Of a stretch of 64,000 nt of DNA, positions 1-64,000 are shown one piece after another (the stretch's first letter is position 1; the number at the start of each line of letters is the position of its first letter). The notes under the pieces are model-generated. The model did no database searches and had not been told where the DNA came from. It saw only the letters and a program-made list of their open reading frames with translations. Position numbers and translations under genes: made by a program. Location: the NCBI GenBank assembly GCA_963817955.1, contig CAWFQK010000001.1:448001-512000 (forward strand), in the 5' to 3' direction. The stretch comes from an uncultured Gemmatimonadaceae bacterium. Lineage in GTDB: Bacteria; Gemmatimonadota; Gemmatimonadetes; Gemmatimonadales; Gemmatimonadaceae.

Positions 1-57
1 CAGCTACGGAGCAGCCAGCGACATCCAGCCGGTCAACACCCAGAGTCCAATCCCCGC
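1..57 (+). repeat. Partial R element (3' segment, cut by window edge)
   Basis: GCTACGGAGCAGCCAGCGACATCCAGCCGGTCAACACCCAGAGTCCAATCCCC matches the 3' part of the R copies at ~7590, ~9195 and ~24740. Confidence 0.9.
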
Positions 58-106
58 TGCGCCGACCGGTGCGAGAAGGCACGCATGCTCGAAAACCCGA
101 AGTCGT

Positions 107-152
107 TGTCCCGTGTCCCGTTGTCCCGTGTCCGTGCTCGTGTCCCGTGTCT
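107..152. repeat. Degenerate CCGTGTC heptamer tandem repeat at the YdcF 3' end
   Basis: TGTCCCGTGTCCCGTTGTCCCGTGTCCGTGCTCGTGTCCCGTGTCTC; the same heptamer family occurs at 3178, 4201 (inverted), 35330 and 40697. Confidence 0.75.
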
Positions 153-947
153 CAGATCCACCCCTTCCACCGGTACTTCACCATCCCCAATCGCTCGTAC
201 ACGTACTCCCGGAACGCCTCCAGCCGATCGTCCGGCCCACGCGGATTGATCGTGACGTAGTCCCGCTCCCGCGCCGGCTGGCACGCCACCTTGAAGCCAA
301 CCCCCTCGAACACCGCACACGCGCGCCGAGTGTGCATGGGTGACGTCACCACGACAATCGATCGTGCCCCAGCGGGCAACAACAACCGAGCCGCCCCCAC
401 CGCTTCGTCACGCGTCGAGTGGACGTTGGGCACGATGTCCCACTGCACCGAAAGATTTGTCATGGTGATGATGCGCTGCTGATCCACATCACTCGTCCCG
501 CCGTGGTCACGCTGCACAAATATGCGACTGGTCACGAGACGCCGGGACGCGCCTTTCTGGAGTAGCTCGATTCCGGACAGCAGACGGTCCAACCCGTTGC
601 CGGTGATTGTGGTGTCGTTCGTGATTCCGCTGGACAACACCATCACGGCGTCTACCGAGGCAGGCATTGGATCGCGACGAACCCAGCTCGCCGAGAGCCC
701 ATGGGCCAATGGCGTCTCCGCGATCACCAGATAGGCCACGAGGAGCAGCCCATCGAGCGCCGGCCACCCACCCTGGTCTCTTACGGAGGCCCGCGGCAAA
801 GCCGGCGACGGCGAACCAGAAGACGACCGTGTCACCGGACGGGAAGCCGAGTAGCCCGTCCAGCCCCAGCTCCAGGAGCAGGAAGCCCGCGAGCGCGCCA
901 AGCAGCGCGCCGTACCATGCCGGCTTGTTGATTTTGGCTAAGTTCAT
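152..947 (-). CDS. YdcF/ElyC/SanA (DUF218) membrane protein, apparent 1-bp frameshift near 762
   Basis: Hydrophobic N-terminus MNLAKINKPAWYGALLG lies in one frame (ATG 947); the DUF218 motifs DAVMVLSSG, STRDEA and VVTSPMHTRRA lie in another (ORF 152-901). Confidence 0.8.
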
Positions 948-984
948 ATGGCCGAGAATCAATGTTTTCCCGCCTGGAACAGCA

Positions 985-3003
985 ATGCCGAACCCGACCC
1001 CAGATATCGATCAGCTCTGCATAAATACGGTCCGCACTCTCGCCATGGACGCCGTCCAGAAGGCAGAGTCGGGGCACCCGGGCACGCCAATGGCCCTCGC
1101 GCCCATTGGCTACGTGCTCTACACGCGCGTGATGCGGCACGATCCCGCGGATCCGAGCTGGCCCGATCGCGACCGATTCATTCTGTCGTGCGGTCACGCG
1201 TCAATGTTGCTGTACTCCTGCCTGTACCTGAGCGGCTACGATCTCTCGCTCGACGACATCAAGCAGTTCCGGCAGTGGGAGAGCCGCACGCCGGGCCACC
1301 CGGAGTACGGCTACACGCCCGGTGTGGAGACGACGACCGGCCCCCTCGGCCAGGGCGTAGGGAACGCGGTGGGAATGGCGGTGGCCGAAGCGCATCTGGC
1401 GGCCACGTTCAACAAGCCAGGGCATGAGATCGTCGATCACTACACGTATTTCATCTGTAGTGACGGCGATCTGATGGAGGGCATCTCGCACGAAGCGGCG
1501 AGCTTTGCGGGACACTACAAGCTCGGGAAGCTGATCGGCTTCTACGACGACAACAAGATCACGATCGACGGCTCCACCGATCTCACCTTCACCGACGACA
1601 CGTCCGCGCGCTTCGAGGCCTACGGCTGGCAGGTGCTGCACATCAGCGACGTGAACGATCTCCAGCAGATCGAGGGCGCGGTCGCCGAGGCGCAGGCGGA
1701 CACAGAGCGACCGACGCTCATCGTCACCAAGACCCACATCGGCTTCGGCAGCCCGCGGCAGGATACCGCCCAGGCACATGGCGAGCCGCTGGGTGCAGCG
1801 AATGTGCTGGCCACCAAGAAGAACCTGGGCTGGCCGAGCACGGAGCCGTTCTTTGTGCCGGAGGAGTCGCTGGCCCACTGGCGCAAGGCCAAGGACAAGG
1901 GGGCAACTGAGCACGCCAAGTGGAACGAGCGCTGGTCGGCATACGCACAGGGGTTCCCAGACGACGCCAAGGAGCTCGACCGCCGGCTGGCCGGCAAGCG
2001 CGCCGCCGACTGGGCAGCGAAGGCGCCGAACTTCACCAAGGAGAACGGCAACCTGGCGAGCCGCGCGGCGTTCGGCGCGGTGCTCAACGCGACGGCGGAA
2101 TCACTGCCGGAGCTCGTCGGCGGATCGGCCGACCTCACGCCGTCGAACAACACGTCGGTCAAGACCTGGAAGAATTTCTCCACCGCCGATTACGCCGCGC
2201 GGTACGTGCACTTTGGCATCCGCGAGCATGGCATGGGGTCGATCATGAACGGCATGGCGCTGCACAAGGGCATTCTGCCGTACGGCGGCACGTTCCTGAT
2301 CTTCTCCGACTACATGCGGCCGGCCATTCGCCTGGCGGCGGTCATGAAGCAGCAGGTGATCTACGTCTTCACCCACGACTCCATTGGACTGGGCGAGGAC
2401 GGGCCGACGCACCAGCCCATCGAGCAGCTCTCGGCGCTGCGGGCAATCCCCAATCTCACGGTGATCCGCCCGGCAGATGCGACCGAGGCGTCCGTCGCCT
2501 GGCAGGTGGCGGTGAACCACGAGGGCGGACCGATCGCGCTGGTGCTGACGCGACAGAAGCTGGGGTACATCGACCGCCAGACTTACGCGCCGGCGACGGG
2601 GCTCGCGCATGGCGGCTACGTGCTGGCAGACCCGCCGGCTGGGAGAGCGCCGCAGGTGATCCTGATGTCGTCAGGGTCCGAGGTGGCGTTGGTGCTCAAG
2701 GCGCACGAGCAGCTCGCCGAAAGTGGGGTGGCGACGCGCGTGGTGAGCATGGCGTCGATGGAGCTGTTCGCGGCGCAGCCAGTGGCGTACCAGGATGCGG
2801 TGCTGACGCCGGGCGTGCCGCGCGTGGCAATCGAGGCGGGGCATCCGATGTCGTGGTACCGCTGGATGGGGTCGAACGGGGGGGGGGTGGTGCTTGGCTT
2901 GTCGCGGTACGGGGCGTCGGCGCCGTACGAGAGGATTTATGAGGAGTTGGGGTTGACGGTGCAGAAGGTGGTGGAGGCGGCGAAAGGGTTGCTGTCGAGC
3001 TGA
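985..3003 (+). CDS. tkt: Transketolase
   Basis: Motifs SGHPGTPM, DRDRFILSCGH, GVETTTGPLGQG, SDGDLMEG, HFGIREHGM, THDSIGLGEDGPTHQP; ATG at 985. Confidence 0.97.
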   Translation: MPNPTPDIDQLCINTVRTLAMDAVQKAESGHPGTPMALAPIGYVLYTRVMRHDPADPSWPDRDRFILSCGHASMLLYSCLYLSGYDLSLDDIKQFRQWESRTPGHPEYGYTPGVETTTGPLGQGVGNAVGMAVAEAHLAATFNKPGHEIVDHYTYFICSDGDLMEGISHEAASFAGHYKLGKLIGFYDDNKITIDGSTDLTFTDDTSARFEAYGWQVLHISDVNDLQQIEGAVAEAQADTERPTLIVTKTHIGFGSPRQDTAQAHGEPLGAANVLATKKNLGWPSTEPFFVPEESLAHWRKAKDKGATEHAKWNERWSAYAQGFPDDAKELDRRLAGKRAADWAAKAPNFTKENGNLASRAAFGAVLNATAESLPELVGGSADLTPSNNTSVKTWKNFSTADYAARYVHFGIREHGMGSIMNGMALHKGILPYGGTFLIFSDYMRPAIRLAAVMKQQVIYVFTHDSIGLGEDGPTHQPIEQLSALRAIPNLTVIRPADATEASVAWQVAVNHEGGPIALVLTRQKLGYIDRQTYAPATGLAHGGYVLADPPAGRAPQVILMSSGSEVALVLKAHEQLAESGVATRVVSMASMELFAAQPVAYQDAVLTPGVPRVAIEAGHPMSWYRWMGSNGGGVVLGLSRYGASAPYERIYEELGLTVQKVVEAAKGLLSS

Positions 3004-3069
3004 CGCAGTCGCGGGGGGTGCGGGCTTTGCGGGCCTGCGGGCCACTACCGCCGGCCCGTGCGGCGTGGT

Positions 3070-3171
3070 GGGCTCCGGGCCCGCGACCGGCTGGATGTCG
3101 CTGGCTGCTCGGTACCGGTCGGCCCACCGGTCGGCGAGTTTCGAGTTTCCAGTTGTGAGTTGTGCGTTGTG
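3070..3171 (-). repeat. Inverted partial R element (right hairpin arm plus 3' segment)
   Basis: Reverse complement reads CACAACGCACAACTCACAACTGGAAACTCGAAACTCGCCGACCGGTGGGCCGACCGGTACCGAGCAGCCAGCGACATCCAGCCGG. Confidence 0.9.
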
Positions 3172-3177
3172 ATGTTG

Positions 3178-3212
3178 TTCTCGTGTCTCGTGTCTCGTGT
3201 CTCGTGTCTCGT
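3178..3212. repeat. (TCTCGTG)n heptamer tandem repeat
   Basis: About 4.5 tandem copies; an inverted partner CGAGACACGAGACACGGGACGAG lies at 4201-4223. Confidence 0.8.
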
Positions 3213-3349
3213 CGCCTGGCCGGCCTGCGAATTCAATCGCTGGTCGTGAGTTTTATCGCGCTACCCTTGACCCTGTAGCACAAAAATAGCATAGTGGTGT
3301 AGGACTTCTGTGCTACATCAGAGCCTATCGACCTCAACTGGGCGGCCCT

Positions 3350-3577
3350 ATGGTCAAGAAGATTGCGATGCGCCGCGCCGGCGGATCGGTCACGGTCACC
3401 ATCCCGAAGGACATGGCCGATCGCTACCACATGACGGCTGGCGAAGAAGGGTTCGTGATTGAGACGGACCGCGGGGTCCTGTTGACCGCCTATGACCCGA
3501 CGTTCGAGCAGGCCATGCGCGTGTACGAGCGGGGGGCTCACACGTTCCGGAACGCCCTTCACGAACTCGCGAAGTGA
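3350..3577 (+). CDS. AbrB/MazE-fold antitoxin
   Basis: RRAGGSVTVTIPKD AbrB-like N-terminus; 75 aa, directly upstream of Doc. Confidence 0.85.
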   Translation: MVKKIAMRRAGGSVTVTIPKDMADRYHMTAGEEGFVIETDRGVLLTAYDPTFEQAMRVYERGAHTFRNALHELAK

Positions 3578-3586
3578 CGCGGCTTC

Positions 3587-3988
3587 GTGGATGAACCGAC
3601 GTGGCTGAATAGGACGATCGTCGATGCCATGCACTTCGACCAGTTGGAGAAGCATGGCGGGCTTCGCGGCATCAAGGACGAGAATGCGTGGGAGTCTGCG
3701 CTCGCACGCCCACGGAACCGGTGGGCATACGAACCGGACTCAGATCTCTTCGATCTCGCGGCTGCGTATTGGTACGGGCTTGCGACGAATCACGGATACA
3801 GCGATGGGAACAAGCGCATCGCGTTCGTCGCCACGTATACGTTCCTCGGTCTGAACGGCTGGGAGATCGTCGCCTCGGAACCTGAAGTCGTTCCGCTCGT
3901 GCTCGATGTCGCCGCGAACCATTGTACCGAAGAAGAGCTCGCGACTTGGCTTCGCGACCACGTCCAGCAGTTCCCTGATCTCGAGTAG
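3587..3988 (+). CDS. doc: Death-on-curing (Doc/Fic) toxin
   Basis: HGGLRGIKDE, SALARP and NHGYSDGNKRIA motifs. Confidence 0.9.
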   Translation: MDEPTWLNRTIVDAMHFDQLEKHGGLRGIKDENAWESALARPRNRWAYEPDSDLFDLAAAYWYGLATNHGYSDGNKRIAFVATYTFLGLNGWEIVASEPEVVPLVLDVAANHCTEEELATWLRDHVQQFPDLE

Positions 3989-4049
3989 CCGCAGCTTTTG
4001 AACGCTTTCGTCGGGAGCTGGCTTACGGCGCGACTCGGTAACGCGGCGT

Positions 4050-4200
4050 CGCTACGCCATGCGGCGCTGTGCTGCTGCACGCTCCTCATGCTCGAACGCG
4101 TCAACGACCTGCTCGACGCGATCGTGGGGCCACCGGCACCACCGTCTATCGTCGCACCGACGGCGTCGCCGTGGTACCGGCCGCACTGCTTGGTCCGTAA
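4050..4200. pseudogene. Two back-to-back gene 3'-end scars: HipA C-terminus (-, 4050-4102) and probable DUF4143-ATPase C-terminus (+, 4129-4200)
   Basis: 4050-4102 matches 20096-20148 except for one base; 4129-4200 translates to ATGTTVYRRTDGVAVVPAALLGP*. Confidence 0.65.
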
Positions 4201-4323
4201 CGAGACACGAGACACGGGACGAGGTCACGGAGGCGACCGACGCCATCGCGCTCCTCGCGCCTCGAAAGAGCCTGAAATTGAAAATGCTGAGGCGACATGG
4301 CGCAGGCGGGCGGGGTCGCCAGC

Positions 4324-5444
4324 TTAGCGACCCCCTGAATTCGTGTACAGTAGCGCCCCAGTGTTGCTCGCGGTGTTGGCACATGCCGCCCAGCCGACCA
4401 AGTCAGACAGCATCACGATGTCTTGCACGATGCAGGTGGCGCCAGCCCCAGTAGCCTGCGTGGTCCAGCTGGTTCCGCCGTTCGCGGAATACATAATAAT
4501 TGAGCCGGTTCCGATATTACCGCCTATCCACACACCGCTGCCGGATGGTGAGATCGCCACCGATGCAAATGTGGCGCTGCTTCCGGTGGGCAAGCTGGTC
4601 CAACTGGTTCCTCCATTGCTCGTCTTGAGAACCGTTCCAGAACTCCCGGCGGCGTAGCAGGTAGTGCCGAGGCACTTGACCTTGAACAGGTTGCTGGTGG
4701 TCCCGCTGGCCGGGCTGGCCCAGGTCGAACCCATGTTCGTTGTCGTTCGAATGACTCCGCCATCGCCTACGACGATCAGGTTGTTTGGATTGGACGATAC
4801 GGCATCAATTCCATAAAAGCGGTCCGACGCACTGGTTGTGAGGAGTGTGTGCCAGGTCCCAGGGAATCACGCCCGAGGACGAACGCGCTGTTGTTGGTCA
4901 ACCCTCCGACGGCCGCAACCTGGCGCGACGGCGTGATCACAAACCCCTGGACGCGGTCCAGATACGCCATGCCGCCAAAAAAGGCAGCCGTGTTGACCTC
5001 TTTCGTCCACGTCGCCCCGCCCGTCGTGCTTTTCCAAACCGAAGCCCCGCTGACGTCCTTTCCAGCAACCCAGATCTCGGTTGGGGAGAGCGCCGCGATT
5101 GCGTACAGATCACCGCTGGTGGGAGAACCAACCCCCACTGAGGACTCGCCTCCGTCTGGCGTCATGAGAATTTCGCCGAGGTGCCCAGCGGTGAATGCGT
5201 GCTGGCTATCCAGAAAGAACAAGCTGCTCGGACCGGCAGTGGCACCGTCGGTAAGACCTCCCGAATACGCGCTCGGAAGGATGATGTTGCCGGCACTAGA
5301 AATGATCGTTGCCCACCCAGTGGTTGCCGTTGGAAGAGGCCCACTACCGGAGCTTGAGGGAGAGCTCGTAGCCGAACTGCAGCCCATGAGCCCAAGGGAC
5401 GCAAAGGCCCCGGCGGCTAGGGCGACTCGCGTGGACTGTTTCAC
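4324..5444 (-). CDS. YCF48/BNR-repeat beta-propeller lipoprotein, frameshift near 4860
   Basis: Lipobox LMGC and repeated (S/T)xNGGTSW Asp-box motifs; the two ORFs join through GTWHTLLTTSASDRFYGIDAV...VVGDGGVIRTTTNMGSTW after a 1-bp shift. Confidence 0.75.
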
Positions 5445-5819
5445 TAGACGAACTCCGCCGTTTGATGCCAGGGTGTAGAGAGAAAGGACGGATTAGTGTC
5501 TGTCGCCGCGAGTCAGTGCGCTGTCAGGAAACTCCCGCATCGTTTGTCGGGTTTGTGCTGACAGCACTGGTCTGCCGTCGTTGCGGGTTGAGCGGTCGGG
5601 CCGCGCCGCAATCGTCCTCATGCAATCCGGCCCGCGCGCGTCGCCTCATCTTTTGCGCGTGTTTTTCAAATACTGAGCGTATAGCGCACATAATTCAAAC
5701 CGCGCGCAAAGATTTCACGGCTGAGACGCCAGCAGCGCTGTGCCTTTGCGTTCCGCTCCGCTACGACTCGCTGCGAAATTGTGCGTAGTCCGGGCGTATT
5801 CGTCGCCTTTGACATACAA

Positions 5820-5869
5820 CTAATACCTAGATAGTATTAGCCAACACACTAATATCTATACGGTATTAG
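5820..5869. promoter_or_regulatory. Two palindromic operator-like sites upstream of the ATPase
   Basis: CTAATAC-N7-GTATTAG and CTAATAT-N7-GTATTAG. Confidence 0.6.
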
Positions 5870-5912
5870 CGCCTTCGAGCGCAGCACGAATATCCATCTG
5901 GGAAACCCGCTC

Positions 5913-7229
5913 ATGACGATGTTGCGTTCCCTGCCCACCCCCTGGAACGTCTACAACCTCACCGGCTCGCCGTACTTTCAGGAAGCGCTCGAGGCTGGCG
6001 AAAACACACCACGACCGCTGAGTCTGTTCGTCGGTCGGCAGACCGAACTGCATCGCCTCCAAGCGAACATCCGAAGCGCCGGCGGCAACTCAACCCGCCA
6101 GGCGGTGGCGGGGGCGCCTGGCGTCGGCAAGACCACGCTCGTGAAAGAGCTGAAGGCGCTCGCGCTGGCCGATGGGTACCTCACGACGGATGCCCTCGTG
6201 CCCATCCTGGGTAACGACACGGTCAGTACGGTATTCGGCCGAGTGTTGGGTGCTCTTTATGACACGGTCGTCGCCAATCGGCCTCATGCGATCGACGATC
6301 CAACCCTCCGCGACGCGCAGGTGCTGGTCCGCGCGACACGCCTCGGGACCGGAGGTGGTGGCGTCTCGGTCATGGGGGTGGGGGCGACGCTCACGACAGG
6401 GTCAACGGTGCTCCATCCCGGCGACATGATGATCGACGGCCCCCGGGTGGTGCGTGACCTGTCGCGGTTCGTCCAAGCGAGCGACGCGCGCGGCGTGCTG
6501 TTGCACCTGAACAACATGGAGAATCTCACGGAGTCGGATGCCCAACATGCCGCGAATCTGCTGCGCGACTTGCGTGATCCGCTCTTGCTACAGAATGGCC
6601 TTCATTTCGTGCTGGTCGGGACGACGGATGCTGTGACGACGGTCGTCAATACGCACCAGCAGGTGCGGAACACGGTCAGCATTCTTCGGCTTGAACCGCT
6701 GGACATCGCCGAGGTGCATGCGATGCTTGCGGCGCGCTACGCGTACCTGCAGTTGAACCCGCACGATCCCATTTCCGCGCCTGTTGAACCCGAGGCCGTG
6801 AACCTCCTCCACGAGCTTTTCCGTGGCGACCTGCGCGGATTGCTCAAAGCTCTCGAGGACGGCGTCGAACCACTACTCGGCCTACTGGACCGGAACGGCG
6901 GCACGGTGGTTCGCCCAGTGACCGGTGCCGAAATTCGCGGAACGTTGCAGGCGCGGTACACTGCCGAGCTTTCTCAGCACGTCGAGCCGGTACGAGTCAC
7001 GCAACTCACCGCGTGGGGCACGCAGGCACCGGGGGCGGGGGTGGGGGCGGGGGCGGGGGGCGTACAAACTCAAAAATCCCTTCGCGGGCTCTGGAAGCTC
7101 TCGCAGCCGGGCGTGTCGAACGCGGTGGCCGCGCTCGTCCGGCAGGGGTACGTGGTGCTACTCCCGCGGTCCGGAGCGGAGCCAATTCAGTACGTGCTCT
7201 CCGGGGTCAGTCGACTCATCTTCGGATGA
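5913..7229 (+). CDS. Stand-alone P-loop ATPase with probable C-terminal winged HTH (family A)
   Basis: FVGRQTE, Walker A GAPGVGKTT, atypical Walker B LHLNNMENL, GDLR; paralogue at 21470. Confidence 0.85.
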   Translation: MTMLRSLPTPWNVYNLTGSPYFQEALEAGENTPRPLSLFVGRQTELHRLQANIRSAGGNSTRQAVAGAPGVGKTTLVKELKALALADGYLTTDALVPILGNDTVSTVFGRVLGALYDTVVANRPHAIDDPTLRDAQVLVRATRLGTGGGGVSVMGVGATLTTGSTVLHPGDMMIDGPRVVRDLSRFVQASDARGVLLHLNNMENLTESDAQHAANLLRDLRDPLLLQNGLHFVLVGTTDAVTTVVNTHQQVRNTVSILRLEPLDIAEVHAMLAARYAYLQLNPHDPISAPVEPEAVNLLHELFRGDLRGLLKALEDGVEPLLGLLDRNGGTVVRPVTGAEIRGTLQARYTAELSQHVEPVRVTQLTAWGTQAPGAGVGAGAGGVQTQKSLRGLWKLSQPGVSNAVAALVRQGYVVLLPRSGAEPIQYVLSGVSRLIFG

Positions 7230-7230
7230 C

Positions 7231-7297
7231 GGGGGGGGGGGGGGGGAGGGGGGGGGGGAGGCGGGACGGCGGGACGGCGGGACGGCGGGACGGCGGG
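7231..7297 (+). repeat. Poly-G tract followed by (GCGGGACG)n
   Basis: About 30 nt of nearly pure G, then about 4.5 copies of the octamer. Confidence 0.85.
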
Positions 7298-7308
7298 TGA
7301 GGTAATCC

Positions 7309-7638
7309 GTTGTGAGTTGTCAGTTGTCAGTTGTGAGTATACGGGTCATGCGCACCAGGGCGCCTGGCTTCGCGGGCCACTATCGCCGGTCGGCGAGGTT
7401 CGGGTGTCCAGTTGTGAGTTGTGAGTTGTGAGTTTTTAACAACGCGCAACGCATAACTCACAACTGGCAACTCGAAACTCGCCGACCGGTGGGCCGACCG
7501 CTACGGAGCAGCCAGCGACATCCAGCCGGTCAACACCCGGAGCTCAATCCACGGCCTCACGATCGGCTGCGCCGGTGGGCCGACCGCTACGGAGCAGCCA
7601 GCGACATCCAGCCGGTCAACACCCGGAGTCCAATCCCC
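7309..7638 (+). repeat. R element copy 1 (3' segment duplicated)
   Basis: Heptamer lead-in, CCAGG-GCG-CCTGG mini-hairpin, long hairpin 7384-7491; the 3' segment is repeated at 7571-7638. Confidence 0.95.
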
Positions 7639-7772
7639 GCCTCGCGATTCCCCGCCCCCCAATCGGCCAACACTCGGAGCGCCCAATCCGGCTTGCGCTG
7701 GTCGGCGATAGGCATATAATTTCACAATAGATCGATAAGATCGGGTAAGATACCTCAAATCGCTGACTCAGC

Positions 7773-8993
7773 ATGAATCCGCTAAACAACCCGTTCTCAC
7801 CCGGAGCCGGCGCCCCTCCGCCCGAGCTCGCTGGTCGTGACGAAATCGTCAACGCCGCGACGATCGCTCTTCACCGTATCCGCGCAGGACGACCGGAAAA
7901 GAGTCAGCTGCTCCTCGGCCTTCGCGGCGTCGGAAAGACGGTCTTGTTGAACCGGATCGCCACCATCGCTGAAGAGACGGGCCATCTCGTCGTCCAATTC
8001 GAAGCACCGGAGGGGCAGAAGCTGGCCGAGTATCTCGCGCCGGCACTGAAAAGCGTCCTCCTCCGACTCAGCCGCGTCGAACGGGCGAAAGACTATGCCG
8101 CCCGCGCCATGGGCGCGCTGAGAGGGTTTGCAAGCGTGTTCAAGGTTTCCATCGGCGAGGTCGGGTTCGGCGTCGCCGAGCCGCAAACCGCCGACAGCGG
8201 CAACATCGAGTTTGATCTTCCTGAGTTACTGATCGCGACAGCGCAAGCGGCGAAAGCCGCGGACACAAGCGTCGCCGTCTTCGTCGATGAGGTCCAATAC
8301 CTGTCGGAGGAGGACCTCCGTGCACTGATCGTTGCGCTGCATCGCGTCGCGCAAAAGGGCTTACCTCTCGTCCTCTTTGGCGCCGGGCTTCCGCAGGTAG
8401 CCGCTCTCGCCGGAGAGGCGAAGTCTTACGCCGAACGGCTGTTCGACTATCCGGAAATCGGCCCTCTCGTTCCTTCGGCGGCAGAGCGTGCGGTACGGGA
8501 ACCCGTCCGCTCTGAAGGGGCGGACATTGACGCTGGAGCACTGCACGGGATCGTCGAGGTGACCCAAGGCTATCCGTACTTTCTGCAGGAATGGGGTAAG
8601 CACGCCTGGAACACTGCGCCACGATCGCCGATCACCGCGGCGGATGTCGAAATGGCCAGCAGGTCTGCGACCGACGCCTTGGACAAGAATTTCTTCCGAG
8701 TCCGGTTCGATAGGCTCACTCCGCGCGAACAGGATTATCTGCGGGCGATGGCGGACCTCGGCCCAGGCCCCCACCGGTCCGGGGCGATCGCTGAGAAGCT
8801 CGGGGCGGCGGTGGAGAACCTCGGTCCGCTGCGGAGCGGCCTCATAAAAAGGGGTATGATTTGGAGCCCGTCACACGGCAACACCGCCTTTACTGTACCC
8901 ATGTTCGACGCGTTCATGCGACGCGCGATCCCAGTTTGGCAGGCACCAGCCGCGCCCAAGCGCCGGGGGGGGACTGTGACCAGTGGTCAGTGA
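7773..8993 (+). CDS. AAA-family ATP-binding protein (family B)
   Basis: NPFSPGAGAPPPELAGRD, GLRGVGKT, VFVDEVQ, GYPYFLQ. Confidence 0.9.
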   Translation: MNPLNNPFSPGAGAPPPELAGRDEIVNAATIALHRIRAGRPEKSQLLLGLRGVGKTVLLNRIATIAEETGHLVVQFEAPEGQKLAEYLAPALKSVLLRLSRVERAKDYAARAMGALRGFASVFKVSIGEVGFGVAEPQTADSGNIEFDLPELLIATAQAAKAADTSVAVFVDEVQYLSEEDLRALIVALHRVAQKGLPLVLFGAGLPQVAALAGEAKSYAERLFDYPEIGPLVPSAAERAVREPVRSEGADIDAGALHGIVEVTQGYPYFLQEWGKHAWNTAPRSPITAADVEMASRSATDALDKNFFRVRFDRLTPREQDYLRAMADLGPGPHRSGAIAEKLGAAVENLGPLRSGLIKRGMIWSPSHGNTAFTVPMFDAFMRRAIPVWQAPAAPKRRGGTVTSGQ

Positions 8994-9247
8994 CCAGTGG
9001 TGAGTTGTGAGTTGTGAGTTGTGAGTTGTGAGTGTACGGGGCATGCGCACCAGGGCGCCTGGCATGCAGGCCACTATCGCCGGTCGGCGAGGTTCGGGTG
9101 TCCAGTTGTGAGTTGTGAGTTGTGAGTTTTTAACAACGCGCAACGCATAACTCACAACTGGCAACTCGAAACTCGCCGACCGGTGGGCCGACCGCTACGG
9201 AGCAGCCAGCGACATCCAGCCGGTCGATACCCGGAGCTCCAATCCCC
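8975..9247 (+). repeat. R element copy 2
   Basis: Core nearly identical to copy 1. Confidence 0.95.
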
Positions 9248-9259
9248 GCCGGTCCGCGA

Positions 9260-10297
9260 TCAGCACCCGCTCTCGGCAATAATTTCACGCCTAGCTGTAC
9301 GGTACGCCGCATCGGGCGGAGCATCCCCTTTCGGCCAATCCAGCTCCTTCCCGACAAAATCAGGCCGTGGCTTCGACACGATAAAAGCCGCCACGTCGAA
9401 CGCCTCGCCGGGGGCGAGCGTGCCCGGCCGGTTGAATGGCATGCTGGCCTGGATGAACGCTGCTGCCGTGCGCACTCGCGCCATGCCTGCGCCAATATTG
9501 AACGATTGCCCTCCCCAGAGCGGCGTCGCGATCGTCGTTCCCTCGCCATTCGCGCCATGGCAGGCCGCACAATTGAGCGCAAATACCGCTCGGCCACGCG
9601 CGGTATCCGGCGGGGTTGCTGGGGCATTTACCTTCAGCGCCTGGGTGCCGTCGTTGCGGACCAGCGGCGAGGGGCGTGAGAGGTAGGCCATGTACGCGAC
9701 CAGGTCGCGCATCTCGCGGCTGGTATCCGGGAGCGCGCGACCGTTCATGCTGCGACGAAGGCAGCCGTTCACACGATCCGCCATCGTCAGAATCTTGCCC
9801 TCACGCGGGCGATACTGCGGAAAGCGCGCGTAGACCCCCAGCCAGGGGATGGCGCCCGTCCGCGTGCCGCCGTCGAGATGACAACTGGAGCAGCGGAGCG
9901 TATTGCCCGTGTAGCCGGGCAAGCTATCGCGCGTTGCGTCGGCAATGGCACGACCCCGAAGAACGGCCGCGCGAACCTGGGGAGCCAGCTCGACGTTACC
10001 GGGAATGGAGAAGGCCGCAGGCGGCTCCACGATCGAGCGCTCCGTCGCGGTAAGCGACTGGTGCTGCACGTAGCGCGTGACGGCGAGCACACTGGCGAGC
10101 GCGGCACCAGCGCCGACCGTCGCCACAATGCGCGGCTTCGCTCGGCGGCCGATACGCTGGCTGATGGCCTGCATGGGCCGAGCGATCATTGGCCCGATCA
10201 GGAAGAGAAGCAGGATCGTGAGCCACGCCAGACCCGCGGCGCAGAGCACGAGGCCGAGCCCAATTGCCAGAATGCCAAGCGGTCCGTGAGTTTCCAT
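9260..10297 (-). CDS. Membrane-anchored diheme cytochrome c, TsdA (thiosulfate dehydrogenase)-like, copy 1
   Basis: CSSCH and CAACH heme motifs, NGCLRRSMNG, PLWGGQSFNIGAGMAR, SMP; hydrophobic N-terminus. Confidence 0.8.
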   Translation of the reverse strand: METHGPLGILAIGLGLVLCAAGLAWLTILLLFLIGPMIARPMQAISQRIGRRAKPRIVATVGAGAALASVLAVTRYVQHQSLTATERSIVEPPAAFSIPGNVELAPQVRAAVLRGRAIADATRDSLPGYTGNTLRCSSCHLDGGTRTGAIPWLGVYARFPQYRPREGKILTMADRVNGCLRRSMNGRALPDTSREMRDLVAYMAYLSRPSPLVRNDGTQALKVNAPATPPDTARGRAVFALNCAACHGANGEGTTIATPLWGGQSFNIGAGMARVRTAAAFIQASMPFNRPGTLAPGEAFDVAAFIVSKPRPDFVGKELDWPKGDAPPDAAYRTARREIIAESGC

Positions 10298-10430
10298 GCG
10301 GTTCTCGTGTCAACGATAATCGTTTTCCGGGATTCATGTAAACCCATTATGGGTATACCTACTATTGCCTGCTCTGCGCAAAAAGAGTGGGGGGCTCCGC
10401 GCGTCGATTCTTGAGAGCTGTGGCGACAAC

Positions 10431-10458
10431 GTGTACATTGGTACGTACACATGTACAC
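10431..10458. promoter_or_regulatory. Operator-like inverted repeat upstream of the TA pair
   Basis: GTGTACAT-N12-ATGTACAC. Confidence 0.6.
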
Positions 10459-10467
10459 GAGGTCTGT

Positions 10468-10848
10468 ATGCCGTCCGCAAATCACTCGCCCGTTGCCGTC
10501 GCGCTCGCGCTACTCGAGGAGCATCAGGAGCGCACCGTCACGGTGAAAGCGACCCAGGCTCGGCATGACTTCTTCCCGCTCCTTGAGTCCGTCGTCGCCG
10601 ACCCGTCCGAGGTGGTGGAGGTCGAGCACAAGGGCCTCCAAGGCCGTGCGTTACTTGTGAATGCGCGGTTCCGTGACTACGTGCGCCAGCTCGAGGAGAC
10701 GGTACGTGCGCTGCTGGGTCCGGCGTCGGGCGGGCCGACGTTCCGACTCGCGGGTTCGCTGTCAGTGGGGGGGGACGTCGAGGAGGGGATCGAGGCACTC
10801 CGCAGCCGGGAGCGCCAAGCCGCCGCCGAGCGCTTCGCTGATCTGTGA
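10468..10848 (+). CDS. Phd/YefM-like antitoxin
   Basis: VKATQARHDFFPLLESV Phd-like motif; GTGA overlap with the PIN toxin gene. Confidence 0.7.
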   Translation: MPSANHSPVAVALALLEEHQERTVTVKATQARHDFFPLLESVVADPSEVVEVEHKGLQGRALLVNARFRDYVRQLEETVRALLGPASGGPTFRLAGSLSVGGDVEEGIEALRSRERQAAAERFADL

Positions 10849-11297
10849 CGCGGCCCGAACGTGAAACGCTAGGCGCCGGGAGCAGCGAGCGGAGCGTGCT
10901 GGCAGTCACCGATACGCACAGCCTCCTCTGGCATGCGACGCAGCGCGTTCAGAAACTCGGGCTGCGGGCCCGCGAGCACTTCGAGCGGACCGACCGGCGC
11001 GAAGCGGCCGTCTACGTGCCGACGTTTGTCCTGGCCGAGGTGGGCGAGTTGGTCCACCTCGGCCGCGTACAGCTCCCGCGCCCATTTGAGGAGTGGCTCG
11101 ACGACCTGCTCGGGAGCAAGGTCTACATCCCGGCCGACCTCACCGCGGACGTGGTGCGTAGCGCACACAGTCTCTTTGCCATTCCCGAGCGTGGAGATCG
11201 ACTGATCGCCGCCACGGCGGTGGCGCTCGATGTGCCGCTCATCACCCGCGACGGCGAGATCGCGGCGTGCGCCCAGGTGGGGCGACTCTGGGACTGA
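10845..11297 (+). CDS. vapC: PIN-domain VapC toxin
   Basis: VTDTHSLLW, VLAEV, DRLIAATA, PLITRD. Confidence 0.85.
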   Translation: MTRPERETLGAGSSERSVLAVTDTHSLLWHATQRVQKLGLRAREHFERTDRREAAVYVPTFVLAEVGELVHLGRVQLPRPFEEWLDDLLGSKVYIPADLTADVVRSAHSLFAIPERGDRLIAATAVALDVPLITRDGEIAACAQVGRLWD

Positions 11298-11319
11298 CAA
11301 GGTGCTGGAAAACCTTCGC

Positions 11320-11481
11320 TCGGTGTCGCGGCTAAACCCCGCGGCGCCGTAGAGGATGCACGCCTGCCCGCCCATGAGCAGGTAGCGAACGCCATGTTCG
11401 CGCATGGAAGAAAGGACTATGCGAGCCGTGCCTACAGCACCGTTCTCCAGCGCACTCGACCTGACTGTTCGAGCCATCCCG
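11320..11481 (-). pseudogene. Internally deleted scar of the nucleotidyltransferase cassette at 25879-26914
   Basis: Matches 26570-26675 joined to 26839-26900 at a TGCGAG microhomology. Confidence 0.85.
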
Positions 11482-11546
11482 GTGGACCCAGTCTCAGCGG
11501 TTCGCGCCGTTACCGCCGCCAGCACTGAACCTCGGACAAAGCAGTA

Positions 11547-12983
11547 CTAGTCAATCAGATCTGCGCTGGCGAACCCGAGGACGTCACCGGATGCGATTGC
11601 GGCTGCCACGCCATGCGACCATGCATCGTCGCCGGAGAAGACGGCGAAGTGCACGCGATGCACTGGTTGACCGGCCGGCAGATCGGTGAGGAGCAGTTTT
11701 GCGCGAGCGCGAAGGGTGTCGAGGTCGGGATCATCGACCCTACCCCATTTGCATTCGCCGACGAGGATGTCTCCGTCCAGTCCGACGGCGACGATGTCGA
11801 TTTCGTTCCGTGAGTCCGCGTCCCACCAGGCCCCGACCCTGCTGGGCTTGAATGGGAGTTTGGTGGTGCGGCCTACCCAAGCGCGGCAGATGTCCTCGAA
11901 GGGGGCACCCATGTAGTCGTCGAGCCGCGGTGCAATGCGCTGCTGCCACAGTTGCTCTGGCGCAACGAGGCTGATCTCGCCGGTGGCGATGAGGGGGGCA
12001 ACGAACCGGTGCCAGAAGGCAACGTACGGATCGTTAATTCGATACAGCGTCCGTTTGGAGTGCTGCGGGCTCGTCTCTGTGATGGGGACCATGCGGGCCA
12101 CGACCTGCATCTCTTCGAGCCAACGCATTGGACGAGAGAGGGAACCGCTGCCCTTCCCCAGCCTGCTCGTGATCTTGCTCCACGTGCGCTCTCCGTTCGC
12201 GATGGCCTGGATGATCGAATAATGGATGTCCGCGTCCCCCCCCCCGCGAAAGGCGTCAAGCATGTGCTGCGCCTCGTCGAACAGGCGTCCGGCCGGGGTT
12301 AGCATCTGTCGCATCACGTTCGCTGCGAGCGCCCGCTCGGGGTCGAGGAGGGCGAGGTGCCCCGGCAAGCCGCCGAAGATGCTGAAGATGATGAGGCGTT
12401 CCCGAGCGGTGTACCCCGGGACGAAGGCGCCGACGTATTCGTGGGTGAATGGCGGGAAGATGAGTCGTCCGGTTCGGCGACCGTAGAGCGGCTGATCCGC
12501 CTGCTCCAAACGCTGCATTGCCGAGATGTGCGACCCGTTGAGGACGAGCTTGAGACGGGTCTCGGGCCAGTGGTGGTCCCACACCGATTGAATGATCGAG
12601 GGTAGTGCTGGCGCGGCCGCCGCCAGATATGGGAACTCGTCGAGGATGAGGAGGAGCGGGACACCGGCAGCTCGGTCTGTGAGGTATTGGAAGAGGCTCT
12701 CCCAATCCGGGAGCGCCACCCCACGAAGTAGCGCCGCATCCTCAAAATGGCTCCCAATAATACGGCTGAGCGCCGCAAGTTGCTCAGTCTCCGTGCGGTT
12801 GGTGGCCTGGTAATAGATTCCGCCCACGGACTTCGCGAATCGAGTCAGGACCCAGCTCTTGCCTGCGCGCCGACGTCCAACGCCAAAGATGAGATCGGGG
12901 GAAGATCGGTTCCAGATCTCGTTGAGTTCCTGCCACTGGGCATCTCGGTCGATGATGTCGGCAGGCTTTATTGGTCGAGGCAT
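11547..12983 (-). CDS. Archaeal-type ATPase with C-terminal DUF234/PD-(D/E)xK nuclease-like domain (family C), copy 1
   Basis: GRRRAGKS, ILDEFPYL, LYGRRT, FGGLP, EIDIVAV..GECKW. Confidence 0.9.
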   Translation of the reverse strand: MPRPIKPADIIDRDAQWQELNEIWNRSSPDLIFGVGRRRAGKSWVLTRFAKSVGGIYYQATNRTETEQLAALSRIIGSHFEDAALLRGVALPDWESLFQYLTDRAAGVPLLLILDEFPYLAAAAPALPSIIQSVWDHHWPETRLKLVLNGSHISAMQRLEQADQPLYGRRTGRLIFPPFTHEYVGAFVPGYTARERLIIFSIFGGLPGHLALLDPERALAANVMRQMLTPAGRLFDEAQHMLDAFRGGGDADIHYSIIQAIANGERTWSKITSRLGKGSGSLSRPMRWLEEMQVVARMVPITETSPQHSKRTLYRINDPYVAFWHRFVAPLIATGEISLVAPEQLWQQRIAPRLDDYMGAPFEDICRAWVGRTTKLPFKPSRVGAWWDADSRNEIDIVAVGLDGDILVGECKWGRVDDPDLDTLRARAKLLLTDLPAGQPVHRVHFAVFSGDDAWSHGVAAAIASGDVLGFASADLID

Positions 12984-13010
12984 GGTCGCATCCGATGCGT
13001 CGTCGCAATT

Positions 13011-13041
13011 GTTGTAGCGCTACAACTTGTATGGCTACAAC
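13011..13041. promoter_or_regulatory. Palindromic operator(s)
   Basis: Perfect palindrome GTTGTAGCGCTACAAC plus an adjacent imperfect copy; a variant occurs at ~30147-30177. Confidence 0.6.
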
Positions 13042-13138
13042 ATAGATGCTGCTCCGGCGCGAGGCAATATGATCCTTGGACGCTCCAGTTGGCCTCGGCC
13101 AGCGGGTGCGGATTGCGACGGTGGTGACGGTCGAGATG

Positions 13139-13678
13139 TCAGCGAGGCGAACTGGGGACGCCGCGGGGCGCGGTAAGTTCGATCACCCGTTGAACTGTGC
13201 CCATCGGCATGAACATGGGGCGATTGGTCGCTTCCGCGCCGAGCGACGTAAACCCCATCTTCTCGTAAAACGCGGTGCTCTTGGCATCGCGGGAGTGAAG
13301 GAAGATCCCGGTCGATCCGACGACTTCTGCCGCAGCAGCGCTCCGCCTCATGGCGTCGACCATCAGCTCCGTTCCGATCCCCTTTCCCTGCTGGCCTCTG
13401 GTGACGGCGAACATGCCAATGTAAGTCACGGACAACGGATACTTCGGGAGCTTGCCGCCGAGCACCGGTTGCAACGTCTCCGGCGTCGCATTGCTGGCGG
13501 ACAGCGTGTAGAACCCGAGGACTTGGTCAGCAGCCTGCGAGTCGAGAATCACGTACGCGCGCCCAATCTCGGCACGGTCGTTCCCGTAGGCGCGCTTCGA
13601 CAGGAATGCGTCAAGGGTGGGCTCTCCACAGGAGAACCCACCCTTGCCGTCCCCCTCCGCGATGCCGCGAATGATCAT
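13139..13678 (-). CDS. GNAT acetyltransferase toxin (TacT/AtaT-like)
   Basis: FSCGEPTLDAFL, VLGFYTLS, QGKGIGTELM, FYEKMGF. Confidence 0.9.
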   Translation of the reverse strand: MIIRGIAEGDGKGGFSCGEPTLDAFLSKRAYGNDRAEIGRAYVILDSQAADQVLGFYTLSASNATPETLQPVLGGKLPKYPLSVTYIGMFAVTRGQQGKGIGTELMVDAMRRSAAAAEVVGSTGIFLHSRDAKSTAFYEKMGFTSLGAEATNRPMFMPMGTVQRVIELTAPRGVPSSPR

Positions 13679-14031
13679 CGCGCCGTGACCAGACTCGGTC
13701 GAGCGAAAAGCTCACACAGAGCGGCGGTCGGCTCTGGCGGGTTCTCGATGAGTTCCATCATGCGGCTGTACGCTGCATCGGTGACGCGGAGACGGTCGGT
13801 CGAGCGAGCGCGTTCGAGGACCGGCATGTCGAGCTCTCGCACGGCTCCCTCCTCGGTCACGCTGGCGATATGGCGTCCTTGGCGGATCTGGCCGACACAC
13901 CAGTCCATCAACTGCAGCGCGTTGCGGATCAGGTCGGCATTGCCGGTCCTGAGGACAGCCTGCAGTCGTTCGACCTGCTCAACGTCCGCCGGATCGTTGA
14001 GGGTTGCTTCAAGCCGGAGTGCGGTCGCCAA
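13675..14031 (-). CDS. Antitoxin with DUF1778/TacA-like C-terminus
   Basis: IENPPEPTAAL..LF tail; ATGA overlap with the GNAT gene; TTG start inferred. Confidence 0.7.
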   Translation of the reverse strand: MATALRLEATLNDPADVEQVERLQAVLRTGNADLIRNALQLMDWCVGQIRQGRHIASVTEEGAVRELDMPVLERARSTDRLRVTDAAYSRMMELIENPPEPTAALCELFARPSLVTAR

Positions 14032-14254
14032 GGCGGCTTCCTGAGAGATGATACTCAAATAGTACCGGTATTTCCCCGGAAAATCAACGGGTGGATTACC
14101 GCCAAGAGCCCGGTATTCCACCGTGAAATGACTTTGATAAGGCGCCGCGGAACTGCGGGACCGCGCTCAACCGGGCGTAAGTGCGCTCACGTTACGCTGG
14201 ATTCGTTCGAGTTCGCCTGATAGTGCATCTGGTTGCCGGGCGAAACGACATATG

Positions 14255-14302
14255 GTATAGTATATGAAACCGTACTAGCACAGACAGTATCATATACTAT
14301 AC
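14255..14302. promoter_or_regulatory. 13-bp perfect inverted repeat operator upstream of hipBA
   Basis: GTATAGTATATGA-N22-TCATATACTATAC. Confidence 0.7.
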
Positions 14303-14308
14303 GACACA

Positions 14309-14641
14309 ATGAAAGCAGCCACGCACGACCGTCTTCCTCTCGCTGTCCGCCGTTCGCTCACGAAGTTGGGGCGTGACGTGGCGACCGCCCGGAAGAAACG
14401 CCGGTTGACGATGGCCATGATGGCCGAGCGGGTCGGGATCACCAAGGTCACGTACATCCGTGTCGAACGGGGAGACCCGACCGTGGGCATGGGGATCTAT
14501 GCCATGGTCCTTTTCGTCCTGGGACTGGGGGCACCGTTCGCCGATCTAGCCGATCCTGGTTCGGATGACCAGGCGCTCCTGCTTGAAGCCGAGCGCTTGC
14601 CGACCCGAGTGCGCACCAAGCAGGAGCCGACTGCACAATGA
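14309..14641 (+). CDS. XRE HTH antitoxin (HipB-like)
   Basis: ARKKRRLTMAMMAERVGITKVTYIRVERGDPTV. Confidence 0.85.
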   Translation: MKAATHDRLPLAVRRSLTKLGRDVATARKKRRLTMAMMAERVGITKVTYIRVERGDPTVGMGIYAMVLFVLGLGAPFADLADPGSDDQALLLEAERLPTRVRTKQEPTAQ

Positions 14642-15942
14642 AGCGCACGATCAACGTATACCTCGGTGAAGCGCCCAAGCACATCGGCGTCCTCCGGTAC
14701 AACCAGGAGGGCGCGCGCGAGAGCGCGAGCTTTGAGTATGAAACGGCGTGGCTCATCGACCCACAGCGCTTCGCGATTGATCCGTTGCTCCCACTGCAAG
14801 CGGGCGCGCAGTATCGCAAGCGGTCGGAGGGAGGCTCGATCTTTCACTCCGCGATTGCGGACACGGAGCCCGACGGGTGGGGGAAGACGGTCATCCGGCG
14901 TGACCATGCGAAGCGTCGCGCTGCCGCCAAGGCGGCTGGTCAGCCGCTTCCCCCGATTGAAGGCGCACTCGACTTCCTGCTCGGAGTAGACGACCCGAGC
15001 CGCATTGGCGCGCTCCGCTTTCAAGATGAGTGGGGAGTGTTCCAGCGCGCGATAGCACCTGGGCAGCGGTCGGTCCCACCACAAGTTGAATTGCAGCATC
15101 TCATTGCCGCCACCAGCGCGGTCGAGCTCCACCAGGAGACGGCGGAAGACTTGGCCTATCTCCGCGGTCGTGGCACATCACTGGGCGGACTCCGACCCAA
15201 GGCGACGATCGTCGATCACGCGGGGCGACTGGCCATCGGCAAGTTCCCGAGTGTGCGCGACGAGCGGGCCGTGACCAAAGGCGAGGTGCTGGCCTTACAT
15301 CTGGCGACCCAAGCGGGGGTGGACGCGGCGCATGCGAGCTTGGTCATGAGCGAGGACGTACCGGTGGCCGTCGTGCGACGCTTTGATCGGGACGAGCATG
15401 GCAACCGTTTTATGTATGTGTCGGCAGCAACACTGCTTGGCGTCGAAGCCCAAGGCGCCGACCAATACACCTATACGGACATTGTGGACACCATCCGGCA
15501 GCATGGAGCGAAGGCGCAGCATGACATCGACGAACTATGGCGCCGCATAGCGTTCTCCATCCTCATCAACAACGGGGACGATCATCTGCACAATCACGGC
15601 TTCCTGCACGCGGAGTCGGGCAAGTGGCGTTTGTCGCCGGCGTTCGACGTAAACCCGTTTCCGGACAGGGCCCGCGAGCTGAAGACGTGGATTACGGCGG
15701 ACACAGGTCCGGCTGCGACGATTGACGCCCTTCTCTCGGCGACGAAGTACTTCGCGATTCAGCCGTCGCGCGCCCAGGACATCCTGAAGGCGGTCGAGAG
15801 GGCTGTGTCGCAATGGCAAAGCGTTGGCCGAGCACTGGGGATGTCAGAGATCGACCTCGCGCAGTTCGCCGATGCGTTTGAGCACCCGCAACGTGAGGCC
15901 GCCCGTAAGGCGTTTGCGATGCGCCCTGCTCGCAGCATCTAA
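14638..15942 (+). CDS. hipA: HipA-family kinase toxin
   Basis: GTSLGGLRPKA, RRFDR, NGDDHLHNHGF, LSPAFDVNP. Confidence 0.9.
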   Translation: MKRTINVYLGEAPKHIGVLRYNQEGARESASFEYETAWLIDPQRFAIDPLLPLQAGAQYRKRSEGGSIFHSAIADTEPDGWGKTVIRRDHAKRRAAAKAAGQPLPPIEGALDFLLGVDDPSRIGALRFQDEWGVFQRAIAPGQRSVPPQVELQHLIAATSAVELHQETAEDLAYLRGRGTSLGGLRPKATIVDHAGRLAIGKFPSVRDERAVTKGEVLALHLATQAGVDAAHASLVMSEDVPVAVVRRFDRDEHGNRFMYVSAATLLGVEAQGADQYTYTDIVDTIRQHGAKAQHDIDELWRRIAFSILINNGDDHLHNHGFLHAESGKWRLSPAFDVNPFPDRARELKTWITADTGPAATIDALLSATKYFAIQPSRAQDILKAVERAVSQWQSVGRALGMSEIDLAQFADAFEHPQREAARKAFAMRPARSI

Positions 15943-16023
15943 CCCGACAGCTTCTGCGAGGATCGAGGGGCAGGTGGGCGGCGATCCCTCAGTCGCGCAC
16001 CTGTGGTAACACGCCTGAGAACA

Positions 16024-17124
16024 TCACGCAGTGATTGCGTAGCTCGTACTGCGACCGCCTGCGGGACCTTTGCTGAGGATGTTCATTTCTACCAGGGCGA
16101 CGATATCTCGGATGGCCGTGTCCTGAGAGCACTTTCCGATTCTGGCCCACTTCGATGAGGTGAGCTTACCCTCAAAACCATCGAGCAGCAGGTTGAGCAC
16201 CTTGATCTGGCGCCCATTGAGTTGGGCGGCAGCGTGCCGCTGCCAGAAGTGAGCCTTGGAGAGCACGGCAGAAAGGGTGGCCTCGGCGCCTTCGATCGCG
16301 CGGTGCAAGCATCCGAGAAACCACTCCATCCAGCGCGTCACGTCGACGGTGTCTTTTTGAGTCCGCTCGAGGGCGGTGTAATAGGCGCGTCGTTCGGCCT
16401 GGATCTGGGCCGACATGCTGTAGTAGCGCTGGGGGCAGTTCTCCGAGCGCGCCAGGGCGAGGTCGGCGATCGCGCGGGCAATGCGACCGTTGCCATCGTC
16501 AAACGGGTGGATCGTGACGAACCACAGGTGTGCGAGTGCGGCCTTCAGGACGGGGTCGATCGCCGGCGACGCGTTGAACCAATCGAGGAAGCGCCCCATT
16601 TCGGCGTCGAGGCCCTCTGCTGGTGGAGCTGAATAGTGGACCCGCTCGTGACCGATGGGTCCGGAGACGACCTGCATTGGCCCTCCGGAGTCATCACGCC
16701 ACGCCCCAACACGGATTTTGCTCATGCCGGTGCGGCCGGTTGGGAAGAGTGCGGCGTGCCACCCAAAGAGCCTGTCCTCCGTCAGCGGATCCGCGAAGTT
16801 ACGAGTGGCGTCGAGCATCATTTCCACGACGCCTTCGACGTGACGATCAGCCGGGGTGAGCGCGCCAACATCAATCCCAAGGCGGCGGGCGAGGGATGAT
16901 CGCACCTGAGCGGCGTCCAGCTTCTCGCCCTCGATTTCGCTCGTTTTCAGAACATCCTGCGTAAGAGTTCGGAGGAAGGCCTCCTCACGCAACGCGAACC
17001 CGAGCGACTCCATGCGGCCGAGTAGCCGCCCCTGCTCGTGGCGCAAGTCGGCCAAGGGTTGAGCCAATCGCAGCTCGTCCCAGCGAAGCTTCGGCCACTC
17101 CGGCTGTTCCCATATGTAGCGCAT
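16024..17124 (-). CDS. Fic-family protein (DUF4172-type N-terminus, C-terminal HTH), copy 1
   Basis: YIWEQPEWP, TSEIEGE, HPFDDGNGRIAR, SQDTAIRDI. Confidence 0.92.
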   Translation of the reverse strand: MRYIWEQPEWPKLRWDELRLAQPLADLRHEQGRLLGRMESLGFALREEAFLRTLTQDVLKTSEIEGEKLDAAQVRSSLARRLGIDVGALTPADRHVEGVVEMMLDATRNFADPLTEDRLFGWHAALFPTGRTGMSKIRVGAWRDDSGGPMQVVSGPIGHERVHYSAPPAEGLDAEMGRFLDWFNASPAIDPVLKAALAHLWFVTIHPFDDGNGRIARAIADLALARSENCPQRYYSMSAQIQAERRAYYTALERTQKDTVDVTRWMEWFLGCLHRAIEGAEATLSAVLSKAHFWQRHAAAQLNGRQIKVLNLLLDGFEGKLTSSKWARIGKCSQDTAIRDIVALVEMNILSKGPAGGRSTSYAITA

Positions 17125-17272
17125 AATCTCCGTACCTCCTGAGGAGATTATAGTCGCCAATCACCGCACGTCCAAGTCAATCGCCGCACTCTATGCGGAT
17201 ATTAGCGTGCTCAATCTCCGCATCACCCGCTGTCCCGATCGCGAGATTCCGCGCGCCGCTGCAGAGCCAGTC

Positions 17273-17668
17273 TCAACGGCGAGAAGCGTGCTGTCGCTGC
17301 TCAGCCAGTCGATCCAGGATGCTGCCTTGGTAACTGTTCCAGATGGCCTTGCGGTCGCCGATCAAGAGCACCCACACCTCATGAGCTGAGTTCTCGATAT
17401 GGTAGGCAACGCGCAGATGACCTATGCTGAGCTTGTATAGCCCATGCAGGGGCGCATGCAGCGGGGCGCCATACTCGAGCGGGGCACTGGGAAGCTTCTT
17501 GAGTATCGCCTGCTTGGCCCGCTCGAAGGCTGCGTGCCCGATCTCCGGCAAATCCTCGGAGAGGATGCGCGGTGAGAACCGGAGGCGCCAATACGAACCC
17601 TGGTCGCTCTGCCCGAGCGCTGCCTTGCCCGAAGAAGGCTCGGCGGGCGACCGACGTGGTTTCTTCAC
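17273..17668 (-). CDS. RelE/ParE-family toxin
   Basis: YGAPLHAPLHGLYKLSIGHLRVAYHI..VWVLLIGDR; start codon uncertain. Confidence 0.8.
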   Translation of the reverse strand: MKKPRRSPAEPSSGKAALGQSDQGSYWRLRFSPRILSEDLPEIGHAAFERAKQAILKKLPSAPLEYGAPLHAPLHGLYKLSIGHLRVAYHIENSAHEVWVLLIGDRKAIWNSYQGSILDRLAEQRQHASRR

Positions 17669-17693
17669 GACGATCCGCGACGCTGATCGGCAG

Positions 17694-17999
17694 CTACTTC
17701 TTCGCGCGCGCCGCCATGGCGGCGTCAGCCTTCGCAAAGAAGTCGTCCGCGTCGAGGAGGGCATCAGCGCCAGCGCGAACGGCGGCGATGCGATCAGTCG
17801 CGATTCCAGCGATTTGGAGATTTTCCAGGGCGTCCTCGAGAATACCCATCATCTCCATGCTGATGATGCCGCCAATGGGCTGACCATCCTTCGTGACGTA
17901 GACGCGATAATGCTCAGCCGCCTTGAAGGCGCCTCGAACATCCTTCTTGACCTCAGTGGTCGAGATCACCGCGGCCCGCGGGGCGTCGATTACCAGCAT
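17694..17999 (-). CDS. Phd/YefM-like antitoxin
   Basis: ISTTEVKK..VYVTKDGQPIGGIIS; directly upstream of the RelE gene. Confidence 0.75.
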   Translation of the reverse strand: MLVIDAPRAAVISTTEVKKDVRGAFKAAEHYRVYVTKDGQPIGGIISMEMMGILEDALENLQIAGIATDRIAAVRAGADALLDADDFFAKADAAMAARAKK

Positions 18000-18217
18000 T
18001 GGAACTCCAACCAAAGGTATGCGAAAAGGTACTCTCTAAAGTACCATATGGTGGCTCCGATGGCAAGTTGTCGCATGACGGGCTTGGCGTGATCAGTGGC
18101 GGACGACTGACAACCCACCACTGACCACTGACGACCCCAGCCCTTGACGCTTTCTTCCCTTTATGTAACCTTCTTCGACAACAGCCACTTCCTTCCCTTT
18201 ACGTAATCTCAAGCGAC

Positions 18218-18475
18218 GTGGAGCTTACCCCGCGAATCATTCAGACCCCCGAAGAGTTCGGCGCGGTGCTCCGCGCCGAACGACGCGCGCGCCACCTGAC
18301 CCAAGCAAAGGCCGCCGCCCTAGCTGGCGTGAGCGAACGCCTGTGGAACGAGACCGAACGTGGGAAGCGTTTGCAGCTCGGCATGGATACCGCCCTCCGG
18401 ATGCTCCAGACCCTCGGGTTCGATCTTGGCCTTGTGGCCCGGGCGCGCCGCGGAACCGCTTCGGGAGCATACTGA
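18218..18475 (+). CDS. XRE HTH antitoxin (HipB-like), copy 1
   Basis: LTQAKAAALAGVSERLWNETERGK; near-identical to 37111-37368. Confidence 0.85.
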   Translation: MELTPRIIQTPEEFGAVLRAERRARHLTQAKAAALAGVSERLWNETERGKRLQLGMDTALRMLQTLGFDLGLVARARRGTASGAY

Positions 18476-18479
18476 GACG

Positions 18480-19821
18480 ATGGTCCGGCGCGCGGCCAAC
18501 CGCTACGACACGTCGTCGCCCAAGCTCGACGTCATGCTCCACGATGTGCCGACCGGCACGGTCGGGGAGTCCAACGCGAGCGTGCGGTTTCTGTACGACG
18601 ACGCGATTGTCCGCTCGGACTTCGGCGATCGGTTGAGCGCGCAGGCGATCTCCGTGCGGATGCCAGTGGCAGCCGCGCCGTACGATCACGCGGCAACCCT
18701 CGTGTTCTTCGACAACCTCCTGCTCGAGTCCGACACTCGGTCCGAACTCGCCCAGCTCGATGGGCGCGACGCCTCCGATGTGGCCGGCCTGCTCGGCCGC
18801 GTGGGGGCCGAGTGCGCCGGCGCCGTGTCCCTCTGGCCTCACGGCGCGCCGCAGTGGGGAGCGCTCCTATCGCGAACTTTCGGTCGCCGAGGTCGAAGCG
18901 CTCTTCGATGAACGTCATGGGGAGCGTTTCTCCCAAGCGCTCCTCGAAAGCCAGCAGGTCATGAGCGGCGCGCAACGGAAGCTCGTGCTTCGTCGCCACG
19001 GCGACACATGGGCGCTCCCGTTGCACGGCGCACCGAGCACCCATCTCATCAAACGCTCGAGTGGACGCTACGACGGCCTCGTGGCCAACGAGCTCGCGTG
19101 CCTGCGGCTCGCGAACACACTGGGACTGACAGTGCCAGAGGCGTGGAGCGCGGGCACCGTGACAACGTGGCCGGACGGCACGACGGAACCGCGGATGATC
19201 GCCATCACCCGGTTCGACCGTGAGGTGCGCCCGGACGCGACAATCACGCGCCTCCATCAAGAAGATCTCTGCCAGATCACTGGTCGGCGGCCCAGCGCCA
19301 AGTACCAAGCGAACGGGGGACCCACCCTCCGGGATCTCGCTACATCGATCCGCCGCTACAGCGTGGCGCCGGACACCGACCTTCAGGCCGCACTCACCAT
19401 GACCGTCGCCAATGTGTGCCTCGGCAACGGCGACGCGCACGGCAAGAACTTCGCTCTGCTCTCCAACGCGAACGGTGAGCGACGGCTGGCCCCGTTCTAC
19501 GACGTCGTTTCCACCGACGTCTACCCGGCGCTCACCCCGACATTCTCGATGACGTTCGGCCATGCGGTGCGCGCCACCGAGTTGAGTGCGCGCGATCTCG
19601 ACCGCGTCGCTCGTGACTTCGGAATTAGCCCGTCGCTCGTCCGCACGACCGTCGAGTCCGTCACCACGACGCTGCCGCGGGAGCTGGACAACGTACTCGA
19701 TGGGGTAGAACGGGAGATCGGCGTGGCGACACCCGTGCTCCAACGCCTCAGCGCCCTCGTGCGCGCGCGCACCGCCCAGATGGAAGGGCTACTCGTGCGC
19801 GACAGCAACAGCCACGGCTGA
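18480..19821 (+). pseudogene. hipA: HipA-family toxin copy 1 with a +1 frameshift near 18852
   Basis: One extra C relative to the intact copy at 37370-38713; MSGAQRK, GNGDAHGKNF, LAPFYD. Confidence 0.85.
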
Positions 19822-19853
19822 GCGAGTTACGGAACAATTACGACCACCCTACG

Positions 19854-20087
19854 GTGGAGCGGGCCCAACGCCTGATGGGCGATGCGCTGCGACGGTGCCT
19901 CGACGGTCTGGAGGCGATCGGCTCAGTCGGCATTTTCCTCGACTCCCACGACGAGGCGAGCACGCGGTTCTACCAGGGCCTCGGGTTTGAACTGATCCCG
20001 CATCTCCCGTCGATGACTGCTCCCTACCGGCAGCCGATGTTCCTCTCGATGAAGACGCTTCGGTTCGCGAAACGGGCGGGCACGTAG
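19854..20087 (+). pseudogene. 3' fragment of a second GNAT toxin
   Basis: LMGDALRR..IGSVGIFLDSHD..FYQGLGF..PMFLSM resembles the C-terminal half of 13139-13678. Confidence 0.7.
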
Positions 20088-20097
20088 ATCGGCCCCG

Positions 20098-20412
20098 CTA
20101 CGCCATGCGGCGCTGTGCTGCTGCACGCTCCTCGTGCTCGAACGCGTCGGCGAAGCTCTCGGCCTCCTCCCGTGTGAAGCCCAGGGAGGCTGCCATCTCG
20201 CGCCATCCGGCGACGGCGCGCGGCGCGAATTGCGGTCCTCGGACCAATGGGAGCGTTGGGTCGATCTTGTAGCGTGCCGGATCGCTGAGCCATGTGGCGG
20301 CGTACTCGAACGCCGCGTGCTCCCGCCGGCCCTCCTGCGTGTAGCGGATCTGCCCGACGAGGGTGTCACCAACGAGCACATCAAGCTGGCGCTGTACGGA
20401 GGGGGAGACCAC
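20098..20412 (-). CDS. Mini-HipA: N-terminal subdomain fused in frame to the C-terminal tail (kinase core absent)
   Basis: First ~60 aa align with the start of the 14638 HipA and the last ~40 aa with its end (FADAFEH). Confidence 0.7.
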   Translation of the reverse strand: MVSPSVQRQLDVLVGDTLVGQIRYTQEGRREHAAFEYAATWLSDPARYKIDPTLPLVRGPQFAPRAVAGWREMAASLGFTREEAESFADAFEHEERAAAQRRMA

Positions 20413-20415
20413 GGG

Positions 20416-20745
20416 CTACTTGGGCTGGGGGGTACGCTTGGGCCGGACCTTTTTTGGCAGATCGGCGATCTCCAGGGCAGTCCCCATTTCGTCGGCCTGT
20501 GGGTCGGCACTGCGTTCGAAGCTTTCCCACTCGAGGCCGAGAACGAACATCGCCATGAGGTACGTCCCCATGGCCACGGTGGGGTCGCCGCCCTCGACCC
20601 GGCTATAGGTCTGGCGGCCCACTCCGATGCGCTCGGCCATCATCGCGGCGGTCAGCTTGCGGCGCCGGCGAGCGACGTTTATACCGCGACCGAGCTGGAC
20701 CATCGAGCGTCGGACCCTGGATGGAAGAACGTCAGATGTAGTCAT
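20416..20745 (-). CDS. XRE HTH antitoxin, paralogue of 14309-14641
   Basis: ARRRRKLTAAMMAERIGVGRQTYSRVEGGDPTV. Confidence 0.85.
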   Translation of the reverse strand: MTTSDVLPSRVRRSMVQLGRGINVARRRRKLTAAMMAERIGVGRQTYSRVEGGDPTVAMGTYLMAMFVLGLEWESFERSADPQADEMGTALEIADLPKKVRPKRTPQPK

Positions 20746-20903
20746 ATGCACGATAAAACAGGTGACATTGCTTATTAGGCATGATATATCACGCTTAACA
20801 AGCGTGTCAACGGCAAGCACTGCGCTCCGCATGGGCTGGGTGCGAAGGATACGTGATTGGCCTTCCGCGTGGCGGCCGGAATCCGAGCCGAGCCGCGGGT
20901 GGC

Positions 20904-21152
20904 TGTGATCAGTTTTCAGTTTTCAGTGGTGAGTGGTGAGTATACGGGGCCTGCGCACCAGGGTGCCTGGCGCGCAGGCCACTATCGCCGGTCGGCGAGG
21001 TTCGGGTGTCCAGTTGTGCGTTGTGAGCTGTGAGTTTTAAAAACGCGCAACGCATAACACACTACTGGCAACTCGAACCTCGCCGACCGGCGGGCCAACC
21101 GCTACGGAGCAGCCAGCGACATCCAGCCGGAATAGAGCCCGGAGTCCAATCC
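20904..21152 (+). repeat. R element copy 3
   Basis: Same core; flanked by a family-A ATPase scar (20847-20885) and a cytochrome 3' scar (21180-21248). Confidence 0.95.
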
Positions 21153-21469
21153 ACGCCTGCGCCAGTCGGCGATCGAGCCCTACGGCCAATTCACGCCCAT
21201 GGTGCGGTACGCCGCACCGGGCGGAGCATCCCCCCTTCGGCCAGTCGAAGACGGGCTATATGACTACTATGACCTGGGCTAAACGACTACTACAAGGTCG
21301 AACCTGGCACCTTTCCGTAACGCGTGTAGTATCCCCTATCGGCAGATGCCATGGGATACTTGCTATCCAGTCCGTATTTCTGGGATACTGGTCCAATATC
21401 CCTCACGCATATATTCTCCATTGTTGGGATATACGAGTGGTAGTCTCCCTTTACCTACATCTAGGGAAT

Positions 21470-22756
21470 ATGACCGCGCCCACCACAGCCCTACCATCGC
21501 TCCCAAACCTGTGGAACGTCTTCAATCTCCGCGAGACGCCTTACTTCCAGAACACCCTTGGAAGTTCTGCGCAAGGCTATCCGCTGAGCTTGTTTGTCGG
21601 TCGGGAGCAAGAGACGCAGACGCTACTCGCCGGCATAGGCGGTACACGCTCTTCGCGCGCGGCGATTTGCGGTGCGGCTGGGGTTGGGAAGACAACCCTC
21701 GTCCAACAAATCAAGGCGGCTGCCATCGCCGCCGGCTACTTCGCCACGGACGAACTGGTACCCGTGTACGAGGACGATGACATTGAGCGCCTGTTGGGAC
21801 GGATGCTCAGCGTACTCTACGACACGATCCTCGCAGCGCGCCCGCACACCGCCGATCACGCGGTTATGCGCGACGCGCAACAACTCGTCAAGGTCGCCCG
21901 CTTGACCGCTGGCGGCGCGAACGTGTCCGTTCTCGGAATCGGCGTCGGCGGAAGCCGCAGTACCAACCTCGTGACCCCGCCGGGGGCGATGCTTCTCGAC
22001 GGCCCGCGCATCATGCGCGCGATGTTGGCGCTCGTACAAGAAGCCGAGTCGCAGGGCGTGGTGATGCACCTGAACAACCTGGAGAACCTCTCCGATAAAG
22101 GCGCCACACGAGCGGCGGACCTTCTCCGGTCGCTGCGAGATACAGTCCTCCTACTCGAGGGGCTGCACATTCTCTTGGTCGGCACCGTTGACGCAGTCTT
22201 CCGAGCTGTGAACACGCACGCGCAAGTTCGCTCGATCTTTCCCGTTCCGCTGGTGTTGCACGCAATGCCAATCGACGACGTGCAGCGCTTGCTGGCGGCA
22301 CGTTACGCGTACCTGGCCATTGACGATCGTACGCCCGTTCCGCCCGCCGCCCCCGAGGCTGTTGGGCAACTCTATCCGCTATTCCGCGGTGACCTGCGTT
22401 CCCTCTTGAGTGCTCTCGACGAGGGAACTCGGCTCCTCATTGGGACGGTACCGGCCGGAACCTCCATTCCGTTCGACCTCCTACACCCCGCTCTTCGCGA
22501 ACGATACGAAGCGGTGCTCAACGAGCGACTCAGCGAGATCCGCCGTCGCTATCTCGAGGCGTGGGCCGCAGTAGGTGCTGAGACGGCGCAGACGCAATTG
22601 GAGCTACAGGGCCTCTGGGCGCTGACACAAAGCAAGGTCTCGAAGACGCTCGCGGAGCTTGAAACGCAGGGATACGTGATTGGCCTTCCGCGCGACGGGC
22701 GGAGTCCGAAACAGTACGTATTGAGCGGCGTGAGCCGCCTGATCTTCGCGGCGTGA
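21470..22756 (+). CDS. Stand-alone P-loop ATPase, family A paralogue
   Basis: WNVFNL..PYFQ, LSLFVGRE, GAAGVGKTT, MHLNNLENL, FRGDLR, YVLSGVSRLIF. Confidence 0.85.
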   Translation: MTAPTTALPSLPNLWNVFNLRETPYFQNTLGSSAQGYPLSLFVGREQETQTLLAGIGGTRSSRAAICGAAGVGKTTLVQQIKAAAIAAGYFATDELVPVYEDDDIERLLGRMLSVLYDTILAARPHTADHAVMRDAQQLVKVARLTAGGANVSVLGIGVGGSRSTNLVTPPGAMLLDGPRIMRAMLALVQEAESQGVVMHLNNLENLSDKGATRAADLLRSLRDTVLLLEGLHILLVGTVDAVFRAVNTHAQVRSIFPVPLVLHAMPIDDVQRLLAARYAYLAIDDRTPVPPAAPEAVGQLYPLFRGDLRSLLSALDEGTRLLIGTVPAGTSIPFDLLHPALRERYEAVLNERLSEIRRRYLEAWAAVGAETAQTQLELQGLWALTQSKVSKTLAELETQGYVIGLPRDGRSPKQYVLSGVSRLIFAA

Positions 22757-22835
22757 GCCGCCTGATCTTCGCATGGTGGCCGGGCGTGCCCCCAGGCTGA
22801 TGGGACGTGCTCGTTGGCGCTACTCGCGAAGCCAA

Positions 22836-22880
22836 AGCCCGAGCCGAGCCGAGCCGAGCCGAGCCGAGCCGAGCCGAGCC
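22836..22880. repeat. (GAGCC)n pentamer microsatellite
   Basis: About 8-9 tandem copies; only two copies at the homologous junction near 20885. Confidence 0.9.
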
Positions 22881-22889
22881 GCGGGTGGT

Positions 22890-23133
22890 TGTGATCAGTT
22901 TCCAGTGGTGAGTTGTGAGTATACGGGGCATGCGCACCAGGGTGCCTGGCGCGGAGACCACTATCGCCGGTCGGCGAGGTTGCGGGTGTCCAGTTGTGCG
23001 TTGTGAGTGGTGAGTTTTTGAAACGCGCAACGCATAACTCACCACTGGAAACTCGAACCTCGCCGACCGGTGGGCCGACCGGTACGGAGCAGCCAGCGAC
23101 ATCCAGCCAGTCAACACCCGGAGCCCAATCCCC
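22890..23133 (+). repeat. R element copy 4
   Basis: Same core sequence. Confidence 0.95.
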
Positions 23134-23235
23134 GCCTGCGCCAGTCCGCTCTAAAGGTCGAACCTGGAACCCTTTGACCGATCGTGGGCGAGTGGTACAT
23201 TCCCTCTAAGGGAATATTCCACTGAGGATCTGCGA

Positions 23236-23563
23236 ATGAGCCACATCATCGGGTACCTGACGATCGATCAGAAGGGGCGCACGACGTTTCCCCAGGAAAT
23301 GCGGAAGCAGCTCGGCATCACCGCCGGGGTGCAACTGCGCATTGAGCAGGCGGACAACGGGGCGTTCGAGCTCGTGCCGGCGGTGTCGATTCCTCAGGAT
23401 CAGTTGTTCTATCACTCTCCGGAAGGTCGCGCACGCCTGGAGCGCGCCGAGGAGGACATTCGGCTGGGTCGGGTGACTCGTACCCATGGCGCCGAGTGAG
23501 GCACAGGAATTCCTCGACTCGCTCAAGTCCGCCACCGGGCCTGGCAGACCGTCCAGACGCTGA
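23236..23563 (+). CDS. AbrB/MazE-fold antitoxin (probable +1 frameshift near 23492)
   Basis: TIDQKGRTTFPQEMRKQLGI; the ORF stops at 23499, but the shifted frame continues SEAQEFLDSLKS..* to just before the toxin ATG. Confidence 0.75.
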
Positions 23564-23569
23564 GGCGAC

Positions 23570-23857
23570 ATGGCACGTAAGCAATCATTCCTCAACGCAG
23601 TTTGGACCGAGCAGTTCAAGGAGAGCTACGCAGCGATTCAAGCGAACGAGCAGAAGTCCGCTGACAAGGTCTCGTTCGCGATCATGAAGGGCGAGGTGAC
23701 TCCCGGCATGCGGGTCAAGCCAATCGAGCCGGAGAAGTATTTCAACGAGGCGCGGCTGGACGATGGGGACCGCCTCGTTCATCGGATACAAGAGGGCACG
23801 GTCTACTTCGTTGACATCGTGCCTCACGATCAGATCAACAAGTACGGTAGACGCTGA
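23570..23857 (+). CDS. Putative RelE-superfamily toxin
   Basis: 95 aa; WTEQFKESY, EARLDDGDRLV, VDIVPHD; downstream of the antitoxin. Confidence 0.65.
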   Translation: MARKQSFLNAVWTEQFKESYAAIQANEQKSADKVSFAIMKGEVTPGMRVKPIEPEKYFNEARLDDGDRLVHRIQEGTVYFVDIVPHDQINKYGRR

Positions 23858-24056
23858 GTAGTGCGCCTCAGCCGCGCCGCGGGGTGACTGTGGTCAGTGA
23901 CCAGTTGTCAGTTGTCAGTTGTCAGTGGTCAGTGGTCAGTGGTCAGTATACGGGTCATGGGCACCAGGGCGCCTGGCTCGCAGGCCACTATCGCCGGTCG
24001 GCGAGGTTCGGGTGTCCAGTTGTGAGTTGTGAGCTGTGAGTTTCTAAAAACGCGGT

Positions 24057-24224
24057 ACAAACCGGTCTGATAGGTGAGCAACAAACCGGTCTGATAGGTG
24101 AGCAACAAACCGGTCTGATAGGTGAGCAACAAACCGGGCTGATAGGTGAGCAACAAACCGGGCTGATAGGTGAGCAACAAACCGGGCTGATAGGTGAGCA
24201 AACAGACCGGGCTGATAGGTGAGC
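24057..24224. repeat. 24-bp tandem repeat, about 7 copies
   Basis: ACCGG(T/G)CTGATAGGTGAGCAACAA; the first three copies have T and later ones G; no spacers. Confidence 0.95.
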
Positions 24225-24299
24225 TTGGGTGAGACAGCCTGGACCGGCCGGAAACGGTACGATGCTGCGACCTAGACTGCGGCCGCGCAGCTTTTGCAC

Positions 24300-24677
24300 A
24301 TGCAGGATTTTCGCCGGCTCAAAGTATGGGACAAGGCTGTCGCTCTGGCGCTCGGAGTCCGAAGGGCTACGACGCGGTTTCCAAAGCAGGGCTATTCGGA
24401 ACTGAAAGCGCAGCTGGTCTCGGCTGCCGAATCGGTGGGCAACAACATCGTCGAGGGTTGCGGCGCGAGCACGCAGAAAGAATTCGCGCGCTTTCTGGAA
24501 ATGTCCGTGAAGTCCGCGATGGAGCTCGAGGGCGAACTGGAGCTGGCGTACCGGTACGACGTGCTGCAGGAACGCGACCGGCGCGCCCTTGGCGCAATGA
24601 CAGTCGAGACGCGCCGAATGCTCTGCGGTCTGCGGAACAAGGTGCTGAGCACCACCGGTGAGACCCCACCCCGTTAA
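24300..24677 (+). CDS. Four-helix-bundle protein (23S rRNA IVP-like family)
   Basis: MQDFRRLKVWDKA, FPK..LKAQL..AAESVGNNIVEG, EFARFL..S..EL. Confidence 0.9.
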   Translation: MQDFRRLKVWDKAVALALGVRRATTRFPKQGYSELKAQLVSAAESVGNNIVEGCGASTQKEFARFLEMSVKSAMELEGELELAYRYDVLQERDRRALGAMTVETRRMLCGLRNKVLSTTGETPPR

Positions 24678-24820
24678 CACTCACAACGCACAACTCACAA
24701 CTGGAAACTCGAACCTCGCCGACCGGTGGGCCGCCCGCTACGGAGCAGCCAGCGACATCCAGCCGGCCAACACCCGGAGCCCAATCCACGCCTTCGCCGG
24801 TCCGCGATCACTCAGCCGGA

Positions 24821-25843
24821 CTACGGCAATTTCGTGCCTACCGTGCGGTACGCCGCATCGGGCGGAGCATCCCCTTTCGGCCAATCGAGTTCCTTCCCGA
24901 CAAAATCCGGACGTGGCTTCGACACGATATATGCCGCCACGTCGAACGCTTCGCCGGGCGCGAGTGTGCCCGGTCGGTTGAATGGCATGCTGGCCTGGAT
25001 GAACGCCGCCGCGGTGCGCAGTCGAGCCATGCCTGCGCCGACATTGAACGAGGAAGCCCCCCATAGCGGCGTTGCGATCGTCGTCCCCTCCCCATTCGCG
25101 CCGTGGCAGGCTGCACAATTGAGCGCAAACACTGCTCGGCCCCGCGCGGTATCAGGCGGGCTTGCCGGGGCATTCACCTTCAGCGCCTGGGTGCCGTCGT
25201 TGCGGACTTGCGCCGAGGGGCGTGAGAGGTACGCCATGTAGGCGACCAGGTCGCGCATCTCGCGGCTGTTCTCCGGGAGCGCGCGACCGTTCATGCTGCG
25301 ACGAAGGCAGCCGTTCACGCGATCGGCCATCGTCAAAATCTTGCCCTCGCGGGCGCGATACTGCGGAAAGCGCGCATAGACTCCCAGCCAGGGGATCGCG
25401 CCATTTCGCATGCCGCCGTCGAGATGACAACTCGAGCAGCGGAGCACGTTGCCCGTGTAGCCGGGCAAACTGTCTCGCGTTGCGTCGGCAATGGCGCGAC
25501 CCCGGAGGACGGCCGCGCGAACCTGGGGGGTCAACTCGACGTTATTTGGGATCGAGAAGGCCGTGGGAGACTCCACAATCGAGGGCTCCGTCGCGACCAA
25601 CGACTCGTGCTGTACGAAGCGCGTGACGGCGAGCACACTGGCGAGCGCGGCGCCCGCGCCGACGGTTGCCAATATGCGCCGCTTCGTTCGGCGGCCGATA
25701 CGCTGGCTGATGGCCTGCACGGGCCGGGCGATCATGGGCCCGATCAGGAAGAGAAGCACGAACGTGAGCCACGCCAGACCCGCGATGCATAGCACGAGGC
25801 CGAGCGCAATCGCCAGAATGCCAAGCGGTCCGTGAGTTTCCAT
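24821..25843 (-). CDS. TsdA-like diheme cytochrome c, copy 2
   Basis: Same motifs as 9260-10297, with many substitutions and a different C-terminal tail. Confidence 0.8.
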   Translation of the reverse strand: METHGPLGILAIALGLVLCIAGLAWLTFVLLFLIGPMIARPVQAISQRIGRRTKRRILATVGAGAALASVLAVTRFVQHESLVATEPSIVESPTAFSIPNNVELTPQVRAAVLRGRAIADATRDSLPGYTGNVLRCSSCHLDGGMRNGAIPWLGVYARFPQYRAREGKILTMADRVNGCLRRSMNGRALPENSREMRDLVAYMAYLSRPSAQVRNDGTQALKVNAPASPPDTARGRAVFALNCAACHGANGEGTTIATPLWGASSFNVGAGMARLRTAAAFIQASMPFNRPGTLAPGEAFDVAAYIVSKPRPDFVGKELDWPKGDAPPDAAYRTVGTKLP

Positions 25844-25878
25844 ACGGCTCTAGTGTTCCAGAACTGGCTTCGAGGCAA

Positions 25879-26688
25879 TCACCTGCGAGGATCGGTGCTT
25901 TGCCGTTCGGTGTGTTCGCGGCGGATGACGTGGCGGAGGCTTTCGAGCTCCTGGATGCGGGGACGCCAGTATGCCTCGTCCGCGGCGCGCTCTCGCGTCT
26001 CCTCGTCCGCGAGGGCGCTTCCGATCTCCTGTTCCGAACCTCCCTGCGCGGCGATTGCGGTCGCCTGGCGGGCGGCCGACAGTTCGGGAAGGAGCGCGGC
26101 GATCTCGGAGGGTGCGGCCTGAGCGCGCGCGACGCATTCGGCAAGAAGCGCGGGCGTGCGTAGCTCGCGCAGCCAGAAGCGAAACCGCTCAGGCGTCGGC
26201 TCGAGCTCCGGATCCAAGTAGTGGCGTTCGACGAGCCGTCGGACCATGGGCCAATCCTTGTCGCGGCGTGTCTTCTTGCAACGGACCAAATCCTCGAGGC
26301 CGAGCACTTCGAGCTCGCCAAGGTCGCCGAGGGCGAACGTGCTCCGGCGGGCCCAGCATTCCGCAAACGAGGGGACGTTCCGCATCGACGCCATCACGTC
26401 GATCCGCATGCCCGCCGCCGCTGATCCTGGGCCGCATTCAAAGTGGACCGCGTGTCCGCGTGCCAGGTACTCCGGCTCGAAGGGGGGAACGGCGGTGACG
26501 CGCGCCGCGAGGGCCGAAAGTGCTGTTTGCAGTCGCCGCAGGTTATCAGGCTCCGCGAGGATGGCGATGTCGGTGTCGCGGCTAAACTCCGCGGCGCCGT
26601 AGAGGATGCACGCCTGCCCGCCCATGAGCAGGTAGCGAACGCCATGTTCGCGCATGGAAGAAAGGACTCTGCGAGTCGGGCTCGACAT
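25879..26688 (-). CDS. Nucleotidyltransferase-superfamily protein
   Basis: YLLMGGQACILYGAAEFSRDTDI, RIDVM, LVRCKKTRRDKD. Confidence 0.75.
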   Translation of the reverse strand: MSSPTRRVLSSMREHGVRYLLMGGQACILYGAAEFSRDTDIAILAEPDNLRRLQTALSALAARVTAVPPFEPEYLARGHAVHFECGPGSAAAGMRIDVMASMRNVPSFAECWARRSTFALGDLGELEVLGLEDLVRCKKTRRDKDWPMVRRLVERHYLDPELEPTPERFRFWLRELRTPALLAECVARAQAAPSEIAALLPELSAARQATAIAAQGGSEQEIGSALADEETRERAADEAYWRPRIQELESLRHVIRREHTERQSTDPRR

Positions 26689-26914
26689 CGAGACTGCCTC
26701 CGAGATCGGTGAACGTCTGCCATAATTGCTCCGCCTCGCGCCACCGATCCTGCGGACTCAGTCGATACCAGTCTGCCCATTCCGGGCCGACGAGCGCGAT
26801 CAGCGCGTCCGGTTCAAAGTAGGCGGACGGCGCCACGCTGCGAGCCGTGCCGACAGCACGGTTCCCCAGCGCACTCGACCTGACTGTTCGAGCCATCCCG
26901 TTATCGTCGTGCAT
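26582..26914 (-). CDS. Small protein overlapping the nucleotidyltransferase (putative partner)
   Basis: EWADWYRLSPQDRWREAEQLW; upstream and overlapping position. Confidence 0.55.
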   Translation of the reverse strand: MHDDNGMARTVRSSALGNRAVGTARSVAPSAYFEPDALIALVGPEWADWYRLSPQDRWREAEQLWQTFTDLGGSLDVEPDSQSPFFHARTWRSLPAHGRAGVHPLRRRGV

Positions 26915-27005
26915 TCTATCACTATATGGGTTTCAGCAGGTTCGCTCAAGGCAGATAGCTGACGGCTCGCGGCTGCGGCCGCGCGACTGACGACTGACAA
27001 CCGTT

Positions 27006-28124
27006 TTACTGATGACTGAAGGCGGAGGAACTGATTGCGTAGCTCGTACTGCGACCGCCTGCGGGACCTTTGCTGAGGATGTTCAATTCTACCAGGGCGA
27101 CGATATCCCGGATGGCCGTGTCCTGAGAGCACTTTCCGATCTTGGCCCACTTCGATGAGGTGAGCTTACCCTCAAAGCCATCGAGCAGCAGGTTGAGCAC
27201 CTTGATCTGGCGCCCGTTGAGTTGGGCGGCAGCGTGCCGCTGCCAGAAGTGAGCCTTGGAGAGCACGGCAGAAAGGGTGGCCTCGGCGCCGTCGATCGCG
27301 CGGTGCAAGCATCCGAGAAACCACTCCATCCAGCGCGTCACATCGACGGTGTCTTTTTGAGTCCGCTCGAGGGCGGTGTAATAGGCGCGTCGTTCGGCCT
27401 GGATCTGGGCCGACATGCTGTAGTAGCGCTGGGGGCAGTTCTCCGAGCGCGCCAGGGCGAGGTCGGCGATCGCGCGCGCAATGCGACCGTTGCCATCGTC
27501 AAACGGGTGGATCGTGACGAACCACAGGTGTGCGAGTGCGGCTTTCAGGACGGGGTCGATCGCCGGCGACGCGTTGAACCAATCGAGGAAGCGCCCCATT
27601 TCGGCGTCGAGGCCCTCTGCTGGTGGAGCTGAATAGTGGACCCGCTCGTGACCGATGGGTCCGGAGACGACCTGCATTGGCCCTCCGGAGTCATCACGCC
27701 ACGCCCCAACACGGATTTTGCTCATGCCGGTGCGGCCGGTTGGGAAGAGTGCGGCGTGCCACCCAAAGAGCCTGTCCTCCGTCAGCGGATCCGCGAAGTT
27801 ACGAGTGGCGTCGAGCATCATTTCCACGACGCCTTCGACGTGACGATCAGCCGGAGTGAGCGCGCCAACATCAATCCCAAGGCGGCGGGCGAGGGATGAT
27901 CGCACCTGAACGGCGTCCAGCTTCTCGCCCTCGATTTCGCTCGTTTTCAGAACATCCTGCGTAAGAGTTCGGAGGAAGGCCTCCTCACGCAGCGCGAACC
28001 CGAGCGACTCCATGCGGCCGAGTAGCCGTCCCTGCTCGTGGTGCAAGTCGGCCAAGGGTTGAGCCAATCGCAGCTCGTCCCAGCGAAGCTTCGGCCACTC
28101 CGGCTGTTCCCATATGTAGCGCAT
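27006..28124 (-). CDS. Fic-family protein copy 2 (last codons replaced by an E2-repeat fragment)
   Basis: Near-identical to 16024-17124 up to ..STSYAI. Confidence 0.92.
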   Translation of the reverse strand: MRYIWEQPEWPKLRWDELRLAQPLADLHHEQGRLLGRMESLGFALREEAFLRTLTQDVLKTSEIEGEKLDAVQVRSSLARRLGIDVGALTPADRHVEGVVEMMLDATRNFADPLTEDRLFGWHAALFPTGRTGMSKIRVGAWRDDSGGPMQVVSGPIGHERVHYSAPPAEGLDAEMGRFLDWFNASPAIDPVLKAALAHLWFVTIHPFDDGNGRIARAIADLALARSENCPQRYYSMSAQIQAERRAYYTALERTQKDTVDVTRWMEWFLGCLHRAIDGAEATLSAVLSKAHFWQRHAAAQLNGRQIKVLNLLLDGFEGKLTSSKWAKIGKCSQDTAIRDIVALVELNILSKGPAGGRSTSYAISSSAFSHQ

Positions 28125-28232
28125 AATCTCCGTACCTCCTGAGGAGATTATAGTCGCCAATCACCGCACGTCCAAGTCAATCGCCGCATTCTATGCGGAT
28201 ATTAGCGTGCTCTCGGCTATTTTGCCGTTCCT

Positions 28233-28415
28233 GTGGTCGCAAAGCTGACCGCTTCCGTACGTGCGCTCGAGGCCCTCTGGAAGACCTCGTACACCACCGC
28301 GAATGAGACTGTCAAGCGGCTAGTCGAGGCAGGGTATCTGACGACCCGTCCTCCCACGGGTCGCCCAGCGATGCGGTACGGCGCGACCGGCGCAACGCGT
28401 CTGGCGTTGTGGTGA
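28233..28415 (+). pseudogene. 3' scar of a further family-A ATPase (wHTH tail)
   Basis: LEALWKTS..VKRLVEAGYL..RYGATGATRLALW* parallels LRGLWKLS..LVRQGYV..YVLSGVSRLIFG*. Confidence 0.6.
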
Positions 28416-28643
28416 GGTGTCAGTGGTGAGGTGTGAGTGGTGAGTTGTGAGTATACAGGCCCTGTGCACCAGGGTGCCTGGCTCGCAGGCTACTATCGCC
28501 GGTCGGCGAGGTTCGGGTGTCCAGTTGTGCGTTGTGAGTGGTGCGTTGTAAAAACGCGCAACGCATAACTCATCACTGGAAACTCGAACCTCGCCGACCG
28601 GTGGGCCGACCGGTACGGAGCAGCCAGCGACATCCAGCCGGTC
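28410..28643 (+). repeat. R element copy 6
   Basis: Same core; the 3' end is cut by a REP-like sequence. Confidence 0.95.
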
Positions 28644-28647
28644 CACA

Positions 28648-28675
28648 GAGATTCTTCGCTTCGCTCAGAATGACA
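28648..28675. repeat. REP-like sequence GAGATTCTTCGCTTCGCTCAGAATGACA
   Basis: Related copies at 35277-35327 and 40639-40684. Confidence 0.7.
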
Positions 28676-30119
28676 GGCCTTTGCAGTGAGTCAGGTCTGC
28701 GCTGGTGAACCCAAGGACGTCACCCGAGGCGATTGCGGCTGCCACGCCATGCGACCATGCATCGTTGCCGGAGAAGAGGGCGAAGTGCACGCGGTGCACT
28801 GGTTGACCGGCCGGCAGATCGGTGAGGAGCAGTTTTGCGCGCGCGCGAAGCGTGTCGAGGTCGGGATCATCGACCCTGCCCCATTTGCATTCGCCGACGA
28901 GGATGTCTCCGTCCAGTCCGACGGCGACGATGTCGATTTCGTTCCGTGAGTCCGCGTCCCACCAGGCCCCGACCCTGCTGGGCTTGAATGGGAGTTTGGT
29001 GGTGCGGCCTACCCAAGCGCGGCAGATGTCCTCGAAGGGGGCACCCATGTAGTCGTCGAGTCGCGGTGCAATACGCTGCTGCCACAGTTGCTCTGGCGCA
29101 ACGAGGCTGATCTCGCCGGTGGCGATGAGGGGGGCAACGAACCGGTGCCAGAAGGCAACGTACGGATCGTTAATTCGATACAGCGTGCGTTTGGAGTGCT
29201 GCGGGCTCGTCTCTGTGATGGGGACCATGCGGGCCACGACCTGCATCTCTTCGAGCCAACGCATTGGACGAGAGAGGGAACCGCTGCCCTTCCCCAGCCT
29301 GCTCGTGATCTTGCTCCACGTGCGCTCTCCGTTCGCGATGGCCTGGATGATCGAATAATGGATGTCCGCGTCCCCACCCCCGCGAAAGGCGTCAAGCATG
29401 TGCTGCGCCTCGTCGAACAGGCGTCCGGCCGGGGTGAGCATCTGTCGCATCACGTTCGCTGCGAGCCCCCGCTCGGGGTCGAGGAGGGCGAGGTGCCCCG
29501 GCAAGCCGCCGAAGATGCTGAAGGTGATGAGGCGTTCCCGAGCGGTGTACCCCGGGACGAAGGCGCCGACGTATTCGTGGGTGAATGGCGGGAAGATGAG
29601 CCGTCCGGTTCGGCGACCGTACAGCGGCTGATCCGCCTGCTCCAAACGCTGCATTGCCGAGATGTGCGACCCGTTGAGGACTAGCTTGAGGCGGGTCTCG
29701 GGCCAGTGGTGGTCCCACTCCGATTGAATGATCGAGGGTAGTGATGGCGCGGCCGCTGCCAGGTATGGGAACTCGTCGAGGATGAGGAGGAGCGGGGCAC
29801 CGGCAGCTCGGTCTGTGAGGTATTGGAAGAGGCTCTCCCAATCCGGAAGCGCCACCCCACGAAGTAGCGCCGCATCATCAAAATGGCTCCCAATAATCCG
29901 GCTGAGGGCCGCGAGCTGCTCAGTCTCCGTGCGGTTGGTGGCCTGGTAATAGATTCCGCCCACGGACTTCGCGAATCGAGTCAGGACCCAGCTCTTGCCC
30001 GCGCGCCGACGTCCAACGCCGAAGATGAGATCGGGGGCAGCTCGGTTCCAGATCTCGTTGAGTTCCTGCCACTGGGCATCTCGGTCGATGATGTCAGCAG
30101 GCTTTATTGGTCGAGGCAT
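28665..30119 (-). CDS. ATPase-DUF234 (family C), copy 2
   Basis: Near-identical to 11547-12983 with a different C-terminal tail. Confidence 0.9.
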   Translation of the reverse strand: MPRPIKPADIIDRDAQWQELNEIWNRAAPDLIFGVGRRRAGKSWVLTRFAKSVGGIYYQATNRTETEQLAALSRIIGSHFDDAALLRGVALPDWESLFQYLTDRAAGAPLLLILDEFPYLAAAAPSLPSIIQSEWDHHWPETRLKLVLNGSHISAMQRLEQADQPLYGRRTGRLIFPPFTHEYVGAFVPGYTARERLITFSIFGGLPGHLALLDPERGLAANVMRQMLTPAGRLFDEAQHMLDAFRGGGDADIHYSIIQAIANGERTWSKITSRLGKGSGSLSRPMRWLEEMQVVARMVPITETSPQHSKRTLYRINDPYVAFWHRFVAPLIATGEISLVAPEQLWQQRIAPRLDDYMGAPFEDICRAWVGRTTKLPFKPSRVGAWWDADSRNEIDIVAVGLDGDILVGECKWGRVDDPDLDTLRARAKLLLTDLPAGQPVHRVHFALFSGNDAWSHGVAAAIASGDVLGFTSADLTHCKGLSF

Positions 30120-30202
30120 GGTTGCATCCGATGCGTCATCGCTATTGTTGCAGCACTACAACTTGTATGCTTACAACATAGATGCTGCTCCGGCGCGAGA
30201 CA

Positions 30203-31216
30203 ATCGCTGAAGAGAAGGGCCATCTCGTCGTCCAACTCGAAGCACCAGAGGGGCAGAAGCTGGCGGAGTATCTCGCGCCGGCACTGAAAAGCGTCCTCCT
30301 CCGACTCAGCCGCGTCGAACAGGCGAAAGACTACGCCACCCGCGCCATGGGCGCGCTGAGAGGCTTTGCAAGCGTGTTCAAGGTTTCAATCGGCGAGGTC
30401 GGGTTCGGCGTCGCCGAGCCGCCAACCGCCGACAGCGGCAACATCGAGTTTGATCTTCCCGAGTTACTCATCGCGACAGCGCAAGCGGCGAAAGCCGCGG
30501 ACACAAGCGTCGCCGTCTTCGTCGATGAGGTCCAATACCTGTCGGAGGAAGACCTCCGTGCACTGATCGTTGCGCTGCATCGCGTCGCGCAAAAGGGCTT
30601 ACCTCTCGTCCTCTTTGGCGCCGGGCTTCCGCAGGTAGCCGCTCTTGCCGGAGAGGCGAAGTCTTACGCCGAACGGCTGTTCGACTATCCGGAAGTCGGC
30701 CCTCTCGATCCTTCGGCGGCAGAGCGTGCGGTACGGGAACCCGTCCGCTCTGAAGGGGCGGACATTGACGCTGGAGCACTGCACGAGATCGTCGAGGTAA
30801 CCCAAGGCTATCCGTACTTCCTGCAGGAATGGGGTAAGCATGCCTGGAACACTGCGCCACGATCTCCAATCACCGCGGAGGATGTCGAAATGGCCAGCAG
30901 GTCTGCGACCGACGCATTGGACAAGAACTTCTTCCGAGTCCGGTTCGACAGGCTCACTCCGCGCGAACAGGATTATCTGCGGGCGATGGCGGACCTCGGC
31001 CCAGGACCGCACCGGTCCGGGGCGATCGCTGAGAAGCTCGGGGCGGCCGTGGAGAACCTCGGTCCGCTGCGGAGCGGCCTCATAAAAAAGGGTATGATTT
31101 GGAGCCCGTCGCACGGCAATACGGCCTTTACTGTACCCATGTTCGACGCGTTCATGCGACGCGCGATCCCGGTTTGGCAGGCACCAGCCGCACCCAAGCG
31201 CCGGGGGGGACTGTGA
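30203..31216 (+). pseudogene. 5'-truncated copy of the family-B ATPase (Walker A lost)
   Basis: Matches 7965-8978; fused to the upstream region of the family-C gene. Confidence 0.85.
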
Positions 31217-31416
31217 CCAGTGGTGCGTTGTCAGTTGTCAGTTGTCAGTTGTGAGTTGTGAGTTGTGAGTGTACGGGGCATGCGCACCAGGGCGCCTGGC
31301 ATGCAGGCCACTATCGCCGGTCGGCGAGGTTCGGGTGTCCAGTTGTGAGTTGTGAGTTATGAGTTTCTAAAAACGCATAACTCACAAATGGCAACTCGAA
31401 ACTCGCCGACCGGTGG
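31212..31416 (+). repeat. R element copy 7 (3' segment absent)
   Basis: Lead-in and hairpin present; ends at GCCGACCGGTGG. Confidence 0.95.
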
Positions 31417-31550
31417 GGCGACTTCTGAGCTGTCTGACAGCCCGCAGCCGTTGGCTCTCCGTTCACACTTCGCCACCCCGTCCAAGCGCCGCGGCTTGCA
31501 GCGCGGTGATCTTCCGGGCGGCGACCGTGACGCGAGGAAGCGCCACTCCG

Positions 31551-32763
31551 TCAGAGCGTTCCGAGTTGTTGGGCCCACCGGAGCCAGTGACCGAGGAGCG
31601 GGTCCTCCAGCCGGTACTCCACGACGCCCTGGCTCCCAGTCTCGCGCACGAGACCTCGTGCATCGAGCGCGTGGAGCGCCCGGTGCATGGACCCGGGAGG
31701 GACGCGGTACCTGCGCGTCACGTCTGCGGAGAGGAGGCCGCGACCGTGCTCGAGCACGACTGCCTTGAGCGCGCGCTTCTGCTGGAGGGTGAGCGAGTTC
31801 CAGATCTGCGTGTACGCCGCATCCTCCTGCCCCAGCACCCGCTCGAGAGCAGCATCCACCAAGGCATCCGTGAGCGTGGAAGTCGTGGCTCCTCCGCGGG
31901 ACGGGGTTACCCGAAGCATCTCCCAGCACTCGTGGGCGAGTCGTTGCACCGTGTAGGGAACGTCCTCGGCGCGGTCCAGGATGTGGAGCAAGGCCGCCTC
32001 CTCGGCTTCGAAGCCCGCGCCTTGGAAGCCCGTGCGAAGGAACGCCAGAAATTCCGGCCGGGGGATCGGGCCGAGGAGGAGGCGCTGGCCGAGGCGGTAG
32101 AAGGCCCGAGCCGGGTCGCTGGTCATGTCGGCCAGCAAGCGCGTCGCGGAACCGGCGAAGATGTAGCCGACGTGCCGGTGCTGCTGGACCGACGCGCGGA
32201 TCTGGCGCTCCGCGGTCTCGCCGCCTAGCGCGATCACCTGCTGGAACTCGTCGATCATCACCGTCGCGTTACGCCCAGTCTCCGCGGCGAGCCGGTCAAT
32301 GGCGTCCAAGACGTCCACTAGAATGGGCAGCGCCCGGGCGCCTTCCGCGGTCCCAGCACCTCCGATGGAAGACCCTGATCGCCTGCTCCTCGAGGTTGTA
32401 GCTCACCTCCGGCTTCAGCGCGCCCGCCAACCGCTTGAGTAGCGCCCCGGCGCGCTCGGCCGTAGTCGCCATCTGGCGCGTGGCGGCCGAGAGCAGCGCC
32501 TGGGCGAGCAGGTCCAGGGTCTCGTACCGCTCCGCGTCGTAGCGCAGCACGAGCGCCCCGTCGGCCCCGGCGACGGTGGCCGCCGCCGCCAGGAGCGACG
32601 TCTTGCCAAACCGACGCGGCCCAATGAGAAACAGGCGGTCCAAGTTCTGGATCGACCGGACCACCTGATCAATCTCGGCGGTCCGGTCCACGAGTTCCTC
32701 GCGTCCTAGCTCGCGACCGTACTCGAACGGGTTGCGGATCGGCTGCTGTGGACGTGGCGGCAT
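31551..32763 (-). CDS. P-loop ATPase (family D), +1 frameshift near 32369
   Basis: NPFEYG..VDR, GPRRFGKTSL, MIDEFQ, YIFAGS, LEDPLLGHWL. Confidence 0.8.
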
Positions 32764-32780
32764 ACCCCTCCGAGAAATCC

Positions 32781-32827
32781 ACTTCGCATTCTGCGTTTCG
32801 CATTATGCGATTCGCACAATGCGAAGT
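32781..32827. promoter_or_regulatory. Three tandem TTCGCA-N-TGCG palindromic operator-like sites
   Basis: ACTTCGCATTCTGCGTTTCGCATTATGCGATTCGCACAATGCGAAGT. Confidence 0.6.
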
Positions 32828-33048
32828 CAAGCTCTGAGGCCACTCCAGTCTCTGCGATCGGGGGCGGCCGGCGACCCCCCGAACAACACGAGGCGACCCG
32901 AATATGGACGTGCGTACCGCCAAAGGCGACTGAACAGCCCCACGCGCACTAATACTGCTTTGGCCGAGGTTCAGCGATAACCGGACGAGTACCGCGCGGG
33001 CAGTGGATGATCGAGCGGGGGCTGGCGGGGGCTGGCGGGGGCTGGCGC

Positions 33049-33287
33049 AAGCGATCGGGACGGCGGGTGACAGTGATCAGTCATCAGTGCGTGGGTCGTC
33101 AGGCCTCAGTGACTGAGGACCCCGACAGCCCTCGATCGGGCGAGGAGACCCGCGACCATCCACCACCATTAAGAACGCGCGGCCACGAAAGCCGGCCCGA
33201 GCGAGAACCCGTCGCGTAGCCGCGCGACTGATGACTGAGCACCGCGTACTGATGACTGAAGACAGTCACCCGCCGTCCCGATCGCTT
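33049..33287 (+). repeat. E2 element (~240 bp, ~38-bp imperfect terminal inverted repeats), copy 1
   Basis: GCGATCGGGACGGCGGGTGACAGTGATCAGTCATCAGT ... ACTGATGACTGAAGACAGTCACCCGCCGTCCCGATCGC. Confidence 0.85.
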
Positions 33288-33349
33288 TACCTCGCGTGGC
33301 GTCGCCGGACCCAGCCGCAGAGGTTCGCGTCGTTACCTGCGGGCCGACT

Positions 33350-33582
33350 GCACGAGCATACCGACCCCTGCCGGGACACTCCCAAGCCCGCCCAGACTCG
33401 TCAGATCAATGCCGTCCAAGTCAACAAAAACCCCTCTCGATCGGGCCCACGCCTGGTGGAGAACCCGGGTAGACGCGGACCAATACGTCGTGGATCCGAG
33501 CGAGAGCCCGAACGCAGCGCGCATACCACAGCACCACGCTCGAAGGCTATCGCATCACCAAGGAACTTTCTGACGCGATCGT
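33350..33582 (+). pseudogene. Three-piece scar of the Fic cassette at 38725-40485
   Basis: Pieces match 38725-38751, 38857-39000 and 39825-39887 in colinear order. Confidence 0.9.
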
Positions 33583-33620
33583 TCGGCGCGGGGAGTGCGC
33601 ACTTGGAGCCGGGAGCCTCA

Positions 33621-34832
33621 CTACTTGTATTCGTCCGTTGCCGACGCGATGTGCGATGGACTGAGATGCATGGCAATGTCTGGCAGTGCGTGGACGATGA
33701 TCCAGCCCCTCAGAAACGGGCTATCGAAGCAGTAACCGCTCCCGTGAACAGTTCGCATGAGGCGGCCGTCCTCGACAAAAGCCTTGAGGGTGTTTGAGAC
33801 ACTTCCGGATTCAAGAGCAAAACGCTTGCGGGTCGCTTTCGTCGTGAGTCCTTGATCGGTCGCCGCCACGGCACGTAGCACATTTTGCTGGGTCGGCGTG
33901 AGTTTGCTCCACCACGCCTCGCTCTGATCGGCTGACTCGTCGATGATTTCTTGAAGTGCTGATGCCACGGTAAGGTGGTCCACGACCGCGCCATCGGGTG
34001 CGATATCTACGCACTTGCGCGCGAGTCGCACGATGTCGCGGGTGCGAGCTCCGGCGACGTCGACACACACCTGACCCGCCCCGTTGGGCACGAGACCAAC
34101 GCTGCGCATGCGCTCATCAATCCAGGCGGACATGTGATCGCGGTCAATCGGCCCGAAGGCGTGGTGGTCGAGTAGATCGTAGAACGCGCGATCTTTGCCT
34201 ACCATTGCTTGAAGGAGGGCGGGCTGGGACCCAGCAACGATGTAGCTCATGTTGTGATGATGCTGCATCACTCCGCGGAGATGCCATTCGCCCTGTTCTC
34301 CAGCGAGGCGTGTGATCTCCTGGAACTCGTCAAGCACAAGCCCCAGTGTCACACCGCGCGTTTTCGCCAGGTCGTTCAGGGTGTCGAGGACCCGTGCGAG
34401 AGACGCTTGCTGTACCTCCAGGTTCTCTTGCCGCACGCCAAGCTCGAGGCTCGCGCCTAACAATCCTGTCGACGGGTCGGGGGTCACTTTGACGCCGCCC
34501 TGAAATCGAGTGACGAAGTCTGAAATGAAGGTTGTCCAGCGTCTGCCGAGGATCTTTGTAGCCCCATCGAGGATGCGGTTCGCCATGTCCGCGATGGTGG
34601 TGACGGTCGAGATGTCAGCGAGAAACGCATGACCACCCCCGGCATTGACGGCCTCGACAGCATTGTCGAGTGTGGAGGTTTTCCCCATTCGACGCTGTCC
34701 GTACACCATCATCTTGGCGCAGGGCTCCATCAAGACGCGGCGAAAGATGGCGATCTCCTCCTCTCTGTCCGTAAAGAATGGCTTTCGAACCGCACCATGG
34801 ATACGGAATGGATTCTCGAGGTCGGTGGCCAT
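33621..34832 (-). CDS. P-loop ATPase (family E, related to family D)
   Basis: NPFRIHG..FTDREEE, GQRRMGKTS, VLDEFQ, YIVAGS, FDSPFLRGWI. Confidence 0.85.
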   Translation of the reverse strand: MATDLENPFRIHGAVRKPFFTDREEEIAIFRRVLMEPCAKMMVYGQRRMGKTSTLDNAVEAVNAGGGHAFLADISTVTTIADMANRILDGATKILGRRWTTFISDFVTRFQGGVKVTPDPSTGLLGASLELGVRQENLEVQQASLARVLDTLNDLAKTRGVTLGLVLDEFQEITRLAGEQGEWHLRGVMQHHHNMSYIVAGSQPALLQAMVGKDRAFYDLLDHHAFGPIDRDHMSAWIDERMRSVGLVPNGAGQVCVDVAGARTRDIVRLARKCVDIAPDGAVVDHLTVASALQEIIDESADQSEAWWSKLTPTQQNVLRAVAATDQGLTTKATRKRFALESGSVSNTLKAFVEDGRLMRTVHGSGYCFDSPFLRGWIIVHALPDIAMHLSPSHIASATDEYK

Positions 34833-35417
34833 GTCACTACCCAGTGGACGGGATAAATGTGTAACAAATAACAGTGTTATTCTCTACACTGTAGCTTACT
34901 ACAGTAATCCCTGTACCGTAATACGCTGGTAAAGGCTGCTCGGGCGCGCCAACCACTGCTCGGCCTTACTGGACCGGAACGCGCGGCCATGCTGCGGCGT
35001 CGAAGTAGTCGAAGGGGTCGTGCTTGATGACGCGCGAGAATCGCCCGTAGAGAGGGTGTTAGACTTCAGCAGTACCCGTCCGCTATTGGGTGCCCTATCT
35101 TCCTTTCGTACACTCCCGGGGATGACGATGGCGACTCCTTACAGCGAACTCGAAGCCATGCGACAAGAGGCACGCCGCACCCTCCCGCCGTCGGCTCCCA
35201 CGGCACCTAACGGCGCTGCTGACTGAGCGACTTCTGAGCTGTCCGACAGCCGGCAGCGGTTGGCTCTCCGTTCACAGAGATTCTTCGCTTTGCTCAGGAT
35301 GACAGGGGATTTGCTCAGGATGACAGGCATCCCGTGTCCCGTGTCCCGTGGTTCAGCGCTGGCGGCGGTAGCGGCGCGAACCGTTGAGACTGGGTCCGCA
35401 GCGGCGCGCGGGATCTC

Positions 35418-35654
35418 GCGATCGGGACAGCGGGTGACTGTCTTCAGTCATCAGTAAACGGTGGTCAGTCGTCAGTCGCGCGGCTACGCGACGGGTTCTC
35501 GCTCAGGCCGGCTTTCGCGGCCGCGCGTCTTATTGGGGGGTGGATGGTCGTGGGTCTGTTCGCCCGATCGAGGGCTGTCGGGGTCCTCCGTCACTGAGGA
35601 CTGACAACCCACGCACTGATGACTGATCACAGTCACCCGTCGTCCCGATCGCTT
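35418..35654 (-). repeat. E2 element copy 2, inverted relative to copy 1
   Basis: Reverse complement aligns along the whole length of 33049-33287. Confidence 0.85.
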
Positions 35655-35727
35655 GCGCCAGCCCACGCTCGAACATCCGCCGACTGCGCGGCAGTCGTCC
35701 GCGGTATCGCTCGGAGGATCGCTCAGA

Positions 35728-35812
35728 CCTACGGCAATTTCGCCCGCACCGACACGGTGCGGTACGCCGCATCGGGCGACGCATCCCCTTTCGGCCAATC
35801 GAGCTCCTTCCC
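35728..35812 (-). pseudogene. 3' scar of a further TsdA-like allele
   Basis: Translates to GKELDWPKGDASPDAAYRTVSVRAKLP*. Confidence 0.8.
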
Positions 35813-35857
35813 CTACTATGTGGGTCTCAGCAGGTTCGCTCAAGGCATAGCCGTCTC

Positions 35858-36652
35858 TCACTCACGCACCTGCGGTAACACGCCACCCGGTGTGCCGAAG
35901 TGTGGCGTCAGCGAGGCAGACGCCCGCGCATCGGCCGTCGGCATGGCGAATGCTCCCGCCTCGGTTGACCAGTACAGACAACCGATCTCGTCCGGCGGTC
36001 GCGATCGAATGAATGCCTCAGCCGAGCCAAGCGCCGCCAGCCAGTCCGTCTTGGCCGCGATCAGGTCGAACGGCTCCGCGAGATCGAGGCGCGCAAAGTC
36101 TTCTGGCCGGTACCGGCCACTCCGCTTGAGCAACTCGAGCAGCGACAACGGAGTGAAACCGGGGTCCTTTCCTGCTGCGGCCCAACAGACGGCGCCGAGT
36201 GGGAGCACGCGCGCGTTGATGAACAGAATGTCCACGAAATCGCGCGGTTCATCGCGTCCGACCAGCGCGAGCACCTTGTTGATTGCCAGGTCGACGGGGT
36301 GGAGCAACCATCCGCCAAGCGGGTCACGCACGAGCGGCATGAAACGCCACGCCGAGACGTGCGCCCAGTCCACCCGCGTCGACCGCTCGCCCAGCGCCAC
36401 GATGGCGCGCACAAATCCGGGCTGGCTGATCTCGACCGTCACGGCATATCCGGCCGCCTCGAGGCGCACCCGGTTGTCGTTGAATGCCGCGGCCACTCGC
36501 TTGACTGAATCGTGGAAGAAGTCCAGGTCGTTGCTGAAGCGCGTGGAGTTTGGCGCGAAGTGGAGCGCCGCCCCTCCGGCGAGATAGCTCTCGCCCTCAC
36601 ATGTGGTGGCCAGCTCCGCGAGCAACTTCCGCTGGAAGTCGGTTAGCGGCAC
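35858..36652 (-). CDS. AbiEii-like nucleotidyltransferase
   Basis: YLAGGAAL..RFSNDLDFF, NKVLALVGRDEPRDFVD. Confidence 0.75.
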   Translation of the reverse strand: MPLTDFQRKLLAELATTCEGESYLAGGAALHFAPNSTRFSNDLDFFHDSVKRVAAAFNDNRVRLEAAGYAVTVEISQPGFVRAIVALGERSTRVDWAHVSAWRFMPLVRDPLGGWLLHPVDLAINKVLALVGRDEPRDFVDILFINARVLPLGAVCWAAAGKDPGFTPLSLLELLKRSGRYRPEDFARLDLAEPFDLIAAKTDWLAALGSAEAFIRSRPPDEIGCLYWSTEAGAFAMPTADARASASLTPHFGTPGGVLPQVRE

Positions 36653-36906
36653 AGTCGCGACCCCACGCGCCATGCCTCGCGATTGCCGTGCTTCATGAGC
36701 TGCTCTGCGACCCACGGCACGTCGTCGCGCGTGATGGCAAGGTCGGACCGATACGACCAAAAACATGACGAGTGAAACCGATGAAATGCACGCCGTGCCT
36801 CGCGAACATTTGCCATGCCGCGCGCGGTGGCGGGATCGAGCGTGCGACGGCTCTTGAGGCCTCCGCGCCTACCGATGGCAGAGAGGTACTTGCGGATCGA
36901 CGACAT
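36643..36906 (-). CDS. Small basic protein coupled to the AbiEii-like gene (putative antitoxin)
   Basis: 87 aa; overlaps the start of the downstream gene; CFWSY. Confidence 0.65.
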   Translation of the reverse strand: MSSIRKYLSAIGRRGGLKSRRTLDPATARGMANVREARRAFHRFHSSCFWSYRSDLAITRDDVPWVAEQLMKHGNREAWRVGSRLCR

Positions 36907-37110
36907 GATCAGTCGTAGTCCGCTTATGATCTAAAGTCAATACAGTAAACACTATACCTTCCTGGCCGGAGGGCAGCCGCTCTCTGCAGCCGGCTGTGGG
37001 CTATAGTGCGCCTAGGCCTGCGGCACCCCGCCAGGGCCTTGACGCTTTCTTCCCTTTATGTAATGTTCTTCGAGAACAGCCGCTTTCTTACCTTTACGTA
37101 ATCTCAAGAC

Positions 37111-37368
37111 GTGGAGCTTACCCCGCGCATCATTCAGACCCCCGAAGAGTTCGGCGCGGTGCTCCGCGCCGAACGACGCGCGCGCCACCTGACCCAAGCA
37201 AAGGCGGCCGCCCTAGCTGGCGTGAGCGAACGCCTGTGGAACGAGACCGAACGTGGGAAGCGTTTGCAGCTCGGCATGGATACCGCCCTCCGGATGCTCC
37301 AGACCCTCGGGTTCGATCTTGGCCTCGTAGCCCGGACGCGCCGCGGAACGTCGTCAGGAGCATACTGA
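37111..37368 (+). CDS. XRE HTH antitoxin (HipB-like), copy 2
   Basis: Near-identical to 18218-18475. Confidence 0.85.
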   Translation: MELTPRIIQTPEEFGAVLRAERRARHLTQAKAAALAGVSERLWNETERGKRLQLGMDTALRMLQTLGFDLGLVARTRRGTSSGAY

Positions 37369-37369
37369 G

Positions 37370-38713
37370 ATGATGGTCCCGCGCGCGGCCAACCGCTACG
37401 ACACGTCGTCGCCCAAGCTCGACGTCATGCTCCGTGATGTGCCGACCGGCACGGTGGGGGAGTCCGACGCGAGCGTGTGGTTTCTGTACGACGACGCGAT
37501 TGTCCGCTCGGACTCCGGCGATCGGTTGAGCGCGCAGGCGATCTCCGTGCGGATGCCAGTGGCAGCCGCGCCATACGATCACGCGGCAACCCTCGTGTTC
37601 TTCGACAACCTTCTGCTCGAGTCCGACACTCGGTCGGAACTCGCCCAGCTCGATGGGCGCGACGCCTCCGATGTGGCCGGCCTGCTCGGCCGCGTGGGGG
37701 CCGAGTGCGCCGGCGCCGTGTCCCTTTGGCCTCACGACGCGCCGAGTGCGGCGCGCTCCTATCGCGAACTCTCGATCGCGGAGGTCGAAGCGCTGTTCGA
37801 TGAACGTCATGGGGAACGTTTCTCCCAAGCGCTCCTCGAAAGCCAGCAGGTCATGAGCGGCGCGCAACGGAAGCTCGTGCTTCGTCGCCACGGCGACACA
37901 TGGGCGCTCCCGTTGCACGGCGCACCGAGCACCCATCTCATCAAACGCTCGAGTGGACGCTACGATGGCCTCGTGGCCAACGAACTCGCGTGCCTGCGGC
38001 TCGCGAACACACTGGGACTGACAGTGCCAGAGGCGTGGAGCGCGGGCACCGTGACAACGTGGCCGGACGGCACGGCGGAACCACGCCTGATCGCCGTCAC
38101 CCGATTCGACCGTGTGGTGCACGTGGACGGGCCAATCACGCGACTCCATCAGGAAGACCTCTGTCAGATCACTGGTCGGCGGCCCAGCTCCAAGTACCAA
38201 GCGACCGGGGGACCAACCCTCCGTGATCTCGCCACAACGATCCGCCGCTACAGCGTGTCGCCGGACACCGACCTTCAGGCCGCACTCACCATGGCCGTCG
38301 CCAATGTGTGCCTCGGCAACGGCGACGCGCATGGTAAGAACTTCGCTCTCCTCTCAAACGCGGACGGTGGGCGTCGACTCGCCCCGTTTTACGACGTCGT
38401 TTCCACCGACGTCTACGCGGCGCTCAGTCCGACCTTCGCGATGACGTTCGGCCATGCGGTGCGCGCCACCGAGTTGAGTGCGAGCGATCTCGCACGCGTC
38501 GCTCGCGACTTTGGCGTAAGCCCGTCTCTCGTCCGAACGACCGTCCAGTCAGTCACCACGACGTTGCCGGCGGAGCTGGACAACGTACTCGATGGGGTAG
38601 AAAAGGAAGTCGGCGTGGCGACACCGGTGCTCCAACGCCTCAGCGCACTCGTGCGCGCGCGCACCGCGCAGATGGAAGGGCTACTCGTACGTGACAAGAA
38701 GGGCCACGGCTGA
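37370..38713 (+). CDS. hipA: HipA-family kinase toxin, intact copy 2
   Basis: FFDNLLLES, MSGAQRK, RLHQEDLCQ, GNGDAHGKNF, LAPFYD. Confidence 0.9.
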   Translation: MMVPRAANRYDTSSPKLDVMLRDVPTGTVGESDASVWFLYDDAIVRSDSGDRLSAQAISVRMPVAAAPYDHAATLVFFDNLLLESDTRSELAQLDGRDASDVAGLLGRVGAECAGAVSLWPHDAPSAARSYRELSIAEVEALFDERHGERFSQALLESQQVMSGAQRKLVLRRHGDTWALPLHGAPSTHLIKRSSGRYDGLVANELACLRLANTLGLTVPEAWSAGTVTTWPDGTAEPRLIAVTRFDRVVHVDGPITRLHQEDLCQITGRRPSSKYQATGGPTLRDLATTIRRYSVSPDTDLQAALTMAVANVCLGNGDAHGKNFALLSNADGGRRLAPFYDVVSTDVYAALSPTFAMTFGHAVRATELSASDLARVARDFGVSPSLVRTTVQSVTTTLPAELDNVLDGVEKEVGVATPVLQRLSALVRARTAQMEGLLVRDKKGHG

Positions 38714-38889
38714 GCTGTCCGACAGCACGAGCATACCGACCCCTGCCGGGAGCAGCATCACCCTTGTGTTTTAGAGGAAAACACAGCCTAATTATTATAG
38801 GAAAAGACAGCATAAATATTAGAGTGAAAGGCAGCGTCGCCTTGGACTAGGCGACTACACTCCCAATCCCGCCCAGACTCGTCAGATCA

Positions 38890-40485
38890 ATGCCGTCCAA
38901 GTCGACAAAAACCCCTCTCGATCGAGCCCGCGCCTGGTGGAGAACCCGGGTAGACGCGGACCAATACGTCGTGGATCCGAGCGAGAGCCCGAACGCAGCG
39001 ATTACCAAGCTCCTTCGGTCAGAACGGCTGGTCCTCGAGGTCGCCGGTCGGCGGGTCTGGATTCTCACGACCCCGAACCGGGTGGACGACCGCGCGGTAT
39101 TCCTCGCGAACTATTGGCCGGTTCTGGCGCACGCGCTTCATCGCTATCTGCCCGCTGCGGTCGTCGGCATTGACGCCGTCCGCTTACATCTCGATGACTT
39201 CACGATCCCCACCGAGGTGACCGCCTGGCATCGGGCGAACGCGAGCACGTACGATCTGGAACTCACGACGGAGTTCACGCTCCGACTCCGTCCTGAACTG
39301 CCAGAGTCCGATCCGGCGAGTACGATCACCAAAATCGCTGCGCCCGGTGGCGCGCAGATACCCGTTCTCGCGCCTGCCCCCCTTCTCCTGACACTCACGG
39401 AGCCGGAGATCGCGCGCGGTATCGAATCGGTGACAGCCTGGATCCGTCACCTTGTCCTGCCGCAACCCCAGTTGGATGCCTCCATCGAGGCCGCTCCACG
39501 CCCCGTAGTCCTCCAGCGTATCGCCGACATTGCGAGCGATGCAGGAAACCCCAGTCTCTCGCGGCAGCTCGATCAGGCCGCCAAGCGGGTCTCCTCGACG
39601 CGGGTGACGCCGTCCCGTACCGGGGTTGGCGGCCGCATCGTCGTGCCAGCTGTGGTGCAGGAGCTCGCCCGCGGCACCGGCACATCGTGGACCGACGAGC
39701 AACAGATGAGGCTTGCCCGCGAGAACACGGAGATCGCCACCGCCCTCGCGCCGTATCTCGAAGGTCTGCCGAAACTCACCCTGCGGCAGCTGCTAGCGCA
39801 CGCCCAGCAGGCGAAGGCCTACGACGCATACCACAGCACCACGCTCGAAGGCTATCGCATCACCAAGGAACTTTCTGACGCGATCGTCGCCGGTGAACCT
39901 CTGCCCGACGGACCGCAGGACGAGGAAACGCTGCGCGCCGCAATGGCGGTCCAGGGCTACTCTCATGCCTTTGACGCGGTCCTGACGCTCGCTCGCTCGG
40001 ACGAGCCGATCACGCGCGCCACTATCCTCGATCTGTACGAAGCCCTCTTCCGGCCATCCGTCGATGCTGGGCGGGTCGAGGCGCACATGCTCCGCGGATG
40101 GCGCACGTCGGGCGTCTCGCTGCGCGGGTATCGTCACACGCCGCCGAGTCCCCGCAAGCTCCACGACCTTCTCGTCGGCCTCGAGCAGGACGCCGCCGTC
40201 CCGACCGATCCACCGGCCGTGCGCGCCCTCGTGCTACATCTTGAATTCGTCACGATCCACCCGTTCCTCGATGGCAACGGCCGTCTCGGGCGGTTGCTCA
40301 TGAACCTCGAACTGCTCCGATCCGGGTTGCCATGGATCACGGTGCGGTCGGACGAGCGCATTCCATTCTTCAAGTCTATCGAGCGCGCCCAAGTGGACTA
40401 CGACGTAGCGCCATTCGCGAAATTCCTCGGGAACCTCATGAAGACAGTAGCTGAGGACGCGAAGCCGCGCGGTCGGCGGCGTTAA
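38890..40485 (+). CDS. Fic-domain protein with a long uncharacterised N-terminal region
   Basis: AYHSTTLEGY and HPFLDGNGRLGR in the C-terminal half. Confidence 0.85.
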   Translation: MPSKSTKTPLDRARAWWRTRVDADQYVVDPSESPNAAITKLLRSERLVLEVAGRRVWILTTPNRVDDRAVFLANYWPVLAHALHRYLPAAVVGIDAVRLHLDDFTIPTEVTAWHRANASTYDLELTTEFTLRLRPELPESDPASTITKIAAPGGAQIPVLAPAPLLLTLTEPEIARGIESVTAWIRHLVLPQPQLDASIEAAPRPVVLQRIADIASDAGNPSLSRQLDQAAKRVSSTRVTPSRTGVGGRIVVPAVVQELARGTGTSWTDEQQMRLARENTEIATALAPYLEGLPKLTLRQLLAHAQQAKAYDAYHSTTLEGYRITKELSDAIVAGEPLPDGPQDEETLRAAMAVQGYSHAFDAVLTLARSDEPITRATILDLYEALFRPSVDAGRVEAHMLRGWRTSGVSLRGYRHTPPSPRKLHDLLVGLEQDAAVPTDPPAVRALVLHLEFVTIHPFLDGNGRLGRLLMNLELLRSGLPWITVRSDERIPFFKSIERAQVDYDVAPFAKFLGNLMKTVAEDAKPRGRRR

Positions 40486-40557
40486 CGGCGCGAACGACGT
40501 CGTCCGCGGTATCGCTCGGCCACGTACCCGAGTGCGACGAGCTTTTCGAGCATCACC

Positions 40558-40615
40558 TTCCAAGAGGCCGGCATTCCGTTCGTCGTGATGGGTGGTCAGG
40601 CCGTGGGGGCACACG
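40558..40615 (+). pseudogene. Short nucleotidyltransferase scar
   Basis: FQEAGIPFVVMGGQAVGAH resembles EHGVRYLLMGGQAC of the 25879 gene. Confidence 0.45.
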
Positions 40616-40673
40616 CTGGCCGATGGCTCGACCATTCTGGATGACAGGCTTGGCTCAGGATGACAGGCTTCGT

Positions 40674-42701
40674 TCAGGATGACAAGGCTTTGCGTGCCCC
40701 GTGTCCCGTGTCCCGTGTCTCGAGGGGAGCGTCGGGAACTATCTGCGGCCCGGAAATGCGCGATGTGCGAAGTGAGCCGGCTGGCGTCATGTGCACCGCG
40801 GTCGGCTGGTATTCCGGGACAAGCTTCTTGATCATACGCCGCAACTCGGCTTCCGGTTCACGACGCCGAGCGGCTTCGATGAGCTTGTCCACGTAGATGT
40901 CGAGCTCAGTCGACGAGTTGCTGTCACGCGCCTGAAGGATCTTCTCGTGAGTCGTCGGCGTCGCGTCCTCCGGACCAAAGAAGAGTTCCTCGTAGAGCTT
41001 TTCGCCGGGGCGCAAACCGGTGCAGTGGATCTCGATGTCTTCGACCTCGAGACCGGACAGGCGGATGAGATCTTCAGCGAGGTCGGCAATGCGAACCGGC
41101 TCACCCATGTCGAGCACGAACACTTCACCACCCCGTCCAAGCGCCGCGGCTTGCAGCACCAGTTGCACCGCCTCCGGAATGGTCATGAAGTAGCGCCGCA
41201 TGTCCAGATGCGTGATCGTGATCGGCCCACCGGCGGCAATCTGTCTCAAGAATGTGGGGACCACGCTGCCTCGGCTGCCCAGAACGTTCCCGAACCGAAC
41301 GGCCACGTAGGGTCTGCGAGTGCGCTCGGCAACCGAGCACACCGTGCCTTCGGCAATCCGCTTCGTGGCACCCATGATACTCGTGGGGCGAACGGCCTTG
41401 TCAGTCGAGATCAGCACCATGCGCTCGACATTGAATTCGGCACAGAGCTCGGCGACGGTCCGCGTGCCCAACACATTGTTGAGGATCGCCTCGTCGACGC
41501 TCGCCTCCATGAGCGGAACATGCTTGTGCGCCGCGGCGTGGAAGACCGTAAACGGTCTGGACGCCTCGAAAACCGCGCGCAGGCGCACACCGTCACGCAC
41601 ATCCACGATCGCCGGCGTGATCGGAATATCCGGGAAATTGATGCGCAGCTCCTCGATCAGCTCAAAGATCGAGTTCTCTCCCCGGCCGACGACGACCAAT
41701 CGAGCAGGAGCAAGTTGAGCGAGTTGCCGACACAGCTCGCTGCCAATCGAACCACCGGCGCCGGTCACGAGGACCGTCTTGTGCGAAACGAAGCTGCCAA
41801 CCTGGCACGAGTTCGTTTCGATCGGCTCGCGACGCAACAGATCCTCGATCTGGATGGGGCGCAAGGCACTCACGGCCTTCGCGCCTGACAAGATCTCGTA
41901 CATGCCGGGGACGGTGCGATTGCGTACACCGGCGGCGGCAGACCGCTGCATGATGTCGCGTATCACCTTCCCGCGTGCCGACGGCAGCGCGATAATGACC
42001 TCGTCTACCGCTTGCGCCTCAACGACCTCTTCCAGGGTCGAAATCGGGCCGAATACACGGAGTCCATGCAGGTGATGGCCGTGCTTCGTTCGATCGTCGT
42101 CGAGAAAGCCAACCGGCACAAGGCCAAGCTGATGATGGTCGAGAAGCTCTTTGGCGATCATACCACCGGCGTCACCAGCGCCGGCGATCAGCACCGTGCG
42201 CGTCTGGCGTGCAGCCCCGTTGTGTAACGATCGCCCATAGTCCCTTCCCAGGCGAGCGCGCTTGCGTCGCGTCGCAACGCGCAGCAAGAGTCGAGACAGA
42301 GTGACCGCGCCGGCCGTGAGCACGCTGTCCATGAGTAGGACGCCGATCGGCACCCGCTGCTGCACAAAGCCGAGAAGGGGCATTGCGACCAGGCCAACGC
42401 CGAACGAGACGATGATCCCGAGTAGGCAGGCGATCAGCGCTGTTTCCAGATCGGCAACGCTGGCGTACCGCCAAAGGCGACTGTACAGGCCCACACGCCA
42501 GAACAGAACAATCTTCAGTGGAATGGCGATGGCGGCATAGCCGATCGCAACACCAGCCATTGTCGGCCACCATCCAAATCCTTCAAATCGTGCGGTGAAG
42601 GATAGGAGCACGGCCGTTGCAGCCAGCAGCACATCAAGAGCAAGGAAAACCCGGTTTCTCATCGGTACCTGCGATCCATCATTTTGCGCGTCGGCCGCCA
42701 T
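40674..42701 (-). CDS. Membrane NDP-sugar 4,6-dehydratase (CapD/WbpM/PglF-like)
   Basis: IEDLLRRE, TGAGGSIGSEL, HAAAHKHVP, STDKAV, VRFGNVLGSRGSV, RPGEKLYEEL; start uncertain. Confidence 0.92.
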   Translation of the reverse strand: MAADAQNDGSQVPMRNRVFLALDVLLAATAVLLSFTARFEGFGWWPTMAGVAIGYAAIAIPLKIVLFWRVGLYSRLWRYASVADLETALIACLLGIIVSFGVGLVAMPLLGFVQQRVPIGVLLMDSVLTAGAVTLSRLLLRVATRRKRARLGRDYGRSLHNGAARQTRTVLIAGAGDAGGMIAKELLDHHQLGLVPVGFLDDDRTKHGHHLHGLRVFGPISTLEEVVEAQAVDEVIIALPSARGKVIRDIMQRSAAAGVRNRTVPGMYEILSGAKAVSALRPIQIEDLLRREPIETNSCQVGSFVSHKTVLVTGAGGSIGSELCRQLAQLAPARLVVVGRGENSIFELIEELRINFPDIPITPAIVDVRDGVRLRAVFEASRPFTVFHAAAHKHVPLMEASVDEAILNNVLGTRTVAELCAEFNVERMVLISTDKAVRPTSIMGATKRIAEGTVCSVAERTRRPYVAVRFGNVLGSRGSVVPTFLRQIAAGGPITITHLDMRRYFMTIPEAVQLVLQAAALGRGGEVFVLDMGEPVRIADLAEDLIRLSGLEVEDIEIHCTGLRPGEKLYEELFFGPEDATPTTHEKILQARDSNSSTELDIYVDKLIEAARRREPEAELRRMIKKLVPEYQPTAVHMTPAGSLRTSRISGPQIVPDAPLETRDTGHGARKALSS

Positions 42702-43062
42702 GGGGACGTGGCTCTCGACTGTTCGCCACGAAGCCACGTCAACATTGGTGCTTCAATATCTCGACCGCAATGCGAAACGGCCAGCAGAGCCTGGAAAGAT
42801 GAATGGGCGAATTATCAGTACGACCAGGAGCGCGGCGATCTCGAGGGTGCCGCCTGAGCGCGCTCGTTCTCGCGGCGACGCCTGGTGTTGCGCCGGTCAG
42901 CGCACTGGGCTGTGGGTGACTGGGAGTTGCACTCCGACGTCCGGCAGTACGGCAGCAATGATCCACGCGCGAAACGACGGGTCATCGAACGTGAACAAAT
43001 CGCCACCGCGCACAGCGTGTTGCGGTCTTCAATCGTGAGGAGGGCTTTTGACACTCGACTAG

Positions 43063-44396
43063 CAGGTCGCTGAAAAATTGAGGATTGTGACGAAATTGCT
43101 GTCTGTAAACGCAATTCTTGGCTCAGCGGGCCGGTGACCGAGGCGATCGCGGCTCCGCTCTCGACGCTTCGGCGTCGATGCCGGGCCGGAGCCGGGGCGG
43201 TGGAGCGCTTACGTGCATACGCCGACGCGGATGAGCGTGCGGATTCGCACGAGATTGTACGCGGCGTTCGTAAAGGCGAAGATCCAGCCGACCTTCTCGT
43301 GCCCTCGGTGATGCAGTTTCCGCAACCCGCCGATGGTCTTGCCCCAGCCGAACCCTTCTTCGACGAGCTTCCGTTTGACTTGGCTCACCTCGTAGCCGTC
43401 ATGCCGCGTGGTCCGACCATCGACGGCGCTCTCGGGCCGCGTGGCATGGATGTTCTGCGCGACATGCGGCGTGGTGTGGCAGTCACGCACGCCCTCGACG
43501 AACGCCACCGTGTCATAGCCCTTATCCGCACCGAGCGTCCGGCGCTGCGCCCGTGGCTCCAGCGTATTCAGCATCTCCACGCCGGCATCGCGCTCGGCCT
43601 CGTAGGCGGGCGGGCGCACGTCGGTGGCGACAATCAGGCCATGCCGATTGTCCATCAGCACGCTGCCCAGGTGAGCCAACACGCTGGCCGTGCCCTTGCT
43701 CTTCCGGGCCAAGCGCGCGTCCGGGTCGGTCACGGAGGCATGCGTCGCGTTCGAGCGCTTCTCGCCACGAAAGTTCACCGTGGGGTTCTTGGGATCGCCG
43801 TCGGAGGGGGGCGGCGTGGGATCGTCCTTCGGTCGAAAGCTCTTGTGGCTCGCCCACGCCTCGAGCAGCGTCCCGTCGACGGTGAAATGCTCATGCGACA
43901 ACAGGCCGCGCGTGTCGGCCGCCTTCAAGACTTCATTCAAAAACGCGTCCGCGATGTTCCCCGCCATGAGGCGGTCGCGATTCTTCGTGAACACGGTCGG
44001 GACCCAGACCGCGTCATCCGGGTTGAGGCCGACAAACCAGCGGAAGAGCAGATTGTAGTTGAGCTGCTCCATCAACTGGCGCTCGCTGCGAATCGTGTAG
44101 AGGATTTGGAGGAGCAACGCTCGCAGCAGGCGCTCCGGCGGGATCGAGGGGCGGCCCATCGTCGAGTACATCGCCGCAAACCGCGGCGACAGCGCGGCCA
44201 GGATCGGATTCACCAGCGTCTGGATGGTCCGCAGCGGATGGTCGGCCGGAATGCGATCGTCGATCGAGAGAAAACTGAACAGGACCGTCTGCGGGATGTC
44301 CGAACCACGCATGGCAACCACTCGCGCTAGGGATCACCGAATATATGATAGTTTCCTCATAATTACCATGCATATCTCTACTTTTTCAGCAACCTG
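43063..44396 (-). mobile_element. Complete IS5-family insertion sequence
   Basis: Terminal IRs CAGGTCGCTGAAAAA / TTTTTCAGCAACCTG; CTAG duplicated at 43059-43062 and 44397-44400. Confidence 0.92.
43209..44312 (-). CDS. IS5-family DDE transposase
   Basis: PADHPLR, GRPSIPPERLL, FTVDGTL, GADKGYD, RKLVEEGFGW. Confidence 0.95.
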   Translation of the reverse strand: MRGSDIPQTVLFSFLSIDDRIPADHPLRTIQTLVNPILAALSPRFAAMYSTMGRPSIPPERLLRALLLQILYTIRSERQLMEQLNYNLLFRWFVGLNPDDAVWVPTVFTKNRDRLMAGNIADAFLNEVLKAADTRGLLSHEHFTVDGTLLEAWASHKSFRPKDDPTPPPSDGDPKNPTVNFRGEKRSNATHASVTDPDARLARKSKGTASVLAHLGSVLMDNRHGLIVATDVRPPAYEAERDAGVEMLNTLEPRAQRRTLGADKGYDTVAFVEGVRDCHTTPHVAQNIHATRPESAVDGRTTRHDGYEVSQVKRKLVEEGFGWGKTIGGLRKLHHRGHEKVGWIFAFTNAAYNLVRIRTLIRVGVCT

Positions 44397-44456
44397 CTAG
44401 ACTCGCCCAGAGAGAAGCGCCGCCTCACATGTAGCGTTGTCAAGTTGGTTCCTTCG

Positions 44457-44527
44457 TGCGTATTTCGGCCCATCCCGTTCCCTCATTTCGGTCCAAGCCG
44501 TCCACCCATTTCGGTCCAAGCCGTTCA
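44457..44527. mobile_element. Probable isolated IS21-family end
   Basis: Starts TGCG, then three ~23-bp direct repeats (C/T)ATTTCGG(T/C)CCA..CCGT. Confidence 0.5.
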
Positions 44528-44729
44528 GAACTCGGCATCGTCCCAACCTTCGCCTTTGCTGGCGTACTACCGCACAATGCAGTAATCTGAAACCATCGAA
44601 TCGATGACGGGATTCGAGAACGCGCCATTCTTGCCGCGTGCAGTCGTTCTACTCCAGCCGACCATTCCCTATGAAACTGAAGTTGCTCCGACTTGCCATT
44701 GTCGTTCTTGTACCGAACGTCTGCGGCGC

Positions 44730-44864
44730 ATGTATATAGATCCGGGAGCAACCTCGCTGCTCTGGCAGCTCATCGTGTCGGGCATCGTGGGCGTGGGGTT
44801 CACGCTGCGCCACAGTATCACCCGTGTGTGGCGCAAGCTGCGACGTTTCGGGAATGCGGAATAG
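44730..44864 (+). CDS. 44-aa single-TM peptide (YIDPG motif)
   Basis: MYIDPGATSLLWQLIVSGIVGVGF followed by a basic tail; overlaps the methyltransferase start. Confidence 0.65.
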   Translation: MYIDPGATSLLWQLIVSGIVGVGFTLRHSITRVWRKLRRFGNAE

Positions 44865-46323
44865 CAGTCCGGCGCAGAAGCATCCAGATTCATTTCAAGG
44901 TGCGTCGTTTCGGGACCCAGGCGGTACGCTTCGCTTTGTGGACGGTACGCCAGTCCGATTTGTGCGTTCCCCGCATGCCGAGGAGTTACGGGGCTTCCTT
45001 AATTCGGCAACGGCGCGCTCGTGGCGCACTCGCGGCGCACTCGTTGCGAGCACGGAGTTGCATCCCCCCGATCTCGACGTGTACCGAAACGATCCGGGCT
45101 TCACCCAGGCTCTCGGAGCCGAGCGTTGGGGCGGAATATGGCGGCACGAGCGCGTGTTCTTCCCCTCATCGGCCGATGAGTGGTCTCAAGGCATGCTACA
45201 TCGTGCCGGGGCGAGCACGCTCGACCTGGCGCTCGATCTATTGAAGGACGGCCGTGGACTAAAGGACGCGACCCCCGCGAATGTGCTTTTTCGCGGATGC
45301 CAGCCCGTGTTCGTAGACCTTCTTTCGGTCGAGCAACGGGATCCCAAAGACCCACTCTGGCTGCCCTACGCGCAGTTCATTCGCACCTTCGTGCTTCCCC
45401 TGCTCGTGTCTAAGGCCATCGGCTTACCCCTTCGCGCAGTGTTCAGCATTGGCCGGGAGGGAATCCAGCCTGAGGTGGCGCGAGACCTCGTGCCCCTCTC
45501 CAAACGACTGAGAGGGCCTGGGTTGTGGCACGTAACCGTGGCGGCGATGCTAGGCCGCGCGGGGTCGACGCTGGTCGACGGAGCTCCTCCCAAGCGCTCG
45601 GTTCCCCCAGAGCAGACGCAATACGTCCTGAAGCATCTCTTCCAGGGACTGCGAAAGTCGCTCGACGACGTGGGGCCTTCTGGAGATCCACAGTCGTCCT
45701 GGACGGGATACGAGGAGGATCATCACAGCCCCGCCTACTTCGACGCGAAGCGCGCCTTCATCACCTCTGCAGTAGAGGAGGTGCAGCCAAGGACGGTCCT
45801 GGACATCGGGTGCAACACCGGCGAGCTGTCGGTAATCGCAGCGACACGCGGTGCTCAGGTCGTGGCGATCGACAGCGACCCACAGGTGGTCGAGCGGGTC
45901 TTTCGGCGCGCGACAAGCGATGCGCTGAATGTGCTCCCCCTAGTCGTGGACATTGCATCACCAACAGCCGGCCGCGGCTGGATGAATCGGGAGTTGCCGT
46001 CTTTTCTGGATCGGGCGACGGGCGCGTTCGACCAGGTGCTGGCAATGGCGGTAATACACCATCTACTCGCAACGAACGGCATCCCCCTTTCGGACGTAAT
46101 CGATCTGTTCGCCCGGTTGACCCGTCATTCCGTCGCTCTTGAGTTCGTCCCGCCGTCTGATCCCTATTTTCGGCGGCTTGCGAGAGGTCGCGACTACCTC
46201 TACGCAGACCTTTCCAGAGCGACCTTTGAAGAGGCGCTAAAGCGCCGCTTTGAGATTGTTCGATGCGAACCGCTGCCGAGCGGTGAACGAGTGGCTTATG
46301 TGCTCCGGAAGACTGCGACCTGA
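44854..46323 (+). CDS. Class I SAM-dependent methyltransferase (NoeA-like)
   Basis: SFRDPGG, LKDATPANV, VLDIGCNTG, AVIHHL. Confidence 0.8.
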   Translation: MRNSSPAQKHPDSFQGASFRDPGGTLRFVDGTPVRFVRSPHAEELRGFLNSATARSWRTRGALVASTELHPPDLDVYRNDPGFTQALGAERWGGIWRHERVFFPSSADEWSQGMLHRAGASTLDLALDLLKDGRGLKDATPANVLFRGCQPVFVDLLSVEQRDPKDPLWLPYAQFIRTFVLPLLVSKAIGLPLRAVFSIGREGIQPEVARDLVPLSKRLRGPGLWHVTVAAMLGRAGSTLVDGAPPKRSVPPEQTQYVLKHLFQGLRKSLDDVGPSGDPQSSWTGYEEDHHSPAYFDAKRAFITSAVEEVQPRTVLDIGCNTGELSVIAATRGAQVVAIDSDPQVVERVFRRATSDALNVLPLVVDIASPTAGRGWMNRELPSFLDRATGAFDQVLAMAVIHHLLATNGIPLSDVIDLFARLTRHSVALEFVPPSDPYFRRLARGRDYLYADLSRATFEEALKRRFEIVRCEPLPSGERVAYVLRKTAT

Positions 46324-47866
46324 GCGGAAGCAGGCAGCAAAGGATCTCCTGGTCGGATGTTCCCTTGTCAGTCTGCTCTATATCGACGTCTGGCGGTTGC
46401 TGCTTTCCGCCGCGACGCCCTCGAACGGCTTCTTCCTCGCGTACAGTCCGAGCGACTACCTCGCCGCGATCGCCACTGTGCTCGCGGGGGGCGCGGTCCT
46501 GGCTTCGCTCTCTCCCGCGCTGCGCAGAGCCCCTCGAGCGGTGCAGTACGTCATCAGCTTGTTCTTTCTGGCCACGAGCATCGTCGTCCTGAACGAACTT
46601 CGAAAATCGAATGAGGGCAGACTCTCGGCCGTGCTTAGCGTCTGGAATGAAGTCAAGCAGACACTCGGAATTCCGATACTAGCACTTCTCGGTCTTGTGA
46701 TACTGGCTGTGACGCTTCGATACGTGATGCCAATCACCAAGTGGTACCGGAGGGTTCTCCTGGCCGCGTCATTATTCGCCGCGTTCGCGATAGTCAGGGG
46801 TGCCTGGATCTTGGCGACGATGGACTTCGACGCCTTTCACGTGGTGCTGCGGCACCCGCATCCCGGACTTTCCTCGGCGCATCGGGTCGTGATGGTGGTC
46901 TTCGATGAGATGGACAACGAAATAGCATTCACGCGACGACCGAAGGATCTGAGTTTGCCGAACTTCGATGTGCTGCGCACGACGTCCGTGACGTTCGACT
47001 CGACGTATTCACCCGGCCCGAACACGATGGAGTCGATGTCATCGTACCTGCTCGGCCGTCAGGTCGGCTCGCTCATTCCGTTGAGCGCGAACTCCTTTGT
47101 CGCCCTGCTGAAGGACGGACGGCGCGTGCGCAGTGATACCGCTAGGTCGATTTTCTCGGGTCCGGCTGCGAAGGGAGCACGTACGGCGCTCGTGGGTTTC
47201 AGTCTCCCTTACTGTCGTCTGCGCCTTACCGGATTGGTGGATCAGTGCGAGGAGATTCCGTTGGAGGGCGGTGGGAAGGTGGACGTGCAGCGGGAGGGAG
47301 GCTTCTGGCGAGCCGTTGCCAGGCAGTCACAGAGCCTGATGCCATTCAATGGGCGGCGCTCGCATATTGCTCGACTGCGCGAGGTAATCGAGAACGCCGC
47401 TGACCTTGCCGCCGACGCCTCCTACACGCTCGTTCTCCTGCATCTTCCCCTCCCGCATTCGCCGTGGATCTGGGACCGACGGACCAATCAGTTCCGGGTG
47501 ACCATATCAGGAGACGATGGCTACCTCGGCAATCTCGCACTAGCGGATCGCGTGATCGGACGGATGCGTGACGAGATGACTCGGCGCGGAATATGGAACG
47601 CGACGACGCTGATCGTGACGTCTGATCACCCGTGGCGCGCAAAACTCGTCCAAGGTAGGAGTACTGATCGCCGGATCCCGCTCATGATCAAGCTTCCCGG
47701 CATGAAGGAGAGTGAGCACATCGAAACGCCGACGAATGCAATCGTGGTCTCGTGGCTCGTGCCAGCCCTGATCGACGGCCAGATTCCGGACGCCTCAGCG
47801 CTTCGCACTCGCGTGGCGCAGATTACCGCGAGCGATTCGACATTTCAGATGAAGCATACGCCCTGA
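46298..47866 (+). CDS. Membrane sulfatase/alkaline-phosphatase-superfamily protein
   Basis: N-terminal TM helices, VVFDE, HLPLPHSPW, IVTSDH, IPLMIK. Confidence 0.75.
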   Translation: MCSGRLRPERKQAAKDLLVGCSLVSLLYIDVWRLLLSAATPSNGFFLAYSPSDYLAAIATVLAGGAVLASLSPALRRAPRAVQYVISLFFLATSIVVLNELRKSNEGRLSAVLSVWNEVKQTLGIPILALLGLVILAVTLRYVMPITKWYRRVLLAASLFAAFAIVRGAWILATMDFDAFHVVLRHPHPGLSSAHRVVMVVFDEMDNEIAFTRRPKDLSLPNFDVLRTTSVTFDSTYSPGPNTMESMSSYLLGRQVGSLIPLSANSFVALLKDGRRVRSDTARSIFSGPAAKGARTALVGFSLPYCRLRLTGLVDQCEEIPLEGGGKVDVQREGGFWRAVARQSQSLMPFNGRRSHIARLREVIENAADLAADASYTLVLLHLPLPHSPWIWDRRTNQFRVTISGDDGYLGNLALADRVIGRMRDEMTRRGIWNATTLIVTSDHPWRAKLVQGRSTDRRIPLMIKLPGMKESEHIETPTNAIVVSWLVPALIDGQIPDASALRTRVAQITASDSTFQMKHTP

Positions 47867-47890
47867 TCGATCAGGCCGCGACTCGTGTCT

Positions 47891-48057
47891 AGAGTTCGGA
47901 AGGTCTCATCACGTTGCGCGAACCCGAGATACTCCATGCGGCCCAGGAACCGTGCCTGCCGGTGACGCAAGTCGACCATGGGTTGAACCAATCACCGCAC
48001 GTACAGGTGAATCCGCGCATTCAATGTGGAGATTGGCGCTCTCAATCTCCGCAACAC
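47891..48057 (-). pseudogene. Diverged scar of the Fic cassette 5' end and promoter
   Basis: Aligns to 16964-17069 and then to 17157-17226, joined at CCAATC. Confidence 0.75.
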
Positions 48058-48069
48058 TCGGCCCGCAGT

Positions 48070-48520
48070 AGATCGGGGCACTATGGCCAACACAAGGCGG
48101 CCTGGCATTCAAAGAGCTGCGTGCACGGGGCAAGTGGAACGCCGAGGCGACAAGCAGCACTCGCAGAGCGTCCCTCGCGAAGTTGGGCCTGAGAGTCGTC
48201 CGCGGAGGAGCGTTGCTACGGCCAGGGCCTACCCCGCTGTGTTCGTCACGCGCGGAATATCCACGATTCTGCCCGACAGGCAGTTCCATTGCCTTCGCGT
48301 ACCCGGGAGAATGTCATCTTCCGACGCGGGTTTGGCTCCCAGGGCGCCGCCCGCCGGTCAAGACCATCAAGGGTGATTTCACTGCTTTGAATAGCTCCAC
48401 ACCGCCGAAGAATCCATCGGCGTCACTCCATTCGCTGAGTGCAGCTTGCCCGGAGAACCACTCGACCTTCACTCAGCACGACAATGGCCCCGGCTCCGGG
48501 GGCATATGGGGACGATCGCT
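48070..48520 (-). pseudogene. Degraded YdcF/ElyC-family gene
   Basis: Fragments AIVVLSEGR, EWSDADGFFGGVELFK..LTGG, VTNTA and VLLVASAFHLPRA across frames, with stops. Confidence 0.6.
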
Positions 48521-48574
48521 GTTGGACGCACCCGACGGGGAGTACGAGCACCGGGAGCATCTTGTGCAAGTATA

Positions 48575-49603
48575 TCACTCAGCGGATGGCCTCCCAGCCC
48601 CTAGGCGCACCGCTACCACTGCAAGAGGCGCATACGCGATCAGAACACCCAGAAAACCGTCCAACCAACCTAACGCGACTGTCAGCGCGACCGGCAAAAG
48701 CCAGCAGAGATTGATGACACCGACCGTCACCGTCGCTGGCATATGGGAGCCTTGGCGCATGGCGGCGTGCTGGTAGGCGTGACTTCGGTGTGCCTCGTAG
48801 AATCGTTCACCGTGCGCCATCCGACGGATCAGAGTAACAGTCGCGTCGACGACGAACACGCCGAGCAGGATCACCCAGCTCCAGAACAGTCTGTTCGCCA
48901 CCCATCCTGCCTGTAGAGAGAGTGCGGCAAGCATGAGCCCAAGGAATCCGCTGCCGGCATCACCCATGAAGATCTTCGCCGGAGGCCAATTCCAGACTAG
49001 AAAGCCTAGGGTCGCCGACGCGAGGACAAGAGGGGCGATCCACAAGTGCTTACCCGGCGCAGCTACTCCGCTCAGGAAGACCGCACTCAGGCAGACGGTG
49101 ATAGCCTCGACGCCGGCAATGCCATCGATACCATCCATGAAATTCGTGAGGTTGAGCATCCAGACGAGATACAGTGCGGCGATCGCGAGTCCCAACCATC
49201 CCGAATCCAGCACGAAACCCATCGCTGTCAGCCGGGGGACGCCGCCGAGCGTCGCAAGTACCCACGACGCTGCGGCGAAATGTCCGACGAGTCGCCATCG
49301 CGGCGCAACGTGTCCGCGATCATCCACGAACCCGATCAGCGCAACCAGAGCCCCTCCCCCACAGAGGCTCCACACGGTCGACCAAGCCAGCCGATCAATC
49401 CAGCCAAGCACCAGAAGCGCCATCAGCGTCGACACCACGATCGCCACGCCGCCGCCTCGCGGCGTGGCGATCGTATGCGAACTGCGAGAGTTGGGCACGT
49501 CGAGAAGCAGGTGTGTGAGAGCCTGCCGGCGAAACCACCCGGCGAGTTCCCAAGAGCCGAAGCAGACGGTGAATGTCAGGAGCGTTGGGAACAGCAGTCT
49601 CAT
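48575..49603 (-). CDS. MraY/WecA-superfamily initiating glycosyl-1-P transferase (WbpL-like)
   Basis: PNSRSSH..TPRGGG, GFVDD, NFMDGIDG, IFMGDAGS, AHRSHAYQ. Confidence 0.92.
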   Translation of the reverse strand: MRLLFPTLLTFTVCFGSWELAGWFRRQALTHLLLDVPNSRSSHTIATPRGGGVAIVVSTLMALLVLGWIDRLAWSTVWSLCGGGALVALIGFVDDRGHVAPRWRLVGHFAAASWVLATLGGVPRLTAMGFVLDSGWLGLAIAALYLVWMLNLTNFMDGIDGIAGVEAITVCLSAVFLSGVAAPGKHLWIAPLVLASATLGFLVWNWPPAKIFMGDAGSGFLGLMLAALSLQAGWVANRLFWSWVILLGVFVVDATVTLIRRMAHGERFYEAHRSHAYQHAAMRQGSHMPATVTVGVINLCWLLPVALTVALGWLDGFLGVLIAYAPLAVVAVRLGAGRPSAE

Positions 49604-49819
49604 CTCGGTATCTTGATCGCTTAGAAGATGTTGCTGCGTACCTGAACATTCGGCGCGCATCCTTTGTCGGTGCCACTCATCGCGTTCGCAGTACTTCGGT
49701 GGCCATTTGGCCCGAATACGCAACGCTCAAACCAAGCTTACTGGTTATCGCCTTGGCGACCGCCTACCCTTTGCTGGCGGCATCAATAATCGCTGCCGAA
49801 CGTCGCGCGCCGGGGTTGT

Positions 49820-50812
49820 CTAACGGGCGAGAACATTTCCATAGGCAGCGGCGACTTGCTTCAAGCCTTGGTCGACCGTCAGCGGAGGCGTCCAGTTTAG
49901 CGTCGCCCGTGCCTTAGTAATGTCAAGCTGTAAGGATCCAATGAGTCGTTGCGCGATCGCCCGTTGCCCAGCGAGAATCGCCAGTGACATCACCAGATTT
50001 GCCGGGACAGGTATTAGTCGCGCGGGTCGATTCATTGCGCGGGCGAGACGGCGTATTAGATCAGCGGTGGAGATGTCTTCACCGTCGCTGACGAGGAAGG
50101 TTTCGTTGGCGGCAGCCGGAATCTCGATACATGTAACGATGAAATCGACCAGGTTTTCGAGTGCGATCAAACTTCGGCGGTTGTTGATCGCCCCAAACGG
50201 AAGAGGGAATCCCAGAGCAACAGTTCTAATCAACGCGTCAAAGTTCGCCTTGACCCCCGGACCATATACCAATGGCGGGCGAATAATCACGACTTCCATA
50301 CCTGATTCAGCGGCAATTTGCCGCAAGCCTATCTCCGCTTCGTGTTTGCTGATTCCATAGGGATCCCTCGGGCAAGGCTGATCGAGTTCGCTGAAACGTC
50401 CCGATTCGCCGTTCACCTTCACCGAGCTCACAAAAACGAAACGGGTTACCCCATGCTGCGCCGCTTGGCGAGCGAAGCTCAGCGTGCCTGCCGCATTGAC
50501 TCTTCTAAACTCGGTGAGCGGGTCGCCGCTCGAGTCCCGCATCACATGCACGCGGGCCGCTAGATGCACCACGACATCGACAGCTTGGAGCGCCGCGCCC
50601 CAGTCCGTATCCGCTGCCAATCCGCTCACGACGACTCGTTCCGCCTGGAACGGCAGCTCCCGACCCTTATCTCGCACGGCCCCTCTCACTGGGTACCGGC
50701 CATCGTTGGTTAGTCGACGGATCAACGCAGTTCCGACAAAACCATTAGCACCAGTCACTAGCACGGTCGACGCTGTCTGCCCCGAAGCTGCCGGCTTCGA
50801 GATACTAGCCAC
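49820..50812 (-). CDS. NAD-dependent epimerase/reductase (WbpK/WbpV-like)
   Basis: [42 protein letters not shown]. Confidence 0.88.
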
Positions 50813-51929
50813 AATGCCAGACTCGCCGATTCACGAAGTCTGTGTAGCTCAGAATAATTCGTAGCACCTTTTCCGACACGTTGTCCGGCGCGTAATCACG
50901 AACCATGTCGAGGATCCGGTCTTCGCCACGCGTTTGGGTTCCCAAAACTTCGAGCGCGTTGATCACGCGGTCCACGTCCAGGCCGACGAGCATGACGGCT
51001 GCTTCCTCGAATCCTTCTGGTCGCTCGTGAACTTCGCGGAGGTTCAACGCGGGAAAGTTGAGGATTGAAGACTCTTCCGTGATCGTTCCACTGTCGGACA
51101 GCACGGCCCGGGCCCCGATCTGAAGCTTGATATAATCGAGAAATCCGAACGGCTCGTGGAATTGCACATTGGAGTGCGCCGTCAGCCCCAGCGCGTCAAT
51201 ACGCTTCCGCGTTCGCGGGTGAGTGGAGACTACGACGGTCTCATCGTAACGCGCCGCAAGGCTATTTAGAATATCGAACAACCGCGCGAGGTTTCGGGGA
51301 GAGTCGACGTTTTCCTCTCGGTGCGCGCTCACAACAAAATATTGTCGCTCTCTCAGGCCTAACCGCGACAGCACGTCGGAACCCTCGATGCCAGGCCAAT
51401 AGTGCTCGAGGACCTCTCGCATCGGGCTTCCGATCTTGATCACCTGGTCAGGTGGCAGCCCCTCCCGCAACAGATATGATCGGGCAATCTCGCTGTACGG
51501 AAGGTTGATGTCGGAGACGTGATCGACAATCCGGCGATTGGTCTCCTCGGGCACCTGAAAATCGAAGCACCGGTTGCCGGCTTCCATATGGAAGATGGGA
51601 ACTTTTCGCCGCTTTGCCGCAATCGCGGCGAGGCAGCTGTTTGTATCGCCGAGCAGCAGCAGAGCCTCCGGCTTGTACTGCTCGATGGCCCTGTCCGTCG
51701 CGATGATAACCTGCCCGATCGTTTCTGCCGCAGTTTCACCAGCAGCCCCCATGAAATGATCGGGCGTTCGTATCTCGAGGTTCTCGAAGAACACCTCGTT
51801 GAGGCCGTAATCGTAGTTCTGCCCCGTATGCACCAGCACGTGATCACAGTGGCGATCCAACTTGTCGATGACGCGCGACAGCCGTATGATCTCGGGGCGG
51901 GTGCCGACGACCGTCATGACTTTAAGCAC
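50805..51929 (-). CDS. Non-hydrolysing UDP-HexNAc 2-epimerase (FnlC/WbjD/QnlB-like)
   Basis: [37 protein letters not shown]. Confidence 0.92.
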
Positions 51930-52956
51930 CGACGGCCTCCTGGACCATCGGCAGCTGCATCAACACTTTCTTGACCTGTTCGACCTCGAGTCGCCTGGTG
52001 TTGTGCGAGGTGTAGTCGTCAATTCTCGAGATAGCGGTTTCTCCTTCGACAAAATACTTGTCGTAGTTCAGACTGCGCGAGTCCGCCGGGATCCGATAGT
52101 AGCCCCCCAGGTCTTCGGCGCGCGCCATCTCCTCGCGAGAGACAAGTGACTCGTACAGTTTTTCTCCGTGACGCGTCCCGATGACTCGGATCTCATTCTT
52201 CTTACGCATCAGCTCCTTGAGCGCCTGCGCCAGATCACCGATGGTCGATGCGGGTGCCTTCTGGACGAAGATGTCGCCAGGCCTGGCGTGCTCGAACGCG
52301 TACAGGACCAGATCCACGGATTCGTCGAGTGACATGAGAAACCTCGTCATACTCGGATCGGTGAGCGTCATCGGTCTCCCCTCCTTCAGCTGATCGATGA
52401 ACAGCGGGATCACCGATCCCCGTGACGCCATGACGTTCCCGTATCTGGTGGCGCACAGGACGGTCTTCTCCGGATTGCACAGGCGCGATTTGGCGACCAT
52501 CACCTTCTCCATCATCGCCTTGGACATGCCCATCGCATTGATCGGATAGACAGCCTTATCCGTGCTGAGCACAACGCACCGTCGGACGCCATTGGCGATG
52601 GCGGCTCGCATCACGTTTTCGGCGCCAATCACGTTCGTGCGCATCGCCTCCATCGGATAGAACTCGCACGAGGGTACTTGTTTCAGAGCGGCGGCGTGAA
52701 AGACGTACTCCACGTCCAGCATGGCATCGTGGACGCTGTCGTACTCGCGTACGTCGCCGATGTAGAACTTCACTTTGTCGCTCTGCAGAGCGAGGCGCAT
52801 ATCCTCCTGCTTCTTCTCGTCTCGGCTGAAGACGCGAATTTCCGCGAAATCGGAATGCAGGAGTCGACGCAGCACCGCATTGCCAAACGAGCCGGTGCCT
52901 CCGGTAATCAGCAGAGTTTTGTCTTTGAACGACGAGGGATTGCCGTGTAATCTCAT
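51922..52956 (-). CDS. fnlA: UDP-GlcNAc 4,6-dehydratase/5-epimerase (FnlA/WbjB/CapE)
   Basis: [44 protein letters not shown]. Confidence 0.92.
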
Positions 52957-53030
52957 TGATTGTTCACGCCTGGTTCGCAACGCTTAGGGGGAATCTGGCC
53001 GACGTCCGGATCGCGGTCCGCGGCCGCTGG

Positions 53031-53924
53031 CTAGCCAAAGTCTCGCATCGCCCGAATCGAGTCGGACCAGGCTAGTGGGACGTAGCCCGTAAGTTGGCGG
53101 AACCGTGTCGAGTCCAACGAACGATTGATGACCACGTGGTCGTTCGGAGCGATCTCGATCGATTTGCCGTAGACCTGAGCGAGCAGCCCAAGTAGGTCAA
53201 ACTTGGTAATAGGATCTGAAGAAACGTGGTACAACCCGTTCATCTCTGGCCTCGGGATGATGAAATCCCGGATTACACGCGCCAGCTCAACGGTCGGCAA
53301 GCCCGAAAAGACTGCGCGCGTGAATCCTTGGACTGTCTCTCTCTGACCGAGAAACCAGCCAACCAGTCCATGTGCGGTGTTGAGCTCATGTCCGATGATA
53401 GACGTACGAATGGTCACGGTATGCGGGTAGGCAACCTCTCCGAGAAACTTGCTCCTTCCATACAGATCTTTCGCGTCGGAATCGTCACTTTCGCGATACA
53501 TCCCTCCTCGTCCTGAAAACACGCAGTCCGTACTGATATGGACGAGGCGCGCTCCGCCAACTTCGCAAAGACGGGCTAAACGGTGGGGCAGAAGCGCGTT
53601 GATTGGAATTGCCGCGAGCGGATCGTCGGCTTCGGCGAGTTGCTTCACAAGTCCGATAGCGTTGACCACGACGTCGGGCTGGACTTGAGCTAACACCTTT
53701 GTCAGACTGTCGAAATTATCCACGTCCACAAAGGGCACAACGTTCTTGCGAAGTTCGTGTGGGAGATATTCCAAGGCGGAAGCAGATCGCACAGTGCCCA
53801 TGACGGATATCCCCTCGCTCGCGGCAAAGAAGCGCAGAAGTGCATTGCCGAGCATACCACTCGCGCCAAGCACCAGGACCGAAGGCATGGAGGGGGAATC
53901 ATTGTTCTGTTTTTTCATGGCCAC
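53031..53924 (-). CDS. RmlD-like sugar-nucleotide reductase (QnlA/WbvR-like)
   Basis: LGASGMLG, HISTDCVFSG, YGRSK, RTSIIGHEL. Confidence 0.85.
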   Translation of the reverse strand: MAMKKQNNDSPSMPSVLVLGASGMLGNALLRFFAASEGISVMGTVRSASALEYLPHELRKNVVPFVDVDNFDSLTKVLAQVQPDVVVNAIGLVKQLAEADDPLAAIPINALLPHRLARLCEVGGARLVHISTDCVFSGRGGMYRESDDSDAKDLYGRSKFLGEVAYPHTVTIRTSIIGHELNTAHGLVGWFLGQRETVQGFTRAVFSGLPTVELARVIRDFIIPRPEMNGLYHVSSDPITKFDLLGLLAQVYGKSIEIAPNDHVVINRSLDSTRFRQLTGYVPLAWSDSIRAMRDFG

Positions 53925-53933
53925 CTTGAGGCG

Positions 53934-55151
53934 TTACTCCGCTACGAGATCTTGGAAGCGCTCGACAAGCTGTCGCGCAAGGATGTCTGGAGCAAAATGT
54001 CTTTGGTAGAAACTGCGGCCTGCTTCGCCCATCCGAGCCCGCTCCTCGTCAGAGGCCGTCCATAATTTCATCACGGCTTCGGCCAATGCGACCGCGTCTT
54101 CCGCTGGAACGGCGAGTCCCGCCTCAGCTTGCAATATGACTTCCGCACCCTCGCCGTCTAAGGCGGCAATGATTGGACGCCCTGCCGCGAGGTAGGCCTG
54201 CACCTTCGCGGGAATGGTTTGGCTCATGGTCGGGCTCCGTTTGAGACTGACCAACAGCGCCGAAGCCTGAGCCAGGATCGGCGGCATTTCCTCCGCTGCA
54301 TATCGTCCCGGCAGTTGAATGTTCGTCAACCCACGCCGCGATGCCTCAGCGTTCAGCCACGCACTCCGGCTCCCGCTCCCGACCAACACAAACCGGATCT
54401 CCGGCTTGTTGCGGAGCAATTCCGCAGAATCGAGCACCATCTCGAGTGCCTGCACGCTGCCCAGGTTTCCGGCGAACACAACATTGAATCCCGCGTCTAG
54501 CTGCAACGTCGGCTCGCCTGAGCCACTCGGCAAGCCAAAGCTCCCTTCGCCAGGGTTCGGGAAATACTCAACAGGCACCTCGCCAGCCAACTCGCGAATC
54601 GACTTCACGAATGACCTAGACTGCCCAAGGAGCAGATCGTTTCTGTGGTAGATCCATCGAACCAACGACCTGACCACGCGCAGAACGGTTGAATTCCGAA
54701 TGAAGCCAGTCGACTCCAGGCTTTGCGGCCAGAGATCCTGAACCCAAGTCACCAGTCGCGCCTTCTTCAATCGGGCTATGAAAATCGCTGGTAGAGCCTG
54801 AAGGATCGGAGAAGGCGCGTACACGAGCACGACATCGAACCGCTTTCCGCGAAGCAGCCATGGCCCAAACATCGCCGCCGCGATGGCGAATGAGGCATAG
54901 TTCGCGATCAGCCGCATCGCCGACGCGTTCCCTCGGGGAACGAGGGGCACGCGATAGATCGTGAACCCCTCTCCATGAAGCTGCTCGCGAATCGATAGAG
55001 CGGAATAGCCGCGAAAGATGACCCCTTCGGGGTAATTCGGCTGGCCGGTCAGAATCGTGACGGTACAACCGGCGGCACGGAGCGACCTCACGAGTTCCGT
55101 GATGCGGAACGCTTCCGGCCAGAAATACTGGGTGACGATCAGTATCCTCAT
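53934..55151 (-). CDS. GT4 glycosyltransferase (WbuB-like)
   Basis: TQYFWPE, GQPNYPEG, VQDLWP, FAGNLG, IPAKVQAYLAAG. Confidence 0.9.
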   Translation of the reverse strand: MRILIVTQYFWPEAFRITELVRSLRAAGCTVTILTGQPNYPEGVIFRGYSALSIREQLHGEGFTIYRVPLVPRGNASAMRLIANYASFAIAAAMFGPWLLRGKRFDVVLVYAPSPILQALPAIFIARLKKARLVTWVQDLWPQSLESTGFIRNSTVLRVVRSLVRWIYHRNDLLLGQSRSFVKSIRELAGEVPVEYFPNPGEGSFGLPSGSGEPTLQLDAGFNVVFAGNLGSVQALEMVLDSAELLRNKPEIRFVLVGSGSRSAWLNAEASRRGLTNIQLPGRYAAEEMPPILAQASALLVSLKRSPTMSQTIPAKVQAYLAAGRPIIAALDGEGAEVILQAEAGLAVPAEDAVALAEAVMKLWTASDEERARMGEAGRSFYQRHFAPDILARQLVERFQDLVAE

Positions 55152-55235
55152 GGAGCGCTCGGTCCCCTGGCGGTCGACGCCGACGTCAGCGACCAGTCGC
55201 CGAAAGCCTGAAGCACTGTCTTTCACGCCGCCTCG

Positions 55236-56408
55236 TCAGCTCGAACCGATGACGTCCAGGAACAACCGACGATTTGCTTCCGACACCGCGGGGTCCGCCG
55301 ATCGCCGGTTCGCGTAATCATGGACCCGTTCCCGCCAGGCACGGTACTTGGGTCCGTCAACCGTGTATGCCTTCTCGATCGCTAAGACAAAAGCATCCGT
55401 ATCCTTCAGCGGCAGATCCCACCCGACGCCGACTGCTTCGAGACCCCGCCAGGGCGTCGTGTCGGCAATCAGGACCGGAGTACCCGCTCGCATGGATTCG
55501 AGAATCACGTGACCAAAATTCTCTCCCCTGGTGGGAAACAAAAAGAGATCGTGGGCTCGAAAAGCTTCGTCGACTCGTCCGTGTTCCAAAGTCCCTTGGT
55601 AGCGTGCCGACACCCGCTCTGGAAGTTCTCTCATCACAGTCTGACAGCCTGCCCAGTATGCACCGTCTTCACGAGGGCCGTAGATGTCGAAGACGACGGG
55701 ACACCGGACCCTGGCGAGAATTTGCAAGGCAAAATCCAAATTCTTTTTGGGAGAGATTCGTGAGATGAAACAGATCCTGAGCGGATCGCCTTTCCGTCTC
55801 GTCACTTCGCCGTTTGGCAATGCCAGAGTCGGCCGAGCCGGCAAGTCAGGCGCAACGACGATTTCATCCATTCGCACGCCAATGAATCGCTGAATATCGG
55901 CAGATTCATGCTCACTAGAAGCTTGCCATGTAAGCTGGCGGTGAAACCCGGCGACTCTGCTGAGAGTGCGATACGCCACCTTCTTTGGCGCCTTCAGGGA
56001 TAGAGCGCCTTCGGAGAACTCCCCCCGGGGCGCCAGAACCGACGGTCGCGACTGGAAGGATCGCAGCCGCCGCGCTACGAGCGGACGTGCGGAGAACACG
56101 GGGTCAAAATAGCTGTTGAGGTACAGGACGTCGTGCAGCGTAGCCCGAATCACACTTGCCAGCCCAAAAAGGGATTGCATGCGTGGGGAGGCGTAGAAGA
56201 CACGGGATCCGCCTACGTCATTCCACCTGTCAACTTTAACATTCGAAAAGGGCCGATCGTCCCCAAGATCGCGGTCGGACGTAATGATCTTGAAATCCAA
56301 CTCATCGCCCAGTTGATCGGCCATGTTGGCGATGGTCCGCAGAGGACCACCAGCCTTGTAGCCGGGGAGATAGTATCTGAGGAGAACGAGTACTGTTGGC
56401 CTTGTCAT
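55236..56408 (-). CDS. GT4 glycosyltransferase
   Basis: YLPGYKAGGP, SRISPKKNL, ENFGHVILES. Confidence 0.88.
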   Translation of the reverse strand: MTRPTVLVLLRYYLPGYKAGGPLRTIANMADQLGDELDFKIITSDRDLGDDRPFSNVKVDRWNDVGGSRVFYASPRMQSLFGLASVIRATLHDVLYLNSYFDPVFSARPLVARRLRSFQSRPSVLAPRGEFSEGALSLKAPKKVAYRTLSRVAGFHRQLTWQASSEHESADIQRFIGVRMDEIVVAPDLPARPTLALPNGEVTRRKGDPLRICFISRISPKKNLDFALQILARVRCPVVFDIYGPREDGAYWAGCQTVMRELPERVSARYQGTLEHGRVDEAFRAHDLFLFPTRGENFGHVILESMRAGTPVLIADTTPWRGLEAVGVGWDLPLKDTDAFVLAIEKAYTVDGPKYRAWRERVHDYANRRSADPAVSEANRRLFLDVIGSS

Positions 56409-56628
56409 GACGCAACGTTTGGTTCGATCCGGCGAATGCTTCGAGGCCGCCGTCTTACTCGTGAAATGGGATACACCGCGGGCGCGCTGGAGTTGACCGC
56501 ACGGATCCGCAACCGGTCGACTGCGGCTGTAGCTGTGGGAGGCGCTGGAGACTGTAGTGGCTGGAACGTCGTGCGGCTGACCGGCCATTGTTCGCGCAAG
56601 CTCCACCAATCCCATCGGCACGCGATGC

Positions 56629-56973
56629 TCAGCAAGGGTCCGGCGCAATCGAACATGGCGCATGCGACATTACCTTCGGCGTTGTTGTAAGCACCGAGGA
56701 GAAAAGCCGCTCCCGCGCTCCGATTCTCCCATGTGCGGCATGAAAAACCGGCGTCGCCATGTATGGGACCAGCACGCGGTAGCGCCCATGGCCCCTCGCC
56801 GCGGCCGGCGAGTGCTCCACGATGCTGTAGTACTGAGCCGAGTCGACGTTCCCGGTCTTGCGCGCGTCGTAACGGTTGAGCGTCGGGTATCCGAGCCCAT
56901 GGCAGATCGCAAAAAGAATCAGCCAGAACACTGACCGACTAACCAGTGAGCTCGAAACCCGAGGTTGTATCAT
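56629..56973 (-). pseudogene. Probably truncated membrane protein
   Basis: TM segment then GLGYPTLNRYD..YRVLVPY; the ORF ends early and is followed by ~220 bp without a credible ORF. Confidence 0.4.
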
Positions 56974-58235
56974 GCAGTCCGATCGGCAGGAGTCAACAAT
57001 CGTACCGTCGCTGCGAGTCGCTTCGGCCAATCCGAGCGCATGCAGGGCTTCTCAACGAGATAGAAATATACGGCACACGCCGCGATTAGAATCGGCGTGA
57101 TCAGCAGAAATTGCCAAACGAACCCGGTGTCAAAGTCGTTTGTTACCCGCAGCTTGATGGTGTGGCGACCGACAAACGAGATGATCGGATAGTGAAGTAG
57201 GTAGATGGTATAGCACATACCGCCGATCGTCGTGATCCAGCGATTCGAGAACAGTTTCCGAGACCACACGCCGCGGAAGGTGGCACAGTAGAGTGCGAAC
57301 GTGATCGGCGGAAAGAGCCACCGCGAGACGTCGGGATAGTGCCACAGCACAGGCAGCAAAGGCCAGCCAAGGCATGAAACCAGGTCCCATGCTGGGATTT
57401 GCGTCGGCTCGGAACGCCATTCCGAAAGATAGACGTCGGCCAGAAGGAAGCCGAATAAGAAGAACTGCAGATAGTTGAGGATGGAGATTGAGAGACGAGC
57501 GTCGGCGGCTGGAATGGCGATCCACTGGAAGACCATCGCCGCGACGATCAGGCCTACGGTGGCCAGCCGTCTCGGTACTTTGTTCCGGATGGCAAAGAGC
57601 TGCGCCAGCAGAGGGACAAGGATGTAGAACTGAATCTCCACCTCCAGCGACCAGGCGACGCTGTTGATCAGGCTCCCGGTACCGTAAATGACGTTGTGGA
57701 GATATATGAGACTGGCCGCGAGGTGTGGAAGCAGCGCCGAAGCGCTCTGGCCAACGTAGACGACAGACATCACGAAAAAGAGCAACATGCTCAATGCGTA
57801 TGGCGGCTCGAGCCGTGTTAAGCGCCGAAGGAAATACGCGCGCAACGATACGGTTTTCGAGCCGCGCAGGTGGTGCGACGCGAACGGCAGGGCGAGCACG
57901 AACCCGCTTATGACGAAGAAAAGCTGCACGCCATAGTTTCCCTGCTCCAGCACGCGCGCTGCCAAGCTGAGCGATGGATCTGCAGCATAGGGCAGACCAT
58001 TGACTAAGAGATAGCCTCGCAAGTGGAAGAGGTACACCATCAGAATCGCGACAAACCGCAGGCCGTCGATCTCGGGTACGAATCTTCCCGAGGAGGTGAC
58101 GCGCCGAAATCGCTCAAGGCCGAAGTGCGACGCGCCAGGGGACTCAACAAACCCACTCGCTTCCGCGTTGGCGGGCACGTCGGCAACTCGTGGCGACGCG
58201 TCACCGAGGAGCGAATGGTTCGCACAGTGTATCAT
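56970..58235 (-). CDS. Acyltransferase-3 family O-acetyltransferase
   Basis: EIDGLRFVA, GVQLFFVISGF, RRLTRLEPPY, WSLEVEIQFY, VEKP; start uncertain. Confidence 0.9.
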   Translation of the reverse strand: MIHCANHSLLGDASPRVADVPANAEASGFVESPGASHFGLERFRRVTSSGRFVPEIDGLRFVAILMVYLFHLRGYLLVNGLPYAADPSLSLAARVLEQGNYGVQLFFVISGFVLALPFASHHLRGSKTVSLRAYFLRRLTRLEPPYALSMLLFFVMSVVYVGQSASALLPHLAASLIYLHNVIYGTGSLINSVAWSLEVEIQFYILVPLLAQLFAIRNKVPRRLATVGLIVAAMVFQWIAIPAADARLSISILNYLQFFLFGFLLADVYLSEWRSEPTQIPAWDLVSCLGWPLLPVLWHYPDVSRWLFPPITFALYCATFRGVWSRKLFSNRWITTIGGMCYTIYLLHYPIISFVGRHTIKLRVTNDFDTGFVWQFLLITPILIAACAVYFYLVEKPCMRSDWPKRLAATVRLLTPADRTA

Positions 58236-58374
58236 CGGGCTAGCTCGCCCCCTCGGGAATGACATTCTGCATCGTCGGTGCGTACCGGTACCAAAATGGG
58301 AAGAGTCTCTACCTTTCCCGTTGTGCGCGCTTCGTAACGGGTTGAGGATGCAATCGCTTGCTGGCCGGCCGGGA

Positions 58375-59697
58375 TCATGCCGAAGCTGTGACGGCGCTGG
58401 CACTTTGCATTGGACGGCTCGGTTGAGCCGCGGATGCCGTCTGATAGAGCTGGCCGACCAAAAGCCAGTACATCGCCCCGACTCCATCGTAGACAAGGCT
58501 GTTCCCCGTAATTCCGAACACAATATAGATCGCCAGGAAACAGTAGAAAAGCGTGAGCTCCTCCGTAGTTCGCATGCGCGTTCCAGTGCTGTACAGCATG
58601 ACGACGATAACGACAGTGAGTAGAATCATCCCGAGCGCCCCGATCCGTTGACCCATTTCGAGAAAGATGTTATGCGATCCCCAGAACCACTCTTCGGACC
58701 TGCCTCTGAATCCGAAATAGACGTCCATAACGCGTCCCGCGGGAACCACGAACGCCGACGAATGGGCAATCTGGTCAAACGACGCGTCCCAAATAGGCTT
58801 TCTATCGCCGAGCAACTTGAATTCCGCGTAGCCCTTTATGCTCGTCAAATCGAACCGGTCCGCCGCAGGCAACCGTAGCACGAAGATCGTGAGGAGAATC
58901 GGAAGAGCCAGTCCGGCGATCATGATCGGCTTCCGACGCAATAGATGATTCGTCAGGCGGTTCGTGGTGAGAAGAGCCAGAAAGGTCAGGCTGACGAGGA
59001 TGATTCCAAGACCGGTCAGCGTTGAGCTCTGCGACGCAATGATCTTCAACGCATACGCGAATGGGATGAGCGCCAGGAGACGTGGCTTCAAGCGCAGCCA
59101 CGCGTAGGGAATCAAACCGAATGCTATGAACAGCCAGTGGCCGCTCGTGAGTCCCAGAACCAACAGAAGCATCGAAAGGAAGAGAATCCGGTCGAGCACC
59201 GCCAAGAACTCCTCGCGACTACGCACGCACTGCGGCACGAGCACCGCGCCAACCGACAACGCGATGCGTAACCCCACCGTGAGGCCGGCGGGGTTCTTGT
59301 TTCCGGCAAGCACCGAATAGACCAGACCGATGCTCGCCAATGCGACGGCTGTGAGCCAACCCACCGTCAGAGCCCGGAGGTGGATTTGCTTGAAGCGAAG
59401 CAGTACTCTGATCAGGATCGCGAGCGAGAAAACCAGCCTCGTCGAGAGTGCGATCGGACCGACGAAAAACACGCTGCTGAGATGGTCGAAGATTCCCGGG
59501 GTTGTGCCAAGGTCCTGTGCGCCCGGATCTGTCGACGCAAAAACGATCGAAGGGACCAGCAGCACGAAGATCAGATAAAGATCGACGCGCTTTCGCCTCA
59601 CGAAGTGAACGAAGAGCCAAGCACAGGCTGGCAGCAATCGCGACCCCGCTAATCGCCCCGCCGAAGTGTAGCGCGACAAGGAAGTAGGCGGCGCCAT
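58375..59697 (-). CDS. Wzy/O-antigen-ligase-like polytopic membrane protein
   Basis: Many TM segments; R..IW and SHNIFLE motifs. Confidence 0.7.
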   Translation of the reverse strand: MAPPTSLSRYTSAGRLAGSRLLPACAWLFVHFVRRKRVDLYLIFVLLVPSIVFASTDPGAQDLGTTPGIFDHLSSVFFVGPIALSTRLVFSLAILIRVLLRFKQIHLRALTVGWLTAVALASIGLVYSVLAGNKNPAGLTVGLRIALSVGAVLVPQCVRSREEFLAVLDRILFLSMLLLVLGLTSGHWLFIAFGLIPYAWLRLKPRLLALIPFAYALKIIASQSSTLTGLGIILVSLTFLALLTTNRLTNHLLRRKPIMIAGLALPILLTIFVLRLPAADRFDLTSIKGYAEFKLLGDRKPIWDASFDQIAHSSAFVVPAGRVMDVYFGFRGRSEEWFWGSHNIFLEMGQRIGALGMILLTVVIVVMLYSTGTRMRTTEELTLFYCFLAIYIVFGITGNSLVYDGVGAMYWLLVGQLYQTASAAQPSRPMQSASAVTASA

Positions 59698-59755
59698 AAG
59701 ATCTGAGATGCCGGACTATTATAGTCAGCACGTGAGCGTCACCATTGCAGAGACG

Positions 59756-60892
59756 TCACCGGCATGCTGCGGCTGTCGCCTCCAGGAGCCGGGCCGCTTC
59801 TTTCTCCCAAGTGTTCATTCTCAGAAACCTATCCAGCTCTCGGCTGTATCGATCCCGCTCGCTCGCGACCGCGGTCAACGCGGCGGCGACACTCTCTGGA
59901 GTGACTTCCCCATCACATCCGACGAGCCGGCCCATTGGATGCGTCTCGAACAGGCTCCTGATTGTCGGCTGACACGTTGCCACCATCGGCAGGCCAGCCT
60001 GCGCATACTCTATCACCTTGTTGGGCGCGCAGAGTATTTCGTTGATGCTCCGCATTGAGTACGAGATGAAGCCGATATCTGCCTGTCGGATCACGTCGAA
60101 GACTTCCGCGTGCGGTACCGGTCCGATTACTCGCAAGCGATCTTCCGCGGTGTCGGCTGCCAAAGCGCGCACCGCACTGAGATCCGGCCCGTTGCCGACG
60201 AAGACCAGCTTGAAGTTCTTCGGGAGAAAGGGCAGCGTCTCGAGCAGCACACTGAGGCCACGGCCGAGATTGATGTCTCCCATGTAGACGACGTGAACGT
60301 CCTCGGATCGTGCTCGCCGGAGATCCGCATAGCGACTGAGCACCTCCGAATCATCAAGGTGGCCGGATGGAGTAGGCGGGATATTCTTCACCGCGACGGG
60401 AACTTCCGACAACCTATAGTGATCATGCATCACGGCTGCTCGTTCAGCATTGGCCGCGAGCACCAAGTCCGCCCGCCTCACTACCAGTCGTTCGAGTCGG
60501 TAGAAGAACCATTCCTTTCGCGTCATCGGCTGGCCCTCGGTGGGCACGATCAGCTCGTGCGCATCGTAGATGAAGCAGGCGCCGGAGAGGCGAGCGGCGA
60601 GCCAGCCGGGGAACGGCAAGAAGAAGTCGTTCGCGTACACGCTATCCGGTCGCATCCTCAACGCCGTGCGCAGAAGGACGAGCCAAAACACGAGCAGCCT
60701 TCCAATGCTCCCGAAGTGGGCTGCGGGCGCGGTTCGCAGAATCTGGAATCGATCCGATTGGTACTGCCCCGACCCGCGCAGACACAGCAGCGTCACGTCG
60801 TACTCGGTCGCGAGCGCGCCGCATGTGCGCTTCACGCGACCATCGACGTCGATCGGATTATACACCGCAATCAACATCCTGCGCCTCTTCAT
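59756..60892 (-). CDS. GT4 glycosyltransferase
   Basis: DGRV, IYDAHEL, PNKVIEYAQAGLP. Confidence 0.88.
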   Translation of the reverse strand: MKRRRMLIAVYNPIDVDGRVKRTCGALATEYDVTLLCLRGSGQYQSDRFQILRTAPAAHFGSIGRLLVFWLVLLRTALRMRPDSVYANDFFLPFPGWLAARLSGACFIYDAHELIVPTEGQPMTRKEWFFYRLERLVVRRADLVLAANAERAAVMHDHYRLSEVPVAVKNIPPTPSGHLDDSEVLSRYADLRRARSEDVHVVYMGDINLGRGLSVLLETLPFLPKNFKLVFVGNGPDLSAVRALAADTAEDRLRVIGPVPHAEVFDVIRQADIGFISYSMRSINEILCAPNKVIEYAQAGLPMVATCQPTIRSLFETHPMGRLVGCDGEVTPESVAAALTAVASERDRYSRELDRFLRMNTWEKEAARLLEATAAACR

Positions 60893-63069
60893 CGCGTGCG
60901 CACTCCGTATGCAGGAGAAAAGGCGATGGACGATGCGGGGGCAAAGGGATTCGTCGACGCCGGAGTCCAGGCCGACTTAAGTTCATATTCGTCGATGATG
61001 TCGATCGCGCCTGCCCTAAGAACAATTTGGCGGGTTACCCGCCCCCCTTCAGTCGTCATGGTTCCGCGGAATCCTTCGATCCCGAAAGCCTCGCATCGGC
61101 TTTCTCTGGTGAGCGGCTGCGAAAACGGCGCTGCGTCCCGTTTCGCAGCCGGACCCACCACTGAAGGAGACGCGTGCACCACAGCCGACCGGTAGTCGTT
61201 ACGAAGGGATCTCGATGCTGTATATACGTATGTGCCCGGGTCGGCCGTAATCGTGGTGCCGTCAATTGTGAGCTCAACGGCGAGGTGGTCCTCGTGTGCG
61301 TGCGTTCCAGCCCCGTCTCGCATTGAACTGCCGCAACGAATCACCAAATGCAATCGGTTCGACCGGACGACATAAGCTCCGAACTCGGGAAACGCAGCAA
61401 TCGATACACCGTTCAGCAGGCCACCATCATCTACAGGATGAGTCGCGGTCACACGATGCGTCACCCCTCTCACTCGACCCGGCACTTGCATGGCAGCCGC
61501 GGCAGAGTGGGGCTCCTGCCTCCGCGCGAAAGGAGCCACGGACATCCGCCGCTTTCCACTTACGAGTCTATCCGCGAGCGCTCGAGTAATTTGGCAGTTG
61601 GGCGCGTACCCCTGGTCGAGAAGCTCAGGCACGCTCAGTAGAGCACTTGCCCATGCAATCCAGTGTTGGTGATTCAGGCTCGGCTGCGCGACGTACGGGG
61701 AATGGTCTGGAAGGTCACGGAAAAGGGCGAGGTTCTGATACTTAGCTCGGGCGCTGGCGATGGTGCCGTCCAAGACCCATCCACCTATCCGTAGAAATCG
61801 GCCGCTGTCGTTGTCACCGATCTGGACGACCGTCCCATCCGGCTTGGTCATCTCCATCGTGAAGTCAACGGCATTCAGAATTCGAGCATAGAACTCGTCC
61901 GGAAAGAGCTTCTCCGTCTGTCGGTAGCGATTCTGGAGAATGCCGGGCGTTGACGGCCGCAGCTTCGGCCCATAACGCATCATCCCGGTGCTTGCGAACA
62001 GTGCTTCAATTCGCGACGCAGGTATGGCTTCGCAGAGCACGGCGCAGACGACGACCATCTCCGCGCAAAGTCGGTGGTAACTGGTGGACGCCTCGAAGTG
62101 GCCACCGTCAGAGAGGAACTGACGGTCGGTCTCTGCCGCCAATTCCTGTACGGCGAACGCCAGCCACGAATCGGCCTGGCCGTCCGGCTGCAGATAGGCC
62201 GCCGTGACCAAAAGTCCGCAAATATCGCCGAGGTAATGATTGGCCCGGTGACGTTCGGACCACTCGAGGTTCCGCGAAATGTGGCGAGCGTGATCATACG
62301 CAGTTGCCACCACCACTTCGTTAAACTCGTCATCAAACTCGTCGCCGGCTGATCGAAAGAGATCGTAAGCGATCAGCAGGTTGGCGATTCGGATCCCAAC
62401 GTCCATTGTCGAGGCCCAGTTCGCTCCGAAGCGAGGCGGGTTCGATGCGACCCAGTCGAGCACCTGGTTTCTAAACTCCTGGCGATACCGGGGTTCTTTG
62501 CCTACCAAGTAGGCTACCGCCAGCTCCGGAAAATGCTGCAGCCTCGAGAGCTCCCAGGGAACCTTGATATCAGCACCCGGTACGCTCCCATAAGCGATGT
62601 CACGATACCAGGTTCGTTCCGACCAGCGGAACCCGGACCTGAAATCAATCTGCCAGTCAATTGGTATGTACTCCGTCGATATCAAGGCTCTTATACGTCT
62701 CGCGGCTGATCGCCCGTGCCTCGGCAGATGATGCATAAGCGCTTCGGGCGTCGCCTGGCGCTCCGGAGGGTCGAAGCGAATCCGCTCGAAACCGAGACAA
62801 TCCATGCCGTGAAACACTCTCACCCAGCCGGAGCCAAGCAAGTCGAACCGGTGGCTGAGAAACAGCTCGATCGCGCTCGCGTCTGCAGCAGTGGGAGAAA
62901 AACGAATTCCCGCTGGAATCAGCCGCGCAAGCAGTTGATTCGGCTCGGTGGCCTCGCCGAACGATGTCAAGACCGCGTCGTGAGCGCGAAAAAAACTCCG
63001 TCGGAAGCTGTTACCCGCCCGTCGCCAGAGTTGGGAGAATGATTGAAGGGTGATCCGAGGGATACTCAT
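60889..63069 (-). CDS. Heparinase II/III-like protein
   Basis: DIKVPWELSRLQH, NHYL, DGGHFEASTSYH, IGDNDSG, HAHED, DPGTYVY. Confidence 0.88.
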   Translation of the reverse strand: MSIPRITLQSFSQLWRRAGNSFRRSFFRAHDAVLTSFGEATEPNQLLARLIPAGIRFSPTAADASAIELFLSHRFDLLGSGWVRVFHGMDCLGFERIRFDPPERQATPEALMHHLPRHGRSAARRIRALISTEYIPIDWQIDFRSGFRWSERTWYRDIAYGSVPGADIKVPWELSRLQHFPELAVAYLVGKEPRYRQEFRNQVLDWVASNPPRFGANWASTMDVGIRIANLLIAYDLFRSAGDEFDDEFNEVVVATAYDHARHISRNLEWSERHRANHYLGDICGLLVTAAYLQPDGQADSWLAFAVQELAAETDRQFLSDGGHFEASTSYHRLCAEMVVVCAVLCEAIPASRIEALFASTGMMRYGPKLRPSTPGILQNRYRQTEKLFPDEFYARILNAVDFTMEMTKPDGTVVQIGDNDSGRFLRIGGWVLDGTIASARAKYQNLALFRDLPDHSPYVAQPSLNHQHWIAWASALLSVPELLDQGYAPNCQITRALADRLVSGKRRMSVAPFARRQEPHSAAAAMQVPGRVRGVTHRVTATHPVDDGGLLNGVSIAAFPEFGAYVVRSNRLHLVIRCGSSMRDGAGTHAHEDHLAVELTIDGTTITADPGTYVYTASRSLRNDYRSAVVHASPSVVGPAAKRDAAPFSQPLTRESRCEAFGIEGFRGTMTTEGGRVTRQIVLRAGAIDIIDEYELKSAWTPASTNPFAPASSIAFSPAYGVRTR

Positions 63070-63090
63070 CGATAGCTCGATGCGTCAGGC

Positions 63091-64000
63091 TCACACACCC
63101 GATGCCGGCATCCCTGAGCGGCGTGCATGCACCAGTCGCTCCATCTCCGAGACGATCCGTTCTGCCGCCCGTCCATCCCACTTCTCCGGAATGGCGCCCT
63201 TCTTCCACTGGCCATCCATGACGCGCCTTAGAACGCGAGAGACATTTGCGGGATCTGTTCCGACGAGCTCATTCGTCCCTACGGATACGGTTTCGGGACG
63301 CTCCGTATTGTCGCGTACTGTCAGACAGGGAACACCGAACACCGTCGTCTCTTCCGTGATCCCCCCGGAGTCGGTGATCACGGCCTTGGCGTGCTTCACC
63401 AGATAGTTGAATTCCAGATACGGCAGTGGTCCGACCGCGTGAATCCCCTCAAGAAGCTCTCCTCGTTCCTTCAGCTGCCTATCCGTTCGTGGATGGACGG
63501 GAAAGATCACCGGAAAGCCGCCGGCCCCATCGACCACCGATCGGAGCAGAGCAGACAGGCGCTCCAGATCGTCCACATTCGAAGGACGATGTAGCGTGAG
63601 CACCAAGTATTGGCCAGCCCGTAGACTGTAGTTGCTCCAGAAGGCTGGAGGGCGCAGGTTGGACTCCTGTGTCATAAGCGTATCGATCATAGTATTCCCG
63701 ACGAAGAAGATCCGATCGTCGGACACGCCCGCCTTCCTCAAGTTTTGATTGGCCACCTCACTGGTGGTGAAGAACCAATTGGTGATGGAGTCCGTCACCA
63801 CCCGATTGATCTCTTCAGGCATCGCCCAGTCGTCCGAGCGAATGCCGCCTTCGACGTGTGCAACTGGAACGCCGAGTTTCCGCGCGGTGATCGCGCAGGC
63901 CATCGTTGAATTCACGTCACCGACGACGATGCATGCCTCGCTCCGCTCGTTCATCAGGACCTGCTCATAGCGGATCATGATCGCGGCTGTCTGCTCGGCC
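63091..64000 (-). CDS. wecB: Non-hydrolysing UDP-GlcNAc 2-epimerase, 5' end outside the window
   Basis: VGDVNST, HVEGGIRS, MPEEINR, TDSGGITEE, NTERP. Confidence 0.92.
   Translation of the reverse strand, partial: AEQTAAIMIRYEQVLMNERSEACIVVGDVNSTMACAITARKLGVPVAHVEGGIRSDDWAMPEEINRVVTDSITNWFFTTSEVANQNLRKAGVSDDRIFFVGNTMIDTLMTQESNLRPPAFWSNYSLRAGQYLVLTLHRPSNVDDLERLSALLRSVVDGAGGFPVIFPVHPRTDRQLKERGELLEGIHAVGPLPYLEFNYLVKHAKAVITDSGGITEETTVFGVPCLTVRDNTERPETVSVGTNELVGTDPANVSRVLRRVMDGQWKKGAIPEKWDGRAAERIVSEMERLVHARRSGMPASGV

What the first reader, a model, noticed from the sequence alone, without database searches (positions are those of the whole stretch)
23888..24787. Four-helix-bundle (IVP/Avd-like) gene sits inside the loop of one R hairpin
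Seen: in copy 5 the left arm ends ..GTGAGTTTCTAAAAACGCG at 24053 and the right arm resumes immediately after the stop codon at 24678, enclosing a 24-bp array and a 125-aa four-helix-bundle gene. The other six copies have only a short loop. Known: this family was first found in the loop of RNase III-excised 23S rRNA intervening-sequence stems and is structurally related to the nucleic-acid-binding Avd of diversity-generating retroelements; its function is unresolved. Inference: this is either the 'full' form of the element, with the empty hairpins as non-autonomous derivatives, or a gene that targets heptamer hairpins. The protein may bind or mobilise R.
Basis: partly seen in the sequence, partly recalled or inferred. 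Interest (0 to 1): 0.8.

Follow-up and report, generated by a model that had tools for sequence, protein, structure and literature searches.

The report
Hairpin cassette carrying four-helix-bundle gene
A small gene of unknown function sits in the loop of a DNA palindrome whose arm is scattered about 140 times through this genome without the gene, the same packaging surrounds its relatives in many bacterial phyla, and the protein likely helps such hairpins spread.

Summary
A 125-aa PF05635/TIGR02436 gene (24300-24677) lies between 48-bp inverted arms; the six other window copies have short loops.

Two corrections. The 24-bp array is the expanded left end of an IS481-like element. This copy looks like a chimera: a gene-less R hairpin joined to the gene module of a symmetric cassette on contig C4 (94% identical). 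It is probably not the parent of the empties.

The general idea holds. Inverted arms enclose 53 of 74 cross-phylum homologues, against 0 of 275 shifted controls. In relatives, 4 of 5 arm families also occur as short gene-less pairs, and none matched 17 control genome tests. The C4 cassette is missing at the orthologous site in congeners. No Y1 transposase was found.

Arm mismatches show no RNA-strand preference (252:253), the predicted promoter lies inside the loop, and neighbouring genes carry a symmetric C-over-G skew. These favour a DNA-level, REPIN-like system with this protein in the RAYT's place. Binding and movement are untested.

This scan noted the same architecture on other DNA many times; my paper searches did not find it described outside rRNA.

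The parts
23890..23947 (-). Outer heptamer array at the end of the R half-unit B
   Evidence: TRF period 7, 8.3 copies; same position in other B units
23948..23993 (-). Type-B tail (not paired with the right arm); the site hit by four IS481-like copies elsewhere in the genome
   Evidence: 40 BLAST hits genome-wide; IS insertions
23994..24041 (-). Left arm: shared R core plus three heptamers, inverted
   Evidence: 44 of 48 complementary to 24679-24726
24042..24054 (+). Loop and first unit of the type found in gene-less hairpins; the junction to the insert follows
   Evidence: Loop variants in empties versus solo units; alignment with empty copy 8975-9250
24055..24240 (+). Left end of an IS481-like element, with its 24-bp subterminal unit expanded from 2 to 7 copies
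   Evidence: Matches the left end of a 1377-bp IS present in 4 full copies; transposase scores 206 bits against NF033577, cut-off 224
24241..24299 (+). Leader with a predicted weak -10-like hexamer (24288-24293) 6 nt before the ATG, suggesting a leaderless promoter inside the loop
   Evidence: YANNNT 5-8 nt before ATG in 56 of 78 subclade genes versus 306 of 2602 G000 genes; predicted only
24300..24677 (+). Four-helix-bundle gene, 125 aa, PF05635/TIGR02436, pI 9.5
24678..24726 (+). Right arm: three heptamers plus R core, abutting the stop codon
   Evidence: junction variant shared only with the C4 paralogue
24727..24793 (+). Type-A tail of R
   Evidence: 116 BLAST hits genome-wide; 97 A units
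8975..9250 (+). Gene-less R hairpin followed by an 88% identical copy of the same downstream cytochrome c gene: the intragenomic empty counterpart
7306..7642 (+). Gene-less R hairpin with duplicated A tail
20890..21157 (+). Gene-less R hairpin
22889..23137 (+). Gene-less R hairpin
28405..28668 (+). Gene-less R hairpin
31218..31422 (+). Gene-less R hairpin, A tail truncated
3069..3176 (-). Solo A half-unit

Best explanation
The gene and its two inverted arms form a small cassette inserted between host genes, and the basic four-helix-bundle protein likely binds its own arm family as single-stranded DNA hairpins and likely promotes copying of both gene-bearing and gene-less hairpins to new intergenic sites, as RAYTs are thought to do for REPINs. 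Shown: the architecture, its generality, presence/absence at an orthologous site, two 94% identical copies in one genome, and arm families matched to genes. Inferred: pentamer formation (from the 2GSC homologue), binding, a DNA rather than RNA substrate, and strand joining at the heptamer register, done either by host enzymes or by the protein's near-invariant Q38/N49/E52/S72/E75. This copy probably arose when the gene module of the symmetric A-gene-A cassette was joined into an existing empty B-A hairpin at the heptamer junction. The 24-bp array is an incidental IS-end expansion.
For: Generality (score 30 or more): 50 of 59 loci from the same order, 53 of 74 GTDB-wide, 47 of 64 metagenomic, 32 of 39 viral; shifted controls 7/222, 0/275, 3/113, 1/140; cross-locus pairings 39/872, 18/1097, 41/947, 15/569. 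In G000, 4 of 5 paralogues are enclosed, by three different arm families, each also dispersed. Insertion: at the C4 cassette site the flanking genes' alignable ends are 113-167 nt apart in 3 of 7 congeners versus 879 here, and 0 of 16 orthologous gaps (two sites) hold this gene. Pairing: five arm queries matched 6-39 places in all 8 carrier genomes and nothing in 17 control genome tests; 4 of 5 show short inverted pairs too close to hold a gene. Arms are shared by 19 of 25 protein pairs above 70% identity but 6 of 2390 below. Family-specific period: 7/14/21 for 30 of 37 GTDB arms here, mostly 8-10 or 17-19 for GxxExxY. No Y1 transposase in G000 or in 6 of 7 carrier genomes checked; family f3 shows neither Y1_Tnp nor GxxExxY (0 of 8) yet 5 of 5 fetched loci have arms. 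DNA-level signs: G-U-compatible mismatches 252 sense versus 253 antisense in 149 loci; predicted promoter inside the loop; 14 A-B pairs in the permuted order and two 1.5-mers; C-over-G skew at four-fold sites on both sides, whichever way the neighbour reads.
Against: No known catalytic fold: the best matches are the family itself and Avd. No binding, expression or movement was observed; the reads were too thin. Genome-specific arms are expected of any species-specific repeat, and arm sharing among close proteins may be plain co-inheritance. No target-site duplication was recognised. One of five paralogues has no arms, and 21 of 74 GTDB loci score under 30. A non-family gene (PEMT) is also enclosed by two A units. 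59 A units are solo and have no partner arm. The flank skew swaps G for C with A and T unchanged, which looks more like selection than DNA damage and implies long residence at many sites. The 8 synonymous to 6 non-synonymous codon differences between the two copies show only modest constraint. The -10 signal is weak outside this order (9 of 60 GTDB genes).
Confidence: 0.45

Rival explanations
1. RNA-level, IVS-like system kept for the host: read-through transcripts fold the arms into a stem that RNase III cuts or that helps termination, the protein binds such stems, and the hairpins spread by ordinary recombination under selection.
For: The family's known setting is the RNase III-excised 23S IVS, which also has heptamer repeats (PMC4990558). 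Avd binds RNA and DNA (PMC5758913). Solo A units favour convergent intergenic regions (28 of 59) and avoid divergent ones (5 of 59). The outward strand is C-rich and G-poor, as Rho sites are (recalled), with A and T unchanged.
Against: No G-U excess on the sense strand (252:253). In this clade the predicted transcript starts inside the loop, so the 5' arm would not be on the gene's own mRNA. Between tandem genes solo A orientation is 17:9, which I read as no clear bias (no formal test on that split). It does not explain recent near-identical copies or permuted forms. Symmetric use by transcripts of both strands is not excluded.
Confidence: 0.25
2. The protein is a passenger or accessory. Another factor (a GxxExxY nuclease, an IS transposase, or host template switching at palindromes) builds and moves the hairpins, and this gene is favoured cargo or an Avd-like helper.
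For: GxxExxY genes have the same layout (18 of 30 at score 36 or more, 0 of 113 shifted) and occur in 24 of 24 congeners. R units are mosaics with modules from GxxExxY arms and IS ends. Avd is an accessory to a reverse transcriptase.
Against: Arms persist in family f3, where neither GxxExxY nor Y1_Tnp was found. The two gene families have different repeat periods. The only reverse transcriptase found has no R unit within 20 kb. IS ends are not part of the empty hairpins.
Confidence: 0.2
3. On the narrower question of this copy's history: it is the full parent form and the short-loop hairpins arose from it by one deletion, then multiplied.
For: A single clean deletion converts the filled allele into the empty allele at 8975-9250, which shares the downstream gene.
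Against: The retained 13 nt read as the first unit of an empty-type right arm; the symmetric A-gene-A form exists at C4 with 121-nt arms; the shared downstream duplication begins exactly at the right-arm junction.
Confidence: 0.2
4. Chance: the gene fell next to an abundant repeat in a repeat-rich island.
For: The island is dense in R (about 9% of positions near a unit) and this copy is a chimera carrying an unrelated IS end.
Against: 3 of the 6 arm-enclosed small genes in G000 are this family, and the association holds across phyla against three controls.
Confidence: 0.03

Closest known systems
ORF-bearing intervening sequences of 23S rRNA (S23p; Coxiella, Leptospira). PMC4990558: abstract and passages read
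   Same: Same protein family; gene enclosed by terminal inverted repeats; heptamer repeats next to the ORF; the paper cites an older idea that the ORF served mobility.
   Different: Not in rRNA (no Rfam hit in the window; no rRNA hit in 20 of 20 GTDB loci scanned). Multi-copy, intergenic, with dispersed gene-less hairpins. Predicted promoter inside the loop. RNase III cleavage not shown.
REPtrons/TIRtrons with REPINs and BIMEs (RAYT/TIRYT). PMC3116915 and PMC3733652: passages read; PMC2817692: listing only
   Same: A gene flanked by inverted repeats whose family is dispersed as singlets, doublets and alternating clusters; one repeat family per gene; extragenic; used as IS targets.
   Different: The protein is an all-helical bundle, not an HUH tyrosine transposase, and none was found in the genome. 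Arms are built on heptamers. The gene occurs in two near-identical copies, whereas RAYTs are described as single-copy.
Avd of diversity-generating retroelements. PMC5758913: passages read
   Same: Same fold (Z 14.4, rmsd 1.9 A, 112 aligned, 7% identity), similar size, basic pI (9.5).
   Different: No reverse transcriptase among the 54 of 60 window ORFs scanned; template and variable repeats were not sought formally.
IS481 family (for the 24-bp array only)
   Same: The array and next 16 or so bases match the left end of a 1377-bp IS with an integrase-core transposase.
   Different: Only the end is present, and the transposase scores just under the NCBIfam cut-off (206 vs 224), so 'IS481-like'.

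Membership tests
PF05635 / TIGR02436 four-helix-bundle proteins | HMM score above curated cut-off | tested here: met
   87.8 vs 33.8 and 85.6 vs 24 bits
PF05635 / TIGR02436 four-helix-bundle proteins | Four-helix bundle like Xcc0516 (2GSC) | tested here: met
   Model pLDDT 95.5; Z 19.7, rmsd 1.2 A, 113 aligned
PF05635 / TIGR02436 four-helix-bundle proteins | Homopentameric ring | not tested
   Known for Xcc0516 (PMC4990558 passage); no complex prediction was obtained
23S rRNA intervening sequence with S23p ORF | Lies within a 23S rRNA gene | tested here: not met
   No Rfam match in the window; flanked by protein genes
23S rRNA intervening sequence with S23p ORF | ORF enclosed by terminal inverted repeats that can form a stem | tested here: met
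   44 of 48 bp; fold z -4.3
23S rRNA intervening sequence with S23p ORF | Excised from RNA by RNase III | not testable with these tools
   No RNA holder listed; indirect strand test shows no sense-strand G-U excess
REPtron/TIRtron-REPIN system | Gene flanked by inverted repeats that are also dispersed as doublets and singlets | tested here: met
   144 cores: 25 short-loop hairpins, 14 permuted pairs, 59 solo A
REPtron/TIRtron-REPIN system | The flanked gene encodes an HUH/Y1 tyrosine transposase | tested here: not met
   Protein is PF05635 and all-helical; no PF01797 match in G000, 94% complete
REPtron/TIRtron-REPIN system | Each gene has its own repeat family | tested here: met
   Three arm families on four G000 paralogues; five arm queries in relatives. 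Correlation only
REPtron/TIRtron-REPIN system | Excision or insertion seen in population reads | tested here: inconclusive
   Only thin contig coverage
Diversity-generating retroelement (Avd) | Adjacent reverse transcriptase | tested here: not met
   None among 54 of 60 window ORFs scanned; sole PF00078 match is on another contig
Diversity-generating retroelement (Avd) | Avd fold and basic charge | tested here: met
   Z 14.1-14.4; pI 9.5
DDE insertion sequence / MITE | Target-site duplication | tested here: inconclusive
   None seen by eye at the C4 cassette or empties; congeners too diverged to give the exact empty site
DDE insertion sequence / MITE | Transposase encoded within the full element | tested here: not met
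   The only ORF is PF05635
Integron cassette array | Integron integrase and attC sites | tested here: inconclusive
   No integrase family among 54 window ORFs; not sought genome-wide; attC structure not tested

The most novel reading that the evidence does not exclude
PF05635 proteins are the sequence-specific engine of a widespread class of transposase-free hairpin elements: each pentameric ring reads its own heptamer arms on single-stranded DNA, drives their copying and reshuffling through the genome, and leaves a strand-specific C-over-G mark in neighbouring host genes. rRNA intervening sequences would be members that landed in 23S genes, and DGR Avd a domesticated offshoot.
Probability: 0.3. 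Interest if true: 0.9.

Novelty: new variant of a known kind. Interest (0 to 1): 0.68.

Why it matters
PF05635 is common (39 of 41 related genomes, up to 13 matches each) and has no known function. Heptamer repeats in bacteria are likewise noted as abundant and little studied (PMC4692102, abstract start only). The pairing gives each protein a predicted substrate, its own arms, and built-in negative controls, the arms of paralogues in the same genome. That makes both questions testable with a binding assay and a marked-hairpin mobility assay. If the protein mobilises hairpins, it is a mobile-DNA system with no recognised transposase fold.

Tried and rejected
Reads: no RNA holder was listed. Two DNA runs gave thin contig cover; one 159-nt contig matches 24522-24680 exactly, none spans the cassette or shows a skip of the gene. 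That run may be the source sample, so this is no evidence either way.

Complex prediction: no result was obtained, so oligomer state is untested.

Orientation of solo A units: the first test (45 of 59 with the upstream gene on the same strand) is confounded by convergent gene pairs, so I set it aside. Between tandem genes the split is 17:9.

G-U excess in empty R hairpins (74:13): set aside, because these are inherited family differences and not independent events.

Cytosine deamination as the cause of the flank skew: not supported, since A and T do not rise.

RAYT or a linked reverse transcriptase as mover: not found. The two GIY-YIG matches lie in long frames and were not followed. IS481 as mover: its ends are not part of empty hairpins.

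The 24-bp array as a functional part: rejected; the C4 copy has one unit and the IS has two.

Literature: nine searches found no paper linking this family to dispersed inverted repeats outside rRNA. The library lacks most subscription papers. Lin 2006 and Ralph and McClelland 1993 were seen only as cited in PMC4990558. PMC4679880 (passages) describes heptamer repeats but not this protein. No supplements were read; those of PMC3733652 might list further flanked genes.

Full report
1. The observation. The window is G000:C1:448001-512000; earlier notes call the organism a soil Gemmatimonadaceae, which I did not test. The ORF 24300-24677 passes the cut-offs of PF05635 and TIGR02436. It folds as four helices (pLDDT 95.5), matching Xcc0516 (Z 19.7) and, more distantly, Avd (Z 14.4, 7% identity). 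The arms 23994-24041 and 24679-24726 pair at 44 of 48 positions, and the right arm abuts the stop codon. The six other window copies have short loops.

2. What R is. R consists of two half-units that share three heptamers and a 24-nt core and differ in their tails. A substitution-only pattern found 144 cores in the genome: 97 type A, 41 type B, 6 other. This is a lower bound, since copies with indels are missed. They occur as 25 short-loop hairpins (22 of them B-A), 14 A-B pairs in the permuted order, two A-B-A clusters and 59 solo A units. This resembles the singlet, doublet and cluster organisation described for REPs (PMC3733652, passages). The R arm gave at most two 30-nt matches among 30 congeners, so it is close to species-specific.

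3. What this copy is. The 24-bp array is the left end of a 1377-bp IS481-like element, present in four full copies, with its subterminal unit expanded from two to seven. A 94% identical copy of IS end, leader, gene and right arm lies at C4:1553034-1553622. There it is enclosed by two A units with 121-nt arms and one 24-bp unit. The junction variant next to the gene occurs in 3 of 97 A units, all beside these two genes, whereas the window's left side ends in the loop variant typical of empty hairpins. The empty copy at 8975-9250 shares the downstream cytochrome c gene, and that duplication begins at the right-arm junction. The simplest reading is an empty B-A hairpin joined to the gene module of the symmetric cassette. 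One deletion in the other direction cannot be excluded.

4. Generality. I scored the best inverted match between 300 nt upstream and about 295 nt around and after the stop. Of 272 ORFs found in the fetched loci, 257 were distinct and 236 had enough flank; 21 were dropped for short flanks or long frames. The GTDB and metagenome sets are the best 80 of 601 and of 557 relatives; the same-order set favours top hits and close relatives. At score 30 or more: 50 of 59 same-order, 53 of 74 GTDB-wide, 47 of 64 metagenomic and 32 of 39 viral loci. Shifted windows gave 7/222, 0/275, 3/113 and 1/140; cross-locus pairings gave 2-4%; direct-orientation scores reached 30 in 4-9 loci per set. In GTDB loci the arms are mostly period 7, 14 or 21 (30 of 37); in this order many are long and aperiodic (22 of 47). 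Kin are not independent, so these counts overstate certainty, but the GTDB set spans many phyla. None of 20 GTDB loci scanned held rRNA. In G000, 4 of 5 paralogues are enclosed, by three arm families, and only 3 of about 680 other small genes are, two of them GxxExxY.

5. Filled and empty. At the C4 cassette site, seven congeners keep both flanking genes on one contig. In three the alignable ends are 113-167 nt apart, against 879 here; the other four carry other sequence. None of 16 gap regions picked by eye at two sites holds this gene family. Five arms from relatives, each searched in five genomes, matched 6-39 places in all 8 carrier genomes and none in 17 control tests. Four of the five show inverted pairs too close to hold a gene; the fifth shows singles and one pair 473 nt apart. 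This is the one-gene, one-repeat-family pattern of RAYTs and REPINs (PMC3116915, passages). It is a correlation: any species-specific repeat would also be genome-specific.

6. What could move them. No Y1 transposase was found in G000 (94% complete) or in 6 of 7 carrier genomes checked. In family f3 neither Y1_Tnp nor GxxExxY was found (0 of 8 each), yet 5 of 5 fetched loci have arms. The one reverse transcriptase is unlinked. GxxExxY genes share the layout with a different period, which suggests the protein family sets the arm unit. Across 229 proteins Q38, N49, E52, G53, S72 and E75 are 98-100% conserved and the median pI is 9.4. Whether these residues are catalytic or structural is unknown.

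7. DNA or RNA. An RNA stem selected on the gene's strand should favour G-U-compatible mismatches on that strand; the count is 252 to 253 over 149 loci. In this clade a -10-like hexamer sits 5-8 nt before the ATG in 56 of 78 genes, against 306 of 2602 G000 genes, and Shine-Dalgarno motifs are rare (5 of 78). If real, the gene's own mRNA would lack the 5' arm. Start codons were assigned by script, and the signal is weak in other phyla (9 of 60). Following a lead from earlier notes, I found a C-over-G skew on the outward strand on both sides, at four-fold sites of neighbouring genes and regardless of their direction (p 1e-12 and 2e-48, sites not independent). A and T do not change, so simple deamination does not fit; selection, including for Rho-like sites on both strands, remains possible. 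Solo units prefer convergent gaps, which fits either model.

8. Verdict. The best-supported model is a REPIN-like DNA system with a four-helix-bundle protein in the RAYT's place (0.45), ahead of an RNA-level host function (0.25) and a passenger role (0.2). It works like a REPtron or TIRtron but is not one, because the HUH transposase is missing. It shares protein and stem with 23S intervening sequences but is not in rRNA. Nine paper searches found no description of this outside rRNA, within a library that lacks most subscription journals; no supplements were read. This scan's earlier notes report the architecture on other DNA many times (93 and 50 matching findings); they are not independent support, and the score rests on the tests above. 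Class: new variant of a known kind. Interest 0.68.

Noticed in passing
G000 C4:242688-244064, C4:905449-906826, C5:39593-40969, C9:169792-171168: All four full copies of an IS481-like element sit at the same point in the tail of R unit B; a solo left end follows an A unit at C2:413876-413945.
   Followed up: partly
G000 C2:315675-316052 and C2:764005-764382; loci L311-L340: GxxExxY (PF13366) genes have the same enclosed layout with longer-period arms: 18 of 30 loci at score 36 or more, 0 of 113 shifted controls.
   Followed up: yes
Flanks of 47 same-order loci: Within 150 nt of the arms, four-fold sites of neighbouring genes are 61-64% C and 21-25% G on the outward strand, against 44-47% and 42-43% beyond 500 nt, on both sides. 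Weak or absent beyond 60 nt in GTDB-wide and viral loci. Lead came from earlier notes.
   Followed up: yes
window 3000-39000: An island of toxin-antitoxin and ATPase genes holds five 1.2-1.7 kb duplications; 5 of their 20 ends lie near R units, against a 9% island background. A modest hint that R units act as joining points.
   Followed up: partly
window 33035-33301 and 35402-35668: Two inverted gene-less hairpins of a second family (Q) enclose an ATPase gene; Q arms enclose the paralogue at C4:1054654.
   Followed up: partly
G000 C4:1083568-1084267 (L342): A PEMT/ICMT-family methyltransferase gene lies between two divergent A units, the only single non-family gene so enclosed by R.
   Followed up: partly
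G000 C1:420589-420902, C2:812255-812549: R occurs as A-B-A 1.5-mers and as 14 A-B pairs in the permuted order with a shared linker, like BIME clusters.
   Followed up: partly
G000 C4:732178-732693: The genome's only PF00078 match is a stand-alone reverse transcriptase with no R unit nearby; by eye it looks retron-like.
   Followed up: no
window 7231-7297: A 28-nt G run and an 8-bp array abut the first R hairpin on its G-rich side.
   Followed up: no
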